NCBI GenBank assembly: GCA_036561525.1
Contig: DATBPD010000079.1
Coordinates: forward strand, 405-64,404
Origin: Candidatus Dormiibacterota bacterium
Lineage (GTDB): Bacteria > Chloroflexota > Dormibacteria > Aeolococcales > Aeolococcaceae
Length of the DNA stretch: 64,000 bases
Reading direction: 5' to 3'
Of this stretch, positions 1 to 64,000 are shown in pieces (position 1 is the stretch's first letter; each line of letters opens with the position of its first letter). The notes below the pieces were generated by a model, which saw nothing but the letters and a program-made list of their open reading frames with translations, did no database searches and was not told the origin of the DNA. The position numbers and the translations under genes are program-made.

Positions 1-491
1 GACACCACCTGGAGGTTGACCGGGGTGTCGGCGGGGACGTACAGCGTGGTGACGCTCTGCACGTCGTTGCCCTTGGTGTTGTGCTGGCCGACGTAGTCGA
101 AGGACCAGCTGAACTGAACCCCGATGACCGTCACCTGCATCACCGGCTGGCTGGTGGTGCTGGCCGGAGCGTCGTTGATGAATCCCATCTGCGACACGGT
201 CAGCCCGAACAGCGACATGAAGACCGCCAGCGGAACCGCGGTCCAGAACAGCTCGAGGCGGGTGTTGCCGTGGAACTGCACCGGCTCCTCGTCGTCGCGC
301 TTGCGCCGGAAGCGGAACATGCTGTACAGGAGCAGGGCAGCGGTGAGCCCGCCGAGCACGATTGAGGCAATCATCACCCAGTTGAAGACGAAATGCTCGC
401 TGTCGGCCACGGGGCCACCGGGATGGAACGACGAGGAGTCGACGATCGTGGTGGCGAGTGGGTTCACCGGTACCGGCTCTCCGCTTTCCAT
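1..491 (-). CDS. coxB: cytochrome c oxidase subunit II, N-terminal part (3' end lies beyond the left window edge)
   Basis: Absent from the ORF track because the frame is open to the window edge. Minus-strand translation from ATG 491-489 gives MESGEPVPV...FVFNWVMIASIVLGGLTAALLLY (TM1)...QFHGNTRLELFWTAVPLAVFMSLFGL (TM2)...VTVIGVQFSWSFDY. This matches subunit II topology and the start of the cupredoxin domain. Confidence 0.8.
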   Translation of the reverse strand, partial: MESGEPVPVNPLATTIVDSSSFHPGGPVADSEHFVFNWVMIASIVLGGLTAALLLYSMFRFRRKRDDEEPVQFHGNTRLELFWTAVPLAVFMSLFGLTVSQMGFINDAPASTTSQPVMQVTVIGVQFSWSFDYVGQHNTKGNDVQSVTTLYVPADTPVNLQVV

Positions 492-645
492 CGGTTGGCG
501 ACAACAACGCGCGATGCCCCCGTCCCGGTGGACGGCGGGCGGTCCGTCATCAGACGGTGCCGCGGGCGGCCCTGGCCATCGCCGCGAACCCGACCGGGAA
601 GGATGATCGCATAGGCATCCCGCAGGCGGCAAACCGGCTCGATGG

Positions 646-834
646 TCATTTCTGCCACGGCAGCGTGGTAGTCCGGATCTGCCGCTTGACCAACTCCGTG
701 ATCTCGACATTGGTGAGGGCGGCCTGATCCCACTCGCCGCGGTTGCTCGGCGGCTTGGCGGGATCGGGCAGCTGCTCGCGGCTGGTTCCGCCGGCCGGCG
801 GCCGCATCGCTCGCAGACGCTCGATCAGTCCCAC
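646..834 (-). CDS. hypothetical small soluble protein (62 aa) between the bc-complex genes and coxB
   Basis: GTG start 12 nt after the upstream stop. About 85% GC3 by hand count. Co-directional with its neighbours. No recognisable domain. Confidence 0.45.
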   Translation of the reverse strand: MGLIERLRAMRPPAGGTSREQLPDPAKPPSNRGEWDQAALTNVEITELVKRQIRTTTLPWQK

Positions 835-846
835 GTGGTCAGGCCC

Positions 847-1227
847 TCACAGGTGGAAGAACCACCAGCGGTTGTCAGCGCCGGGCACACCCGCGCTGAG
901 CTCGCGTGCGCTGTACCGGGCGTCCACCACCGCACTTGCCCAGAAGTAGAGGCCGAGTACGAACGCGAGCAGGAAGAGCAGGACCGAACCCAGCGCCATC
1001 AGGAGAAATGTCGCGAAGGACTGATGCTGGAGAAGGCTCGAGCCGATGCGCTCGCCGAAGGTGATCAGCAGAACGGCTGGCCCGATGGTGAACAGGGTGG
1101 CCAATCCGTAGAACAGCGCCTTGCGGGGCTGTCCGTTGTAGAGCTGCCCGGCGCCGGGCACGATTGACAGGCCGGCCGCGATCCGCCAGTCACGGCGGCG
1201 CACCGCGGCCACTGCGCTCACCACCAC
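847..1227 (-). CDS. membrane protein (126 aa, 2-3 TM)
   Basis: Hydrophobic helices ALFYGLATLFTIGPAVLLITF and FATFLLMALGSVLLFLLAFVLGLYFW, plus a PGAGQLYNGQ motif. GTG start 4 nt after the upstream small-ORF stop. Confidence 0.6.
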   Translation of the reverse strand: MVVSAVAAVRRRDWRIAAGLSIVPGAGQLYNGQPRKALFYGLATLFTIGPAVLLITFGERIGSSLLQHQSFATFLLMALGSVLLFLLAFVLGLYFWASAVVDARYSARELSAGVPGADNRWWFFHL

Positions 1228-1231
1228 CTCG

Positions 1232-1375
1232 TCAGCGTGTGAAGAATGAGCGGTAGCAGTAATAGGCTGCGAGGACCAGCGACGTGAGCGCCCAGATGCC
1301 CACGAAGATGACGTCGCCCCAGCCTGCGTCCCCCGGGTCCAGGTCGGCGAGCATCGCGTGAATGGGCGAGATCAT
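1232..1375 (-). CDS. small single-TM protein (47 aa), not in the ORF track
   Basis: Hand translation: MISPIHAMLADLDPGDAGWGDVIFVGIWALTSLVLAAYYCYRSFFTR. ATG lies 1 nt after the upstream TGA. About 87% GC3 by hand count. Sits inside the respiratory cluster. Confidence 0.55.
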   Translation of the reverse strand: MISPIHAMLADLDPGDAGWGDVIFVGIWALTSLVLAAYYCYRSFFTR

Positions 1376-1376
1376 C

Positions 1377-1499
1377 TCAGTGCGACTTGAAGTTCTCGAG
1401 GAAGTGCTCGAGCAGGACGATGATCACGCACACGCCGATCAGCACTATGAACATGAACACTGTGCCCAGCAGGTCGCGTGCGAAGGTGCGTCGTTTCAT
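1377..1499 (-). CDS. small single-TM protein (40 aa), not in the ORF track
   Basis: Hand translation: MKRRTFARDLLGTVFMFIVLIGVCVIIVLLEHFLENFKSH. ATG lies 10 nt after the cytochrome c stop. About 87% GC3 by hand count. Confidence 0.55.
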   Translation of the reverse strand: MKRRTFARDLLGTVFMFIVLIGVCVIIVLLEHFLENFKSH

Positions 1500-1509
1500 G
1501 GCTGTGACC

Positions 1510-2532
1510 CTAGGGCAGGGTTGTGTAGTTCTCCCAGTGGCGGATGAACTGGATGAGCACCTGGATCTGATCCTCGCTGAGCACGCGGCTGCCCGGCTTC
1601 TGCTTGTCGCGCGCAGGATCGTAGGTGAAGTCGGGGGCGGTTGAACCCCAGTTGGGCATGATGCTGCCGATGTGCTCGAAGTCGGTGAAGCCGTACTCGA
1701 TGCAACGGTAGTAGTAGTCCTCGTTGAAGTAACCGAGGCGGTCCTGGTTGTTCAACGGCGGCCCCTTGCCACCGCCACCCTGAACGCCGTGACAGGTCAC
1801 GCAGTAGGTGTAGTAGAGCTGCGCGCCGGCGGTGAAGTCGTACTCCGGGTTGACGATCAGGTTCTGGTGGGCCCCGGTCGGGCTCAGGTCGAGCGCCAGG
1901 CGGCCGCCGTTGTGGCAGATGATGCAGCCCACCTGGTCGATGCCGATCTTCTGCGCCGACGGCTTGGAGTTGGGGTCGACGATCTTCGGATCAACTGACG
2001 CGGGCAGCGGGCCGGGCAGCACCGTGGTGGAGTCGATCTGGTACCCCTGCTTGGCGTTGGTGGTGGTCCCGGTGACCTTGAACGGCTGGAAGCCGGTGCC
2101 GGTCAACCCGTAGATGGAGTAGTCCATGGCCGGGGCGAATCCCTTGCCGGTGGAGCTGGCGACGCTGGGACCGTTGGCGATGTACGCCGGGTGGACCCCG
2201 GTGAGGTGGTTCTGGTTGACCATCCCCTGCGCGTTGGGCTCGTACTTCATGAAGTCCTGCGCCAGGCGCTGCGCGGCCAGCTCCGGACCGATGGTGCCGA
2301 TGTCGGGCACGTGGCACGAGATGCAGCGCTCGACACGGAACGTGTCACCGCGCTTGGCATCGGCGAACGTGGGAAAGATCTGCTGGATCTGGATGTTGAA
2401 GCCGCTGTCGTTGTAGTCGGACTGGTAGCGCTGCTGGATCGACAGGTAGTCGCGATCCACGCTGTCGCGCACCGCGGCAACGCCCACAAGCGCGATCAGG
2501 AGTGCCGCCAGGGCGACGAACAGCCACCTCAT
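1510..2532 (-). CDS. membrane-anchored tri-haem cytochrome c associated with the bc-type complex
   Basis: 340 aa with an N-terminal TM anchor (WLFVALAALLIALVGVAAV). Three CxxCH haem motifs: CISCH, CIICH, CVTCH. The ATG overlaps the subunit IV stop (ATGA). Confidence 0.85.
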   Translation of the reverse strand: MRWLFVALAALLIALVGVAAVRDSVDRDYLSIQQRYQSDYNDSGFNIQIQQIFPTFADAKRGDTFRVERCISCHVPDIGTIGPELAAQRLAQDFMKYEPNAQGMVNQNHLTGVHPAYIANGPSVASSTGKGFAPAMDYSIYGLTGTGFQPFKVTGTTTNAKQGYQIDSTTVLPGPLPASVDPKIVDPNSKPSAQKIGIDQVGCIICHNGGRLALDLSPTGAHQNLIVNPEYDFTAGAQLYYTYCVTCHGVQGGGGKGPPLNNQDRLGYFNEDYYYRCIEYGFTDFEHIGSIMPNWGSTAPDFTYDPARDKQKPGSRVLSEDQIQVLIQFIRHWENYTTLP

Positions 2533-3116
2533 ACCGCCGGCTTGACCCCGGGGTGGCCAAGGATGCGAGTCCAGTCCCAGTTGAACGCCAGCCCGCGGAA
2601 GAACACCCCGATCACCACGAATGACACGGCCAGGCAGAGATAGATGGTGAACAGGGCGATCGCCACCTTGCGGTCCTGGGGGCGGCGGCTCGGGTTGCGG
2701 TCAAGGTAGGGCGTGAGGATCATGAAGATGATCACGAAGCTCGGGAAGGCGACGCCTGCCATGACCGGCGGGAACCGTTCGAGGAGCTCCTGGAGGCCCA
2801 GGAAGTACCACGGGGCCTTGGCCGGGTTGGGAGTGATCGCCGTGTTGGCTCGCTGCAGCAGCGGGGCGTTGACCTGGATCGACACGGCGAGCAGGAAGAT
2901 GAAGGCGGCGAGGCCGGCCAGGAACTCCTTCCAGACCAGGGCCGGGAAGGTGACCACGGTCTCCTCCTCCTCGCGGCGGCGAACCACCAGCGGGGTGGCG
3001 GCAAGCTCCGGGCCGGTTCCGCGTGGTCGCGGGGTGCGAACCGGCACGGCCCTGCGGGTGGGCAGGGGCGGCGGTTCTCCGCTGCCACCAGGGGTGCCGC
3101 CGATCACGGTCGCCAT
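2529..3116 (-). CDS. cytochrome b6f-type subunit IV (cytochrome b C-terminal domain)
   Basis: 195 aa with the PNPAKAPWYFLGLQELL motif and three TM helices. Pro/Arg-rich N-terminal extension. Starts 3 nt after the cytochrome b6 stop. Confidence 0.85.
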   Translation of the reverse strand: MATVIGGTPGGSGEPPPLPTRRAVPVRTPRPRGTGPELAATPLVVRRREEEETVVTFPALVWKEFLAGLAAFIFLLAVSIQVNAPLLQRANTAITPNPAKAPWYFLGLQELLERFPPVMAGVAFPSFVIIFMILTPYLDRNPSRRPQDRKVAIALFTIYLCLAVSFVVIGVFFRGLAFNWDWTRILGHPGVKPAV

Positions 3117-3119
3117 CGC

Positions 3120-3851
3120 TCAGAGGCCTCCTGTGAACCCGTCTTTGCGCACGCGCCAGAAGTGTATGACCATCAGGATGAACCCGATGAGGGGCAGGGC
3201 GACGACATGTAAGACATAGAAGCGTATGAGCGCGCCCTGACCCACGTTGCGGCCGCCGAGCAACAGGTAGCGGGTGTAGGGCCCCGCGATCGGCGCGTAC
3301 TTGGCCATGTTGGTGCCGACCGTGATCGCCCAGACCGCGAGCTGGTCCCACGGCAGCAGATAGCCAGAGAAGGAAAGCAGCAGCGTGGTCAGGAGGAGCA
3401 GCGTGCCGATCCCCCAGTTGAACTCCCGGGGTGGCTTGTACGCTCCCTGGTAGAAGACGCGGGCCATATGCAGCCAGACGGTGACCACCATCCCGTGGGC
3501 GGCCCAGCGGTGGAGGTTGCGGATCACCAGGCCGAACGTGGCGACGAACTGCAGGTCCTTGATGTTCTGGTAGGCCTGGTCCACTGAGGGTATGTAATAG
3601 AACATCAGGAAGAGCCCGCTGATGGTCAGCAGGATGAACAGGAAGAAGGAGAGGCCGCCGAGGCACAGCGTGTAGCTCACCCGGATCGCCGACTTCTTCA
3701 CGCGCACCGGGTGGATGTGCAGGAAAAAGTTGGTCAGCGCCGTGCGGGCGGCCACCTTGTCGGTGGTGGGCAGCCCGTGCCGGAAGATCGAGCCCCACAC
3801 CTGGGACGCGAACGCGCGCAGTGGATTGCCCTCGGTCGGACGAGCGCTCAC
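3120..3851 (-). CDS. qcrB: cytochrome b6-type cytochrome b (N-terminal domain protein)
   Basis: 243 aa. Haem-ligand His pairs are NLH-x13-H (helix B) and VLH-x14-H (helix D). This 14/15 spacing is typical of b6-type rather than long cytochrome b proteins. Confidence 0.9.
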
Positions 3852-3890
3852 CGCACCTCCCCCATCGGTCCGTTCTCTCCCATCTCCGTC

Positions 3891-4553
3891 CTACACCCCG
3901 ATCGTCTGGTCGTTGCTCTTGCCGGTCTTCGGGTCAAGGCGCCAGGTGGGGACGCTGCTGTCGCCGGCCTGGCGGTAGACGGTGATGTCCCCCCGGTTGA
4001 CGACGAAGTGCTTGTCCGGTGCGAGCTGGATGTTCACCCAGTCCATCGGCCTCGGCGCCGGCCCGTAAAAATTCGTCGAGTCGATGTAGTAACGGCTGCC
4101 GTGGCACGGGCACGCCCAGCCGTTGCGACTCGAGATGGCGCCGGCCTCGGCGCTGTAGTGCCGGGCGACGACGGTCGACTTGTCGTCGACGCCGGTTCCG
4201 TTGGTGACGTCGCTGACGTAGTTGGGTGTGCACCCCAGGTGGGTGCACACCAGGTAGACGGCGTAGATCCCGGTCGAGTCCAGCACGACGGTGACCCGGT
4301 TGGCAGTCTCGCTGAGGACGTTGACCTTGAGGGTGCCGTTGCCGGTCAGGTCGTCGACTGTGAAGCCCGTCTTGAACTCAGGCGGCGACTCGAGGGTGGC
4401 CGCAGGGAACATGAACTTCAACAGCTCGATGCCGCCGAACAGGGTGGCGCCGACCGCTCCGACTGTGCCGACCAGCAACAGGAATTGCCGGCGCGTCGTC
4501 TCGACGCGCGAGCGCATCCTGCCGCGGGGCGAGTCGTACGGGTTCAGCGCCAT
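3891..4553 (-). CDS. qcrA: Rieske 2Fe-2S subunit of the bc-type complex
   Basis: 220 aa with a twin-arginine signal (TRRQFLLLVG). Rieske boxes CTHLGC and CPCHGS. GAGG Shine-Dalgarno sequence upstream of the ATG. Confidence 0.9.
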   Translation of the reverse strand: MALNPYDSPRGRMRSRVETTRRQFLLLVGTVGAVGATLFGGIELLKFMFPAATLESPPEFKTGFTVDDLTGNGTLKVNVLSETANRVTVVLDSTGIYAVYLVCTHLGCTPNYVSDVTNGTGVDDKSTVVARHYSAEAGAISSRNGWACPCHGSRYYIDSTNFYGPAPRPMDWVNIQLAPDKHFVVNRGDITVYRQAGDSSVPTWRLDPKTGKSNDQTIGV

Positions 4554-4589
4554 GAGAGCCTCAAGACGGGGAGAACGGCGACTGGCTTG

Positions 4590-4595
4590 ATTCTA
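4590..4595 (-). promoter_or_regulatory. candidate -10 hexamer TAGAAT upstream of the Rieske gene
   Basis: The minus strand reads TAGAAT, 36 nt upstream of the Rieske ATG. No convincing -35 element seen. Confidence 0.3.
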
Positions 4596-4620
4596 GCGGC
4601 GGCCGCGCAGCCCACTGCCG

Positions 4621-4758
4621 TCACACGAACGGGTTGTTGGACGGTGGCGTGATGATGTTGGCGAAGACGATGGTCGAGATCATGATCACCACGAAGGCGA
4701 CGATGATGACCAGGCATCCCAAGTCCGAACGGAGGGCGAGGATGAAGCGTTCGACCAT
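4621..4758 (-). CDS. small single-TM protein (45 aa) at the head of the bc cluster
   Basis: Internal ATG of track ORF 4621..4893. Sequence: MVERFILALRSDLGCLVIIVAFVVIMISTIVFANIITPPSNNPFV. About 91% GC3 by hand count. GGGAAG Shine-Dalgarno-like sequence directly upstream. The upstream part of the track ORF is Arg/Trp-rich and not protein-like. Confidence 0.55.
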   Translation of the reverse strand: MVERFILALRSDLGCLVIIVAFVVIMISTIVFANIITPPSNNPFV

Positions 4759-4764
4759 TTCTTC

Positions 4765-4788
4765 CCAACACAGCCGCCAACACAGCCG
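4765..4788. repeat. perfect 12-bp tandem direct repeat CCAACACAGCCG x2
   Basis: Read directly from the sequence: 4765-4776 equals 4777-4788. Lies 7 nt upstream of the 45-aa ORF start, in the divergent intergenic region. Confidence 0.9.
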
Positions 4789-4891
4789 GCCCCCGGCGGG
4801 ACGGCGCACAGGATAAGCGACGGTCGCGCCCGCATGCCTTTGGCGGCGAAGGCCGGCGGGCAGCCACCACCCTGCTACCGTCAGCGCCGCC

Positions 4892-5392
4892 ATGAGTGAC
4901 TGGCGGACCCTCGAGGTCTACTCCACCTTCATCAAGGTGACCGGCGAGTTGGAGACCGTGCGTCCCGACCGAGTCAGTGACGCCATCAATCGATTTGGCG
5001 AATACCTGCAGTTGCGCAACGCACGGGCCGAGCCGATGTCGGGCAGCTACCCGATCCTCGGTCGCGGCGAGCGGCTGGTGACGGTGACCAAGGCCGCCAC
5101 CGCGCTGATCTGCCCCGTCGATGACGCGGGAGATGGCAACCCTGCGCTCTGGCGTGAGAAGGTGGCCACGCCCGCGGCCATCAACACCCAGGCGTTCTCT
5201 CTCATGGGGGACGTGCACCTCGAGCCGAGGCACAGTCTCCAGGACCAGCTCGAACGATTCCCCGGCGACTTCATCGCGGTCACCAACGTCTCGGCGTTGT
5301 GGATCACCGCCATGGACTCAGAGACGCATACCCTGCTGCGCCCGTTCGCCCTGCTCAACCCCGCCGCGATGCTCAGCTTCGCTGTGCGCTGA
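4892..5392 (+). CDS. hypothetical protein with two internal ~70-aa repeats
   Basis: 166 aa. Residues 13-46 and 101-132 align. The shared pattern is F-x-x-x-G-[ED]-[LV], then R-x-x-[VL]-[SQ]-D-x-[IL]-[NE]-R-F-x-G-[ED]-[YF]-[LI]-x-[LV]-x-N-[AV]. No family recognised. Confidence 0.6.
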   Translation: MSDWRTLEVYSTFIKVTGELETVRPDRVSDAINRFGEYLQLRNARAEPMSGSYPILGRGERLVTVTKAATALICPVDDAGDGNPALWREKVATPAAINTQAFSLMGDVHLEPRHSLQDQLERFPGDFIAVTNVSALWITAMDSETHTLLRPFALLNPAAMLSFAVR

Positions 5393-5395
5393 GGG

Positions 5396-5821
5396 TCAGA
5401 TCACCACGGTCTGTCGCGCCGCCTTCTTGCGGCGGGCGGTCTCGATGGCGCCGACCAGCATGCACATCACGGCGACGCCGGCGAAGCCGATCCCGATGAA
5501 CACCCGGATCGCCCGCGTCCCCACGGCAAGGTAGGTGCCGCTGTCGTCGAGGAATGTCTTCTCGGCCGGGGCTCCCCAGACGGTGGAGATGAAGGAGATC
5601 ATCACCAGCAGCGAGGCGATGAAGTACCAGATGGCCGCCGGGTTCGGCCGTCCGGAGCGCGGACGCGCCGCGAAGTAGAACGCGGCCAGCGATGCCACCT
5701 CGAGCATCACGTACCCATTGAAGAGGATGAAGGTCAGCCAGAAGCTGAGAATCTGCGCGCCCGTCAGACCGGCGAAGCCGTTGATCGCGAACGCGCTGCC
5801 GGTGCTGGCGACGAGGTGCAT
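5396..5821 (-). CDS. membrane protein (141 aa, about 4 TM)
   Basis: Internal ATG at 5821 of track ORF 5396..6103. The region upstream of it is Arg/Gly-rich and non-protein-like, and it overlaps the fabH 5' end. Hydrophobic helices run throughout the retained part. Confidence 0.6.
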   Translation of the reverse strand: MHLVASTGSAFAINGFAGLTGAQILSFWLTFILFNGYVMLEVASLAAFYFAARPRSGRPNPAAIWYFIASLLVMISFISTVWGAPAEKTFLDDSGTYLAVGTRAIRVFIGIGFAGVAVMCMLVGAIETARRKKAARQTVVI

Positions 5822-5911
5822 CGGCCGAAAAGATACAACGTCGGCCTCCGCAGCGGCTGAGCGGCGGTGTCCCCGTAACGCCACACCGACGGGTAGGCTT
5901 GTACACGCACG

Positions 5912-6937
5912 ATGCCCACCGCCCCACTGTCCCAAGCCACGATCGACGCGGCGGCGACGGGCGGACCGGCCGCGCCGGTTGCCCAGATCCTCTCGCTCGG
6001 CTCGTACATCCCCGCCGGGGTGCTGACCAATGCTGACATGGAGGCGATGGTCGAGACCTCCGACACCTGGATCATGGAGCGCACCGGGATCCGTGAGCGC
6101 CATCGGGTCGCCCCGGGCGAGACCCCGTCGTCGATGGGCGCCCGCGCGGCCGCCGATGCCCTCCTCGCGGCGGGCAACCCGGTGCCCGACGCGATCATCG
6201 TGGCCACCTGCAGCGCTGAGACGAGGCTGCCCTCGACCGCCTGTCTCATCCAGCGGCGTCTGGGCCTGGCCGGCATGGCCGCGTTCGACATCAACGCCGC
6301 GTGTTCGGGATTCATCTATGCGCTCTCCATCGCGGACGCGATGATCCGCGCGCGCTCAGTCCGGACGGTTCTTGTGGTCGCGTCTGAAGCGCTGACCACG
6401 ATGGTCGATTACACGGACCGGAGCACCTGCGTCCTGTTCGGCGATGGTGCTGCGGCTGCGGTCGTCGGTGCCGGGCAGGGCGGCGGGATTCGCGCTGTCC
6501 GGATGGCCGCGGACGGAGCGGACGCCGAGCTCATCTACTACGGCACCCGACCGGGCGAGGAGGGCGGCGCGGAGGCGATCCGCATGGCCGGGCGAGGCAC
6601 GTTCCGCTCGGCGGTGGAGCGGCTGGCCGACATCGCCCTGAAGGTGTGCGCAGACGCGGGGTGGAGAGGCGACGAGGTGGACTGGTTCATCCCCCACCAG
6701 GCCAACCTGCGGATCATCGAGGCTGCCGCCAAGCGGGTGGGTGTACCCATGGACAGGGTGATCGTCAACGTCGACCGTGTGGGCAACACCAGCGCCGCGT
6801 CCATTCCCATCGCGCTCCACGAGGCCGACGCTGCCGGTCGGTTGAAGCCCGGCCAGCGCATCGTCAGCGTCGCCTTCGGCAGCGGCATCACCTGGGGCGG
6901 CATGGCCCTCGAATGGACCGGCACCCCAACCAGGTGA
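5912..6937 (+). CDS. fabH: 3-oxoacyl-ACP synthase III
   Basis: 341 aa. Motifs: TSDTWIMERTGIRERH, active-site Cys context DINAACSGF, HQANLRI, GNTSAASIP. Roughly 20-aa N-terminal extension, with no alternative start seen. Confidence 0.9.
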   Translation: MPTAPLSQATIDAAATGGPAAPVAQILSLGSYIPAGVLTNADMEAMVETSDTWIMERTGIRERHRVAPGETPSSMGARAAADALLAAGNPVPDAIIVATCSAETRLPSTACLIQRRLGLAGMAAFDINAACSGFIYALSIADAMIRARSVRTVLVVASEALTTMVDYTDRSTCVLFGDGAAAAVVGAGQGGGIRAVRMAADGADAELIYYGTRPGEEGGAEAIRMAGRGTFRSAVERLADIALKVCADAGWRGDEVDWFIPHQANLRIIEAAAKRVGVPMDRVIVNVDRVGNTSAASIPIALHEADAAGRLKPGQRIVSVAFGSGITWGGMALEWTGTPTR

Positions 6938-7785
6938 TGCGGCGGCGCGACGTCGCCCGCCCGCTGGCCGCTCCCGGTCCCAAGCTGCGGCCCGTGGCCC
7001 CTGCCGGTACGGTCGAGTGCCGTGGCTGCGGCCGGCGCTTCGGCGAGGCCAGGTTCGAGAAGCACCTGAGGGTCTGTCCAGATTGCGGCCGCCATGCCGT
7101 CGTCCCGGCGATGACCCGCATCACCCAGCTCGCCGACGCGGGCAGCCTCGACGTGGTCCGTATGGAGATCCCCGACCGCGATCCCCTCCGCTTCGACGAC
7201 GGTGTGCCGTACCCGTCGCGCGTGGCCGAGGCGCGAGCGCGAACCCGGCTCGACGAGACCTTTGCTGTGGCCCGCGCCGCCGTCGGCGCCGTCCCGGTGG
7301 TGCTCGCCTGCATGGATTTCGGCTTCCTCGGCGGATCGCTCGGCAGCGCAGCCGGCGAGCAGTTCGCACGGGCGTGCGACCTCGCGGTGGCCGAGAAGCG
7401 CGGCCTGGTGGCGGTCTGCACATCGGGTGGAGCGCGGATGCAGGAGGGGATCGCGTCGCTGGCCCAGATGGCGCGCTGCTCAGCGGGCGTCGTCGGCGTC
7501 GCCCATGCCGGGGTGCCGTACATCTCGGTGCTCGCCGATCCGTGCTTTGGCGGGGTGACGGCGTCCTTCGCGGTCCAGGCCGACGCGATCCTCGCCGAGC
7601 CACATGCCCGCATCGGCTTCGCGGGTGGACGGGTCATCGAGCAGGCCACCTACGACCGGCTGCCCGAGGGCTTCCAGACATCCGAGTTCCTGCTCGCTCA
7701 TGGCATGGTCGACGCCGTTGTCGAGCGCGCCGCTCTTCGCGAGACTGTGGCGCGGCTGTTGGTGGCGTTCTCGGGGCGCCGATGA
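6937..7785 (+). CDS. accD: acetyl-CoA carboxylase carboxyltransferase beta subunit
   Basis: The ATG overlaps the fabH TGA (TGATG). C4 zinc ribbon CRGCG-x15-CPDC. Carboxyltransferase motif MDFGFLGGSLG. The upstream part of track ORF 6646..7785 overlaps fabH. Confidence 0.85.
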   Translation: MRRRDVARPLAAPGPKLRPVAPAGTVECRGCGRRFGEARFEKHLRVCPDCGRHAVVPAMTRITQLADAGSLDVVRMEIPDRDPLRFDDGVPYPSRVAEARARTRLDETFAVARAAVGAVPVVLACMDFGFLGGSLGSAAGEQFARACDLAVAEKRGLVAVCTSGGARMQEGIASLAQMARCSAGVVGVAHAGVPYISVLADPCFGGVTASFAVQADAILAEPHARIGFAGGRVIEQATYDRLPEGFQTSEFLLAHGMVDAVVERAALRETVARLLVAFSGRR

Positions 7786-8600
7786 CTGTCACCACGCAAA
7801 CCGCGGAGCGCGAACGCGCTGCCTTTGCAGCCGTCGAGCTCGCCCGCAACCCGGCCCGACCCCGCGCGCTGCAGGTCATCGCCGGCGCCTTCACCGACTG
7901 GACGGAGATGCGCGGTGACCGGCTGTTCGGCGACGACCGCGCCGTGGTCGGCGGACCTGCACAGCTCGACGAGCGCTGGGTGATGGTCATCGGCCAGGAG
8001 AAGGGCACCGATGCCATCAGCCGCGCGCTCCACAACTTCGGCATGCCGCATCCCGAGGGCTATCGCAAGGCGCGGCGGCTGATGGGTCTGGCTGAGAAGT
8101 TCGGCTTGCCGGTCGTCTGCCTCGTCGACACACCGGCTGCGCACGCCGGGGTGGCCGCTGAGGAGCGTGGGCAGGCATGGGCGATCGCCGAGTCCCTGGT
8201 CACCATGCTCGAGCTGCGTGTGCCGGTGGTGAGCGCAGTGCTGAGCGAGGGCGGTTCAGGCGGTGCTCTTGCGCTCGCCGTCGCCGACCGGGTGCTGGCG
8301 CTGGAGAATGCTGTGTACACCGTGGCCCCGCCGGAGACGTGTGCGGCCATTCTCTATCGCGATGCCGGACAGCGAGCGCGGGCGGCCGCGGCGCTGCGAC
8401 CGGGCGTCGACACCGCGTACGAGATCGGGCTCGTCGACGAGCTCATCCCTGAGCCGATGCCAGGAGCGCACGCTCATCCCGAGGTGACCATCGGTGCCCT
8501 CCGCGGCGCCATCGTCCGCCACCTCGACGAGCTCTGCGCTCTCGATGTCGATGCCCTGGTGCGCGCGCGGATTGCCCGGTACCGCGCTGCCGGCGACTGA
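7782..8600 (+). CDS. accA: acetyl-CoA carboxylase carboxyltransferase alpha subunit
   Basis: The ATG overlaps the accD stop (ATGA). Motifs: GQEKG, NFGMPHPEGYRKARRLM, DTPAAHAGVAAEERGQ. Shorter N-terminus than E. coli AccA. Confidence 0.85.
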   Translation: MTVTTQTAERERAAFAAVELARNPARPRALQVIAGAFTDWTEMRGDRLFGDDRAVVGGPAQLDERWVMVIGQEKGTDAISRALHNFGMPHPEGYRKARRLMGLAEKFGLPVVCLVDTPAAHAGVAAEERGQAWAIAESLVTMLELRVPVVSAVLSEGGSGGALALAVADRVLALENAVYTVAPPETCAAILYRDAGQRARAAAALRPGVDTAYEIGLVDELIPEPMPGAHAHPEVTIGALRGAIVRHLDELCALDVDALVRARIARYRAAGD

Positions 8601-8611
8601 GAGACCAGCGC

Positions 8612-10288
8612 TCAGGCGGCGATTCCCACCGCAGCCTCATGCGCCTGTGGATCAGGGCGCTTCAGGAAGAAGGCAGGAAAGATCCCGATGAACGACAGCA
8701 CCGCGATGACCACGAAGGTCCGGTCGAACGCGTCGCTGAACACGCTGCCGGCATATTGGTGATTGAAAGAGTCCAGCACGACGTTGCCGGTGCTTGGCTG
8801 GGTGCTGCCCGAGCTCTCCTGAGCGGATGAGCTGGCGATCTTCTGCTGCAGGGACGTGCAGTACTGCTGCGCGGTGAGCTCCGGCTGGTGCAGCACCTGC
8901 GCTGCTGCAGTGACCACCGCCGCGGGGGGCGCACACGTCGTGGCCCTGGCCGCGCCCGCGAACTGACCGGCGAGGATGGTGACCAGGATCGCGATGCCAA
9001 CCGACGACGACACCCGCTGCAGCGTGTTGGTGATGCTCGAGGCGCGGGAGGTGTACCTCCGCGGCACCCGCGCCATGGCTGCCGTCATGGTGGGCATCAT
9101 GGCGAAGCCCATCGCAAAACCACGCAGCAACAGCGCGCCGATGACCAGCAGATTGGGCGAGTCGTAGTGGATCTGCGCGAGCACCACGCTGCCGATGGTG
9201 AGCAGGATCATGCCGGTGGCGACCACCCACCTTGGACCGATCCGGTCGGTGAGAAATCCGCCCAGCGGCATGGAGATCGCCGCCATGGCTGCCTGCGGCA
9301 GGAGCAGCAGCCCGGTCTCGATGGCGTCGTAGCCGTGAACCTCCTGCAGGTAGAGCGGCAGCAGCAGCATGGTGCCGAACATGGCGGTCACCACGATGAA
9401 GCTGAGCGCCATCGACCACGAGAACGTGCGGTCCTTGAAGAGCGAGAGCTGCAGCAGAGGCTGACGGGCGCGGAGCTGGCGCACGATGAAGGCGGTCATC
9501 AGCAGCACGCTGGCGACCAGCAGCGACACCACCAGCGCGGACGTCCAGCCGAGCTCCGTGCTGCGGTCCACCGCGTACATCAGTGCCAGCACGGCGGGGA
9601 CTCCGGTCAGCAGTCCGATGACGTCAAGGCGGAGTCCCGCGGTACGGTGCGACTCGCGAAGGAATCGTGTCGCCGCGACGAACCCGACGATGCCGATGGG
9701 AACGTTGACGTAGAAGATCAGCCGCCAGCTGAAGTCCTGCACGAACCAGCCGCCCAGCACGGGCCCGACGGCTGGTGCGATGAGCATCGGGACGCCGAAG
9801 ATTCCCATCACCTTGCCCATGTTCTGCGGCCCGACCGCCTGCAGGATGATGGTCATGCCGATGGGCATGAGCATGCCGCCGCCGATGCCCTGGAGGACGC
9901 GGAAGAAGATCAGCTCGCCGAGGTTCTGCGAGACCCCGCAGAGCATCGACGCGACGGTGAACATGACGATGGTGATCAGGTAGAGGCGCTTGGTTCCCCA
10001 GCGGTCGGTTGCCCATCCGGTCAGCGGGATCACCGCCCCCTGGGCGAGCAGGTAGCCGGTGACGACCCAGGCGATGGCCGTGTAGCTGCCGGCATGCAGG
10101 TCTTTCTGCAACGTCGGGATGGCGATGTTGACGATGGTCGAGTCGAGGATCGTCATGATCGTGCCGGACAGCACGACCGCGAGCGCGACCCATTTGTAGT
10201 CGAAGCGCCCGACCCGCTCGTCGGCGACGCTCACGTGATCCGCGCCCGGCGCTGCCGCGGATCGCTCTGCGACAGGGACCTCAGCCAT
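8612..10288 (-). CDS. MFS transporter, 14-TMS DHA2 (EmrB/QacA-like) drug:H+ antiporter family
   Basis: Internal ATG (MAEVPVAERS...) at 10288. Multiple TM helices, with about 14 TM judged by eye. Motif LDSTIVNIAIPT in TM1. The first 50 aa of the track ORF are not protein-like. Confidence 0.8.
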   Translation of the reverse strand: MAEVPVAERSAAAPGADHVSVADERVGRFDYKWVALAVVLSGTIMTILDSTIVNIAIPTLQKDLHAGSYTAIAWVVTGYLLAQGAVIPLTGWATDRWGTKRLYLITIVMFTVASMLCGVSQNLGELIFFRVLQGIGGGMLMPIGMTIILQAVGPQNMGKVMGIFGVPMLIAPAVGPVLGGWFVQDFSWRLIFYVNVPIGIVGFVAATRFLRESHRTAGLRLDVIGLLTGVPAVLALMYAVDRSTELGWTSALVVSLLVASVLLMTAFIVRQLRARQPLLQLSLFKDRTFSWSMALSFIVVTAMFGTMLLLPLYLQEVHGYDAIETGLLLLPQAAMAAISMPLGGFLTDRIGPRWVVATGMILLTIGSVVLAQIHYDSPNLLVIGALLLRGFAMGFAMMPTMTAAMARVPRRYTSRASSITNTLQRVSSSVGIAILVTILAGQFAGAARATTCAPPAAVVTAAAQVLHQPELTAQQYCTSLQQKIASSSAQESSGSTQPSTGNVVLDSFNHQYAGSVFSDAFDRTFVVIAVLSFIGIFPAFFLKRPDPQAHEAAVGIAA

Positions 10289-10364
10289 CGTCGTCAACAG
10301 CGTGCATCGAGGGGTCCACGATACCCGGTCGCGGCGGATTGAAGTCCTGAGCGGATCGCCTCCG

Positions 10365-11981
10365 TCAGCCTGGTTCGACGCTGGCTGGTATCCCCGCGCG
10401 GTGGTGCAGCTTGACCAGCCGCATCGAGGCGTCCGCATGCTGGAGCAAGGAGCCGGCGTCGTCGGCGTCGTCCGGAAAGATGGCCACCCCGCAGGAAATG
10501 GTCAGGCCTGCCTTGGCCAGCGCGCCATCGTCGCGCACCCGCGTTTCGAAGGAGAGGCTGATGCGCCTGCCGATGGCGTCCGACTCCTCACGATCAGCCC
10601 CGGGGAGCACACAGACGAACTCGTCGCCGCCATAGCGCGCCGCCGAATCCTCGCGGCGCAGCGAGTCGTGGAAGACCTGGGCGAGGATGGTGAGCACGCG
10701 GTCACCCTCGGCGTGCCCGTAGGTGTCGTTGACCACCTTGAAGAGGTCGAGGTCACAGAACACCACACCGAGCGAGGTGTTGAGCCGCCGTGCACGCGCC
10801 ACCTCCTGGTCGAGGGTTCGCGTCAGCTGGCGGTGGTTGGCCAGGCCGGTGATGCTGTCGAGGTGCGCCTGGTCGAGCTCACGCTCGTAGCGACGTGCTC
10901 GCTCGATGGCGCGCGCCGCCTCGCCGGCCAACGCGGCGACCACGGTGAGGTCGTGATCGGCCCACACCAATTCCTGGCGATTGGAGGTGATCACGTAGAT
11001 ACCGATGACCTCCTCGTCGATCACCAGTGGCGCCCCGATGGCGCACCGGGTGACGCCGCGCCGCAGCTCCTCGATCTGGCGACGCGCCTGCTCGCCGAGG
11101 TTGCCCTGGGCGACGGAGACGTCGTACGCCGTCTGCCACAGCATCGGCCTGCTCGACGCGAAAACCTTGCCGGCCAGTCCCTCACCGGGGGCCAGCGTGA
11201 AGTCCAGGTTGTCGGATTCGAGCGCACGAACGCCCTTGGGGCTGAGGTAGAGCGGCAGGGGGCGCAGCCTGCCGGTGGCCGGCTCGTAGAGGAGCACCAC
11301 GGCATGGGTGGCCATCGGGTACGACTGCAGCGTCGTCTCGAGAACGGCGCGGGTGACGCCAAGCACGTCGATGGCGGTCCCCACATGCTCGGCGGTGGCT
11401 GCGTACGCCGAGCTGCGCAGGTTCTGAGCTTCTGTGCTGACCCCCGCGGCCCGAGCATGCGCGACCACCACCAGCTCCAACCCCAGCATGAACGCCAGAG
11501 CGAAGACCAGGGTGGGCACGTCGCCGTGCAGCCAGTGCAGCCAGACGGCTGCGAAGACGCCATCCACCAGTGCCACCGCGGCCACCCGTGCTGCGGGCGG
11601 CGCATCGGGCGGGCCGCCGATGTTGATCGCAGCGAAGAGGAGGACCGCGATGACCCCGGGGTTGTCGAGGTGGCCTGCGGCAATGACGAGCATGCCGCCA
11701 CCGGCCAGGGCGGGGACGACTCCCTGGGCGACGACCAGGAGACCGCGGCCGCTCAGATCGCGGTTGAGCAGCCGCAGTGAGACGGCGGCGTACGCTGCGC
11801 CGAAAGCACCAAGGGCGATCTCGCCGCCGAAGCGAGGCGCCGGCAGCGGCAGGGTCAACATCCGGGCGAGCGTCGCCGCCAGCATCACGAGGGATGCGAA
11901 CCCCACCGCGCGGCGTGACGCGACCACGCGCCTGCCCCACAGCTCTCCCCGGCGATCCCTCCGGCTGACGTCAACGTCCAT
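10365..11981 (-). CDS. membrane-bound diguanylate cyclase (TM region - GAF - GGDEF)
   Basis: 538 aa with N-terminal multi-TM segments and a central GAF-like region. C-terminal DSITGLANHR...RYGGDEFVCVL, with an RxxD I-site (RRED) 5 residues upstream of GGDEF. Confidence 0.85.
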   Translation of the reverse strand: MDVDVSRRDRRGELWGRRVVASRRAVGFASLVMLAATLARMLTLPLPAPRFGGEIALGAFGAAYAAVSLRLLNRDLSGRGLLVVAQGVVPALAGGGMLVIAAGHLDNPGVIAVLLFAAINIGGPPDAPPAARVAAVALVDGVFAAVWLHWLHGDVPTLVFALAFMLGLELVVVAHARAAGVSTEAQNLRSSAYAATAEHVGTAIDVLGVTRAVLETTLQSYPMATHAVVLLYEPATGRLRPLPLYLSPKGVRALESDNLDFTLAPGEGLAGKVFASSRPMLWQTAYDVSVAQGNLGEQARRQIEELRRGVTRCAIGAPLVIDEEVIGIYVITSNRQELVWADHDLTVVAALAGEAARAIERARRYERELDQAHLDSITGLANHRQLTRTLDQEVARARRLNTSLGVVFCDLDLFKVVNDTYGHAEGDRVLTILAQVFHDSLRREDSAARYGGDEFVCVLPGADREESDAIGRRISLSFETRVRDDGALAKAGLTISCGVAIFPDDADDAGSLLQHADASMRLVKLHHRAGIPASVEPG

Positions 11982-12083
11982 CCGAACGTATCTTCCTCAA
12001 ACGTCCTCTGTGCCGTCAGATCGTGGCACGCATGTCAGCCGCCCGCTTGTGGGCGTCCTGAGAGCGTGTTAGCGTTGTGCTGA

Positions 12084-12097
12084 CGAACTGACGTTCG
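12084..12097. promoter_or_regulatory. candidate LexA (Cheo/SOS) box CGAAC-N4-GTTCG
   Basis: CGAACTGACGTTCG read directly, 24 nt upstream of the sbcD-like ATG. It is embedded in a longer imperfect palindrome, TGCTGACGAACTGACGTTCGCAGCA (12078-12102). It matches the GAAC-N4-GTTC core of Gram-positive and actinobacterial LexA sites. Confidence 0.6.
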
Positions 12098-12120
12098 CAG
12101 CACCGCCATCGCGCACACGT

Positions 12121-13269
12121 ATGAGCACCCGCCTTCTCCACATCGCCGACCTGCACCTCGATCGCGCCTTCGCCGGCATGGGCTGCCAGGGCGAGCTCGC
12201 CATCCGCCGTCGCCTCGGCCTCCGCGACGCGCTGCGACGGGCCGGTCAGACCGCGCTGGATCGGCAATGCTCGGCGGTGACCATCGGCGGTGACCTGTAC
12301 GAGCACGATCGCGCCGGCGCGGCCACCGCCGCGTTCCTGGTGGAAACCTTTGCGGCGTGGCGGCCGATGCGCGTGCTGCTTGCGCCGGGCAACCACGACG
12401 CCCTGCTCACCGGCTCCATCTACAGCCGCACCGAATGGCCTGACAACGTCCACCTGTTCTCGACTGCCGATCTCTGCCCAGCACCGCTTGCTGACGGGCT
12501 CACGATCTGGGGGCTGGCGCACCTCGAACCGGCCTGGCAGGGAGATCCGCTCGCCGGTGAGCCGGTTGGCGGTGACGGTGGCGTTCACCTCGCCCTGTTC
12601 CACGGCGCCGAGCTCGGCTCGCGCCCGGACGGCAAGTCGATCCACGGCCCGTTCCACGCCGGCGACATTCGCGGACGGGGCTTCGCGGCCGCGCTGTGCG
12701 GCCACTATCACCGGCGGCGGGTGGACGAGCTCTCCGGCCTGCTCTACCCGGGCAGTCCCGAGCCGCTGACGTTCGACGAGTCCGAACCGCGGGGCGCGGT
12801 GATCGTCACCGTCGCGGGTGACGGCACCATCAGCCACGAGCCCCTCGAGGACAATCGCTGGCACGCCCGCACGGCGGTCGCGGACGTGGCGGCGGCGCGA
12901 GGGCTTGGCGACGTGGTCGACGCCGCCGTGGCCGCCGCCGCCGGGGCCTGTGCCGGCCTCGATCCCGATCGTGTGATCCTCCGGCTGGACCTCCGCGGGG
13001 AGATCGACCACGCGGTGCCGGCCGACACCTTCACAGTTGAGACCGCTGTCCGCGACGCCTGCGGCGTCGCCGGGATGCGCGTGCGCGATCTCACCAGCCC
13101 GGCGCTGAGCATCGCGGCGATCAGCTCTGAGGGCACGGTTCGCGGTGCTTTCGCCCGCGCCGTGGCCGAGGCCGCCGCCGGCGCTGACGACGATCAGCGC
13201 CGAGTCCTTGATGACGCACTTCGCTACGGGCTCCAGGCCCTCGGCGGCGCCGAGATCGGCCTGCGATGA
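12121..13269 (+). CDS. SbcD/Mre11-family metallophosphoesterase (DNA repair exonuclease-like)
   Basis: 382 aa. Calcineurin-like phosphoesterase motifs: HIADLHLD, GGDLYE, GNHD, GHYH. Confidence 0.8.
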   Translation: MSTRLLHIADLHLDRAFAGMGCQGELAIRRRLGLRDALRRAGQTALDRQCSAVTIGGDLYEHDRAGAATAAFLVETFAAWRPMRVLLAPGNHDALLTGSIYSRTEWPDNVHLFSTADLCPAPLADGLTIWGLAHLEPAWQGDPLAGEPVGGDGGVHLALFHGAELGSRPDGKSIHGPFHAGDIRGRGFAAALCGHYHRRRVDELSGLLYPGSPEPLTFDESEPRGAVIVTVAGDGTISHEPLEDNRWHARTAVADVAAARGLGDVVDAAVAAAAGACAGLDPDRVILRLDLRGEIDHAVPADTFTVETAVRDACGVAGMRVRDLTSPALSIAAISSEGTVRGAFARAVAEAAAGADDDQRRVLDDALRYGLQALGGAEIGLR

Positions 13270-16106
13270 GGCTGGAGCGCTTCGAGGTCGGCGGATTCGG
13301 GCGCCTCGGTGACGTCGAGGTTGTCTTCCACCCGCGGCTGACGGTGATCCTGGGCGAGAACGAATCCGGCAAGTCGACTGTGCAAAGAGCATTGCGCGCG
13401 GCTCTCTACGGCCTTGATGCGGGCGGTCCCGGGCGCCCGACGGACAGGAGCGACTGGGCGCGCTGGACACCCTGGAACGGAGCCGCCTACTCGCTGGTGC
13501 TGAGCTATGCGCTCGAGGACGGCCGCCGTTTGCGAGTGGCACGCAGGCTCGAGCAGCGAGATCACACCTGCCAGGTTCAGGAGATCGGCGGCGGCGATGT
13601 CACAGCCCAGGTGCGCGTCGGCCGGGTCGTGGCCCCCGGGCTGGTCCATCTCGGCATCGACGAGGCGGTGTTCTGTGCCAGCGCCTGTGTCGCTGAAGAT
13701 GGTCTGCGGTTGGGCGCCGCGGACGCGCCGGGGGCACGGGCGGCCGAGGTCCAGGAGGCGATCGAGCGGCTCGCCGACTCCGGTCAGGCGACTACCGCGG
13801 CCCAGGCGCTGGCTGCGATCAACGACGCCATCACCAGGGTGGGCTCCGAGCGGCGCTCAGGAAGCCCGCTCGGGCGCGCCGTCAACCGGCTCCGGCAGCT
13901 CGATGTCCAGGTGGACGACGGACGGCGCCGGCTCTGGGCGTTGGCCGCCGAGGAGGAGCGGCTCCGCACGCTGGACGCGCAGGCGGAGGCCGCCGATCGG
14001 CGTCGCCTCGACGCGGAGCGACGCTGGTTGCTGGGCCGTCTCGCCGCCATCGCGGCGCAGCGCGCAGACCTCGAGGCGATGACGTCCGAGACCGCCCAGG
14101 TGGCCGCCGAGGTTGAGGGAACCGCAGCGCTGGCGAGCTTCCCGCTGGAGGCCGAGGAGCCGGTCATCCTCCTCTCGGCCGAGGTCAAGGAGACGCGGCG
14201 CAGCGCGGACGAGGCGCAGGCCAGAGCCGACGCCGCGTCGAGTGAGCTGGCTGAGGTGCGCAGGCGCCGGGTCGAGATCGCCGCCGGCGTGCGCGCGCTG
14301 GGGGGGACCCCCACGGTCGACGGGCAGGCTGCGGCCGAGGCGCAGGAGATCGACCGGGCCCTGGCCGCCACGCTCGCCGGGCGGCGGCGGGGCGACGAGC
14401 TGGCAGCCGCTCTGGGGAGGCGCGACGCCCTCCGTCGCGAGATCGCCGCCACGGGGATCGCGGGCGCCAGCGCCGCCGGCGTGGAGGCCGCCATCGAGCT
14501 GGTGGCGACCGCCCGCGGGGGCCGGTCGAGCAGAGTTGCCAAATTCGGCGCCACCGTCGCCCTGCTGGCCGGCGCTGTGGCCGCCGCAGTCGCCGCCGCG
14601 TCGCACCACGGCCTGATCGCCCTGGTCGCCGCAGCCGTCACCGCTCTTGCCGCGCTGGTCATCCTCGCCGTGGATCGGCTCGTGGCCGGAGACGCCGAGC
14701 ATGCCCGTCGCCGCCTTGGACGGCTGTGTCCTGGTGTACCCGTCGACGACGAGGGCCTCGAACGGCTCGCGCAGAGGCTGCCAGGGCTGCGCGCGTTGTT
14801 CTCCGAGATGAGCCGCGAGGAGCTCCGCGTCGAGACGCTTGCGGCCGAGACAGGGGAGGCCGACCGACAGCTGCGTGACCTGGCCTTGCGGGCGGCTGCG
14901 CTCGCGGAGCGCTGCGGCCTGGACGCCACCGGCCCGGCGGTGGCCAACCGGAGCGCGGAGGGCTCTGTGCGGGCCATCCTCGAGGCCATCAGCGCCAGCT
15001 CCGGCGTGATCCGGCGCCGCGACCAGTTGCTGGCGGAGGACGCCGAGCTGGTCCGCCGTGAGCGCGACCTCTCCTCGGTGACGGCCGAGGCGGAGCACCG
15101 CGCGCGGGCGGCGGACGTGTCGCTGGCCCACCTCCGGCGCGTGATCGATGCTGCCGGGATCGAGCCGTCGGCGCTGGTCACCGACGACGTGGTCGCCTTC
15201 AGGCAGGCATGTGCCGGCCGGCGCCGGCACGAGGTGGCGCTCAAGCGGCTGCGCGAGCTGCAGCGACGCGGGAGGTTCAGCGGAGACGTCAGCTCGCTGA
15301 CGCGGCTCGGCGCTGAGCTGGAGAGCCGTCTGGCCAGCCGTGGCGGCGACCCCGCCGACGTGGCTGCAACCCCACCCCTCGCGCAGCCCGATCTCCAGGA
15401 CCTCGAGACGCAGTCAGAGCACGCTCGCCAGGCCGCCGTGGCAGCGTCGACAGCGGCCACGGCGCTGCGCGCCAGGCTTGGCGAGATGCGCGGCAACCTG
15501 CCCGCCCTGGCAGACCTCGAGGACGAGCGCGCCGCCTGCACCGCAGCCCGCGATCGCGGGCTCGAGCAGCTGGCGGCCCTGCGCCTCGGCGCCGAGCTGA
15601 TCGAACAGGCGACCAAGAGCATTCACCGCGACCTGGCGCCGCGCCTGGCAACGTCGGTGGCCGGCCGGCTCGCCCTGCTCACCGAGGGGCGGTACAGCGC
15701 GGTCAACGTCGACGCTGCGCACTTCGACGTGTCGCTGCTCGGACGTGACCGTCCCGACCTGGTGCCCCTCGAGCTTCTCTCCCATGGCACGCGCGACCAG
15801 GTGTCCCTGCTGCTGCGCCTCGCGCTTGCCGAGGTGCTCAGCGCCGGCGGTGAGCCAGTGCCGCTGCTGCTCGACGAGCCGCTGCTCAGCGCCGATCCGC
15901 AGCGTCGTGAGGTGGCCCTGCAGTTCCTCTGGAGCCTGTCGGCGACCAACCAGGTGGTGTTGAGCACGTCGGACCCGACGCTGGTCACCTCGCTGGCGGC
16001 GGTGTGCGGCGAGGACGAGCCCGCTGTGGTGATCATGCCCACCCCAAACCAGACGTTCGAGACCACCGGACGCGCGCTGGTGGCGGCGACGGCGCATCCG
16101 CTCTAG
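13266..16106 (+). CDS. SbcC/Rad50-like AAA ATPase with long coiled coils and a central hydrophobic hairpin
   Basis: The ATG overlaps the sbcD-like stop (ATGA). Walker A GENESGKST, signature LSHGTRDQ, Walker B LLLDEP. Ala/Arg/Glu-rich coiled coils. Residues ~426-469 (FGATVALLAGAVAAAVAAA...GLIALVAAAVTALAALVILAV) are uncharged. No CxxC zinc hook. Confidence 0.8.
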   Translation: MRLERFEVGGFGRLGDVEVVFHPRLTVILGENESGKSTVQRALRAALYGLDAGGPGRPTDRSDWARWTPWNGAAYSLVLSYALEDGRRLRVARRLEQRDHTCQVQEIGGGDVTAQVRVGRVVAPGLVHLGIDEAVFCASACVAEDGLRLGAADAPGARAAEVQEAIERLADSGQATTAAQALAAINDAITRVGSERRSGSPLGRAVNRLRQLDVQVDDGRRRLWALAAEEERLRTLDAQAEAADRRRLDAERRWLLGRLAAIAAQRADLEAMTSETAQVAAEVEGTAALASFPLEAEEPVILLSAEVKETRRSADEAQARADAASSELAEVRRRRVEIAAGVRALGGTPTVDGQAAAEAQEIDRALAATLAGRRRGDELAAALGRRDALRREIAATGIAGASAAGVEAAIELVATARGGRSSRVAKFGATVALLAGAVAAAVAAASHHGLIALVAAAVTALAALVILAVDRLVAGDAEHARRRLGRLCPGVPVDDEGLERLAQRLPGLRALFSEMSREELRVETLAAETGEADRQLRDLALRAAALAERCGLDATGPAVANRSAEGSVRAILEAISASSGVIRRRDQLLAEDAELVRRERDLSSVTAEAEHRARAADVSLAHLRRVIDAAGIEPSALVTDDVVAFRQACAGRRRHEVALKRLRELQRRGRFSGDVSSLTRLGAELESRLASRGGDPADVAATPPLAQPDLQDLETQSEHARQAAVAASTAATALRARLGEMRGNLPALADLEDERAACTAARDRGLEQLAALRLGAELIEQATKSIHRDLAPRLATSVAGRLALLTEGRYSAVNVDAAHFDVSLLGRDRPDLVPLELLSHGTRDQVSLLLRLALAEVLSAGGEPVPLLLDEPLLSADPQRREVALQFLWSLSATNQVVLSTSDPTLVTSLAAVCGEDEPAVVIMPTPNQTFETTGRALVAATAHPL

Positions 16107-17272
16107 AGCAGGGCGGCGATCCTGGCCAGGCCCTGCAGCTCGGAGGCGTCCTCACTGAACAGGGGGATCCTGACCGCCTCAACGTCGCCGAGCCGCTCGA
16201 GCCGGCCGAGCTGGCGGAAGTCGCGTTCTGCGATCGCGTGCAGGTCGAGCCAGCTGTGGCCGATCCCGTGCAGCGCCTCGGCTGCCACCCGGTGACCGAG
16301 GTGTCCGCTCAGCCACCCGGGCAGCCCGTCGTCCTCAGCGAGCGCCGTGGCGGTCGCCAGGGCGGTGCGATCGCGCAGCGAGTCAGGCCAGGCGCGATTG
16401 ACAACCACGCCGCGCAACGGCATCCGGTACTCACGCAGCCGGGCACAGAAGTACTCGGCCTCGAGGAAGGGTGATGGCTCGAGGGTGGTGACCACGATGA
16501 ACCCGACCCGCGAGCTGCGCAGAAGCTTGTAGACATCCCGGGCACGCTGCTGGACCCCGGAGTAGATCTTCTGGAGATCGGTGACGAACTCGGCCACCTC
16601 GCTGAGCACATCCGCGCCGAGCAGCCGGTCGGCCATGCGTAGGAAAGGACCGGCGGCGAGATTGACCGCCCGCAGTCCGAAACGAGACGGTCCGGCCAGC
16701 CAGCTGAGAAAGCGCGCGCCGACGAAGTCGGTGAGCCGGTTGGGCGCCTCCAGGAAGTCGAGGGCATTGCGCGAGGGCGGCGTATCGATGATCAGCGTGT
16801 CGTACTCACCCGCCTCGTGCAGCTCGTAGAGGGCCTCCATCGCCATGTACTCGTGGGAGCCGATGAAGGAGTCGCTGATCCCCTGGTAGAACCTGTTGGT
16901 CAGGATGCGCTGCGCGTCGCGACGCGTCGGCGCCAGCTTGGTCACCATGCGGTCAAAGGTCGACTTCATGTCAAGCATGGCTGCAACCAGCTCACCCTCG
17001 ACCTCGATGCCGGCGCGGCGCAACCTGGCCCGTGACACCTGCACCGGCTCAGTCCCGATCTCACGGAGCCCGAGCGCGGTGGCCAGGCGGCGAGCCGGGT
17101 CGACGGTGAGCACCAGCACCCTGCGATCGTCCCGCTGGGCCAGCGCGATACCAAGCGCAGCGCTGACCGTGGTCTTGCCGACGCCGCCGCTGCCGCAGCA
17201 GATGATCACCTCGAGGTTCTCCACACGGCTCACCAGGCTGCCGTCGCGGCGGGGAGCGCGAGCGGATGTCAC
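16103..17272 (-). CDS. ArsA/Get3-like P-loop ATPase (second of a pair)
   Basis: Start moved to GTG 17272, which overlaps the upstream stop (GTGA). The remaining 180 aa of track ORF 16103..17815 overlap the upstream gene. Deviant Walker A CGSGGVGKTT, followed by TVDPARRLA. Confidence 0.75.
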   Translation of the reverse strand: MTSARAPRRDGSLVSRVENLEVIICCGSGGVGKTTVSAALGIALAQRDDRRVLVLTVDPARRLATALGLREIGTEPVQVSRARLRRAGIEVEGELVAAMLDMKSTFDRMVTKLAPTRRDAQRILTNRFYQGISDSFIGSHEYMAMEALYELHEAGEYDTLIIDTPPSRNALDFLEAPNRLTDFVGARFLSWLAGPSRFGLRAVNLAAGPFLRMADRLLGADVLSEVAEFVTDLQKIYSGVQQRARDVYKLLRSSRVGFIVVTTLEPSPFLEAEYFCARLREYRMPLRGVVVNRAWPDSLRDRTALATATALAEDDGLPGWLSGHLGHRVAAEALHGIGHSWLDLHAIAERDFRQLGRLERLGDVEAVRIPLFSEDASELQGLARIAALL

Positions 17273-18294
17273 GATGCGCCCGCCATCTGCTCGGCGATCG
17301 CTCCGGCGACAGCGCGCGACGTGGCCAGACCATGACGGGTGGCCAGCAGGGGCACCTCCACGACCGGAACGCCAATCTCGGCGCGGAGCCGGCGGGCCTG
17401 CGCTTCGCCGGCGGCGTGCAATCGCTCGCCGAGCTCGAGGTCGGCTCCGATGCTGGCCACCCCCGCCACCTTGGTTCGTATCTCGGCATCGCCGGTGGCG
17501 AGGTCGGCGAGCAGCCGGCGCGAAGCCGGCGACAGCGGCGCGCGCATCATCCGATTGAGCACACATCCCCCGACGTGAACGCCGCGCTGCTTGACGATGT
17601 CGGCATAGAGCTCGAGGGTCTCCACCACCGGCATCTCCTCCGGCAGGGCCGTGAGCACCACCGTGGTGCGGCGGGCATCGGAGATGACCCCATCGATCCA
17701 CTCGACCTGGCCACGGATCATGCCGCCGCGCACCAGCGCGGCCAGCGAACGCGCGGCGTTGAGCTGCGAGAGCACGTGGCCGGTTGCGCTGCAATCCACG
17801 ACGACCAGGTCCCACGTTGGTGAGCCGTTGTCGTCGCGCTTGCGCTCCTCGAACGCCACCTTGCCGACCACGAGCATGTCGCGTGGCCCGGGCACCGCTG
17901 TGGCGATGAAGTCGAAGACCTTGGCGAGTGGCGTGGCGCGGGCCAGGCGCGGCACCTTGAAGAAGGCGTGCAGATATTCCTGGAAGGATTCCTCGGGGTG
18001 CAGCGCGAGAAAGCAGATGTTGGGCTGCGCGAGCTCGGGTTTGAAGCCGGCGCCCTTGCTGCCCAGCGCCGTCGCCAGGTCGCCCTTGGGCTCGACAGCG
18101 ATCCCCAGCACCTGCTTGCCCGCCCGGGCGGCGAGCAGCGCGATCGCGGCGGCGACGGTTGTCTTCCCGGTGCCACCCTTCCCGGCCACGAAGATGATCC
18201 GCTTGGCCAGGAGGTCGTCGAGCGTGCCTGCAGCCGACTTGCCGGTGCGGCGCTTAGGCGGCAGGGGTGGCGGCCTCGAGCACCGCGGCGGCAT
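17269..18294 (-). CDS. ArsA/Get3-like P-loop ATPase (first of a pair)
   Basis: 341 aa with motifs VAGKGGTGKTT and AVEPKGDLA. The ATG at 18294 overlaps the bcp 3' end by 41 nt. No ATG/GTG/TTG alternative before the P-loop, so the start is uncertain. Confidence 0.75.
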   Translation of the reverse strand: MPPRCSRPPPLPPKRRTGKSAAGTLDDLLAKRIIFVAGKGGTGKTTVAAAIALLAARAGKQVLGIAVEPKGDLATALGSKGAGFKPELAQPNICFLALHPEESFQEYLHAFFKVPRLARATPLAKVFDFIATAVPGPRDMLVVGKVAFEERKRDDNGSPTWDLVVVDCSATGHVLSQLNAARSLAALVRGGMIRGQVEWIDGVISDARRTTVVLTALPEEMPVVETLELYADIVKQRGVHVGGCVLNRMMRAPLSPASRRLLADLATGDAEIRTKVAGVASIGADLELGERLHAAGEAQARRLRAEIGVPVVEVPLLATRHGLATSRAVAGAIAEQMAGAS

Positions 18295-18721
18295 GACCGG
18301 CTGGCTTCACCGCGCGCCATTCCTGCTCGATCTCAGCCTCCTGACCGACCAGGAACGTGCTGCGCTCCACCCCTTTGTAGGTGCGCCCGTACATCGACTT
18401 GTCGACCCAGAGGTCGAGTGCTGCGATGAGCACATGGTCGGGGTCGCTGATCAGCGGGATGCCGAGCTCACATTTGGCGGCGAACCTGTCGTGGCTCTTG
18501 GCAGAATCCGGCGAGACCCCGTAGACGGCGATCCCGGCGGCGCGGAAATCATCAACCAGCGCGGTGAATTCACGGCCTTCGAGGGTGCAGCCGGGGGTGT
18601 CGTCCTTGGGGTAGAAGTAGAGGACGGTACGGTGTCCCAGCAGGTCGTCGCGGCACAGCCGCCCACCGCCACTCAGTGCCAGCTCGAAGTCGGGCAGTGC
18701 TGACCTGGTGCCCATGTCCAT
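18254..18721 (-). CDS. bcp: thioredoxin-dependent peroxiredoxin Bcp
   Basis: 155 aa with the peroxidatic Cys context FYFYPKDDTPGCTLEGREF. Confidence 0.9.
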   Translation of the reverse strand: MDMGTRSALPDFELALSGGGRLCRDDLLGHRTVLYFYPKDDTPGCTLEGREFTALVDDFRAAGIAVYGVSPDSAKSHDRFAAKCELGIPLISDPDHVLIAALDLWVDKSMYGRTYKGVERSTFLVGQEAEIEQEWRAVKPAGHAAAVLEAATPAA

Positions 18722-18810
18722 CTCCTCTCTGCCCGACCGCGTCGCGTGGTCAGTCTAGTGTCGAGGTGGCCGGCGAGGCTGTGAGCGCCGCTGCCTATAC
18801 TCGGCAACCG

Positions 18811-19257
18811 ATGGCCAGCCCGACTCCACGACGTGGTCGCCGCCCCAGCCCGAAGGACGAGCCGGCCATCCCGCTGGCCGTGGCCGAGGCGGCGGAGCTG
18901 GTCATCAACGCCGCGCCGCCTGCGGCGGCACGGCGCACCGCGACCGGTCTTCTGCTCCGGTTCATCTCCTGCGGACTGCTGGCCTTGAGCTTCGGCGTCA
19001 TCTGGCGTCTCACCCTGGCACCGGCGGTGGTTGGTCCCGCCAGCGCGTTCGCGGGAATCTTCTTCCTGCTGCTCGGCTTCATCGCCGGCGGGATCATGTG
19101 GTACCTGCGTGACGCGCGACGGCGCAGCGCCGAACCGGAGTCGGTGAGCGACGAGAGGCTGGTGTTCTCGTTCATCGTCTTCGCGGTGATGCCGTTCGCC
19201 GTGCTGCTGCTCGTCGGCCTGGTCTGGTTGGTGGCGCTGCTGATCGGCGCGTCCTGA
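18811..19257 (+). CDS. membrane protein (148 aa)
   Basis: Internal ATG at 18811 (MASPTPRRGRRP...). Three to four TM helices. A TATACT hexamer lies 9 nt upstream (18796-18801). Confidence 0.6.
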   Translation: MASPTPRRGRRPSPKDEPAIPLAVAEAAELVINAAPPAAARRTATGLLLRFISCGLLALSFGVIWRLTLAPAVVGPASAFAGIFFLLLGFIAGGIMWYLRDARRRSAEPESVSDERLVFSFIVFAVMPFAVLLLVGLVWLVALLIGAS

Positions 19258-19268
19258 GGGCGGCGAGG

Positions 19269-20096
19269 CTAGTTGAGGGCGGCTCGCAACCGACCGGTCA
19301 CCTCCTCGACCGCCGGCCGGTCGGACGCATCCGGCGGAGCCAGGTCGAGGTAGTGCCGCAGGTCGGACAGCGCGGCGCCGTTGTGGCCCGCCCGCCAGAG
19401 CAGCAGGCCACGATCACGCCTCTCGGTGGGTTCGTCCGGGAGCAGGGCGACGCACCGATCGGCGGCCCGCAGCGCCATGTCCCACCGCTCCATGGACGAG
19501 TAACAGCCCCGCAGATTGCGGGACATGCGCACCAGGATCACCCGGGAGCTGGCGGGCCGCAGCCACGACGGCTGCAGCTCGGCCGGTTCGCTGCCGGTTG
19601 CCTCGCCGACCAGGCGGCGGGCGGCCCGATCGTCGAGAACGTCGCCGTCGGAGGGTTCGGCAAGGACTCCGTCGACTCGAACACCGAAGTGCCCGGGCAG
19701 GCCGATGCCCTCGACGTCGAGCCCGGCGCGACGGCCCACCGCGATCCACACTGCGGCGCAACTGATCGGAATCCCGGCGCCGCGCCGAAGGACGGTGTGC
19801 AGGTAATGAGCGCGCGGATCGCCGCCACCGCTGCGTCGCAGGCCCACACGTTCGCGGAGCAGTGCGCGGATGATCGCCACAGCGTCGGCACCGCGGCTGC
19901 CATTGAGTTGGGTCCTGATCTCCGCGGCAAGCCCGTCGACCATGCGCAGCGCTCCGGGCACGTCAACATCCGAGCAATCCTCAGCCGCCAGCCAGAGCGC
20001 TCCCTCGGCGATGTCGCCGCGGGGATTGCCGGCGCAGGCGAGGAGGGCGCGGCGCGGATCCGGTTCCATGAGGGCGCCAATGATGCGCCGTGACAC
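19269..20096 (-). CDS. transglutaminase-like / TPR protein of the SirB1 (UPF0162) family
   Basis: 275 aa. Pattern of an N-terminal transglutaminase-like region (IPISCAAVWIAVGRRAGL...GLPGHFGVRV) followed by a C-terminal TPR-like region. Recognised by eye only. Confidence 0.5.
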   Translation of the reverse strand: MSRRIIGALMEPDPRRALLACAGNPRGDIAEGALWLAAEDCSDVDVPGALRMVDGLAAEIRTQLNGSRGADAVAIIRALLRERVGLRRSGGGDPRAHYLHTVLRRGAGIPISCAAVWIAVGRRAGLDVEGIGLPGHFGVRVDGVLAEPSDGDVLDDRAARRLVGEATGSEPAELQPSWLRPASSRVILVRMSRNLRGCYSSMERWDMALRAADRCVALLPDEPTERRDRGLLLWRAGHNGAALSDLRHYLDLAPPDASDRPAVEEVTGRLRAALN

Positions 20097-20142
20097 ACCC
20101 CGCCTCGCTCCGTTCGGAGGAGGGTTACACGTCGACCGTTGT

Positions 20143-20148
20143 TAGACT
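20143..20148 (+). promoter_or_regulatory. -10 hexamer TAGACT placed 6 nt before the dxs ATG (leaderless geometry)
   Basis: TAGACT-gggtcg-ATG read directly. No Shine-Dalgarno sequence is possible in that space. Confidence 0.45.
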
Positions 20149-20154
20149 GGGTCG

Positions 20155-22035
20155 ATGCTCCTCGAGGAGATCTCCGGCCCGGAGGACCTGCGGGCCCTGG
20201 GCAGCGCTGATCTCGATCGACTCTGCGTCGAGATCCGAGAGCGTCTGATCAGCGCGGTCGCTCGAACCGGCGGACACCTCGGTCCCAACCTCGGCGTCGT
20301 CGAGCTGACCGTGGCGATGCACCGGGTGTTCGACTCACCGCGCGACAGCATCGTCTTCGATACCGGGCACCAGGCGTATGTCCACAAGATGCTCACCGGC
20401 CGGGCCGATCTGTTCGGCACGCTGCGCCAGCACGGCGGCCTGAGCGGCTACCCGTCGCGCAGCGAGTCGGAGCACGACATCGTCGAAAACTCGCACGCCT
20501 CCACGGGCCTCAGCTACGCGCTCGCCCTGGCCACGGCACGGGAGTTGCGCGGCGCCAGCGGCAAGGTGATCTGCGTCATCGGCGACGGGGCGCTCACCGG
20601 CGGGATGGCGTACGAAGCGCTCAACAACATCGGCCAGCGCCAGCCCGAGATGATCATCGTCCTCAACGACAACGGTCGCTCCTACGCACCGACGGTGGGT
20701 GGCATCGCCGAGAACCTCGGCCAGCTCCGCCTGTCACCGAAGTACGAGCGCGCCAAGGAGGCGGCCGGACAGACGCTGCGCCAGCTCCCCGTCGTTGGGC
20801 AGTCGGCGTACGGCGCTGCCAAGCGCATGAAGGATTCCCTCAAGCAGCTGGTGAGTCCCATCTCCATCTTCGAAACGCTGGGTTTGAAATACGGCGGACC
20901 GATCGACGGCCATGACGTGCGCGCGCTCGAGAAGGCGCTGCGTGACGCTGCCGCCTTCCGCGGCCCGGTTGTGATCCACGTGGTCACCGACAAGGGCCAC
21001 GGCTATGCGCCGGCCGTGGACGATTCCATCGACAAGTTCCACGGGGTGTCGAGCTTCGATCCCGGCAGCGGGAGCTTCTCGAGCAAGCCGCCGGCGTGGA
21101 CCGACGTGTTTGGCGAGGCGCTTCTCGAAGCCGCTGAGGACGATGACCGCATCGTGGCCATCACCGCTGCGATGGCGTCGTCGACAGGGCTCCTGCCATT
21201 CGCGGCGCGCTTCCCGGAGCGGTTCTTTGACGTCGGGATCGCCGAGCAGCATGCGGTCACCTTCGCGGCCGGGCTGGCCATGCAAGGGCTTCGGCCGGTC
21301 GTCTGCATCTACTCCACCTTCCTGCAGCGTGCCTTCGATCAGGTCACGTGTGACGTGGCCCTGCACAAGCTGCCGGTGACCTTCGTGCTCGATCGTGCCG
21401 GCATCACCGGCGACGACGGCGCCTCGCACCACGGGATGCTCGACCTCGCCTACCTGCGGATGATCCCGGGGATGACGGTCACGGCGCCGAGCTCTCCAGA
21501 CGAGCTGCGCCTCCTGCTGGCGACTGCGCTTTCCCACAACGGCCCGTTTGCGCTGCGCTACCCGCGTGGCGCGGCGCCGCATGCAGGATCTGTGGCGATG
21601 CGGCCGCTACCCATCGCCACCATGAACGTCGTCCGCACCGGCGATGACATCGCCCTGCTCGCGGTTGGCAAGATGGTCGCTGTGGCCAGCGCGGCCGCCG
21701 AGGTGCTCAGCGCTGAGGGCATCGCCTGCACCGTGGTGGACGCTCGATTCGTCAAGCCTCTCGACCCGGCGATGGCCGGGCTGGCAGCGCGCCACCCGGC
21801 GGTGCTGACCATCGAGGATGGCACCGTCATCGGCGGCTTCGGCGATGCGGTGCTCGAGGCGCTGGCGGACATGGGTGTGGCGGTGCCGGTCCGGCGCCTC
21901 GGGCTGCCTGACAGCTTCATCGAACACGGGGCGCAACCCCTTCTGCTGCACCAGTTTTCGCTTGATGTCGACGGCGTCACCGGCGCGGTGCGGGAGCTGC
22001 TCAGGGAGCGCCGGCCCAGCGTGCTGGCCGGGTAG
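20155..22035 (+). CDS. dxs: 1-deoxy-D-xylulose-5-phosphate synthase
   Basis: 626 aa. Motifs: GGHLGPNLGVVELT, DTGHQAYVHKMLTGR, GDGALTGGMAYEALNN. Transketolase-like middle and C-terminal domains. Confidence 0.95.
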   Translation: MLLEEISGPEDLRALGSADLDRLCVEIRERLISAVARTGGHLGPNLGVVELTVAMHRVFDSPRDSIVFDTGHQAYVHKMLTGRADLFGTLRQHGGLSGYPSRSESEHDIVENSHASTGLSYALALATARELRGASGKVICVIGDGALTGGMAYEALNNIGQRQPEMIIVLNDNGRSYAPTVGGIAENLGQLRLSPKYERAKEAAGQTLRQLPVVGQSAYGAAKRMKDSLKQLVSPISIFETLGLKYGGPIDGHDVRALEKALRDAAAFRGPVVIHVVTDKGHGYAPAVDDSIDKFHGVSSFDPGSGSFSSKPPAWTDVFGEALLEAAEDDDRIVAITAAMASSTGLLPFAARFPERFFDVGIAEQHAVTFAAGLAMQGLRPVVCIYSTFLQRAFDQVTCDVALHKLPVTFVLDRAGITGDDGASHHGMLDLAYLRMIPGMTVTAPSSPDELRLLLATALSHNGPFALRYPRGAAPHAGSVAMRPLPIATMNVVRTGDDIALLAVGKMVAVASAAAEVLSAEGIACTVVDARFVKPLDPAMAGLAARHPAVLTIEDGTVIGGFGDAVLEALADMGVAVPVRRLGLPDSFIEHGAQPLLLHQFSLDVDGVTGAVRELLRERRPSVLAG

Positions 22036-22037
22036 CG

Positions 22038-22448
22038 GTGGGTCACCAGGAGGCGATCGACTTCCTGCGCAACAACCACCGCGCGGTGCTGGCGACCCAT
22101 CGCCGCGACGGCGGCATCCAGCAATCACCCGTCGTCGCTGCGGTCGATGCTGACGATCGGGTGGTCATCAGCAGCCGCACTGGAGCGATGAAGACGCTGA
22201 ACCTGCGGCGCGATCCCCGCGCCAGCCTGTGCGTGATGAACAACGGCTTCTTCGGCGAGTGGCACGGCGTCGATGGGCCGGTGGAGATCGTCGAGCTGCC
22301 AGAGGCCATGGAGCCCCTGGTCGATTACTACCGCCAGGTCTCCGGCGAGCACCCCGATTGGGACGAGTATCGCTCCGCGATGCGAAGCGAGGGCCGCGTG
22401 CTGCTGCGGCTCACCATCGAGCGCAGCGGCCCCCTCGTCGAGGGTTAG
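22038..22448 (+). CDS. PPOX-class (pyridoxamine 5'-phosphate oxidase fold) oxidoreductase, possibly F420-dependent
   Basis: 136 aa. Pattern FLRNNHRAVLATHRRDGGIQQSPV...DPRASL typical of small PPOX-class flavin/deazaflavin proteins. The cofactor cannot be decided from the sequence. Confidence 0.6.
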   Translation: MGHQEAIDFLRNNHRAVLATHRRDGGIQQSPVVAAVDADDRVVISSRTGAMKTLNLRRDPRASLCVMNNGFFGEWHGVDGPVEIVELPEAMEPLVDYYRQVSGEHPDWDEYRSAMRSEGRVLLRLTIERSGPLVEG

Positions 22449-23590
22449 CCGGCCCGGTCCCGATCCGCGAGCGCTTGACGCAGCGGACCGCCGCACTCCC
22501 GTGGGGTGACCTGTTCAACCACGACCTCGTCGCAGCCGACCCACGACGCCGCGCCGCGCAGAGCCGCCGCCATGGCGGCGAGGGCGCGCGGCTCGAGCGA
22601 CACCTGCCGGGCTCGCAACACTGTGCCATCGCGCTTGGGATCAACCCGTCCGCGCAGCTTGCCGGCGGCGAGCAGCGGCATCACGAAGTAGCCGTGCTCT
22701 CGTTTGGCAGCGGGCGTGTACGCCTCGAGTCGATGGCGGAAGCCGAACAGCCGCTCAGTGCGACGCCGGTGCCAGATGAGCGAGTCGAAAGGCGAGAGCA
22801 GCACCGGCCGATGTCGCGTCGCCGGCGGCCTGCCGTCCAAGGCTGAACGGTGTGCCCAGGTGGGCCTGGTCCAACCCTGCACGACGGTGCGCACCAGGCC
22901 GGCGGCTTCGGCCGCGGCGCGGATCACGATCATCGGCAGGCGGAAGTAATCGGCGAGATCGTCGTCGGTGGCCACCCCCATGTGCGCCGCGGCCCGGGCC
23001 ACGAGACCTGCGAAGCAGGCTTGGTCGTCGAGGTCGACGGCCAGCAACTCAGCCGGTATGGCGCGTTCGGTGAGGGTGTAGACGCGACGGAAGCCGCGTC
23101 GCTCGACGCACACCACCTCCCCTCGAGCCAACAACTGCTCGACGGCGGTCTTGAGCGGACTCCATTCCCACCAACCGGGCGTGATCCTCGCGCCGCCGAG
23201 ATCGGCGGTGGTCAGGGGGCCGAGGTCGCGCAGCCGTGCGAGGATCTCACCCTGTTCGCGGGTTGGTCCCGGCCAACGGCGCGCGTAGCGCCGGCGGCGC
23301 CACGCGAACAGTGGCCACAGCTCGAGAGGGACGACGCACGCGGCGTGAGCCCAATATTCAAACGTCCCGGCGCTGCCCCACCAGGCCCGGGCGATGTCGG
23401 CGCGGCTGACTGAGCCGAGTCGTGAGAAAGCCACAAGCTCATGCGACCGGGCGATCACCGAGATGGTGTCGATCTGGATCGCGCTGAGCTGCTCGAGGAG
23501 CCGCAGAGGATCGCGGTGACGCCGTCCGGTGAGCCGCTGCGCCGCGATCGCCAGTGCGCGTGCGTCCGCGTTGCTCAACTCGACGGTCAC
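22445..23590 (-). CDS. winged-helix DNA glycosylase of the YcaQ/AlkZ family
   Basis: 381 aa with N-terminal ARALAIAAQRL...LLEQLSAIQIDTISV and overall family length and pattern. GTG start. Confidence 0.65.
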   Translation of the reverse strand: MTVELSNADARALAIAAQRLTGRRHRDPLRLLEQLSAIQIDTISVIARSHELVAFSRLGSVSRADIARAWWGSAGTFEYWAHAACVVPLELWPLFAWRRRRYARRWPGPTREQGEILARLRDLGPLTTADLGGARITPGWWEWSPLKTAVEQLLARGEVVCVERRGFRRVYTLTERAIPAELLAVDLDDQACFAGLVARAAAHMGVATDDDLADYFRLPMIVIRAAAEAAGLVRTVVQGWTRPTWAHRSALDGRPPATRHRPVLLSPFDSLIWHRRRTERLFGFRHRLEAYTPAAKREHGYFVMPLLAAGKLRGRVDPKRDGTVLRARQVSLEPRALAAMAAALRGAASWVGCDEVVVEQVTPRECGGPLRQALADRDRAG

Positions 23591-23621
23591 GGTCGGCTAC
23601 TCTCGCAGAAGCCGGCGGCGC

Positions 23622-23627
23622 TACCGT
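23622..23627 (+). promoter_or_regulatory. -10-like hexamer TACCGT 7 nt before the dksA-like ATG (leaderless geometry)
   Basis: TACCGT-tgtgggc-ATG read directly. The divergent gap to ycaQ is only 44 nt. Confidence 0.35.
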
Positions 23628-23634
23628 TGTGGGC

Positions 23635-24003
23635 ATGGAGCCGGGCCAGGGAAGCAGCCGAGCGGAGGCAGTGCGCACCGTCCTCGAGGCGAAGCGAGCC
23701 GAGCTGCTGCGCAGGATCGATGAGTTCGGCGCCACTGATCCCGCCGAGACGTCGAACCTGAACTTCGGCAAGCGGATCGGCGACGGCACCACGTACGCGG
23801 TCGAGCGCATGACCGGGGCGTACCAGGCGAGCACCCTGTTCGAAACCGTCAAGGAGATCGACCAGGCGCTGGAGCTGCTGGAGTCCGGCGACTACGGCCG
23901 GTGCACCACCTGCGGGCGGCAGATTCCCGAAGAACGCCTGGCTGTGATCCCGTGGGCGGCGCTGTGCGTGCGGTGCCGCAGCGCGCGGCCGCGGCTGCCC
24001 TAG
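23635..24003 (+). CDS. DksA/TraR-family C4 zinc-finger protein
   Basis: 122 aa from internal ATG 23635. A coiled-coil region is followed by CTTCGRQIPEERL...CVRC. Confidence 0.75.
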   Translation: MEPGQGSSRAEAVRTVLEAKRAELLRRIDEFGATDPAETSNLNFGKRIGDGTTYAVERMTGAYQASTLFETVKEIDQALELLESGDYGRCTTCGRQIPEERLAVIPWAALCVRCRSARPRLP

Positions 24004-24221
24004 GGGGTCTGGTTACGGCGCCGCTCGGAGAGTGGATGCGCGTACGGGCGGCGGATGCGGGCGTGAGCACGACGCTGAGCGACACTGGCCGTCAGCAGTG
24101 CCGCGACGGCGCCGCACCAGTCAGCCTCCTCGTCGACCTGTCCCTCCGCGGTGGAGGCGTCCACGAGGCCACCGTACGACATCACGGCGGGCGCGTCGAG
24201 AAGATCGATGGGAACTGCCAT
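24000..24221 (-). CDS. hypothetical small protein (73 aa; acidic N-terminal half, Arg-rich tail)
   Basis: GGAGGG Shine-Dalgarno sequence 9 nt upstream of the ATG. About 78% GC3 by hand count, slightly below neighbouring genes. Same strand as glnA and 144 nt downstream of it. No family recognised. Confidence 0.3.
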   Translation of the reverse strand: MAVPIDLLDAPAVMSYGGLVDASTAEGQVDEEADWCGAVAALLTASVAQRRAHARIRRPYAHPLSERRRNQTP

Positions 24222-24365
24222 AGGACTGGGCCCTCCGTTGTGTCGGGGTTGATCTGGTACCGGCCCACCCTAGGCGTGCCCGCGCGGCAAATGCAAACTC
24301 CGCGGACGCAGCGATTGCGCCGTCGCTACGAAACAACGAAAGCCACGGCTCGCGTTCTCACCCCG

Positions 24366-25859
24366 CTAGGCATCGTAGTACAAGAAAAACTCGTAGGGGT
24401 GGGGGCGCAGTGCGATCGGATCGACCTCGCTCTCGCGCTTGTAGGCGATATAGGTGTCGAGGAGATCGGTGGTGAACACGCCACCACGGAGCAGGAACTC
24501 CTGGTCGCTCTCGAGAGCGTCGAGCACCTCGGAGAGCGAGCCGGGCAGGTCGCGCACGCGCTCTGCCTCGCGTCCTTCGAGCTCGTAGAGGTCGGCGTCG
24601 ACCGGCATCGGCGGCTCGATCTTGTTCTGGACTCCATCAAGGCCGGCCATCAGCATCGCCGAGAACGCCAGGTACGGGTTGCACATCGGGTCGGGCGAGC
24701 GGAACTCGAGGCGCCGCGCCGCGGGCTTGTCGCTGTACGTCGGGATACGAACGCAGGCGCTGCGATTGCGCGCGCTGTACGCGAGCTTGATGGGCGCCTC
24801 GTAGCCCGGCACCAGGCGGCGGTAACTGTTCGTGGTCGGCGCCGCGAACGCGAGCACGGCCGGAGCGTGCTTGAGCAGTCCGCCGATGTACCAGCGCGCC
24901 GTGTCACTGAGCAGCGCGTAGCCGTTGGCATCATAGAACAGAGGTTCGTCGCCGTTCCACAGCGACTGATGGGTGTGCATCCCGCTGCCGTTGTCACCGA
25001 ACAGCGGCTTGGGCATGAACGTGGCGGTGAACCCCTCGCGATAGCACACGCTCTTGACGATGTACTTGTACTGCAGCACCTTGTCTGCCATCGACACCAG
25101 CGTGTCGAAGCGCATGTCGATCTCGGCCTGGCCGGCGGTGCCGACCTCGTGGTGGTGGACCTCGATGTCGATGCCGGACTCGATCATCGCCAGCACGATC
25201 CGGCTGCGCAGGTCCTGCTGCTTGTCCACCGGGGGCACCGGAAAGTACCCGCTCTTCAGCTTGGGCCGGTAGCCGAGGTTGGCGGTGCCGTTCTTGCCGG
25301 TGTTCCACACCCCCTCGTCGGAATCGATGAAGTAGTACCCCTCATGGGTGTTCTGGTCATAGCGGATCGAGTTGAAGATGTAGAACTCGGCCTCCGGGCC
25401 CCAGTAGGAGGTGTCGGCGATGCCCGACTTGCGCAGGTACTCCTCGGCCTTGCGAGCCACATATCGCGGGTCACGGCTGTAGGGCTGGCGCGTGATCGGG
25501 TCGGCGATGTCGCACACCACCACCAGGGTGGGCACGTCGAGGACCGGGTCGAGGAACACCCGAGCCGGATCGGGGAAGAGCAGCATGTCGCTCTCGTGGA
25601 TCTTCTGAAAGCCGCGAATGCTCGAGCCATCGAAGCCGATTCCGTCCTTGAACACCGACTCGGTGAGCTGGCTGACGGGCACGCTGAAGTGCTGCCACGT
25701 ACCCGGAAGATCGGTGAACCGCAGGTCGACCATCTTCACGCCCAATTCCTTGGCGCGGCTGATGACGTCCTTGGGGCTGGGGGCGGAGACGGCGGTCGGG
25801 GACATCGTGGACGGCACCTCTGCTGTGAACCTGGCGGCTACCGACTCGTCGATCGCCAT
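24366..25859 (-). CDS. glnA: glutamine synthetase type I
   Basis: 497 aa with GS beta-grasp and catalytic motifs (MVDLRFTDLPG, FGDNGSGMHTHQSLW, NSYRRLVPGYEAP, RIPTYS). Strong GGAGGAG Shine-Dalgarno sequence before ATG 25859. Confidence 0.95.
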   Translation of the reverse strand: MAIDESVAARFTAEVPSTMSPTAVSAPSPKDVISRAKELGVKMVDLRFTDLPGTWQHFSVPVSQLTESVFKDGIGFDGSSIRGFQKIHESDMLLFPDPARVFLDPVLDVPTLVVVCDIADPITRQPYSRDPRYVARKAEEYLRKSGIADTSYWGPEAEFYIFNSIRYDQNTHEGYYFIDSDEGVWNTGKNGTANLGYRPKLKSGYFPVPPVDKQQDLRSRIVLAMIESGIDIEVHHHEVGTAGQAEIDMRFDTLVSMADKVLQYKYIVKSVCYREGFTATFMPKPLFGDNGSGMHTHQSLWNGDEPLFYDANGYALLSDTARWYIGGLLKHAPAVLAFAAPTTNSYRRLVPGYEAPIKLAYSARNRSACVRIPTYSDKPAARRLEFRSPDPMCNPYLAFSAMLMAGLDGVQNKIEPPMPVDADLYELEGREAERVRDLPGSLSEVLDALESDQEFLLRGGVFTTDLLDTYIAYKRESEVDPIALRPHPYEFFLYYDA

Positions 25860-25927
25860 GCGCTCCTCCCCCTGGTGGTTGGCTGCCGGTCACGCGGAGG
25901 GCTGGGACCGCTGGACGTGGCCGGATT

Positions 25928-25953
25928 GTCATGGTTCAGGCTAGTCCCATGAC
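25928..25953. promoter_or_regulatory. inverted repeat GTCATGG-N12-CCATGAC upstream of glnA
   Basis: Perfect 7-bp arms read directly, 69-94 nt upstream of the glnA ATG. Function unknown. Confidence 0.35.
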
Positions 25954-26042
25954 GGGCGTGGTCACTATGGACAGTGCACCTCAGAGCGGAGGGTCGCGCC
26001 TTGTGTACGGCGCACAAAGGCGGCCTTTCCAGCAGGGCCAGG

Positions 26043-26330
<288 letters not shown>

Positions 26331-26428
26331 GGCCGAGCGAGTCTACCGCGAGGGGTGCTTAGCCTGACCTAAGAGCGGGGGGGCATGGATGGGGGTGTGC
26401 GAGGAGGGAACCTGTTTCCCCCTCGGCC

Positions 26429-26797
26429 TCAGTGTCCCCAGTGCTCTGGTTGGAGGTGACGCACGATGGCGTCGCCGCGCTCACCGGTGCGAATCCGAAC
26501 GGCGTCGTCGACTGGGTGGATGAAGATCTTCCCATCGCCAACCTCACCCGTCCTGGCGGCGCCGGTGATGGCTGTGACCACCGCCTCCACCATCGAGTCG
26601 CCCACCACCGCCTCGACCTTCACCTTGCGCTGCAGTGAGATGTTCGCCCGTGCGCCTCGGTAGGTCTCGGTGTAACCACGCTGCGCGCCGCAGCCGAGCA
26701 CCTCGGTGACGGTGAGACCCGAGGCGCCGAGCGCATCCATCGCGTCCTGTACGGCCTGCAGCCTCTCGGGCCTGATGATCGCCTCGACTTTCTTCAT
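26429..26797 (-). CDS. glnK: nitrogen regulatory protein P-II (GlnK)
   Basis: 122 aa from internal ATG 26797, which overlaps the amtB stop (ATGA). MKKVEAIIRP start and a T-loop with YRGA. Short C-terminal extension. Confidence 0.9.
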   Translation of the reverse strand: MKKVEAIIRPERLQAVQDAMDALGASGLTVTEVLGCGAQRGYTETYRGARANISLQRKVKVEAVVGDSMVEAVVTAITGAARTGEVGDGKIFIHPVDDAVRIRTGERGDAIVRHLQPEHWGH

Positions 26798-28341
26798 GAT
26801 TGGACTCCACCTGCGGTGGGTGCGTGGTCGGCGTTTCTGACGTGATCCTCGCCGGGCACGGGGTCTGCGGGCACCACCAGCGCGCCCGCCAGGTGTCGAG
26901 CCGGCTCGGCGACGGCGTCGGGATGAATGTACGCCCCACCGGGCACCGGCATGAACTGCTCCGGGTATCCCCACATGCCGTGCTCGCTGATGTCAAGGCC
27001 GTCGATCTCGTGGCGCTCGCTGACGCGCAGACCGACTGTCTTCCTGATGGCCCAGAACAGCCCGTAGCTGAGCGCGAAGACGGTGACGAAGGCCGCGCTG
27101 ACGGCTGCCGCCTGGGCACCGAGCTGCTTGAAGCTGCCGGTGTAGACGAGACCACCCTGGCCGACGCCGTTGAACGCCGCCAGCTGCGGGTCGGTGAACA
27201 GTCCGCACGACAACGTGCCCCAGATGCCGGCGAGGCCGTGGGCGCTGAGCGCGCCGACTGGGTCGTCGATCCACTTGTCGATGGCGATGACGCCGAAGAC
27301 CACGATCACCCCGGCCACGGCGCCGATGATGATCGCTGCCCAGGGCTGCACATAGCCGCTCGGGGCGGTGATCGCAACCAGGGCAGCGATGGCGCCGTTG
27401 CCGATCATGCCGACGTCGACTGACTTCTGCAGCCGGTAGATCGTCGCCATCGCGGCCAGGGCCCCGGCCGCGGCCGCCAGGTTGGTCGTGATCACCACAT
27501 CGGCGAAGTGCAGGTTGGTGGCGTTCAGGGTGGAGCCGGGGTTGAAACCGAACCAGCCGAACCAGAGGATGATGACGCCGAGCTGGGCCAGCGGCATGCT
27601 GTGCCCGGGAATGGCATTCGGCTTTTTGTCACGTGAGTACTTGCCGATGCGCGGTCCAAGAAGCAGGAGTCCCGCAAATCCCGCCGTCGCCCCGGTGAGG
27701 TGAACGACCGTCGAGCCGGCGAAGTCCTGGGCTCCAAGAGAGGTCATCAGCCAGCCGCCACCGAACAACCAGTGACTGATCATCGGGTAGATGAAGCCCG
27801 CGAAGGGGATGGCGAACAGGATGTAGACGATGAACTTGGTGCGCTCCAGCATGGTGCCCCACACGATCGCCAGCGACACCGCGCAGAACACGAACTCGAA
27901 GAAGAACTTGGCGGCGGCCGGCGCCGTGGACGCCGCGTTGAGGATGGGCAGGTTCAGTGTCGAGCCCGGATGGAACGACGGCGCGAAGCCGGTCACCCCG
28001 ATCAGGCTGTTGGTGAAACCGGTGGCCGCTCCGAACGCGAAGGCGAACCCGCAGATCCAGTAGACGATCGAGCTGATGCTGAGGTTGACGATGACCTTGG
28101 CGACCACCGTGCCCACGTTCTTCATGCGCGTGAAGCCCACCTCGAGCATCGCGAAACCGGCTTGCATGAAGAGCACCAGGCACGCCGCCACCACCACCCA
28201 CACAGTGTCCGCCGCGATCCCGGCCGCCTGCGTCGCGGTGGTGTCGGCCGCGTGGGCAGTCAGCGGCAGCAGGGCAAGCGCGGCGGCGCCGGCGGCGGCG
28301 AATCGGATCCGGGTTCGTCGGTGCAACGGCGTACTCCTCAT
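26794..28341 (-). CDS. amtB: ammonium transporter
   Basis: 515 aa. N-terminal signal-like segment, 11 TM Amt/Mep core (FAMLEVG, AGSTVVHL, GFNPGS, LSAHGLAGIWG) and a C-terminal cytoplasmic extension of ~60 aa. Confidence 0.95.
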   Translation of the reverse strand: MRSTPLHRRTRIRFAAAGAAALALLPLTAHAADTTATQAAGIAADTVWVVVAACLVLFMQAGFAMLEVGFTRMKNVGTVVAKVIVNLSISSIVYWICGFAFAFGAATGFTNSLIGVTGFAPSFHPGSTLNLPILNAASTAPAAAKFFFEFVFCAVSLAIVWGTMLERTKFIVYILFAIPFAGFIYPMISHWLFGGGWLMTSLGAQDFAGSTVVHLTGATAGFAGLLLLGPRIGKYSRDKKPNAIPGHSMPLAQLGVIILWFGWFGFNPGSTLNATNLHFADVVITTNLAAAAGALAAMATIYRLQKSVDVGMIGNGAIAALVAITAPSGYVQPWAAIIIGAVAGVIVVFGVIAIDKWIDDPVGALSAHGLAGIWGTLSCGLFTDPQLAAFNGVGQGGLVYTGSFKQLGAQAAAVSAAFVTVFALSYGLFWAIRKTVGLRVSERHEIDGLDISEHGMWGYPEQFMPVPGGAYIHPDAVAEPARHLAGALVVPADPVPGEDHVRNADHAPTAGGVQS

Positions 28342-28407
28342 CCCAGCTTTCGGTCGCGTTGCCCAAGACTAGGGAGCACGGGCCGCGCGGTTCGATGCGC
28401 GTGCCGC

Positions 28408-28433
28408 CACAAGTTGCCGCGTGCCAGCTTGTG
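28408..28433. promoter_or_regulatory. inverted repeat CACAAG-N14-CTTGTG upstream of amtB
   Basis: Perfect 6-bp arms read directly, 67-92 nt upstream of the amtB ATG. Same overall span and position as the glnA repeat but a different sequence. Confidence 0.3.
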
Positions 28434-28474
28434 CGCCAAGTACAACGACGGCCCGCAGCCGCTGCGAGGATGCC

Positions 28475-30106
28475 TCAGCGCGCAGCTGCGGCGGTGCCGG
28501 GAAGCACCTCGCGAATCCGCAGGCAGAGATGGAGGTTGAGGCGCGTCGTCGCGTCGTCGAGCTGGAGCCCGCCGATCTCCTCGATCCGCCGCAGCCGGTA
28601 CAGCACGGTGTTGCGATGCAGGTGGAGGCGCTGCGCGGTGTCGGTCGGCGACCCGTGGCAGTGGAAGTAGGCGTCGAGCGTCTCCATCAGACCCGAGCCG
28701 GTGCGATCGTCGTAGGCGACCAGCGCCCCGGCCGTCTGCGCGTAGAAGTCATCGAGCTCGGCGTGCTGGGTCATCGCCACCAGCAGCCTGTGCAGGCCGA
28801 GATCCGAGAACGTCGCCACCGCGCGCGGGGCCTTGAGCCGGGCGCTGATGCGGAGCGCGTGCTCGGCCTCACGATGCGACTGGCGGACACCCTGCGGGCC
28901 GCTTCGCGGCCGTCCCACCCCGACGATGACCTCGTCGCGCAGCGCCGCGGCGCAGTCGGCGCGCAGCGCCTCGGCCACCAGCCGGTTGCGCTCGTGCGGG
29001 TCGGCGGCGATGTCTGCCACCACCGCGCACACGGCGCCGTCGTGTGCGACCAGCAGGGAGCCCGCCGCACTGCGCGCCAGACAGCGGCGAGCGGCCACCA
29101 TCAGTGTGTCGAGGGCGCCGGTGCTCGTGTTACGGCCACGAATGACGAGAACGCTGAAGCGCTCGCCCAGCTCGAACCCCAGGCGGCGGGCTCGCTCGGT
29201 GGCACCGAGCTCGGAGCCGTACGAGCCGTCGAGGAGGGCGGCGACCAGCTCGCCTTCGACGTCGTCGCGAGCGCGCAGCACCGCACGCTCACGGTCGAGC
29301 TCGATCGCGCAGGCCGACGCGCCCCGGGCAACCGCCACCCGGTCGACCTGGCCCAGCTGGTGTTCCTCGCCGATCAACGACACGAAGCCGTGGACTCCAT
29401 CGCGTCCCGGGATGGGCGCGACCAGACGGCTCCGCCCGCGGGGCAGCCCGAACTCGTTGACCGGAGGATCGGCTGCGGGCACGGTCTGGCCGGCGACCCA
29501 GCGCAGCAGCTCCTCCCCGTTGCCGAGCGCGTCGCGCACGGGGCGGGGCAGCTCGCCACACACAGTACGCAGGCTGCCGCTGGCGTCGTGCCATGCCACC
29601 GCCCGTCCGGTGATCTCGCCGAGCCGCGCCACGATCGCGTCGGCGCCGGCCCCGCCGAGCGCGAGCTGCATCAGCTCCATCTGCAACTGCTGGGCACGGT
29701 CATGAAGGACTGTCCGCTGCTCGACGATGAACCGGACCACAGACTGCTGCATCTCGGTGACGTGAGCGCCGTCGGGAAGTCGGAGCAGGGGCATGTGGCG
29801 GCGTTCGGCGACGCCGAGGCTCCCAGGCGACGCATCGCCGACCACGGCGACGGCGACGCCGCCCTTCTCAGCCAGGCCGTTCATGACGTCGGCGAGGTCG
29901 AGCCGCTCGTCGAGAAGCTTGATCGACGCCACCGGCACCATCGCCATCTCACCGCCCTTGATGGCCTCGAAGGCCGGTGGGCGGGTGCGCAGCGTCGTCG
30001 CCCATTCGACGCGACGATCGAGGCCCGCACCGCCGCCGAGCAGCTCGGTGCCCTCGGGCAGCGCCCCGCGCCATACATCGCGCACGGTGATGAGGGCGCT
30101 CTCCAT
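28475..30106 (-). CDS. PucR-family transcriptional regulator
   Basis: 543 aa from internal ATG 30106 (MESALITVRDV...). C-terminal PucR-type HTH LHLHRNTVLYRLRRIEEI. The upstream part of the track ORF overlaps the GS-like gene. Confidence 0.8.
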   Translation of the reverse strand: MESALITVRDVWRGALPEGTELLGGGAGLDRRVEWATTLRTRPPAFEAIKGGEMAMVPVASIKLLDERLDLADVMNGLAEKGGVAVAVVGDASPGSLGVAERRHMPLLRLPDGAHVTEMQQSVVRFIVEQRTVLHDRAQQLQMELMQLALGGAGADAIVARLGEITGRAVAWHDASGSLRTVCGELPRPVRDALGNGEELLRWVAGQTVPAADPPVNEFGLPRGRSRLVAPIPGRDGVHGFVSLIGEEHQLGQVDRVAVARGASACAIELDRERAVLRARDDVEGELVAALLDGSYGSELGATERARRLGFELGERFSVLVIRGRNTSTGALDTLMVAARRCLARSAAGSLLVAHDGAVCAVVADIAADPHERNRLVAEALRADCAAALRDEVIVGVGRPRSGPQGVRQSHREAEHALRISARLKAPRAVATFSDLGLHRLLVAMTQHAELDDFYAQTAGALVAYDDRTGSGLMETLDAYFHCHGSPTDTAQRLHLHRNTVLYRLRRIEEIGGLQLDDATTRLNLHLCLRIREVLPGTAAAAR

Positions 30107-30140
30107 CAGGCCGCACTCGGGGCCGTGGTCACCGCCATGC

Positions 30141-31487
30141 TCAGGCGCGCTCCAGGTAGCGCTCCAGCTCCCAGCCAGTGACCTGGCCACGGTACTCGCG
30201 CCACTCCGCCCGCTTGGCCTCGAGGAAGCGGTCGGCCAGGTTGTCGCCAAGTGCGTCACGAACCACGTCGTCGTCCGCGCAGGCGTCGACTGCATCCTTG
30301 AGGTTGTCGGGCAGCAGGCCGACGTTGCGCCGTTCCAGCTCGACCTCGTCGAAGCCGTACAAAGCCTCCTCGACGGGCGGCGGCAACGGCAGGCGGCGCT
30401 CGATGCCGTCAAGCCCGCAGCGGAGCATCACCGCGAAGGCGAGGTAGGGATTGCACGATGGATCCGGGCTGCGCAGCTCCACACGAACGGCCTGGGTGCG
30501 CGAGACGTGCGGAACTCGGATCAGCGCACCCCGGTTGGTGCGCGCCCACGAGAGGAAGATGGGCGCTTCGAGGCCGCGCACCAGGCGCTTGTATGAGTTC
30601 ACCAGCGGGGCGAGCACCAGGCACATTCCCGCCGCGTGGTGCAGCTGGCCGGCGATGAAGTGCTTGGCGACGTCGCTGAGCCCGTAGTCGTCGGCCCCGG
30701 TGAAGGCGTTGCCGCCACCGCTGCGTCCGAGGCTCTGGTGCACGTGCATGCCGCTGCCCGGCTGATCGTTGAACGGCTTGGGCATGAAGCTGGCGATCAG
30801 ACCGGCGCGCTGCGCCACGGCCTGCATGGCGAGCCTGAAGGTGACCACCGCGTCGGCGGCGGCGAGCACCTCGCCCGCGCCGAGATCGACCTCGTGCTGG
30901 CCGGGCGCCACCTCGTGGTGGGCGCTGTTGACCTCGACGCCGACGGCCGCCGCGGCGGCGAGCATCGCCTGGCGCAGGTCTGTGGCGCCGACGCCGGTGA
31001 CGTCGAAATAGCCCACGGTGTCGTCGCTGCGGGCCACCGGCGCGCCGTCGATGCCGCGCTCCAGGACGAAGAACTCGATCTCGGGGCCGACCCGATAGTC
31101 GTAACCGAGGGCACCGGCATGGTCGACAGCGCGTTGGAGCGCGCCCCGCGGGTCGCCGCTGTAGGGCTCGCCGTAGGGAGTCCGCGCCCAGCAGATCAGG
31201 CGAGCGGTCGGTTCGGCGGCCCAGGGCAGCACCTGGAGGGTGGTGGGGTCGGGCACCAGGTACATGTCGCTTTCTGCGGTTCTGGTGAATCCCTCCACCG
31301 AGCTGCCGTCGAACCAGACGCCGCGATCGAGAGCGGCGTCGAGGCCGGAGGCGGGGATGGTGACGGTCTTGACGGTGCCGAGCACGTCGCTGAACTGGAG
31401 GTGGATGTTGCGCACGCCGGTGTCTGCGAGTTGGGCGGCGAGGTGGCGAGCCCCGGCTGCGTCGGTGGCCGTTGATCGAGAGCTCAT
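30141..31487 (-). CDS. glutamine synthetase family protein (GlnA2/3-like; possibly gamma-glutamyl-amine ligase)
   Basis: 448 aa from internal ATG 31487 with an AGGAGA Shine-Dalgarno sequence. GS motifs: IHLQFSDVLG, GPEIEFF, GSGMHVHQS, NSYKRL. Substrate cannot be called from the sequence. Confidence 0.85.
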   Translation of the reverse strand: MSSRSTATDAAGARHLAAQLADTGVRNIHLQFSDVLGTVKTVTIPASGLDAALDRGVWFDGSSVEGFTRTAESDMYLVPDPTTLQVLPWAAEPTARLICWARTPYGEPYSGDPRGALQRAVDHAGALGYDYRVGPEIEFFVLERGIDGAPVARSDDTVGYFDVTGVGATDLRQAMLAAAAAVGVEVNSAHHEVAPGQHEVDLGAGEVLAAADAVVTFRLAMQAVAQRAGLIASFMPKPFNDQPGSGMHVHQSLGRSGGGNAFTGADDYGLSDVAKHFIAGQLHHAAGMCLVLAPLVNSYKRLVRGLEAPIFLSWARTNRGALIRVPHVSRTQAVRVELRSPDPSCNPYLAFAVMLRCGLDGIERRLPLPPPVEEALYGFDEVELERRNVGLLPDNLKDAVDACADDDVVRDALGDNLADRFLEAKRAEWREYRGQVTGWELERYLERA

Positions 31488-31614
31488 GGCCTGTCTCCTA
31501 TGCGGTGCGCACAAGGATACGGTGGAATTTCTGGCATGGTAGCGCGTGGAGCCGCCGATCGTCCTCCAACCAGTGGTCAGACTTGTGCTCCGCGCCTCAG
31601 TCGGGCGCCAACTA

Positions 31615-32916
31615 TCAGAGCGTCGGGCCGGTGGGCTGTGGGATGAGGCGGCTCCTGCAGATCTGCGCAAACACCGCCGCGCTTGGCTTGGGGACCCGCT
31701 CCTGGGTCTGTCTGTCGACGGCGATCAGGCCGAACCGCCGTGCGTAGCCCTCGGCCCACTCGAAGTTGTCCATCGAGCTCCAGTGCAGGTAGCCGCGCAC
31801 ATCGACGCCGGCGCCGAGCGCCTCGCAGACCGCCTCGAGGTGGTCGACGATGAAACCCGGGCGAAGCTCGTCGTGCTCGTCTGCGACACCGTTCTCGGTG
31901 ATGACGATGGGCAGATGGAACTCCTCCCACAACGCAACCAGCGCGCGGCGCAGCGCGGCGGGCTCGATCGCCCAGCCGAAGGACGACAGCGGAAGGTCCG
32001 GTACGGTGACGTTCTCGGCGAACAGCCCGGCGACGTTGCGGACGTTGAAACGCACCCGCTCCTCGCAGTAGAAGTTGAGACCGATGTAGTCGAGCGACCC
32101 ACGCAACCCGCCGACCACCTCGCCGGCGCCGACCGGGGGCAACATCCGACCGGTGCGGCAGGCCCGCAGGAACCAGCGATTGAACAGCCAGTTGGGGATC
32201 ACCGTCGCGGCGCGATCGAGCAGCGAACGCGGGTCGAGCGGCTGCAGCGGCCGCTCGTGGTGCGCGATCGAGATGTGCGCTGTCCAGCCGTGCGCGGCGG
32301 CAACCTGACGCACGGCGGTGGCCCCCGCTGCGTGCATCCGGGCCAGGCCGCCGAGCGCGGCCAGGAATCCTCGCGTCCCCCGCTGCAGGGGGGGCCATTC
32401 GCCGTACAGGTATCCGAACACCGCCAGAACTGACGGCTCGTTGATCGTGATCCACCAGCGCACCTCGGCGCCGACTGCCTGCGCGCACGCCGCCGCGAAG
32501 CGCGCGAAGAGCTGCGGTGCGTCGGGGTCGAGCACCCCCCCACGATCGGCAAGCCATGCCGGCAGCGTGAAGTGCTGCAGCGTCACCACCGGTTCGAGAC
32601 CGAGCGCGCGGCAGGTGTGGACGACGTCGCGGTAGTGACGGAGCTCGTCGCCCTTGAACACACCCTGGCGCGGCTCGACTCGCGCCCACTCGATGGAGAA
32701 GCGGTGGGCGTTGTGACCCATCCCGGCGAGCTGCTCCAGGTCGGCGCGGTAGCGGGAGTGATGATCGCAGGCGATGCCCGACACCGTGCCGTCCCTGATC
32801 CGCTCAGGGTGGTCGCGTTCCATGCGCGTCCAATCGTTGTCGAGCCCGCCCTCCACCTGGTGGGCGGCGGTCGCGCAGCCGAGGAGAAAGTCCTCGGGCA
32901 GGCGGGCCGCGGTCAC
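31615..32916 (-). CDS. beta-glucosidase, glycoside hydrolase family 1
   Basis: Start moved to GTG 32916, 1 nt after the TusA-like stop. Motifs: GCATAAHQVEG, acid/base ITINEP, nucleophile VITENG. Confidence 0.85.
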   Translation of the reverse strand: MTAARLPEDFLLGCATAAHQVEGGLDNDWTRMERDHPERIRDGTVSGIACDHHSRYRADLEQLAGMGHNAHRFSIEWARVEPRQGVFKGDELRHYRDVVHTCRALGLEPVVTLQHFTLPAWLADRGGVLDPDAPQLFARFAAACAQAVGAEVRWWITINEPSVLAVFGYLYGEWPPLQRGTRGFLAALGGLARMHAAGATAVRQVAAAHGWTAHISIAHHERPLQPLDPRSLLDRAATVIPNWLFNRWFLRACRTGRMLPPVGAGEVVGGLRGSLDYIGLNFYCEERVRFNVRNVAGLFAENVTVPDLPLSSFGWAIEPAALRRALVALWEEFHLPIVITENGVADEHDELRPGFIVDHLEAVCEALGAGVDVRGYLHWSSMDNFEWAEGYARRFGLIAVDRQTQERVPKPSAAVFAQICRSRLIPQPTGPTL

Positions 32917-32917
32917 C

Positions 32918-33199
32918 TCAGCGCGGGCGGCGCACGCGCAGGACCGTACCCCCGCTGGCGCGGTGGTCACCGATCAGGTGCGCACCCGCGCGGCGAGCCC
33001 AGACACGAACCGCGAAGGCCTGCTCGGCGATCGGGGTCCTCACCTCGATGACCTGGCCGGGCGCGAGAGCGTCGTAACCACGCCGGACCCGACCGAGCGC
33101 GGGGTCGCCGCACTCCTGCTCGGCGTCGGCGAGGTCGAGGACGGCGGCCGGAGCGAGCGCGCTGCCCGCTCCGGCCGCGGAGTCGTCGAGCGAGGTCAC
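32918..33199 (-). CDS. TusA/SirA-family sulfur-carrier-like protein
   Basis: 93 aa from GTG 33199, which overlaps the rhodanese stop (GTGA). LDLADAEQECGDP...APGQVIEVRT aligns by eye with the TusA pattern LD-x5-C-P-x-P...PGE-x-L-x-I. Confidence 0.5.
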   Translation of the reverse strand: MTSLDDSAAGAGSALAPAAVLDLADAEQECGDPALGRVRRGYDALAPGQVIEVRTPIAEQAFAVRVWARRAGAHLIGDHRASGGTVLRVRRPR

Positions 33200-34071
33200 G
33201 CGCCTACTGTCGCCGCCTCGTGCACTTCCTTCTCGACGGGCACACCGACCGAGTTGCCCCACTCGCTCCACGAGCCGTCGTAGTTGCTGACCGTCGGGAA
33301 ACCGAGCAGGTAGCGGAGCACGAACCAGGTGTGCGACGAGCGCTCGCCGATGCGGCAGTAGGTGATCACCGGGGTCTCGCCGGTGACCCCCTGCGCGGCG
33401 TAGAGTGCGCGCAGCTCGTCTGCCGACTTGAAGGTGTCATCGTCCTTGATCGCCTGTGCCCAGGGGATGTTGGCCGCCCCCGGGATGTGCCCGGCACGCT
33501 GCGCACCCTCGTTGGCGTACTCCGGCGGCGCGGAGATCTCGCCCTTGAACTCGGCGGGGGAACGGACGTCGACGAGGTTGAAGTCATCGCGGCCCAGGAC
33601 CTGCCGGACGTCGGGGAGGAACGCACGCAGGCTGGTGTCGGCATCCGCGGCGCGGTACTGGGTCGGGGTGAAGCTGGGCACGTCTTCGGTGCTGGGCCGA
33701 CCCTCCTCGAACCACTTGCGCCGGCCGCCGTTGAGCAGACGGATGTCACGGTGGCCGTAGATGGTGAAGGTCCAGTGGGCAAAGGCCGCGAACCAATTGC
33801 GCATGTCGCCATACAGGATGAGCGTGGTGTCCGGCGTCGCGCCGACTCGGCTGAGCAGCCGCTCGAACTGCTCGCGCGACAGGATGTCACGGCGCACGGT
33901 GTCGTTGATGTCGCGCTTCCAGTCGATCAGCGCCGAGCCTGGGATGTGACCCAACTCATAGGCGCTGCTCGGGTCGTAGTCGACCTCGAGGACGCGGACC
34001 TTGTCGTCGTCGAGGTGATCCTGGAGCCACTCCGTGGTGACCAGTGCCTCCGGATGCGCGTACTCGGCCAT
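33196..34071 (-). CDS. thiosulfate/3-mercaptopyruvate sulfurtransferase (tandem rhodanese domains)
   Basis: 291 aa with active-site loop CRIGERSS in the second rhodanese domain. GGGAGGG Shine-Dalgarno sequence upstream. Confidence 0.85.
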   Translation of the reverse strand: MAEYAHPEALVTTEWLQDHLDDDKVRVLEVDYDPSSAYELGHIPGSALIDWKRDINDTVRRDILSREQFERLLSRVGATPDTTLILYGDMRNWFAAFAHWTFTIYGHRDIRLLNGGRRKWFEEGRPSTEDVPSFTPTQYRAADADTSLRAFLPDVRQVLGRDDFNLVDVRSPAEFKGEISAPPEYANEGAQRAGHIPGAANIPWAQAIKDDDTFKSADELRALYAAQGVTGETPVITYCRIGERSSHTWFVLRYLLGFPTVSNYDGSWSEWGNSVGVPVEKEVHEAATVGA

Positions 34072-34212
34072 GTGGTGCCCTCCCTGGGTAGGCCCGGTTG
34101 GCGATGGAAAACCCGACCATATTACTCATGATTGGACGCGGGACGTCGCCGGCGATCGTGGAGCCGGTGCCCATAATGGCGGCGGTCGGTTGCGGTTGGG
34201 TTCGGAGGCACC

Positions 34213-34434
34213 ATGAGCGAGGACGTCGCGGCGGAGCAGGCGGAGGTCTTCCAGCGGCATGTGCCCGGCACCGTGCGGCTGATGACCAGCGAGCCGATCC
34301 CCATGCCCGCGTCGGCGGCTTCCGGGCAGGGCTCGCTGCGCGAACAGCTCGAGGAGCGTCCCTGGCTGCTCGCGTTCGGTTTCCTCGCGGTGGTGGGCTT
34401 CTTCCTCATGCTCCGCGCGCGCCGCTCGGACTGA
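34213..34434 (+). CDS. small C-terminally TM-anchored protein (73 aa)
   Basis: GGAGG Shine-Dalgarno sequence 4 nt before the ATG. C-terminal helix WLLAFGFLAVVGFFLML followed by RARRSD. Confidence 0.5.
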   Translation: MSEDVAAEQAEVFQRHVPGTVRLMTSEPIPMPASAASGQGSLREQLEERPWLLAFGFLAVVGFFLMLRARRSD

Positions 34435-34443
34435 GCCGATCGG

Positions 34444-35553
34444 TCAGCGTCGCTTCGCCGGGCGTCGTGTCGGCGCTCCGGCCGCTCGAGCACTCGGCGC
34501 TGGCGCGGGGGGAGCCTCGGCGAGGGCATCAGGCAACCGGGGCGGCTGAACCGGCGGCGGGGCCGCTGGGCCGTTGAAGATGTCGAGGAACAGGGTCTCG
34601 AAGGTCAGCCGCGGCTGAGCGTACTGAGATATCTGCGCGCGGGCGCGGAGCAGCAGCCCGAGGATGTCGGTGAGGCGCGCCGGGCCCAGGCTCTCGGCCC
34701 AGCGTTCGAGCGGATCCGCGTAGTCAGTCCAGAGCCGCAGCTGCGGGACGGCGGCGGCCTGGCAGACGGCGTCGCGCACGAATGACGACCAGACGGACAG
34801 CAGCAGGGTGGCGCGCTCACGCCCCTCCACCCCGGCGCCCGGGGTCAGCTCAGAGGCGGCGCGCAGGGCACCTTCCAGGCCGCCGCCCGCGATCGCCAGG
34901 AAGGCGTGCAGCGCTTGCACCTCTGCCACCATCAGGCCAGGCTCGGACGCCAAACGCTGCGCCCGCCCGGGGCGACCGCCGCTCAGGGCGGCCGCGAGCG
35001 TGGCGAGGCGCGATTCGACGCCGCCTTGTTGGAGCCACGATGCGATGCGCGCGCTGTCGACGATGCCGACGGCGACCTGCTGGGCGCGCGAGAGAAGCGT
35101 CGCCGGGAGCGCCTCGGGGTTGGCCGCGCACAGCATGATCAGCGTGTCCGGCGGCGGCTCCTCCAGCGTCTTGAGCAGTGCGTCAGCCGCCTGTTCGGTG
35201 AGCCGGTCGGCGCGCGCCATCACCGCCACCCGCGTGCCGCCCGCGTAAGTGCGCAGGGACATCGCGTCCTGGAGGCTACGCCCGGCATCGGCGGAGGCAC
35301 CCGGACGGACCCGGTCGATGCCGATGCGCTCCGCGTCGGAGTCCTCGAGCCACAGATCGGGATGGGCGAGCAGGCCACCGGGCCAATCGCCGCCGCTCAG
35401 GATCACGTCGGCGAGCTGCAGGGCCGTGGCCGTCTTGCCCACCCCGGCGGGGCCGGTGAGCAGTAGCGCATGACCCAACCGGCCTTCGGCGCGGGCGTTG
35501 GCAAGGCGGGTGAAGACCGCCTCGTGGCCGATCACTGCGGAGGGGGCGGCCAT
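34444..35553 (-). CDS. holB: DNA polymerase III subunit delta-prime
   Basis: 369 aa from internal ATG 35553. Motifs: GHEAV...LGHALLLTGPAGVGKT, LKTLEEPP. Confidence 0.8.
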   Translation of the reverse strand: MAAPSAVIGHEAVFTRLANARAEGRLGHALLLTGPAGVGKTATALQLADVILSGGDWPGGLLAHPDLWLEDSDAERIGIDRVRPGASADAGRSLQDAMSLRTYAGGTRVAVMARADRLTEQAADALLKTLEEPPPDTLIMLCAANPEALPATLLSRAQQVAVGIVDSARIASWLQQGGVESRLATLAAALSGGRPGRAQRLASEPGLMVAEVQALHAFLAIAGGGLEGALRAASELTPGAGVEGRERATLLLSVWSSFVRDAVCQAAAVPQLRLWTDYADPLERWAESLGPARLTDILGLLLRARAQISQYAQPRLTFETLFLDIFNGPAAPPPVQPPRLPDALAEAPPAPAPSARAAGAPTRRPAKRR

Positions 35554-35661
35554 CCGGCGATTGTGCAGAATTGGCCGCCCGTGCCCCTGCTCCCAGCGCC
35601 TCGGGGCGCATCCTCCGTGCTCCTGCCGCAACGCGCGAACACAGCTCGTTACTGCCTGTGG

Positions 35662-36564
35662 ATGGGCGCGCCGCTGGCCTTCGCAACATTCCTGGCGTCG
35701 AGCCAGGGCGTCAAGGACGCGGGCGCTCGCGCGGCCCTGATCGTCGCTGCGGCGGTCGCCCCTGTGGTGCTGGCCTACGTCGGCCTCCGTGTACGCGCTG
35801 ACCACGACCCCGCCGCCCTGCCGGCAACACGGGCGAGCATCGGACGTGCGGGCCGATGGGACTGGACGGACATCATCGCCTTCCTCCCGGCCGCGGCTGC
35901 CGCCGTCTTCCTCACCGCCAGCCTGGTCGTCGGCGTCACCCAGGCTGCCGACCAGTCGCTGCAGCCGTCGGGGCGGACCGCCGTGGAGGCGTTCGCCGGC
36001 CAGGCGGCCTCCTACGCCGCTGCGCTCGCGGCGCTGCTGGTGCTGCTGCGCCTCCGCCGTGGCCTACGGGTCGCTGACCTGGGCTGGCGCCTGCCGCGAC
36101 CCTTCGGCCGCGCCGGGTGGTTGCCGTGGCTGGCGGTGAGCGTGGTGGGAGCGCTGGTCGCGCTCGAGGTGGCCGACTGGCTGGCCTCGCTGGCCGCCCA
36201 GATCCTGCCCAACTCGCCGAACACCCAATGCACCACAGTTCGCGACGAATATGGCGGTTACCTCGCGGTCGCGATACCGCTTGTCTGCCTGATCGCGCCG
36301 CTCAGCGAAGAGACCATCTTCCGGGGCTTCATCTACGGGTGGCTGCGCCGCCGCCTGCCGGTGCTCCCCGCGGTGGCGATCAGCGCGGCGGTGTTCTCAG
36401 CCACCCATCTCGTCCTGGTGCTCGCCCTGCCGCTGTTCGCGGTCGGCATCATCCTCGCCCTGCTCTACGAATACTCAGACTCGCTGCTGCCGGGCGCGCT
36501 GGTGCATGGCCTCTTCAACCTGGTCGGCATCCTTGCAATCCTCGGGGCCACCAGTACCTGCTGA
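35662..36564 (+). CDS. CPBP-family intramembrane glutamic endopeptidase (CAAX protease-like)
   Basis: 300 aa from internal ATG 35662. Motifs: SEETIFRG, FSATHL, HGLFN. Multiple TM helices. Confidence 0.8.
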   Translation: MGAPLAFATFLASSQGVKDAGARAALIVAAAVAPVVLAYVGLRVRADHDPAALPATRASIGRAGRWDWTDIIAFLPAAAAAVFLTASLVVGVTQAADQSLQPSGRTAVEAFAGQAASYAAALAALLVLLRLRRGLRVADLGWRLPRPFGRAGWLPWLAVSVVGALVALEVADWLASLAAQILPNSPNTQCTTVRDEYGGYLAVAIPLVCLIAPLSEETIFRGFIYGWLRRRLPVLPAVAISAAVFSATHLVLVLALPLFAVGIILALLYEYSDSLLPGALVHGLFNLVGILAILGATSTC

Positions 36565-36620
36565 GCGCGTCTACAGCGACGACTGGATGCGGCCTCCGTG
36601 CACCGCCAGCGTCACGCAGA

Positions 36621-37229
36621 TCATGAGTCGGCGGGCGCGGTTTTCAGCGATTGCCGCCAGACGAACCAGATGCGCTGCACTGCGGTCACGTTGGTGAGCA
36701 CCGCCAGCGCCACCAGGCAGCCGAACAGGACTGGCGGGACGAGCAGACCGACCACGGTGAGAACCACGCGCTCAGGTCGCGCGAAGATGCCCCCGTCGCA
36801 GACGAAGCCGAGCGACTGCGCCCGGGCGCGCACGTAGGACACGAGCAATGACCCGGTGAGCGCGAGGATGACCAGCATCGGCTCGACAACATGGTGACCC
36901 GGCAGCGTGATCGTGAAGTACCAGAGCAACGCGATGTAGGTGAACGACTCCGCGTAGCGGTCGGTGGTGGAGTCGAGGAAGGCGCCGTACCTGTACACCT
37001 TGCCGGTGACGCGCGCCACGGCGCCGTCGAGGATGTCGAATGCGCTGGCGAGCAGCAGCAGGATCCCACCGGCGATGAGATACCCGGTGGCGACGAGCAC
37101 CGCCGAGGCAGCGCAGATCGCCAGCCCGATCAGGGTGAGCGCGTTGGGGGTGAAGCCGAGGAGCCGCAGCGCGGGCACGATCCGCCGCGCCCCGGCCCTA
37201 ACCCATTCCTGAAACCTGGCGGTGAACAC
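36621..37229 (-). CDS. pgsA1: CDP-alcohol phosphatidyltransferase, phosphatidylinositol-phosphate synthase-like
   Basis: 202 aa with the signature D-x2-DG-x2-AR-x8-G-x3-D-x3-D (DILDGAVARVTGKVYRYGAFLDSTTD). GTG start overlaps the pimA 3' end by 32 nt. Assignment to inositol specificity rests on operon context. Confidence 0.8.
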   Translation of the reverse strand: MFTARFQEWVRAGARRIVPALRLLGFTPNALTLIGLAICAASAVLVATGYLIAGGILLLLASAFDILDGAVARVTGKVYRYGAFLDSTTDRYAESFTYIALLWYFTITLPGHHVVEPMLVILALTGSLLVSYVRARAQSLGFVCDGGIFARPERVVLTVVGLLVPPVLFGCLVALAVLTNVTAVQRIWFVWRQSLKTAPADS

Positions 37230-38367
37230 CGGCGGCCACCATGTGCACGCGCGATCGCCCGCGCGCCTCGTCGTACACGTCGAGCACCGAGTCGGCGACG
37301 CGATGCCAGTCGTACTGCTGCGCGGTGCGCACCCCGTGCGCGCTCATCGAACGCGCGAGAGCGTCATCGTTGAGCAGCGCTTCGATCGCCTGGGCCAGCA
37401 CCCGCGGTTGTTTGGGCGGCACCAGCAGACCGTCCTTGCCGCCGCTGATCACCGCGGTGAACCCGGGGATCGCCGAGGCCAGAACCGGGACGCCGCTGGC
37501 CATGGCTTCGAGCAGCACGATGCCGAAGCTCTCACCGCCGGTGGCTGGGCTGCAGAAGATGTCTGCGGACGTGTAGAACCTCGGCAGCATCTCATTGCTG
37601 ATTCGACCCGCGAACCACACGTCGGGGATGCCGAACGAGTCGACCTGGCGCTCATACCCCTCTCGCTGCGGCCCCTCGCCGACAGCCACCAAGCGCACAT
37701 CCGACCGGCGCCGGCGCAACTGCGCATAGGCCTCGAGGAGGATGCCGAATCCCTTGCGCTGCTCCATACGGCCGACGAAGAGGATCGTCTTGTGGCCGGG
37801 GCTGCGCAGCTCGGAAAGAGCTGGATGGTCAGGACAGAAGCGGGTGGTGTCGATCCCGTTGGGCACGATACGGTAGTCGCCTGGGAAGTAGCGGGAGATG
37901 AAGTCGCGCGCCGGGACGCTGACTGCGATGCAGGCGTGCAACCGCTTGAAGTACCGACCCAGGAAGGGACGTCCGTAGTAGTAGCCGAGGTTGCGTCGCG
38001 CATGGGTGTGGAAGGTGCCGACGTTGGCGCCGCGATGGAAGCGCAGCACGGTGATGGGCAGCGAGGGCACCAGCGGCTCGTGGTAGTGGACGACGTCGAA
38101 GTCGCTCTCGTCGAGCAGGGCCCGAACCCGCCGCACGAGGTGGAAGCTGAGCGCGATCCGCGCCACCGAGCCGTTGGACTTCACCGGCACGCTCCGCCCG
38201 ATGCGCACATAGCCGGGAATGCCGTGGTCGTCGCCGACCTTGCTCGACGGCGCCAGCACGGTCACCGTGTGACCGCGTTCGCGCAGCGTGTCGGCGAGGT
38301 GCCTGACGTGCTCGGTCACGCCCCCCGGGTGCATGTAGTCGTATGGCGAGACCAGGCACACCTTCAC
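37198..38367 (-). CDS. pimA: GT4 glycosyltransferase, phosphatidylinositol alpha-mannosyltransferase-like
   Basis: Start moved to GTG 38367, which overlaps the acyltransferase stop (GTGA). N-terminal VCLVSPYDYMHPGGVTEHV. GT-B EX7E region ESFGIVLLEAMASG. Confidence 0.75.
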   Translation of the reverse strand: MKVCLVSPYDYMHPGGVTEHVRHLADTLRERGHTVTVLAPSSKVGDDHGIPGYVRIGRSVPVKSNGSVARIALSFHLVRRVRALLDESDFDVVHYHEPLVPSLPITVLRFHRGANVGTFHTHARRNLGYYYGRPFLGRYFKRLHACIAVSVPARDFISRYFPGDYRIVPNGIDTTRFCPDHPALSELRSPGHKTILFVGRMEQRKGFGILLEAYAQLRRRRSDVRLVAVGEGPQREGYERQVDSFGIPDVWFAGRISNEMLPRFYTSADIFCSPATGGESFGIVLLEAMASGVPVLASAIPGFTAVISGGKDGLLVPPKQPRVLAQAIEALLNDDALARSMSAHGVRTAQQYDWHRVADSVLDVYDEARGRSRVHMVAAGVHRQVSGMG

Positions 38368-39350
38368 GTCTTCGGCTCCGGCCAGACCGGGTCGAGCACG
38401 TGCCATTGATCCGGGTTCTGACGGATCACCGTCTCGAAGATGGCCAGGATGTCGCGCGCGATGCGCTCCGCCTCCTGCTCACGTGGTGCGTCGGGGTCGT
38501 ACGTCCTCTCCGGGAAAACCAGCCCCTCCGCGCCCGCCCTGGTCCGTAGGATCGCGATGGGGACCACCGCCGCCCCGCTGCGCATGGCCACCTCGACGAC
38601 GCCGAGAGGGATCGGTGCGGGCTTGCCGAAGAAGGGGATCCGTGTGCCGGTCCCGCTCAGGTCGCGGTCGATGGCTATGGCGATGCCCCCGCCGCTGCGG
38701 AGGTGCTTGAAGACCTCACGCATCGCCGCTGCCCCGATCCGCCGCGCGGTTCGGGCATCGCCCTGCAGCATGGCCTCGATGTCGATCGGGATGACCTTGA
38801 CACCGAGGGCGCCGCGGGCGCCGGCGATGGCCAGGAACAGCTTCTGGGGGCGCAGTTGCTCGGCCAGCAGCGCCAACTCGCCGCCACCCCCGTTCCACGC
38901 TGCCAACCCCGCCTCCCAGGCGCCGAAGTGCATGGACACAACCACCACGCCCTTGCCGCGCGCGAGCGCATCGGTGTAGTGATGGAGATCGACCTCGCGA
39001 AGGCGGCGGGTGGTGCCGTGCGGATCGAGCGGGATGGCCATGACGTCGACCCAGCTTCGACTGAGATGGCGAACGTTGCGGCGCACCACGGAGTTGAGCC
39101 CGCGCTCATCCACATCGGGCAGGACGAGGCGCAGGTTGTCGCGCAGCGCGTCGAACTTGGCCGGCACAGCGGCCAGGAGCACGTCGGCAACCCGATCGGC
39201 GAGAACGAAGCTGGCACGGCGGGGAAGCACGCGCACCATCAGCGAGGCGATCCGATACAGGTGGTATGGCAGCATCGGCTCGCGACGCTGCCGCCACCAG
39301 AAGAGGCGCGAACGGGCGGGGAGCGTCGACTCCCGGCCCGCGTCGACCAT
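38364..39350 (-). CDS. LpxL/HtrB-family lipid acyltransferase (PIM acyltransferase PatA-like)
   Basis: 328 aa with lauroyl/myristoyl acyltransferase family length and pattern (VSMHFGAWE). Lies between ino1 and pimA. Confidence 0.7.
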   Translation of the reverse strand: MVDAGRESTLPARSRLFWWRQRREPMLPYHLYRIASLMVRVLPRRASFVLADRVADVLLAAVPAKFDALRDNLRLVLPDVDERGLNSVVRRNVRHLSRSWVDVMAIPLDPHGTTRRLREVDLHHYTDALARGKGVVVVSMHFGAWEAGLAAWNGGGGELALLAEQLRPQKLFLAIAGARGALGVKVIPIDIEAMLQGDARTARRIGAAAMREVFKHLRSGGGIAIAIDRDLSGTGTRIPFFGKPAPIPLGVVEVAMRSGAAVVPIAILRTRAGAEGLVFPERTYDPDAPREQEAERIARDILAIFETVIRQNPDQWHVLDPVWPEPKT

Positions 39351-39364
39351 CTTGGGACCCCGAC

Positions 39365-40522
39365 TCAGTCGGCGACGGGTGTGACCGGATGCGCGACCGG
39401 TTCGGTCGCGTTCACATGCTTGTGGCTACGCCCATTGCCCCCGGTGTCCGGGACGGCGTCGATGAACTGCTCGGTGAGCTCACGGGCTTGGGAATCCGAC
39501 ACCTGGCGGGGCGGCGACTTCATGAAGTAGCTTGACGGCCCCTCGAGCGAGCCGGTGAGGCCGCGGTCGATGCCGAGCTTGCAGCAGCGCACCGCGTCGA
39601 TGACCACCCCGGCGCTGTTGGGCGAGTCGTGCACCTCGAGCTTCAACTCCATGTTGAGAGGCACGTCGCCGAAGGACTTTCCCTCGATCCGGATGTACGC
39701 CCACTTGCGGTCGTTGAGCCAGGGCACGTAGTCCGACGGGCCGACATGGATGTTGCGCTCGGCCATGGGGTGCTCGAGCTGGGACTGCACCGCGTTGGTC
39801 TTGCTGATCTTCTTGCTCTGCAGGCGCTCGCGCTCCAGCATGTTGAGGAAGTCGGTGTTGCCGCCGAAGTTGAGCTGGTACATGTTCTCGATCTCAACGC
39901 CGCGGTCGCGGAAGAGCCGGGTCAGCACGCGGTGCATGATCGTGGCGCCGACCTGCGACTTGATGTCGTCGCCGATGATGCAGGCGCCGGCCTTCTCGAA
40001 GCGGCGCTGCCAGTACTCCTCGCGGGCGATGAACACCGGCATGCAATTGACCATCGCGCAGCCTGCGGTGAGGATCTGCTCGGTGTACCAGCGGGTGGCC
40101 TCCTCGCTGCCGACCGGCAGGTAGTTGATGACCACGTCGGTGTTGGTGCTCTTGAGCACGTCGACGATGTCGACCGTCGAGCCGGGAGCCTTGGTGATGA
40201 CCTCGGAGAGGTACTTGCCGAGACCGTCGTGGGTCATGCCCCGCTGCACGGCCACACCGAGGTGGGGGACGTCGCTGAACTTCACGGTGTTGTTCTGACC
40301 GCTGAAGATGGCCTCGCTGACGTCCTTGCCCACCTTCTCGACGTCGATGTCGAACGCGGCGGAGATCTCGATGTCGCTGATGTGGTAACCGCCGAGGTTG
40401 ACGTGCATCAGGCCGGGCACCACCGCGTCGGCGTCGGCATTCTTGTAGTACTCGAGGCCCTGCACGAACGACGATGCGCAGTTGCCTACCCCGATGATGG
40501 CCACCCTGACCTTGTTGCTCAT
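39365..40522 (-). CDS. ino1: myo-inositol-1-phosphate (inositol-3-phosphate) synthase
   Basis: 385 aa. N-terminal Rossmann motif [17 protein letters not shown]. Motifs: [20 protein letters not shown]. The ATG overlaps the ArsR stop (ATGA). Confidence 0.9.
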
Positions 40523-40929
40523 GAGATTCCCTCACTGACTGGTTGAAGACTCTGGGCGATGGCGTCGGTACCGGCATCGGCGCGCGCTGAGACGAGACGG
40601 ACAAATGCACGCAGGTGCGCGGCGATGGCGTCGCGGTCCAGCCGGCAGAACACCTCGCGGCCGTCGCGCCTGGTTCTGATGATCTCGGCCTTGCGGAGGA
40701 TGCGCAGGTGCCAGCTCATCCGCGGCTGCGACACCATGCACAGCTCGGCGAGCTCGCTGACGCGCATCTCGACGGTGCCCGCCAAGCTCTCCACGATGCG
40801 GAGCCGGGTGGGGTTGGCGAGCCCCTCGAAGGCGACCGAGAGGTCGCTGGCACCGGCCGCGATGCTGCCGGGGATGGCGCGGCGGGCGGGCCGGCGGGCG
40901 GGGTCGGGCGCGTGGACGGGTGCTTGCAT
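40519..40929 (-). CDS. ArsR/SmtB-family transcriptional regulator
   Basis: 136 aa from internal ATG 40929 with an AAAGGAAG Shine-Dalgarno sequence. HTH region [13 protein letters not shown]...[28 protein letters not shown]. Confidence 0.8.
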
Positions 40930-40935
40930 AACGCT

Positions 40936-40950
40936 TCCTTTGATAAAGGA
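40936..40950. promoter_or_regulatory. 15-bp palindrome TCCTTT-N3-AAAGGA between a TAAGGT -10-like hexamer and the ArsR start
   Basis: Read directly. Located in the only AT-rich patch of the locus. One arm coincides with the Shine-Dalgarno sequence. Candidate operator or SD-sequestering hairpin. Confidence 0.4.
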
Positions 40951-41236
40951 TACCTTATGCATCGACCTCCGCGTCAGCCGGCGGCTGATCGACACCTGCA
41001 CCGGTGGTCTGCTCGGGCGGGTCCAGACGGTCTGCGGCCACCGCACCCGCGTCCGTCGATGGCAGGATCAGCTGGAGCATGGCGAGCACGCCGGCACAGA
41101 CCAGCGCCACGACGATGAAGCCGGCCGCGCCAAGGCCGACAAAGAGAAGCACATCGACAGCGGAGACAGCGAGAACCGGCACGCCATCCACCATGGCAGA
41201 GACGGCGGGCCTGCCGACCCTGCGTACCATGGCCAG

Positions 41237-41725
41237 GTGAGCGGGCGGGTTGTGTTCCGGGCACGCCGCCCGGCGGCGCTTGTGGTTCCCCTGGGCGCCG
41301 TCACCGAGGTGGCCGGCGTCCTCTTCCTCCTCAACGGAGCGACCATCGGCTGGTTCGTCTGCGCCGCCCCCGCCGTCGCGCTCATCGCCACCGGGCTGAT
41401 CCTGCGACCCAGCCTCGAGCTCACCCGGGAGGGCCTTCTCCAGCGGCAGTACCCGTTCAGCAGCCTGACCAGGTGGGAGGTGATCGACGACATCGGGATC
41501 ACCCGGGCGGGCAACAGGAGGGTGCTCGCCTATCGCCTGGTGGCCGGGATTCCCCCGCCCCGACGGCAGCCGGCGGCGGCGCTGCTCGCCGCGGCGCAGC
41601 GTCCCTACGACGGTGGCTACTTCGTCGACTCGCTGGCGGGCGACCCTGACCAGATCCTCGCCACGGTCGAGACGTACCTGGCCAACGCCGAGCTGCGCGC
41701 CGCGCTCCCGTCAGCGCGACGCTGA
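41237..41725 (+). CDS. membrane protein with two N-terminal TM helices and a C-terminal soluble domain
   Basis: Only the 3' part of track ORF 40559..41725 is protein-like (LVVPLGAVTEVAGVLFLLNGATIGWFVCAAPAVALIATGLIL...). Start uncertain, with GTG candidates at 41237, 41252 and 41282. Confidence 0.55.
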   Translation: MSGRVVFRARRPAALVVPLGAVTEVAGVLFLLNGATIGWFVCAAPAVALIATGLILRPSLELTREGLLQRQYPFSSLTRWEVIDDIGITRAGNRRVLAYRLVAGIPPPRRQPAAALLAAAQRPYDGGYFVDSLAGDPDQILATVETYLANAELRAALPSARR

Positions 41726-41730
41726 CCCCG

Positions 41731-42768
41731 TCAGGCGACCAGCGCGCCGAGCACCTCCAGGTAGGCGGCGCCCACAGTCCTCGACTCGAACCGCGCCGTC
41801 AGCGCTGGGTTGGTGGCGGCCGCGGCCTCGGCAACACCGGGATCCAGCGAGGTCGCAATGGCGCGGGCAAGCGCGCCAACGTCGCCGATGGCCACCCGTT
41901 CGGCGACGGCACCCTCGCAGAGCTCGACGACCGCCGGGGCGCTGGCGGCCACCACCGGCAGCCCTGAGGCGAGCCCCTCGACGACGGCGTACCCGAAGGT
42001 CTCGTGCGCGCTCGCCGACACCAGGACATCCGCTTGTGCGTAGAGGACACGGAGGCGGGCGGGAGCGACGTGGCCGTGCATGCGAACACCGGCGACGCCG
42101 GCCGCAGCCCGGCGCAGCGGTGCCAGCTCCGGCCCGTCGCCGGCGACATCGACCTCGGCGTCGGGATGGATCTTGCGCACCGCCGGCCAGGCGGCGATCA
42201 CGTCGCCAACCCGCTTGCGCCGGTAGAGGTGCGCGACGACAAGGGCCCGCCGGCCCTGGCGCGCGGGTGCAGGCGCCGTCCGCCACCGCGCCGCCGGGAA
42301 CGGCTCGGGGATCACCTCAATGCGTGACCAGGGCACGCCGAAATCGTCGTGCACCACGGCCGCGGCGAAGCGTGAGGGAACGACCACGAGCGATGCGGCG
42401 AGCGCCGATCGTCGCTCCAGGGCCGCGTGGCCGCGCAGCAGCATGCGCGTCAGAGCGGGTTCGCTCCGCAAGACCTGTCCATACAGCGCCTTGGGCAGAG
42501 CCACGAACGGGAGCCCGCACCGCGACGTTGCCGTCTGACCGTCACCGCCGATACCGAGCACCGCGTCATACCACGACGCGGCGCACCAGGTGGTGCGGTT
42601 GAAACGCACGCGGGCGACGCCATGGCCGAGCGGGTGGTCGCGACCGCGAAACACCGCGAGCTGCACGCCGTTGAGCGCCAGCGCCTCGACCAGGTTGGCG
42701 GCGGCCACGGCCGTGCCGGATCCGCGCCGGACGTCGGCAGCCTCGCTGGTGAGCAGCGCCGGGTGCAT
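41731..42768 (-). CDS. GT4-family glycosyltransferase (PimB-like candidate)
   Basis: 345 aa. GT-B C-terminal motif SASAHETFGYAVVEGLASGLPVVAS. Confidence 0.7.
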   Translation of the reverse strand: MHPALLTSEAADVRRGSGTAVAAANLVEALALNGVQLAVFRGRDHPLGHGVARVRFNRTTWCAASWYDAVLGIGGDGQTATSRCGLPFVALPKALYGQVLRSEPALTRMLLRGHAALERRSALAASLVVVPSRFAAAVVHDDFGVPWSRIEVIPEPFPAARWRTAPAPARQGRRALVVAHLYRRKRVGDVIAAWPAVRKIHPDAEVDVAGDGPELAPLRRAAAGVAGVRMHGHVAPARLRVLYAQADVLVSASAHETFGYAVVEGLASGLPVVAASAPAVVELCEGAVAERVAIGDVGALARAIATSLDPGVAEAAAATNPALTARFESRTVGAAYLEVLGALVA

Positions 42769-42787
42769 TTACCGAGAATAGGCGGCC

Positions 42788-43900
42788 ATGAGCCGCGCAG
42801 CCTCGCCACCGCGGCGCCGGCGCGCAACCGCCGACGACGCCCGGCTGCGCATCGCACTCCACCGCCTGCTCGATGCGGTGGACCGCGAGCTGGACCAGCG
42901 CCGGGTCGAGGCGGATCTCCAACCCGCCCGCGACGCGACGGTCGACATCGCCGGCCTCAGCTCGCTGCGTCGCGGCCTGCCAGGGCTGGCCGCGCTCGGC
43001 GTCAACGCACTGCGGCGCCTCGCGGCTGTCGACGGCGATGACGTCGCCCGGTCGGTTCGCGGCGTGGCAGACGTGCTCTCACGCCACGCCGAGCTGGCCG
43101 CCCGGCGGCGCCACGGCGAGTCCTCCGTTGACGACTTCGGTTTCGACCGCGAGTGGACGGAGACACTGGTACCTCTGTCGGCGTGGCTGTACCGGAACTG
43201 GTGGCGGGTGCAGGCCATCGGCGTCGAGAACGTGCCGGCCACCGGTCGCGCGCTGCTGGTGGGCAACCACGCCGGCGTGATCCCGTACGACGGCGCCATG
43301 GTCCGCACCGCTCTGCTGCTCGAGCACAGCCGGCCCCGGCACGCGCGGGCGCTGGTGCTCGACGGGCTGTTCTCCATGCCCGGCGTGTCGTGGTTGATGC
43401 GCCGCACTGGTCACACGCTGGCGCACCACGCCGATGCACGCATGCTGCTCGAGAGGGACGAGCTTGTGCTGGTCTTCCCCGAGGGTGTCAAGGGCACGGG
43501 CAAGCCTTACGCCGACCGCTACCGCCTGCGCCGATTCGGCCGCGGCGGTTTCGTCGAAGTGGCGCTGCGCGCCCGAAGTCCGATCGTGCCCGTCAGCATC
43601 GTCGGCAGCGAGGAGATCCACCCCAACCTCGCCGAAATCCCCGGTGTCGCCAGGCTCCTCGGGCTTCCCTACATGCCGGTGACACCGACCTTTCCCTGGC
43701 TTGGTCCCGCCGGGCTGGTCCCGCTGCCGTCGTCGTGGATCATCGAGTTCCACGAACCGATCGACGTCGCTGCGCACAGCGACGACACTCTGTCGGAGCC
43801 GGGGCGGGTGCTGGCCATCTCCGACCATGTGCGCGACGTCATCCAGGCCGGCGTGTACCGCAATCTGCAACGGAGGCAATCCGTCTTTACGCTATCCTAA
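42788..43900 (+). CDS. PlsC-family lysophospholipid acyltransferase
   Basis: 370 aa. Acyltransferase motifs NHAGVIPYD (H-x4-D variant) and VFPEGVKG. Long N-terminal extension. Confidence 0.75.
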   Translation: MSRAASPPRRRRATADDARLRIALHRLLDAVDRELDQRRVEADLQPARDATVDIAGLSSLRRGLPGLAALGVNALRRLAAVDGDDVARSVRGVADVLSRHAELAARRRHGESSVDDFGFDREWTETLVPLSAWLYRNWWRVQAIGVENVPATGRALLVGNHAGVIPYDGAMVRTALLLEHSRPRHARALVLDGLFSMPGVSWLMRRTGHTLAHHADARMLLERDELVLVFPEGVKGTGKPYADRYRLRRFGRGGFVEVALRARSPIVPVSIVGSEEIHPNLAEIPGVARLLGLPYMPVTPTFPWLGPAGLVPLPSSWIIEFHEPIDVAAHSDDTLSEPGRVLAISDHVRDVIQAGVYRNLQRRQSVFTLS

Positions 43901-43907
43901 CCCGCCC

Positions 43908-43981
43908 CCCAGGGTAGCCAAGCTGGTTAAGGCAACGGTCTGTAAAACCGTGTATCGATGGTTCGAGTCCATCCCCTGGGA
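43908..43981 (+). tRNA. tRNA-Tyr (anticodon GUA), class I architecture with a 5-nt variable loop
   Basis: Hand-folded cloverleaf. Acceptor stem CCCAGGG/CCCTGGG. D arm GCC(A)-AGCTGGTTA-(A)GGC. Anticodon stem ACGGT/ACCGT with loop CTGTAAA. Variable region GTATC. T arm GATGG-TTCGAGT-CCATC. Discriminator A, and no encoded CCA. Confidence 0.85.
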
Positions 43982-43994
43982 CGGCTTGCCATCG

Positions 43995-45038
43995 TCAGGG
44001 AGTCAGCACCACCTTCATCGCCTCGCGAGCGGCGAACAGCTCGTAGCCGCGCACCGCGTCATCGAGCGGCAGACGGTGCGAGATGATTGACGCGGGGTCG
44101 GCTGCGCCGGCGGCGATCAGGGCGAGAGCGTCGTCCCATCTTCCGATGACGTTGGCGGTGCCGCAGAACTTGAGGTCGATGCCCTTGACGAACGTGAGGT
44201 TGAGGGGAAACTCCATCTCGGGCTCGGAGTAGACACCTATGATGCTGATCCGTCCCCCGGCGCGCACGATGTCGATCGCGCTCGTCAGCGCTGGGATCGC
44301 CCCGACGCACTCGAGAAGCACGTCAGCGCCGCGCCCCTGAGTGTGATCCTGGATGTGGCTGGGAACGTGCACCGCCGAGGCATCGACGGGGACCGCGCCG
44401 AAGCCCTGGGCCATCTCGAGCCGCTGGGCGACGGTGTCGACGGCGTAGATCACCGCGGGGCTGAACGTCCTTGCCGCCTGCACAGCCATCAGCCCCACCG
44501 GTCCACACCCCTGCACGACGACGACATCGCCCTCCTCGATGCGCGCTTCGACCGCGCAGTCATACCCGGTGGTGAAGATGTCGCCCGCGAAGAGCACGGT
44601 TTCGTCGCTCAGTGAGTCGTCGATGACGCGCAGGCAGAGGTCGGCGTTGGGGACACGCACGTATTCCGCCTGGGCGCCGTTGAGGTCGCCGAGGAACATG
44701 CCGTAGCCGAACACGCGCTGGTCGGGGCAGCGGCTGAACAGCCTCTTGGCGCAGAACCAGCAGCTGCCGCAGGGGATCGTGAATGAGGCGAGCACGCGGT
44801 CCCCCTGCTTCACCGACCGCACCTCTGCGCCCGCCTCCTCCACCACTCCGACGAACTCGTGGCCGAGGATGCCGCCCACTGACATCCCCGGGATGCGGCC
44901 GTGCAGGACGTGGAGATCGCTGCCGCAGATCGCGGTGGTCGTGACCCGCAACAGCACGTCGCCGGGTTCCTCGATCGCCGGGCGTGGCACGTCGGCCATC
45001 TCGACGCGTCCGATGTCGACGTACGTCAGCGCGCGCAT
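43995..45038 (-). CDS. zinc-dependent alcohol dehydrogenase family oxidoreductase
   Basis: 347 aa from internal ATG 45038 with a GGAAGGAG Shine-Dalgarno sequence. Motifs: CGSDLH, GHEFVGVVEEAG, CGSCWFCAKRLFSRC, GCGPVG. The rest of the 652-aa track ORF is not protein-like. Confidence 0.85.
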   Translation of the reverse strand: MRALTYVDIGRVEMADVPRPAIEEPGDVLLRVTTTAICGSDLHVLHGRIPGMSVGGILGHEFVGVVEEAGAEVRSVKQGDRVLASFTIPCGSCWFCAKRLFSRCPDQRVFGYGMFLGDLNGAQAEYVRVPNADLCLRVIDDSLSDETVLFAGDIFTTGYDCAVEARIEEGDVVVVQGCGPVGLMAVQAARTFSPAVIYAVDTVAQRLEMAQGFGAVPVDASAVHVPSHIQDHTQGRGADVLLECVGAIPALTSAIDIVRAGGRISIIGVYSEPEMEFPLNLTFVKGIDLKFCGTANVIGRWDDALALIAAGAADPASIISHRLPLDDAVRGYELFAAREAMKVVLTP

Positions 45039-45075
45039 CAGCCACTCCTTCCTGCCGGCACGGTCACCGGGAATG

Positions 45076-45360
45076 TCAGCTTTCGTTCTCGGCGGCGCGC
45101 CGCTGGGTGACGCGATCGCGCAGGGACTCATCGATCTCGCCCTTCTGCCCGGCCTCGCGGCGCAACCAGAACGGCAGGCCCTCGGCGTCGTGCTCGGCGG
45201 CGCGGCGGCGGATCTCGAGAAGACTGCGCAGCGCCTCCTCGACCGTGGTTTGCAGCGGGGCCTCGCCGCCCGCCAGTTGGACGACGATGTCATCGGGGAT
45301 GACCACGGCGTTGACCGGCGGCGGCGGGGCGGATCCGAACAGGCGGCCCAGCCAGGACAT
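45076..45360 (-). CDS. hypothetical protein (94 aa)
   Basis: Internal ATG at 45360 preceded by TACACT-N6 (leaderless geometry). Sequence MSWLGRLFGSAPPPP.... No family recognised. Confidence 0.5.
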   Translation of the reverse strand: MSWLGRLFGSAPPPPVNAVVIPDDIVVQLAGGEAPLQTTVEEALRSLLEIRRRAAEHDAEGLPFWLRREAGQKGEIDESLRDRVTQRRAAENES

Positions 45361-45366
45361 GGCGCG

Positions 45367-45372
45367 AGTGTA
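45367..45372 (-). promoter_or_regulatory. -10 hexamer TACACT 6 nt before ATG 45360 (leaderless geometry)
   Basis: The minus strand reads TACACT-cgcgcc-ATG. Confidence 0.4.
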
Positions 45373-45430
45373 GCGTTCGCAATTGAGCCGGTCTCGCCGC
45401 GATGGCCGCCGGGTGTCCCCCACTTGGCGC

Positions 45431-45436
45431 TAGGCT
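45431..45436 (+). promoter_or_regulatory. -10 hexamer TAGGCT 7 nt before ATG 45444 (leaderless geometry)
   Basis: TAGGCT-gcacgga-ATG read directly. Confidence 0.4.
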
Positions 45437-45443
45437 GCACGGA

Positions 45444-46073
45444 ATGGCGACGAAGACCAGAACGCGTGCCACGCCGCGGATGGAATGGACGGGCAATCCA
45501 GAGGCGGACGCGCTGATCGCGCGGGATCCGTTGGCCCTGCTCATCGGCTTCTGCCTCGATCAGCAGATCACCGTCGAGAAGGCGTTCACCGGACCGCTCG
45601 ACATCAAAAACCGCCTGGGGACTCTCGACGCCCGGGAGCTTGCCGGCATCGATTCGGGTCGTTTCGAGGCCGCCTTCCGCGAGCGCCCGGCGATCCACCG
45701 TTTCCCGGCGAGCATGGCGGGCCGGGTCCAGGCGCTTTGCGCCATCGTCGCCAACGATTACGGCAACGATGCGGCCGCCATCTGGTCGGGCGTCCACGAC
45801 GCAGCCGAGCTGCGCGCCCGCCTGCGCGCGCTGCCTGGTTTTGGCGAGATGAAGGCGCGCATCGTGCTCGGCGTGGTCGTCAAGCAGCTGAATGTCAAGC
45901 CCAAGGGCTGGGAGACGCTCGTGCCCGACTACCCGACCCTCGCCGACGTGCACACCGTGGCCGAACGCGAGGAGTACCAGGCCGGCAAGCGCGCCTGGAA
46001 GGCGTCGATGCGCGCCCAGTCGGGCGGCGCCCCGTTGGGCGGCGCCCCGTTACACCCCAGGCGGCGTGGCTGA
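45444..46073 (+). CDS. HhH-GPD-type base-excision DNA repair protein
   Basis: 209 aa from ATG 45444. Pattern GNPEADALIARDPLALLIGFCLDQQ...AIHRFPASMAGRVQAL...LPGFGEMKARI matches this family by eye. The C-terminus contains a duplicated GGAPL. Confidence 0.65.
   Translation: MATKTRTRATPRMEWTGNPEADALIARDPLALLIGFCLDQQITVEKAFTGPLDIKNRLGTLDARELAGIDSGRFEAAFRERPAIHRFPASMAGRVQALCAIVANDYGNDAAAIWSGVHDAAELRARLRALPGFGEMKARIVLGVVVKQLNVKPKGWETLVPDYPTLADVHTVAEREEYQAGKRAWKASMRAQSGGAPLGGAPLHPRRRG
46023..46052. repeat. 15-bp tandem duplication (GGCGGCGCCCCGTTG / GGCGGCGCCCCGTTA)
   Basis: Read directly, 14 of 15 positions identical. In frame within the HhH-GPD gene, giving GGAPLGGAPL. Lies just upstream of the MBL gene start. 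Confidence 0.9.
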
Positions 46074-46719
46074 CCTCACCGTCCACGAAGCCGGTGGCGT
46101 CCGCATCGTCCGCGTGGGTCCAATGGGCCCGTACGGGAACAACGCGTACATCGTTCGCGACCTCGAGGCGGGGGTGTCCCTCCTTGTGGACATGCCTCTC
46201 GAGGAGGGTCCGTTGCTCACCGCAATCGCAGCCGACGGAGGTGTTCGGCAGGTCATCGCCACCCACTGGCACCCCGACCACTGGGCGACGTACGACGCCG
46301 TCCGTGCCGCCACTGGAGCGCCGGTGCGCGTGGGCGCAACCGAGGTGAACATCCCGAAGGAGCGCATCGACGGCCTGCTGCACGACGGCGACGAGGTCCT
46401 GGTCGGGTCGGTGCGGGTGGACGTGCTGCTGACCCCGGGACACACGCCGGGGAGCATCTCGCTGCGGGTCGGCGGCGCGGTGATCAGCGGCGACACCCTG
46501 TTCCGCGGCGGACCCGGCAAGACGTTTGCCACCGGTGACCTGGAGACGATCATCGCCAGCATCCAGGCGCGGCTGCTGCCGCTGCCGCCGGAGACTGTGG
46601 TCCTTCCCGGCCACGGCGAGCACTCCACCATCGAGTCCAGCCGGCGCGGCTTGGCCGCCTACCTGAGGTCGCCCAAGCCCGCGGGCTTCTTCGGTGACGT
46701 CGAGTGGCCGGCGCGCTGA
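46066..46719 (+). CDS. MBL-fold metallo-hydrolase
   Basis: 217 aa from GTG 46066, an 8-nt overlap with the upstream gene. Motifs: THWHPDHW (HxHxDH), PGHTPGS, LPGHG. Confidence 0.75.
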   Translation: MADLTVHEAGGVRIVRVGPMGPYGNNAYIVRDLEAGVSLLVDMPLEEGPLLTAIAADGGVRQVIATHWHPDHWATYDAVRAATGAPVRVGATEVNIPKERIDGLLHDGDEVLVGSVRVDVLLTPGHTPGSISLRVGGAVISGDTLFRGGPGKTFATGDLETIIASIQARLLPLPPETVVLPGHGEHSTIESSRRGLAAYLRSPKPAGFFGDVEWPAR

Positions 46720-46738
46720 GCCTGTGAGCCCTGACCGG

Positions 46739-46948
46739 TCAGCGGCCCACCAGGCTGAACAGGGTCACTGCGAAGAGCGTCAGGGAGAAGCAGGCGATCA
46801 CGCTGATGCCGAGCCAGTCGCGAAGATGCAGGACGAGCCGGCGGCGTCGCGCGGCGTGGCGCCGACGGCGCAGGATGGCCCGTCGCTCTACGGAGGCGAC
46901 GACCACCGAAGCGACGGCTCCATCGAGTTGTCGAGTCCCTGTGAACAC
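46739..46948 (-). CDS. small tail-anchored protein with an Arg-rich linker (69 aa)
   Basis: GTG start with a strong AGGAGG Shine-Dalgarno sequence 8 nt upstream. Central RRRRHAARRRR segment. C-terminal TM helix ISVIACFSLTLFAVTLFSLV. Confidence 0.45.
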   Translation of the reverse strand: MFTGTRQLDGAVASVVVASVERRAILRRRRHAARRRRLVLHLRDWLGISVIACFSLTLFAVTLFSLVGR

Positions 46949-47085
46949 CCTTTGTGCCTCCTACTGTCCGCGCATTCCTGGAGCGGAGCTGAGCCTTAGC
47001 TTACAGCATCACTATCAGATTATGCACAACTGACCGCTCCATGTCCCCGGGTGGGTCACGGGGAGCGACTGCGGCGATCCTGAGT

Positions 47086-47109
47086 ATCAAGTGCCACTTG
47101 ACACTTGAT
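47086..47109. promoter_or_regulatory. nested palindromes upstream of the merR-family gene (candidate operator overlapping TTGACA)
   Basis: TCAAGTG-C-CACTTGA (47087-47101) is a perfect 15-bp palindrome. ATCAAGTG (47086-47093) also pairs with CACTTGAT (47102-47109). TTGACA sits at 47098-47103, 33 nt before the ATG. Confidence 0.5.
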
Positions 47110-47135
47110 GCTCGAGGCCCGACCATCGCGGGGCC

Positions 47136-47846
47136 ATGCCCGCGACCGTGCACCGGATGCGCGACCTCGTCCGTCTCACCGGGGTGAGCGCGCCGACCAT
47201 CCATTTCTACGCGCAGCAGGGCCTTCTGCCCAAGGCGCGCAAGACGGCGGGCAACCAGGCGCTGTACGCCGACTCGACGGCCGCCCGAATCCGCTGGATC
47301 CGCGTCCTGCAGACTGAGCTGAACCTGTCTCTGCGCAGCATCGCGCGCGTGCTCGAGATGCGCGGTGAGCTTCCCGTCGAGGAGATCCGCGCCCTGCAGG
47401 CGCTCGGCGCCCTGCTCGACGAACCGGACCCCGCCGCCGGGGCGGCCGAGCTTGCCGCGGTCAGCGCGCGCCTGGCGCCGACCGACGTGGCGAGCCTGCA
47501 GCGCCTCGGCCTGGTCGGCTCGACCAGGCCGATCAGCAGCAGCGACCTGCGCCTGCTCGACCTGGTCGCCGCGATGCGTGCCTCCGGCTTCACCGAGGAG
47601 TCGGGCTTCGCCATCGAGAACCTCGCTGTGTATCGCGACGCCGTCGAGCGGCTGGTCGCGGACGAGCTGGCGCGCATCGTCGAGCCGGTGCTGCATCGCC
47701 ACGATGCCCAGACACTGCGCGACCTGGTGCACCGTGGTCTGCCCCTCACCGATCGCCTCCTGTCGCTGCTGCACCAGCGCGCCGTTCGCGGTGAGATGCA
47801 GCGCTGGCTCGACCTCGCCCCCGAAGCCGCCGGCGCCACCGCCTAG
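47136..47846 (+). CDS. MerR-family transcriptional regulator
   Basis: 236 aa with N-terminal HTH MRDLVRLTGVSAPTIHFYAQQGLL. Long C-terminal effector region. Confidence 0.85.
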   Translation: MPATVHRMRDLVRLTGVSAPTIHFYAQQGLLPKARKTAGNQALYADSTAARIRWIRVLQTELNLSLRSIARVLEMRGELPVEEIRALQALGALLDEPDPAAGAAELAAVSARLAPTDVASLQRLGLVGSTRPISSSDLRLLDLVAAMRASGFTEESGFAIENLAVYRDAVERLVADELARIVEPVLHRHDAQTLRDLVHRGLPLTDRLLSLLHQRAVRGEMQRWLDLAPEAAGATA

Positions 47847-47855
47847 GAGAAGGCC

Positions 47856-48932
47856 ATGAGCACTCGCGTGTACACCCTGCCCGTGGAACAGACGCGCTGG
47901 ATCGTCGACGGCGGCGCGCAGACGGTCTTCACCTGGGAGTACGACGAGGGACGCGATCGCCTTCTCAACCTCTATGAGAAGGGAAAGACCAGGCAGTGGA
48001 ACAGTCGCGAACGCATCGACTGGTCGATCGACGTTGACCATGACAATCCGCTGCAGGCGCCTGAGTACTACGTGCCCATCTACGGCAGCGACACCTGGGA
48101 GCGCATGGGCGAGCATGACCGCGCCCAGGTCGTGTACCACCTCGCGTCCTGGCAGTTCTCGCAGTTCCTCCACGGCGAGCAGGGTGCCTTGATCTGCGCG
48201 TCGAAGATCGTCCAGACCGTCCCCGACATCGACAGCAAGTTCTACGCCGCGACCCAGGTGATGGACGAGGCGCGTCACGTCGAGACGTACTCCCGCTACC
48301 TGCACGAGAAGCTGGGCATGGCCTACCCGATCAACGCGCACCTCAAATCGCTTCTCGACGACGTGGTATCGGACTCGCGATGGGACATGACCTACCTCGG
48401 CATGCAGGTGCTGATCGAGGGGCTCGCCCTGGCCGCCTTTGGCCTGATCCGCGACGTCGCCGAGAACCAGCTCGCGCGTGCCGTCACCGCCTACGTGATG
48501 GAGGATGAAGCACGCCACGTGGCCTTCGGCCGCCTTGCGCTTCGCGACTTCTACCCACAGCTGTCCGAACGCGAGCGTGACGAGCGTGAAGAGTTCTGCG
48601 TGCAGGCGTGCTACCTGATGCGCGACCGGTTCCTCGCCCACGAGGTGTGGGAGAACCTGGGATTGCCCGTTGAGGAATGTCTGCGCTTCGTCAACCAGTC
48701 GGAGTCACAGGTGCAGTTCCGCAGCCTGCTGTTCACCAGGATCGCACCAACCCTCAAGGACATCGGCCTCTTCGGTCCTCGGGTACGATCCGCCTTCGCC
48801 GACATGGGGGTTCTCGGCTACAGCGATGTCGACCTCGACGCCATGATCGGCGACGACGAGCGAACCGCGGGAGAGATCGACGCCGGGCGACGCGCCCAGG
48901 TGGAGCAGACCATCGCTGCCGGGACCCCCTGA
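47856..48932 (+). CDS. ferritin-like diiron oxygenase (AurF/p-aminobenzoate N-oxygenase-like family)
   Basis: 358 aa with AGGAGAAGG Shine-Dalgarno sequence. Diiron ligand pattern: HGEQGA, DEARHVE, EGLALA, EDEARHVAF. Confidence 0.6.
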   Translation: MSTRVYTLPVEQTRWIVDGGAQTVFTWEYDEGRDRLLNLYEKGKTRQWNSRERIDWSIDVDHDNPLQAPEYYVPIYGSDTWERMGEHDRAQVVYHLASWQFSQFLHGEQGALICASKIVQTVPDIDSKFYAATQVMDEARHVETYSRYLHEKLGMAYPINAHLKSLLDDVVSDSRWDMTYLGMQVLIEGLALAAFGLIRDVAENQLARAVTAYVMEDEARHVAFGRLALRDFYPQLSERERDEREEFCVQACYLMRDRFLAHEVWENLGLPVEECLRFVNQSESQVQFRSLLFTRIAPTLKDIGLFGPRVRSAFADMGVLGYSDVDLDAMIGDDERTAGEIDAGRRAQVEQTIAAGTP

Positions 48933-48960
48933 ACCGCGCACGAGGAAGATCCACTCTCGA

Positions 48961-49617
48961 TTAGGCGGGGGCGGACCGAGCGATCGCCGCCGCCACACTC
49001 GGGGGAGGCGGCAGGGCGGCGACGTCATCGGGCACCATGGTCGGCAGGTCGAGCCGTGTGGTGATCGGCACAACACCCGACCACACCCGCTTGGTGCGGT
49101 CGGCCGGGGTCTCGACGGGTCCGCCGCTGCGAACCTTGGCGGTGGCGCGATCGATCGGCAACCACACGATCTCGGTGGCACGCAGCTCGGTGGCCGTCGG
49201 CTGCCGCACCTCTGCCCATCGACCCGGGAGCACATGGTTGACGATCGCCCGCAGCGCGTCCAGCTTGCCCTCCTCGTCACGGATGGCGGTGGGGATACCG
49301 AACACCATCGCCGAGCGGTAGTTGATGGAGTGGTTGAACGCCGAGCGCGCGGCGACGATGCCATCGATCGCGGTGATCGTGACGCACACCGCGGCTCCGC
49401 CGGCCAGCGTGCCGAGCATGCGACTCAGGGTCGAACCGTGGATGAGCAATCGCCCACCATCGCGTGCGTGCACGGTCGGCACGGCGTACGGCCAGCCGTC
49501 GACGCTGAACGCGACATGGCAGGTGAGCTGCGAGTCGAGGATCTCGTTGATGACCTCGATGTCCGTCGCGCCGCGCTCGCGATGGCGGCCGTGTTCAAGA
49601 TTCGGATCGACTCTCAT
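48961..49617 (-). CDS. pyridoxamine 5'-phosphate oxidase-fold flavin-binding protein
   Basis: 218 aa. Pattern ILDSQLTCHVAF..DGWPYAVPT...HGST.SR...SINYRSAMVFG...PGRW typical of this family. Confidence 0.65.
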   Translation of the reverse strand: MRVDPNLEHGRHRERGATDIEVINEILDSQLTCHVAFSVDGWPYAVPTVHARDGGRLLIHGSTLSRMLGTLAGGAAVCVTITAIDGIVAARSAFNHSINYRSAMVFGIPTAIRDEEGKLDALRAIVNHVLPGRWAEVRQPTATELRATEIVWLPIDRATAKVRSGGPVETPADRTKRVWSGVVPITTRLDLPTMVPDDVAALPPPPSVAAAIARSAPA

Positions 49618-49738
49618 GCTGTCTCCTGGGTGCGCATCAGCGAGGTCGGCGGAGCGTGCAGGGCATCATTTCAGGCGGCGCGCCGCACGCGCACTCAGGT
49701 CACCTCGTCATCAGGCGAATCCGGTGTCTGACGGCGTC

Positions 49739-49744
49739 TAAGAT
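49739..49744 (+). promoter_or_regulatory. -10 hexamer TAAGAT 9 nt upstream of tRNA-Glu
   Basis: TAAGAT read directly. Confidence 0.35.
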
Positions 49745-49753
49745 GCGCGGCAC

Positions 49754-49825
49754 GCCCGCATCGTCTAGCGGTTAGGACACCACCCTTTCAAGGTGGTAAC
49801 CGGGGTTCGACTCCCCGTGCGGGTA
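49754..49825 (+). tRNA. tRNA-Glu (anticodon UUC)
   Basis: Hand-folded cloverleaf. Acceptor stem GCCCGCA/TGCGGGT. D arm GTCT-AGCGGTTA-GGAC. Anticodon stem CCACC/GGTGG with loop CTTTCAA. T arm CGGGG-TTCGACT-CCCCG. Discriminator A. Confidence 0.9.
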
Positions 49826-49863
49826 TAGCCGGCCATGGCCGAGTGGAGTCCTCACAGGCGACC

Positions 49864-50277
49864 TCAGCGCTGGCGTCTGGCTTCGCGGCGCCCGATGCGC
49901 AGCACGACATCCGGGCGCCCGACCCGGCTGGGCAGCGTCACGGCGACGATCAGGGCGGTCAGCGCGCCGATCGCTGCGGTGAGCACGCCCAGCACCAGGC
50001 CGATGACGGGGACCACGAGGTACCAGCTGTCGTGGGTGCTCTGCAGCGCGTTGACCTGGTTGCCCAGGGGCATCAGCGCGACGCGCATTCCGGTGGTGAA
50101 GCTCACCTGCTGCATCCAGTTGACCACGGCGCCGGCTGCCCATGCCACCACGCCGCCGAGCAGGCAGCCGACGACAAACCCGGGCACGAAGCCGGCAAGC
50201 GCTCCGATGCCGAGCACCCGGCGCATCGGCATCGCGATGACCGTGGCGCTGACGGCAGGCGTGGCCTGATCGGTCAC
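49864..50277 (-). CDS. membrane protein (137 aa, 3-4 TM) translationally coupled to the GH2 gene
   Basis: GTG 50277 overlaps the GH2 stop (GTGA). Helices GIGALAGFVPGFVVGCLLGGVVAWAAGAVV and WYLVVPVIGLVLGVLTAAIGALTALIVAV. Confidence 0.55.
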   Translation of the reverse strand: MTDQATPAVSATVIAMPMRRVLGIGALAGFVPGFVVGCLLGGVVAWAAGAVVNWMQQVSFTTGMRVALMPLGNQVNALQSTHDSWYLVVPVIGLVLGVLTAAIGALTALIVAVTLPSRVGRPDVVLRIGRREARRQR

Positions 50278-52448
50278 GGCGTTGACCCACGTCTGCGCCG
50301 GTATGTCAGGGCAACGGCGACGGCGCTCATCAGGACCAGCGCAAAGGCAGCCGCGTACGCCATCAACAGCCCCAGCGACCGAAAATCCGGGCCCACGGGA
50401 ACCCGGCCGATGCCGCCGGATGCCACAACCGGATTGTCCGGCGCCGGCACCGGGCCGGTGAAGCTGCTCTCGGCGACGGCGGCGACCTCTCGCGGGGTGC
50501 CGTTGGAGTGGAACATGCCGAAGTGCTCGACCGGGTTGGCCGGCTGGTCGGACCAGTAGTCTTGGAGCGACCACCAAACCGCCGCGGCGACGTACCCGTG
50601 TGCACGCGACGTGAGCAGTGGCGAGATCGCCTTCCACGTGTCGGAGAACACCTTGGCCTGCGCGGCTTCATCAGCTGCGCTGTCGGACCACCGGCCGAAC
50701 TCCATGACCATGATCGGTTTGGCGGGGTACGTGGCATGGGCGATGCCAAGCGCCGCGGCCGTGCCGTGCACCGCGTCGGTACCGTAGAACACGCCCTCAT
50801 ACATCGTGTATCCCGCGACGTCGAGATTGCGGCTGGTCGGGTCGCTCGGGTTGGACCCGTACATGGCCTGTCCGGTCAACCTGGTGCCATCCACCTGACG
50901 CTCGGCCTGCGACAGCTGGTCAAGCAGGTTCTCTCGCTCCGCCACGCCGAGGCCCTCGTTGGCGAAGCCGTGGAAGAGAACGGATGGGTGGTTCATGTCG
51001 CGCAGATCCATCTCACGAAGCATCTGCACGGCGATGCCGCGGTCGGCGGCGATGGAGAAGGTCTGCGGCGTCTCGTGGTACAGCGGGATCTCCTCCCACA
51101 CCGCAAAGCCCGTGCGGTCGCTCAGCCGCAGCAGGTTCGGCTCCGCGGGCGCATGGTCGGCACGGATCAGGTTGAGCCCGGCCCGTGCAGCCAGGCGAAG
51201 GACGTCCTGCACTCCCGACGGCGACTGCCAGCGCCCGCCGCGGGGAGAGCCGTCGGCTCGTGCCGGGATGACACTCTCGTTGTGGATCGCGGCGCCGTCG
51301 AACACCACCCGCTGGTCGTTGAGCTGAAGGGCAGGCTGGCTCGAGTCGACGTGGATGGTGCGCAAGCCGAAGGTGTCGGCAAACTGGTCGACCATGGTAT
51401 TGCCAACGTCGACGGTGACCACGAGAACATACAGGGCCGGGTACGTCAAAGACCACAGGTCCGGCTGCCGGAACTCGAACTGCGTGCTCAGCACCTGGAC
51501 GTTGCCCGCCGGGACGTCGACGGGGTTCAGGGTGGTGCTCGCCACCGGGGCAGCACCCGCCGGCACCAGATGGAGCGCGTCGGGATCCAGCCGGTTGGTA
51601 TCGGTGACCAGCGCGGGGAGGACATCGATGTGCACGCTGCTGTTGTCGATGTCGACGCCGCCGCGGTTCTCGACGACGACATCGACGTCGGCGGCGTCCA
51701 GGTGCGGCGTCACGTCGGCACGCACCACCGAGGGGGAGCCGGTGGTCTCGATCCACACCGGGCCGATGATGCCGGCGTAGTTCCAGAAGTCAGTGAGGCC
51801 CCAGGGGACGACGTCGAGGCGCGACCCGAAGGGCGGATCGACAACGCGCACGGCGAGCACGTTGGCGGATCCCCGGTGCAGATGCTGCGTCGCGTCAAAG
51901 GCAAACGGCGTCGATCCTCCCTCGTGGTAGCCGAGCCACGCACCATTGAGCCACACGTCGGCGAGATAGTTGACCGTCGCGAACTTGAGCGTTACCGCGC
52001 CGTCGGGCCAGTCGGTGGGGAGGCTGAAATGGAGGCGGTACCAGGCACCCACCGAGGCGGGCGCGGGAGGCGGGTTGGAACCCCCGGGGACGCTGACAGG
52101 CTGCCAGGTCTGGTCAGCGTACCCGACGGAGGTGCGCCCAGCCGCGGCCTGCTCGATGGCGGGGAGCGACTGATCGCGCGGACTGAAGCTGCTCGCCTGA
52201 TCGAGGGGAATCGCCTGCATCCGCCACCCGATGCCGAGGTCGAGGCGGCCACGCTCCTGGTAGGAGAAGGACGGCACTGGAATGCCCGACTGAAACGCCA
52301 CCGTGCCGCCGGTGACCTGGCGCATGGTCAGCGTCGGGGGCAATTGTGCGACATGTTCCGCATTCCCCTGGCATGACGTCAGCAGCAGCCCACCCATGCC
52401 GATGCTGGCGACCGCAGAGAGCATTCGCAGTGATCGGGGAAGCGCCAT
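50274..52448 (-). CDS. glycoside hydrolase family 2 lipoprotein with a C-terminal TM anchor
   Basis: Start moved to ATG 52448, which has a GGGAG Shine-Dalgarno sequence 4 nt upstream. Signal peptide with lipobox LLTSC. GH2 sugar-binding and TIM-barrel pattern (ADVWLNGAWLGYHEGGSTPF, NLIRADHAP, FAVWEEIP, HGFANEG). C-terminal LGLLMAYAAAFALVLMSAVAVAL + YRRRRGSTP. Confidence 0.7.
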   Translation of the reverse strand: MALPRSLRMLSAVASIGMGGLLLTSCQGNAEHVAQLPPTLTMRQVTGGTVAFQSGIPVPSFSYQERGRLDLGIGWRMQAIPLDQASSFSPRDQSLPAIEQAAAGRTSVGYADQTWQPVSVPGGSNPPPAPASVGAWYRLHFSLPTDWPDGAVTLKFATVNYLADVWLNGAWLGYHEGGSTPFAFDATQHLHRGSANVLAVRVVDPPFGSRLDVVPWGLTDFWNYAGIIGPVWIETTGSPSVVRADVTPHLDAADVDVVVENRGGVDIDNSSVHIDVLPALVTDTNRLDPDALHLVPAGAAPVASTTLNPVDVPAGNVQVLSTQFEFRQPDLWSLTYPALYVLVVTVDVGNTMVDQFADTFGLRTIHVDSSQPALQLNDQRVVFDGAAIHNESVIPARADGSPRGGRWQSPSGVQDVLRLAARAGLNLIRADHAPAEPNLLRLSDRTGFAVWEEIPLYHETPQTFSIAADRGIAVQMLREMDLRDMNHPSVLFHGFANEGLGVAERENLLDQLSQAERQVDGTRLTGQAMYGSNPSDPTSRNLDVAGYTMYEGVFYGTDAVHGTAAALGIAHATYPAKPIMVMEFGRWSDSAADEAAQAKVFSDTWKAISPLLTSRAHGYVAAAVWWSLQDYWSDQPANPVEHFGMFHSNGTPREVAAVAESSFTGPVPAPDNPVVASGGIGRVPVGPDFRSLGLLMAYAAAFALVLMSAVAVALTYRRRRGSTP

Positions 52449-52541
52449 CAAGCTCCCGGTTTTCCTCCGGAACTGATGCGCAGCGACGATCGTGCGAACG
52501 CCCTGCATGTCGGTCATTGTGGCGGCTCAAGTCCCCCGGAG

Positions 52542-52547
52542 TAGTCT
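52542..52547 (+). promoter_or_regulatory. -10 hexamer TAGTCT 6 nt before ATG 52554 (leaderless geometry)
   Basis: TAGTCT-gcgccg-ATG read directly. Same spacing as at dxs. Confidence 0.35.
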
Positions 52548-52553
52548 GCGCCG

Positions 52554-52715
52554 ATGAACGACAACCCGCTCGGGGTGGGCGGATTGCGCCTGCACGACTG
52601 GGCATCTGCCACCCGCAGCTTCGGTCAGGTGCACGGCACACACGGATACGAGTGCGTCGAGCGCGTCCACTCGCCCGCTGTCGCCCACCTGCGCAGCTCC
52701 CGAGTGGCCCGCTAG
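52554..52715 (+). CDS. candidate small His-rich protein (53 aa), not in the ORF track
   Basis: Hand translation: MNDNPLGVGGLRLHDWASATRSFGQVHGTHGYECVERVHSPAVAHLRSSRVAR. About 85% GC3 by hand count. Leaderless -10 geometry. No family recognised. Confidence 0.35.
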   Translation: MNDNPLGVGGLRLHDWASATRSFGQVHGTHGYECVERVHSPAVAHLRSSRVAR

Positions 52716-52794
52716 ACCGAGGTTCGCAGCCTCGCAACCGTCGAGCCCGCCTTCTCTATACTCGGCGGCGTCGTTGTCCGCGTGCGGGAGACCC

Positions 52795-53250
52795 ATGTCC
52801 TTCCGAGAGCTCTTCAGCAAGATGGTCGGCTTCGGCCTCACCGCCGTCGCCCTGATCGCTGGTGGCATCCTGGTGCTGATCGGCCCTCACGCGTACAACG
52901 ACTATCTGAACGTGGCGCTGGGCGTCATCCTGATTCTCTTCGGCCTCGGCGCCGGCGGCTTCGGGACGATGGTCATCGCCGGAGTGCTGCTCGACGACCG
53001 CGCCCGCCAGCGCGAGGAGCGCCTCCACGTGACGCCGCGCAGCGGGCCGCCGGCGCCGCCTCCGCCTTGGGGCATGGGCGACATCGGCAGGCCGGGTGCG
53101 GGAGGCGTGGCCCACGTCGGCGACTCCCCGCGCGGGGGCGGCACGGTGAGCGTGGTCAGCGTGGTCACGCGCAGCTGGGACGGCCCTCTGCTGGTCGTTG
53201 CACTGATCAGCTGGACGATCGTGGCACTGATCATCGCCGCCCCGAGGTGA
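52795..53250 (+). CDS. membrane protein (151 aa)
   Basis: Internal ATG 52795 with GGGAG Shine-Dalgarno sequence. TATACT hexamer at 52757-52762. Two N-terminal and one C-terminal TM helices flank a Pro/Gly-rich linker. Confidence 0.6.
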   Translation: MSFRELFSKMVGFGLTAVALIAGGILVLIGPHAYNDYLNVALGVILILFGLGAGGFGTMVIAGVLLDDRARQREERLHVTPRSGPPAPPPPWGMGDIGRPGAGGVAHVGDSPRGGGTVSVVSVVTRSWDGPLLVVALISWTIVALIIAAPR

Positions 53251-53267
53251 CCGAAGGCCGCACTCCG

Positions 53268-54689
<1,422 letters not shown>

Positions 54690-54734
54690 GTGTCAGCCAC
54701 CACCTCGAACGCTCAGCCGGCGCTACGAGATGGT

Positions 54735-54815
54735 AGATTGCGGTCACCGGGGTGCCCCATGCGAGGCTGAGATCATACCCGCGAACCTGATCTGGGTCAT
54801 GCCAGCGTAGGGAGT
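54735..54815 (+). ncRNA. TPP (THI-box) riboswitch
   Basis: Conserved elements read directly: GGGGTGC (54749-54755), CTGAGA (54767-54772), ACCC, AACCTGATCTGGGTCATGCCAGCGTAGGGA. The 3' end overlaps the GGGAG Shine-Dalgarno sequence of thiD. Confidence 0.9.
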
Positions 54816-54819
54816 GCAC

Positions 54820-55638
54820 GTGAGTCGAATCGCTCGGGTCCTGAGCATCGCATCGTCCGACTCCGGGGGCGGCGCGGGCATCCAGGCTGACCTGCGCGCC
54901 TTTGCGGCGGCAGGGTGTCACGGCAGCAGCGTCATCGTGGCCCTCACCGCCCAGAACACGCGCGAGGTGCGCGCGGTGCACACTGTTCCGCCCTGGTTCG
55001 TCGACACCCAGCTGGCCGCCGTGTTCGACGACATTGGCGTCGATGCCGCCAAGACCGGGATGCTTTTCTCCGCGGAGACCATCGAGTCCGTCGCCGCGTT
55101 CCTCGCCACCCACCCGGTTCCCCTGGTGGTTGACCCGGTGATGGTGGCCAGCTCCGGGGCGCGGCTGCTGCGCGAGGACGCCGTGGGTGCGATGGTCCGC
55201 AGCCTCTTCCCGCTGGCCACCGTCATCACCCCGAACGTTCTCGAGGCCCGAGCCCTGACCGGAACGGGCGGTTCGCGTCGTGAGCTGGCCGAGCGCCTGC
55301 ACACGATGGGCGCTGCGGCGGTGATCGTCACCGGGGGTCATGGTGACGACCCCGTCGACCACCTCTTCGACGGACGGCGCCACCTCGAGATCGGAGTCCC
55401 TCGACACAGCATCGCGGCCACGCACGGAGCGGGGTGCACACATTCGGCGACCCTGGCCGCGCTCATCGCCCAGGGATGGCCGCTCGAGGAGGCCGCGCGC
55501 CATGCCGCCGCCATCGCGGCTGCGGCGATCGCCCGCGGGCTGACCGAGATCGGCGGCGGCGACGGACCGGTGGACGTGCTCGATGTCCGCAGCCGTGTCC
55601 AGGCGCGGCCGATGGTCGCCAGTGGAGGGAGCAGGTGA
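54820..55638 (+). CDS. thiD: hydroxymethylpyrimidine/phosphomethylpyrimidine kinase
   Basis: GTG 54820 lies 6 nt after the GGGAG Shine-Dalgarno sequence (the track start at 54814 is in frame). Motifs: SSDSGGGAGIQADL, DPVMVASSG, THGAGCT. Confidence 0.9.
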   Translation: MSRIARVLSIASSDSGGGAGIQADLRAFAAAGCHGSSVIVALTAQNTREVRAVHTVPPWFVDTQLAAVFDDIGVDAAKTGMLFSAETIESVAAFLATHPVPLVVDPVMVASSGARLLREDAVGAMVRSLFPLATVITPNVLEARALTGTGGSRRELAERLHTMGAAAVIVTGGHGDDPVDHLFDGRRHLEIGVPRHSIAATHGAGCTHSATLAALIAQGWPLEEAARHAAAIAAAAIARGLTEIGGGDGPVDVLDVRSRVQARPMVASGGSR

Positions 55639-56447
55639 CAGAAACCGCCGACCTGGCCACCGGCGATTCGCTGCGGCGCATGCGCGAACAGCGCCCCCTG
55701 GTGCACCAGATCACCAACTTCGTGGTCATGAACGAGACCGCCAACGCCACACTCGCCATCGGCGCGCTGCCGGTGATGGCCCATGCCCCGGAGGAGGTGG
55801 CCGAGATGGCCAGTGTCGCCGGTGCACTGGTGCTGAACATCGGCACCCTGACCCGCGAATGGGTCGAATCGATGATCCTGGCCGGCCGGGCCGCGGATCG
55901 AGCAGGCATCCCGGTCGTGCTCGACCCCGTTGGCGTAGGGGCGACCACGCTCCGCACCCAGAGCGCACAGCGGATCATGAATGAGGTGGCGGTGGCCATC
56001 GTGCGCGGCAACGCGGCCGAGGTGGCAACGCTGGCCGGCCGGACTGCGCAGATCCGCGGCGTCGAGTCCATCGGTGACATCGACGACGTCGGTGAGCTCG
56101 CCCGGGCGGCAGCACGGACCCTCGGCTGCACGGTGGCGGTCACCGGCCCGATCGACGCGGTCAGCGACGGTCACAACACGCTGCTCGTGGCCAACGGACA
56201 TGCCCTGCTGGCCACGGTGACCGGCACCGGCTGCATCGCTTCGGCCATAACCGGCTGCTTTGCGGCAGTCAATCGCAAGCAGCCGCTCCTGGCGGCCACC
56301 GAGGCCCTGGTGGCGCTCGGCGTCGCCGGCGAAGACGCGGCCCGGCACAGCAGCGGGCCAGGCACGTTCCACGCCGCGCTCTATGACGCGCTCTACGCGC
56401 TGTTGCCCGACACAGTGGACGAGCGTGCGAAGGTCAGCAGCCGATGA
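55635..56447 (+). CDS. thiM: hydroxyethylthiazole kinase
   Basis: GTG 55635 overlaps the thiD stop (GTGA). Motifs: PLVHQITNFVVMNETANATLAIGA, VLDPVG, TGTGC. Confidence 0.85.
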   Translation: MTETADLATGDSLRRMREQRPLVHQITNFVVMNETANATLAIGALPVMAHAPEEVAEMASVAGALVLNIGTLTREWVESMILAGRAADRAGIPVVLDPVGVGATTLRTQSAQRIMNEVAVAIVRGNAAEVATLAGRTAQIRGVESIGDIDDVGELARAAARTLGCTVAVTGPIDAVSDGHNTLLVANGHALLATVTGTGCIASAITGCFAAVNRKQPLLAATEALVALGVAGEDAARHSSGPGTFHAALYDALYALLPDTVDERAKVSSR

Positions 56448-57013
56448 GGCTGCATGCCGTGGTCGACGATGTCGACGTCGCCGAGCGCGCGGTCGCCGCC
56501 GGTGCCACCGTTGTGCAGGTGCGGCTCAAGGACGCGGGCACCGCCGCACGCGCCGCGATGGGGCTCCGGCTGCGCCACCTTCCGGCCATGCTCGTCATCA
56601 ACGATGACGTCGAGGCGGCACTGCGGTGTGGTGCCGACGGCGTGCACCTGGGCCAGACCGACAGCGGTGCGCAACGGGCGCTTTCGGCCGGCCTGTTGGT
56701 GGGGATCAGCGCACAGGACGTGGCCCAGGCCGAGGACGGGCAGGCGCTCGGTGCCGCATACATCGGCGCCGGCCCGGTCTGGACCACCCCCACCAAACGA
56801 GACGCAGGCGCGCCGATCGGGATCGACGCGCTGGCGGCGATGTGCGCTGCGGTCAACATCCCCGTTGTCGCGATCGGCGGCGTCGACGCCGGCAACGCCG
56901 GCCTCTGCATCCGGGCCGGCGCCGCGGGGGTGGCGGTGGTGCGCGCGGCGGGGGATGCCGCCTCCCTCCGGCTGGCCATCGACTCGGCGCTGGCGATGAG
57001 CGTGCGCGCCTGA
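56444..57013 (+). CDS. thiE: thiamine-phosphate synthase
   Basis: The ATG overlaps the thiM stop (ATGA). Motifs: VQVRLKD, INDDVE, GVHLGQ, GAGPVWTTPTK, VVAIGGV. Confidence 0.85.
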   Translation: MRLHAVVDDVDVAERAVAAGATVVQVRLKDAGTAARAAMGLRLRHLPAMLVINDDVEAALRCGADGVHLGQTDSGAQRALSAGLLVGISAQDVAQAEDGQALGAAYIGAGPVWTTPTKRDAGAPIGIDALAAMCAAVNIPVVAIGGVDAGNAGLCIRAGAAGVAVVRAAGDAASLRLAIDSALAMSVRA

Positions 57014-57030
57014 CCGAGCTCGCGCCGCCC

Positions 57031-57486
57031 TCAGGCGGAGTCGGCGAGCTTCTCGTCCAGCGGCCGCGCGTTCGGCGCCACCGAGCGGAAGCGCCGGACG
57101 ATCTCCGGGAGGAGGTTGACGGCGATGACCGGGTTCTCGATCAGGAACTGGCGGAAGCTGCCGTCGCCCAGCGTGAGACAGCGCAGCCGTGAGGTTGCTC
57201 TGACGCTGGCGGTGCGCGACTTGCCATCGAGGGCAGCCACCTCGCCGAAGAAGTCACCGGCTTGCAGATGGTGGACGACGTTGCCGTCGACGATGACGTC
57301 GGCCTCGCCCTCGAGGATGATGAAGAAGTCCGGTCCCGAGAGCCCCTCGGTGAGCACGCCGTGGCCGGCGAGGTACGTCGAGTCGTCGAAGCGCTCGGCG
57401 ACATTGCGGATCTGCTCCTTGTCCAGCCCAGCAAAGAGCGGGCTGCGCTCCAGCGTGGGAATCACGTCCTCGCGAACTGTGGCCAT
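57031..57486 (-). CDS. stand-alone cyclic-nucleotide-binding domain protein
   Basis: 151 aa with cNMP-binding pattern FFIILEGEADV...GDFFGEVAAL...RTASVRA. Confidence 0.75.
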   Translation of the reverse strand: MATVREDVIPTLERSPLFAGLDKEQIRNVAERFDDSTYLAGHGVLTEGLSGPDFFIILEGEADVIVDGNVVHHLQAGDFFGEVAALDGKSRTASVRATSRLRCLTLGDGSFRQFLIENPVIAVNLLPEIVRRFRSVAPNARPLDEKLADSA

Positions 57487-57543
57487 GGCAATCTCCCTCC
57501 ACCCGGCGCAGGCCGCGCCGTTGCGGCCAGTGTAGCCAGGTGG

Positions 57544-58650
57544 TCAGTCGAGGAAGTCGGCGAGCCGGCGGCTTCGCGAAGGGTGGCGCATCTTGCGCAG
57601 CGCCTTCGCCTCGATCTGTCTGATGCGCTCGCGGGTGACACCGAATCGACGGCCGACCTCGTCGAGCGTTCGTGGATGTCCGTCGACGAGCCCGAAACGG
57701 AGCTGGATGACGCGCCGCTCGCGAGGCGTGAGCGTGTCGAGGATGTCCTCCACCTCGACACCCAGCATCGTGCTGGCGGCTGCGTCCTGGGGCCGGATCG
57801 CCCCGGTGTCCTCGATCAGCTCGCCGAGCTCGGCGTCGCCATCGTCACCGACGGGCGTCTCCAGCGACACAGGGTCCTGGGCCACGCGGCGGATCTCCTT
57901 GACGCGCTCCGGAGTCAGCCCGAGCTCCTCGGCAATCTCCTCGTCGTCGGGCTCACGGCCCAGTTCCTGCACCAGCCGGCGGGCGACGCGGGCCTGGCGG
58001 TTGACCAGCTCCACCATGTGCACCGGGATGCGGATGGTGCGCGCCTGGTCGGCGATGGCGCGGGTGATCGCCTGCCGGATCCACCAGGTCGCGTACGTCG
58101 AGAACTTGTACCCACGGTGGTAGTCGAACTTGTCGACCGCACGCAACAGGCCCAGGTTGCCCTCCTGGATGAGATCGAGGAATGGCATGCCGCGCCCGAA
58201 GTACTTTTTGGCAATGCTGACCACAAGTCGGAGGTTGGCCGCGGCAAGAAGGTGCTTGGCGTCGTCATCGCCGGCCTCGATGCGCTGGGCGTAGAGCACC
58301 TCCTGCTCCTTGGTGAGCAGGGCAACCTCGCCGATCTCTCGCAGGTACATGCGTACCGGGTCGTCGAGCGACACCGCCGTGCTGACGTCGACCAGCGCCG
58401 GAGTGTCCTCCTCCTCGTCTGGATTCTCCACGCCCTCGCCGGCGATGGCGATGCCCATCTGCCTGAACGAGTCGAACAATCGCTCCAGGGCGTCGGGCTC
58501 GAGCTCGAGATCTGGGAAGGCGGCGATGATGTCGTCGGCGGGTATCTCCCCGTGCTCCTTGCCGCGCACGATCAGACCCTCGGCCGCCATCACCAGCGGA
58601 TCGAGCGCCGCGCCGTTGGCGCGCGTCTGCGTCAGCGTTGCAGTTGGCAT
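57544..58650 (-). CDS. sigA: primary RNA polymerase sigma-70 factor
   Basis: 368 aa. Region 2 motif [29 protein letters not shown]. Region 4 motif [19 protein letters not shown]. Short region 1. Confidence 0.9.
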
Positions 58651-58790
58651 GCTCTCTTCGTCGCTCCCAGTCCCAGGTCAACCGTCGGACGTCTCCCTCT
58701 CCACGTACAGGGTGACGGTTTTGGTCTCCGTTCTGCATCCTGCCGCGTCCGCCGCGACGGGCGCTGTGTCAGCAGAGCCGACACAAGGCG

Positions 58791-59549
58791 TCAGCCCGGC
58801 GCGCTCACGACGGCCTGGGACGCGGGTTCGGCGTCGAGCCGGCCTTCCCGATCCATGGCGGCGGGGCGGCCGAGATGGTATCCCTGGCCGAGCTTGATGC
58901 CTGCCTGCGCGACCAGCCGCGCCATGGCCTCGTTCTCGATGCCCTCGGCGATCGGCGTGGGTCCACCGAGCCCTGCCCGCGCCGCACAGCGTTCGGCGAA
59001 GCCGCGACGAGCGGGGTCGGCCATGGCGGCGACGGTCGGACGCGACAGCTTGACGAAGTCGGGCTGCTCGCTGGACGCCAGCAGAGACGCCTCCTCGCCC
59101 GCGTTGACAGCGACGGCGAGGCGAGCACCGCGGCGACGGTAGGGCCGCAGCAGGTCCATCAGCGTGGCCACGTCGGCAACCGTCGTGGGCCGCACAACCT
59201 CGATGACGACCCCCAACACCGGGCGACCCGAGTCGCTCAGCAGCTGGGCCAGCGACTCGGCGTCGGCCTCGCCGTTCTGCAACGCGTCCGGGTTGAGGTT
59301 CAGCGAAAGGAACGGTCCATCGGCCATGCCTCGGGCTCCGACCAGCGCGGCGCGGCGGCAGAGCCAGTCGAGGTCGCGGGTCACACCCTCGGCGCGTGCG
59401 GTGCGAAAGAACTCCTCCACGCTGCCGTCGTCGGCGACGTTGGCCGGCCGCGCCAGCGCCTCGTAACCCGCGACGGTGCGCGAGTCGAGGTGCAGGATGG
59501 GCTGGTAGACGGCGCGGACGTGCTGACGGGTGAGCACGCGCGCAAGCAC
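58791..59549 (-). CDS. stand-alone EAL-domain c-di-GMP phosphodiesterase
   Basis: 252 aa with a GTG start. Motifs: YQPI, EALAR, NLNP, IAEGIE, GQGYHLGRP. Confidence 0.8.
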   Translation of the reverse strand: MLARVLTRQHVRAVYQPILHLDSRTVAGYEALARPANVADDGSVEEFFRTARAEGVTRDLDWLCRRAALVGARGMADGPFLSLNLNPDALQNGEADAESLAQLLSDSGRPVLGVVIEVVRPTTVADVATLMDLLRPYRRRGARLAVAVNAGEEASLLASSEQPDFVKLSRPTVAAMADPARRGFAERCAARAGLGGPTPIAEGIENEAMARLVAQAGIKLGQGYHLGRPAAMDREGRLDAEPASQAVVSAPG

Positions 59550-59654
59550 CCCGTTCCAGTTCCCCGCGTCGCGTTTCTTGATTGGTGTGCCTCCGTGAGC
59601 TGCGCCCCTCGATCACCTCGCGGTGCGCTCGCGGCTGACCGCGACCACTGGGAC

Positions 59655-60146
59655 TCAGTGGCCGCGCTCGTGCTCCAGGAGGCGACGCTTGGTATCGAGA
59701 CCATAGTAATAACCGCCCAGAGACCCATCGCTGCGCACAATGCGGTGACAGGGCACGAACAGACAGATGGCATTGCGGGCGCAGGCCGAGCCGGCCGCGC
59801 GGACGGCCCGCGGCGCCCCGGCCCTGGCGGCGAGCTCCGCGTAGCTCACGGTGGTACCCGCGGCCACCTCGCGCATCGCCGCCCAGACCCTGGTATGGAA
59901 GGGGCTGCCCGGCTGGCTGACGGTGACGGTGTCGAGAGCGCCGACCTCCCCGGCGAAATAGTCGCGCAGCGCCGCCGCAGCGCTGGTGTCGCCGTGGCGA
60001 ACCGGCTCACGGCGGAGCGATGGTTGCAGCCGGTCGCGCAGCTCATCGATGTCGCTGGTGAACGAGGCCACGTGCAGGCAGTCCTCACTGCCGATGAGCG
60101 ACAGGTCGCCCAGCGGTGTGGCGACTGTGGTGGTGATCAGGGTCAC
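59655..60146 (-). CDS. ogt: methylated-DNA--protein-cysteine methyltransferase
   Basis: 163 aa from GTG 60146, which overlaps the upstream stop (GTGA). Active site VPCHRIV. Confidence 0.85.
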   Translation of the reverse strand: MTLITTTVATPLGDLSLIGSEDCLHVASFTSDIDELRDRLQPSLRREPVRHGDTSAAAALRDYFAGEVGALDTVTVSQPGSPFHTRVWAAMREVAAGTTVSYAELAARAGAPRAVRAAGSACARNAICLFVPCHRIVRSDGSLGGYYYGLDTKRRLLEHERGH

Positions 60147-61612
60147 GATGCTCTCTCCATGGTGTGGGCGGGATGCGACAGTTGGTTCCAGAGGTGCACC
60201 GTGGCGTAGGCGCGCCACGGGCGCCAGCGCTCGGCCCGGCTGAGCAGCGCAGCGCCGTTCTCCCCGCCGGCCTGGGCGACGGCCCGACGCAGCCCGAGGT
60301 CACCGGCCGGGAAGGCGTCGGGGTCGCGCAGCCCGCGCATGGCGACGTACGTGGCGGTCCACGCGCCGATGCCCCGAATCGACAGCAGCCGGCGCACCGT
60401 CTCGGGCGCGTCCGCACCGGGTGTGAGGTCGATGTCCCCATTGGCGATTGCCACAGTCAGCCTGCGCAGTGTCGCCGCGCGCTCGCCGGTGAGCCCGAGC
60501 CCGCCGAGGTCTGCGTTCGCGACGGCCGCCGCGGTCGGGAAGATGCGCTCAACGCCGTGGCGCGGGCGGGGCAGCGGCGCGCCCACGTGCTCGGTGAGTC
60601 GCGAGGCGAGCGCGGTGGCGCGGGCGACGGAGACCTGCTGCCCGAGCACAGCTCGAATGGCGATCTCCACGCCATCCACACAGCCCGGCACCCGGAGCCC
60701 CGGTCGGGCGCAGACGAGCGGCGCGAGCAGCGCATCTGCGCCGAGGACGGCGGCGATGGCCTGGGGGTCGGCGTCGACGTCGAAGAGCCGGCGACAGGCG
60801 TCCACCGCAGCGCCGAGGTCGCGGACATCGTCGAGCCACAGCCGTACCAGCAGCTGCGCGGGCTGGGGCTCGAGCTCCACGACGGCCGCGGCATTGGGCA
60901 GCGACAGAGAGCGCGTCAGGGACACCGATGAGCAGCGCTCGACCGAGGCCACGGCGCGCTGCGCAAAGAATGCCAGCAACGCGCAGCCGTCAAAGGGAGG
61001 TCGGACGCCGAGCCGGAGAGTGATCGCACCCTCCCCGTCGTGGCCGGCAGAACCGCGGCGACGGAGCTCGGTGGGTGGGCGGCCGGTCCCGGCGCGGATC
61101 TCGCTGTTGAACTGGCGCAGAGACGAGTAGCCGGCGCTGAACGCAACATCGGTGATGGGCATGGCCGTCTGCTCGATCAACGTGCGGGCGGTCTGGAGGC
61201 GACGCATGCGGGCCAGCGTCGACGGGCCGGCTCCGACGGCGGCGGACAGGACTCGATGGAGGTGGCGCTCGCTGACCTCGAGCCGGCGGGCAAGGGCGGC
61301 GACCCCCGCCCCTCCGTCGGCGGCGCCGGCGGCGATCAGGCGGAGCGCCCGGTCGACGACGCGGTCGCCGGCGGGGGTCTGGACGGGCCCCGGGGCAAGG
61401 TCCGGCCGGCAGCGCAGGCAGGCGCGGAAACCCGCTGCCTGGGCTGCGGCGGCGCTGGGGTAGAAACGCACGTTGGCCCGCTTGGGCGTCTGCGCCGGGC
61501 AGATGGGCCGGCAGTAGATGCCCGTGCTCGTGACCGCGGTGAAGAAGCGGCCGTCGAAGCGCGCATCGCGGCTGAGGATTGCCCGGTAGCAGGCGTCGAA
61601 GTCGTCGTGCAT
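60143..61612 (-). CDS. alkA: Ada N-terminal Zn domain / AraC HTH / AlkA DNA-3-methyladenine glycosylase II fusion
   Basis: 489 aa. Cys4 pattern CRPICP...CLRCRP, AraC-type HTH in the middle, and a C-terminal HhH-GPD AlkA-like domain. Confidence 0.8.
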   Translation of the reverse strand: MHDDFDACYRAILSRDARFDGRFFTAVTSTGIYCRPICPAQTPKRANVRFYPSAAAAQAAGFRACLRCRPDLAPGPVQTPAGDRVVDRALRLIAAGAADGGAGVAALARRLEVSERHLHRVLSAAVGAGPSTLARMRRLQTARTLIEQTAMPITDVAFSAGYSSLRQFNSEIRAGTGRPPTELRRRGSAGHDGEGAITLRLGVRPPFDGCALLAFFAQRAVASVERCSSVSLTRSLSLPNAAAVVELEPQPAQLLVRLWLDDVRDLGAAVDACRRLFDVDADPQAIAAVLGADALLAPLVCARPGLRVPGCVDGVEIAIRAVLGQQVSVARATALASRLTEHVGAPLPRPRHGVERIFPTAAAVANADLGGLGLTGERAATLRRLTVAIANGDIDLTPGADAPETVRRLLSIRGIGAWTATYVAMRGLRDPDAFPAGDLGLRRAVAQAGGENGAALLSRAERWRPWRAYATVHLWNQLSHPAHTMERAS

Positions 61613-61687
61613 GACCCAAGCATGGCCGCTGGCACGGCGGCTTGGCTGGCGGTTTTCGGACCCACCGTCGGAAGCGTGGGTCGTAGC

Positions 61688-62653
61688 TCAGACCGTGAGC
61701 ACAACCTTGCCGATCGCGCGTCTGCCCTCGATGAGCCGCAGCGCGTCCGCAGCGTCGCCCAGAGGGTAGGTGGCGCCGAGCGCCGGAGCCACCTGGCCGG
61801 CCTCGATCATCGGGTGCAGCGCAGCGACCGTCGCCACAAACAGCGCTGGATCTCCGCCCAACCAGGCGCCCCATGCCGCGCCGACGATGGCGATGTTGCG
61901 CAGCAGCAAACGGTTGGCAGCAACGGTCGGGATCCTGCCTTCCGTGAAGCCGACGACCACGAGCCTGCCACCGGGGGCGAGGCAGCGGAGGCTTTCGTCG
62001 AAGCGATCGCCACCGACCGGGTCGACGATCACGTCAGCACCGCGACCCGCGTTGAGGGTTCGCACCAGGGCCGGCCAGTCCTCGCCGCTGTCGATGACGC
62101 TGTCCGCGCCGGCGCTGCGGGCCATGTCCGCCTTGGCCGCGCTGCTCGTGACCGCCGCCACGGTCGCGCCAAGCGCCCTGGCGACCTGGATCACGGCCGT
62201 GCCCACCCCGCCCGCCGCGCCGTGGACGACAACCGTCTCGCCGGCGGTGAGGCCGGCGCGTCGGGTCAACGCGAAGTGGGCGGTGTGGTAGTTGAGGATC
62301 AGTCCCGCCCCCTGCTCCATGCTGAGCTGCCGGGGCAGCGGGCAGGTGAGGGCTGATGGCGCTGTGGCGATCTCGGCAAAGCCGCCGACCATGGTCACCG
62401 CCATGACACGATCGCCCGCGGCGAAGCCGCTGCCGTCGGGCGCGCTTCTCACCGTGCCGGCAACCTCGATCCCGGGAACGAAGGGCAGCGGCGGCTTGGT
62501 CTGGTAGAGGCCGCGGCTCATCAGCACGTCGGGGAAGCTGACGCCGGCCGCCGCCACGGCGATGACCACCTGGCCGTCGCCGTCAGGTTCAGGGATGTCT
62601 GCTGGGCGAAGCCCGTCGGGACCGTCGAGCGATTCAATCCGCTGGACGCGCAT
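61688..62653 (-). CDS. qor: NADPH:quinone oxidoreductase (medium-chain dehydrogenase/reductase family)
   Basis: 321 aa from internal ATG 62653. Lacks structural-zinc Cys residues. Nucleotide motif HGAAGGVG. Confidence 0.75.
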   Translation of the reverse strand: MRVQRIESLDGPDGLRPADIPEPDGDGQVVIAVAAAGVSFPDVLMSRGLYQTKPPLPFVPGIEVAGTVRSAPDGSGFAAGDRVMAVTMVGGFAEIATAPSALTCPLPRQLSMEQGAGLILNYHTAHFALTRRAGLTAGETVVVHGAAGGVGTAVIQVARALGATVAAVTSSAAKADMARSAGADSVIDSGEDWPALVRTLNAGRGADVIVDPVGGDRFDESLRCLAPGGRLVVVGFTEGRIPTVAANRLLLRNIAIVGAAWGAWLGGDPALFVATVAALHPMIEAGQVAPALGATYPLGDAADALRLIEGRRAIGKVVLTV

Positions 62654-62811
62654 GGCCGGGCATGATGGCACGCCGGCGCTGCGCCCGACTGCTCGAACCT
62701 CGCCGGGCGCGGTGCGCCACAATTACGCAGGGCATTGGCGTTTCACCGTTGGAGCGCCCTGACATGCCCCGTCCACGCCGCCGTCGCGGACAAGGGAGAA
62801 CCCTCATCGTG

Positions 62812-63234
62812 ATGGAGATGACACCGATCGCCGCCGACACCGAGGTGCCGCCGCGGAGCGCGCCCTTCGAACAGAAGATGGCGTACTACCGTTCCCAGCA
62901 CACCACCGTGGGAGTTCGCGCCACCCACATGGTGGGGATCCCCGCGGTCACCGCGTCGATGCCACTCATGGTCGCCCGACCACGCCTCGGCGTACCCCTG
63001 TTCCTGGCAGGCTGGACCCTGCAGGTCATCGGCCACAAGGTCTTCGAGAAGAACAGCCCGGCGCTGTCGAAGGGCTTCTTCACCTACCAGTTCTGCGGCC
63101 TCGCCTTCTGGTGCGAGGAGATGGCTGACCTGATCGCCGGGCGGTCTCCGCTCAGCCGTGGCCGCAGAGCCCGCTCCGAAGACAGCGACGACATCGCCGG
63201 GATCCCGATCGGAGACTACGCGCACGCCCGCTGA
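62812..63234 (+). CDS. DUF962/Mpo1-like membrane protein
   Basis: 140 aa from internal ATG 62812. Pattern YRSQHTTVGVRATHMVGIP...GHKVFEKNSPAL typical of this family, judged by eye. Confidence 0.5.
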   Translation: MEMTPIAADTEVPPRSAPFEQKMAYYRSQHTTVGVRATHMVGIPAVTASMPLMVARPRLGVPLFLAGWTLQVIGHKVFEKNSPALSKGFFTYQFCGLAFWCEEMADLIAGRSPLSRGRRARSEDSDDIAGIPIGDYAHAR

Positions 63235-63240
63235 CCTCGG

Positions 63241-64000
63241 TCAGGAGGCGATGAGCGCGACCGCCACAGCGGCCAGGAGCAGGCCGCCCACCTGCTCGCG
63301 GGCAAGACGCTCGCGCAGCATGGTCCGGGCCAGCAGCAGCGTCGTCGCCGGATACAGGGAGCTGAGCACGGCGACCAGGGCGAGCAGGCCACGATGGGTG
63401 GCGAGCACGTAGGTCAGGTTGGCGACGAAGTCGGTGACGCCGGCGAGGATGGCCAGCAGCAGAGAGCGACCGTGCGGCAGCGCCGGCGTGCCCCGTCGCA
63501 CGGCGAGCGCGGTGAGGCCGAGGAGGATGCCCACCGAGGCAGCGCGCTGGCCAACCAGCGGCCAGGCGCCGCCATTCGAGCCGGTCTGGGCCAGCAGGAC
63601 GTAGAAGCCGCCGAAGCTGACCCCGGCAGCGAGCGCCGACAGCACCGCGCCCCTGCTGACCGGTTGTCCGAGCCGCCCTTCCGATTGCCGTCCGATCAGG
63701 GCTATCGCGGGCACGGCAAGCCCCACGCCGGCAAGCGAGAGCAGGCCCGGTCGCTCGCCCCGGAGGAGGCCGACGAGCACGGGCACGATGGCGCTGAGCA
63801 CCGCGGTCAGCGGCGCCACCACCGACATCGGCCCGATCGCCAGTCCGCGGTAGAGCAGCACCACCCCGATCAGACCGACCGTTCCGGCAGCGAGTCCCCA
63901 GGCGACATCGGCCACGCGGTAGGCCGACCCCGGCAGCAGCGTCACGGCCAGCAGCGCGAGCACCAGCGTGAGCGCGTTGCTCACCTGCACGACGGCTATC
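63241..64000 (-). CDS. EamA/DMT-family transporter (5' end probably beyond the right window edge)
   Basis: Frame is open to position 64000. Repeated TM helices and Gly/Ala/Leu-rich DMT pattern. Confidence 0.7.
   Translation of the reverse strand, partial: IAVVQVSNALTLVLALLAVTLLPGSAYRVADVAWGLAAGTVGLIGVVLLYRGLAIGPMSVVAPLTAVLSAIVPVLVGLLRGERPGLLSLAGVGLAVPAIALIGRQSEGRLGQPVSRGAVLSALAAGVSFGGFYVLLAQTGSNGGAWPLVGQRAASVGILLGLTALAVRRGTPALPHGRSLLLAILAGVTDFVANLTYVLATHRGLLALVAVLSSLYPATTLLLARTMLRERLAREQVGGLLLAAVAVALIAS

Follow-up and report, generated by a model that had tools for sequence, protein, structure and literature searches.

A class I tRNA-Tyr with C1:G72 in Candidatus Dormibacteria and its probable partner, an archaeal-type tyrosyl-tRNA synthetase

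Introduction

The identity of tRNA-Tyr is a textbook case of domain-specific tRNA identity, split between bacteria on one side and archaea and eukarya on the other, and this split underlies the orthogonal pair most commonly employed to expand the genetic code. Bacterial tRNA-Tyr is a class II tRNA of about 85 nt with a long variable arm and a G1:C72 pair, and the arm is read by the S4-like domain of the bacterial tyrosyl-tRNA synthetase (TyrRS). The archaeal and eukaryotic cytosolic identity set consists of a class I tRNA, C1:G72 and A73. In nature, the only exceptions so far reported among bacteria are patchy ones, in the reduced-genome CPR bacteria. Within bacteria, TyrRS of the archaea/eukarya type has been stated to occur only in a few CPR lineages, whose tRNA-Tyr often retains the variable arm, and the paper put this forward as the first evidence of its kind, for a few lineages of bacteria (Mukai, Reynolds, Crnkovic and Soll 2017, Life 7:8; PMC5370408). 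An engineered counterpart also exists: E. coli has been made to run on an archaeal TyrRS-tRNA-Tyr pair, and the replacement is viable (Iraha et al. 2010, PMC2887954). A 2023 review of tRNA identity states the domain rule for Tyr without exceptions of this kind.

Here we describe a tRNA-Tyr gene found in a 64-kb stretch of DNA (“the window”, meaning the whole stretch at its full length), together with related genes of Ca. Dormibacteria, which are free-living, high-GC soil bacteria in or near Chloroflexota with contigs up to Mb scale. The system resembles that of CPR bacteria in that a bacterial C1:G72 tRNA-Tyr, with a body apparently of bacterial descent, occurs with a probably horizontally acquired archaea/eukarya-type TyrRS that has no S4-like domain. 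It differs in the nature of the host, and in that all Dormibacteria members seen have lost the variable arm entirely, where it is retained in many tRNAs of CPR bacteria. In addition, many Dormibacteria members have the tRNA-Tyr gene next to the TyrRS gene as a pair, and the enzymes make up one clade that is sister to archaeal sequences, whereas those of CPR bacteria represent several independent acquisitions. As in the engineered E. coli, tyrosine decoding in a bacterium would be carried out by an archaeal-type pair, but there the arrangement is artificial and uses an archaeal tRNA, while here it is natural, clade-wide, and built on a bacterial-looking tRNA body. In the full-text literature, with most subscription journals outside its coverage, we found no report of archaeal Tyr identity in Dormibacteria or Chloroflexota; the Dormibacteria sequences are present in databases, apparently undescribed in these terms.

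The tRNA-Tyr gene and its fold

The tRNA-Tyr(GUA) gene is 74 nt long and occupies positions 43908..43981 of the plus strand. Read from the 5′ end, its successive parts are CCCAGGG, TA, GCCA AGCTGGTTA AGGC, A, ACGGT CTGTAAA ACCGT, GTATC, GATGG TTCGAGT CCATC, CCCTGGG and A. The acceptor stem (CCCAGGG/CCCTGGG) opens with C1:G72 and is followed by the discriminator A73; the D stem has 3 bp plus A13:A22 and carries a long D loop; and the anticodon stem (ACGGT/ACCGT) closes the loop CTGTAAA, which places an A at position 37. The variable loop, GTATC, is 5 nt long in the Rfam alignment; G15:C48 is present, and the T arm is normal.

ARAGORN, run on the window, calls tRNA-Tyr(gta) at 43908-43982(+), and the Rfam model RF00005 matches the gene over its full length (43908-43981(+); 66.9 bits against a gathering score of 29; E = 2.2e-12). 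Neither ARAGORN nor the covariance-model folds give a long variable arm or another anticodon. A preliminary description had folded the gene by hand as a class I cloverleaf in which the first pair is C1:G72, the discriminator is A73 and the variable loop has 5 nt, and both programs return that fold. The invariant positions that it had listed (T8, A14, G18G19, A21, T54T55C56, A58 and G53:C61) were each found again on re-reading the sequence. It had also judged that the gene does not look like a pseudogene, and this is borne out by an alignment of 12 homologues, in which 99.5% of the cloverleaf pairs are standard and 9 of the 20 pairs are changed on both sides, a level of covariation reached in 0 of 500 shuffles. 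On this covariation and on the conservation of the gene in relatives, we reject the possibility of a pseudogene.

The gene combines features of two tRNA types. Set beside the bacterial pair, here represented by T. thermophilus (1H3E), it shares the bacterial host, the GUA anticodon and A73, but its 74 nt, its 5-nt variable loop and its C1:G72 pair stand in place of the roughly 85 nt, long variable arm and G1:C72 of the bacterial class II form. Set beside the archaeal pairs of M. jannaschii (1J1U), P. horikoshii (2CYC) and A. pernix (2CYA), it has the same class I shape, C1:G72 and A73. It differs from these in its A37, within a CUGUAAA loop, where archaeal tRNA-Tyr generally carry G37, and in the 3-bp D stem, A13:A22 and long D loop, which are as in bacterial class II tRNAs.

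The window gene does not encode CCA: A73 is followed by CGG (43982-43984), so its maturation must depend on a CCA-adding enzyme. CCA is likewise unencoded in several members of the window’s subclade, and most other Dormibacteria copies encode it.

Distribution of the class I tRNA-Tyr

We scanned one genome per species from 185,579 bacterial and archaeal species with a structural pattern consisting of C1C2, T8A9, A14, G18G19, A21, the CTGTAAA loop, a 5-nt variable loop, TTCGA and G71G72A73. This pattern has one match in the window and none in 100 shuffles. The scan returns 34 loci, of which 31 hold a tRNA-Tyr of the window type and three hold a second class I form. The window-type tRNAs differ from that of the window at 0-4 positions (identical in nine genomes, with 1-4 differences in the other 22). 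Most of the 31 genomes are labelled Ca. Dormibacteria or Dormiibacterota, among them those of Ca. Aeolococcus gillhamiae and Ca. Amunia macphersoniae; several more have the same tRNA-Tyr under no other label than “bacterium”, Chloroflexia, Binatia or Actinomycetes.

C1:G72 and A73 are invariant in 34 of 34 homologues, these being loci retrieved by a pattern that itself fixes C1C2 and G71G72A73, and the variable loop is 5 nt long in all of them. Across the 31 loci the genomic G+C content ranges from 51 to 75%, while the tRNA-Tyr is nearly unchanged, and substitutions in its stems are compensatory, such as the replacement of A:T by C:G at 50:64. Near-constancy over such a range of base composition, combined with compensatory stem changes, shows that the class I C1:G72 form is the norm of Ca. 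Dormibacteria and is held by purifying selection.

The second class I form is found in three Chloroflexota MAGs (L011:2874-2947(-), L019:5864-5937(+) and L025:1592-1665(-)). Its sequence is CCCGGGATAGCTCAGTTGGCCAGAGCAGCGGACTGTAAATCCGCGTGTC..., its D stem is a normal one of 4 bp, and no TyrRS gene lies beside it in the flanks of these three loci. Its presence there suggests that the trait extends past Dormibacteria within Chloroflexota, and this form has possibly arisen by a separate route.

The archaeal-type TyrRS of relatives

When the fetched loci were searched by tblastn with the M. jannaschii TyrRS, 16 of the 31 loci were found to have an archaeal-type TyrRS reading frame of 378-400 aa on the strand of the tRNA-Tyr, beginning no more than about 200 nt downstream of it. 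Eight loci, in addition to the window, are without it, and seven are too short to tell; the longer reading frames called in L017 and L032 are probably over-extended starts. The same arrangement of tRNA-Tyr followed by TyrRS occurs in some 20 further metagenome loci. (The best 120 matches to the M. jannaschii enzyme listed were Methanococcales-like only, and are uninformative on Dormibacteria.)

Like the archaeal enzymes, the Dormibacteria TyrRS belongs to the NF006330 family (the NCBIfam equivalog for archaeal-type tyrosine-tRNA ligase, cutoff 220), with 386 bits for the enzyme of L034 and 380 for P0180; P0223, a bacterial enzyme of the same clade described below, scores 411. On the bacterial family TIGR00234 scores are below the cutoff (89 against 113.8 for the L034 enzyme). 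The sole Pfam domain of the L034 enzyme is PF00579 (residues 33-349 of 378), with no S4-like C-terminal domain, and all 240 relatives listed (240/240) likewise have PF00579 only; in both respects the enzyme departs from that of the bacterial pair. The best relatives of solved structure are archaeal, namely 2cyc (E = 5e-122), 7fg6 and 2cya, with MjTyrRS at about 1e-43. In pairwise comparison the Dormibacteria enzymes are 50-54% identical to the P. horikoshii TyrRS and 38-42% identical to MjTyrRS, and they share the long-form architecture of the P. horikoshii and A. pernix enzymes.

In the complex of MjaTyrRS with its tRNA, Arg174 recognizes C1 directly and Arg132 does so through water; Lys175 recognizes G72, and the main chain at Val195 recognizes A73 (PMC1934993). 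Arg132, Arg174 and Lys175 (MjaTyrRS numbering) are invariant in 17 of 17 Dormibacteria enzymes, as are the tyrosine-pocket residues Tyr32, His70, Tyr151, Gln155, Asp158 and Gln173, and the G34 readers His283, Asp286 and Lys288. A check of the partner enzyme for the S4-like domain and for residues that read the 1:72 pair had been proposed in the preliminary description; in the relatives’ TyrRS the domain is absent and the C1:G72-reading residues are kept. With these recognition residues invariant, the Dormibacteria TyrRS appears to be built for exactly the identity set that the tRNA-Tyr displays. The enzyme does differ from its archaeal counterparts in two respects. Most of the 17 sequences have Asn, and two have Asp or Ser, in place of the Phe261 that stacks on G34 in MjTyrRS, and so anticodon reading may differ in detail from that of MjTyrRS; and the KMSSS motif has become KMSKS.

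No T-box or other Rfam element was found upstream of the linked or relocated TyrRS genes. On one metagenome contig (L041:5103-7134), a TacA-like antitoxin gene and a GNAT acetyltransferase gene lie between the tRNA-Tyr and the TyrRS; toxins of the TacT-like GNAT family acetylate aminoacyl-tRNA. A further TyrRS, P0223 (393 aa), belongs to a group that branches early within the clade of bacterial archaeal-type enzymes (4001-5182 in L042/L043; also L121 and L122). Its contig is 4.38 Mb long with 64% G+C, and the neighbouring tRNA gene is a tRNA-Gln (3725-3799(-)), with no adjoining tRNA-Tyr. Enzymes of this type might be the partners of the second class I tRNA-Tyr found in L011, L019 and L025.

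The window locus

The window has a uniform G+C content of 66-73% and reads as ordinary bacterial chromosome. Its genes include an rpoD-like sigma-70 gene, dxs, two copies of glnA, amtB, a holB-like gene and genes for a cytochrome bc complex, as well as a thiamine operon with a TPP riboswitch and an Ino1/PIM-type lipid cluster. Neither a TyrRS gene, of whichever type, nor any phage gene was found within the 64 kb.

The tRNA-Tyr is preceded on the same strand by an acyltransferase gene (42788..43900(+), PF01553) that ends 8 nt before it and serves as the upstream synteny anchor. Orthologues with 61-78% identity lie directly upstream of the tRNA-Tyr in L009, L010, L012, L018, L023, L026, L027, L028 and L031. 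No sigma-70-like promoter was found in 43500-44300 and no terminator-like site around the tRNA-Tyr; read-through from the acyltransferase gene is a possible source of its transcription. On the downstream side a gap of 13 nt (43982..43994) separates the tRNA-Tyr from the stop codon of a convergent zinc alcohol dehydrogenase (ADH) gene (43995..45038(-), Pfam ADH_N/ADH_zinc_N). Orthologues of this second anchor, 61-92% identical, follow the tRNA-Tyr, or the tRNA-Tyr and TyrRS, in 11 loci. The gap corresponds to the slot that the archaeal-type TyrRS gene occupies in relatives with the presumed ancestral gene order. The same locus with the same tRNA has been assembled independently in several JGI metagenomes.

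Synteny around the myo-inositol-1-phosphate synthase gene (Ino1, 39365..40522(-), PF01658), part of a phosphatidylinositol-mannoside-type cluster, places the window among Aeolococcales-like Dormibacteria. The window Ino1 is 94.7% identical to that of Ca. Amunia macphersoniae (L012), where the locus edge limits the match to about 225 aa, and 77-91% identical to those of other Dormibacteria loci. The cytochrome bc-type operon (1510-4592(-)) encodes a split cytochrome b, a Rieske protein and a c-type cytochrome. Here cytochrome b is divided into an N-terminal part resembling b6 and a second, separate part resembling subunit IV, which is the b6-type layout and not the fused actinobacterial QcrB; this layout fits a Chloroflexota-related lineage, although the lipid cluster looks actinobacterial. 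The TPP riboswitch (54738-54830(+), RF00059, 62.9 bits against 54.3) is directly upstream of thiD (54811-55638), and thiE lies further on (56387-57013). The only other tRNA gene of the window is an ordinary tRNA-Glu(UUC) (49754-49825(+), RF00005, 64.1 bits).

Unlinking and relocation of the TyrRS gene

Two gene orders are found around the tRNA-Tyr. In L009, L014, L017 and L031 the order is acyltransferase, tRNA-Tyr, TyrRS and ADH(-), which is likely the ancestral one, judging from the sequenced loci. In the window and in L010, L012, L018, L020, L023, L027 and L038 the order is acyltransferase, tRNA-Tyr and ADH(-), with the TyrRS slot empty. In the comparison of orthologous loci that the preliminary description had called for, the tRNA-Tyr is conserved throughout, and the TyrRS adjoins it in 16 of 31 loci and is absent from the slot in the window’s subclade.

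The enzyme is nevertheless present in that subclade. Ca. Amunia macphersoniae (GCA_016464795.1; order Ca. Aeolococcales) has its tRNA-Tyr on contig JAEKNN010000023 (L012) and an archaeal-type TyrRS, P0180, on the separate contig JAEKNN010000009; the tryptophanyl-tRNA synthetase (TrpRS) encoded near P0180 is bacterial-type (TIGR00233, 301 bits). In 26 of 26 fetched subclade loci (L044-L063, L135-L139 and one place without DNA), a TyrRS 82-87% identical to P0180 is followed by a gene of the LDcluster4 family, and after this, wherever the contig reaches far enough, come a bacterial-type TrpRS, a hydrolase and, in some, a dodecin. The constancy of this neighbourhood across all 26 loci indicates that the subclade has kept the archaeal-type TyrRS and has moved its gene. 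The arrangement (L044:4001-6679, and likewise L045-L063 and L135-L139) has the TyrRS two genes from the TrpRS, with the LDcluster4-family gene between them, and makes neighbours of two class Ic synthetases of different domain origin.

For the population of the window itself, look-ups of TyrRS relatives and a metagenome scan yielded no TyrRS from samples 3300035110, 174, 175, 177, 694 and 697. Its close relatives point to an archaeal-type TyrRS in the window organism as well.

Origin of the enzyme and of the tRNA body

We built a quick neighbour-joining tree of 120 TyrRS sequences, which carries no support values and names no donor. In this tree the archaeal-type TyrRS of high-GC bacteria form one clade, whose sister is a group of low-GC metagenome sequences with 54-59% identity; one of these low-GC sequences is on a contig that encodes the DP2 subunit of archaeal PolD. 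The P. horikoshii TyrRS is placed just outside the bacterial clade and its low-GC sister group. Because the bacterial enzymes form a single clade that is sister to archaeal sequences, the tree suggests one ancient transfer of TyrRS from archaea. TyrRS genes linked to tRNA-Tyr occur on several of the early branches, with those that are unlinked nested, a distribution that fits linkage as the older state.

The body of the tRNA has a different look. Its A37 within the CUGUAAA loop and its class II-like D arm are bacterial in appearance, and the anticodon and T arms are almost base for base those of T. thermophilus tRNA-Tyr, a resemblance that we treat as a lead only. The likening of the D arm to bacterial class II tRNAs, made in the preliminary description, stands as far as the 3-bp stem, A13:A22 and the long D loop are concerned, and such an arm fits a bacterial tRNA that was later remodelled; descent of the body from a bacterial class II tRNA-Tyr is the reading that we infer from these features.

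Tyrosine decoding in Dormibacteria

Taken together, these observations make it very probable that the window tRNA-Tyr is the working tyrosine tRNA of an Aeolococcales-like member of Ca. Dormibacteria, and that the class decodes tyrosine with an archaeal-type pair. The charging enzyme would be an archaeal “long”-form TyrRS of about 378-387 aa, with catalytic and anticodon-binding domains and no S4-like domain, that reads C1:G72 by means of Arg132, Arg174 and Lys175, reads A73 as well, and recognizes G34 through His283 and Asp286. Since an enzyme of this type never contacts a long variable arm, a tRNA-Tyr with C1:G72, A73 and a variable loop of just 5 nt would be what it is expected to leave. 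Most likely the TyrRS came from archaea in a single acquisition close to the base of the clade, and its gene would have been placed or kept directly downstream of the tRNA-Tyr as a gene pair. In the window’s subclade it would later have moved beside the bacterial-type TrpRS, leaving the tRNA-Tyr between the acyltransferase and ADH genes. The archaeal-type TyrRS presumably charges this tRNA-Tyr, and the pair is probably the cell’s only tyrosine system.

We hold with less assurance, as somewhat better than an even proposition, a stronger form of this reading: that in a whole class of free-living soil bacteria, bacterial Tyr charging has been fully and permanently replaced by the archaeal-type TyrRS, and that the bacteria’s own class II tRNA-Tyr was converted in place to class I when its variable arm was deleted and its first base pair flipped.

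The preliminary description had left two possibilities side by side, and they fare differently. The first, that Tyr identity has been rewired together with a matching TyrRS, is supported by the clade-wide tRNA-Tyr and the 16 linked archaeal-type enzymes. It had spoken of a co-adapted TyrRS; a matching enzyme is indeed found, but in place of a co-adapted bacterial enzyme it is a horizontally acquired archaeal-type one. The second, an additional horizontally acquired or non-canonical GUA tRNA, is unlikely. The description had also considered that the class I C1:G72 form might already be the documented norm of the source clade. It is the norm, in 31 genomes, but no paper that documents it was found in the full-text literature covered.

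An additional system could take the form of an auxiliary tRNA-Tyr/TyrRS pair that operates beside a bacterial one, for example in stress, in antibiotic resistance or in some non-ribosomal use. There is precedent for this in CPR genomes that hold two forms of tRNA-Tyr or tRNA-Trp along with duplicated synthetases (Mukai 2017, PMC5370408), where the additional TrpRS-A pairs have been suggested to play an auxiliary role, and the toxin-antitoxin pair inserted between tRNA-Tyr and TyrRS in L041 indicates that the locus tolerates insertions. We nevertheless consider an auxiliary role unlikely, given that the tRNA-Tyr is near-invariant in 31 species over 51-75% G+C with compensatory stem changes, and given that the TyrRS is found in hundreds of orthologue clusters with an intact active site, which is the pattern of an essential housekeeping gene. 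The public annotation names of the TyrRS clusters listed are plain tyrosine-tRNA ligase only, and no bacterial-type TyrRS or class II tRNA-Tyr was found in the 0.89 Mb of fetched loci, which are parts of genomes.

The tRNA-Tyr of the window’s subclade, where the archaeal-type TyrRS no longer adjoins it, might instead be charged by a bacterial-type TyrRS that is indifferent to both the variable arm and the 1:72 pair. The human mitochondrial TyrRS is such a case, as it charges G1:C72 and C1:G72 tRNAs equally and its own tRNA lacks a variable arm. This is very improbable for the subclade, which retains an intact archaeal-type TyrRS with all of the recognition residues (P0180 and relatives) and a strict C1:G72 pair that an enzyme indifferent to position 1:72 would not need.

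Although tRNA genes often serve for integration and are often carried by phages, and a phage-type integrase gene lies about 500 nt downstream of the same tRNA-Tyr in L016, we give next to no credence to the tRNA-Tyr being mobile-element or prophage cargo, or mis-assembled archaeal DNA, outside the host’s translation, and reject prophage or mobile-element origin on synteny and gene content and archaeal contamination on the bacterial sigma-70, dxs and glnA genes of the contig, as the same flanking genes surround the tRNA-Tyr in independent assemblies from many samples and species, the window is bacterial chromosome of uniform 66-73% G+C with no phage genes near the tRNA-Tyr, and the L016 pattern is that of an attachment target and not of cargo. 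The L016 integrase (PF14659 + PF00589) is in a Dormibacteria-type MAG with 56% G+C, whose tRNA-Tyr gene (1339-1412(-)) probably serves as its integration site.

Implications

With archaeal-type tyrosine decoding as the preferred reading, Dormibacteria are the second bacterial group, and the first free-living one with large genomes, found to use archaeal tyrosine identity. What is added to the CPR cases is the full loss of the variable arm and the tRNA-synthetase gene pair. If the stronger form of the reading is correct, this is a natural and ancient change of both tRNA class and tRNA identity outside CPR, in which the tRNA and its synthetase were originally one gene pair; and if the trait is clade-wide in abundant free-living soil bacteria, then such a swap can be fixed and long kept in a normal bacterial cell. 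The passage from linked to unlinked genes would provide a natural series for the study of tRNA remodelling after synthetase replacement, and TyrRS-tRNA pairs could be drawn from a high-GC bacterial clade, with orthogonality in E. coli to be expected. On the practical side, tRNA annotation with bacterial models and identity-based quality checks may flag the tRNA-Tyr of Dormibacteria as anomalous.
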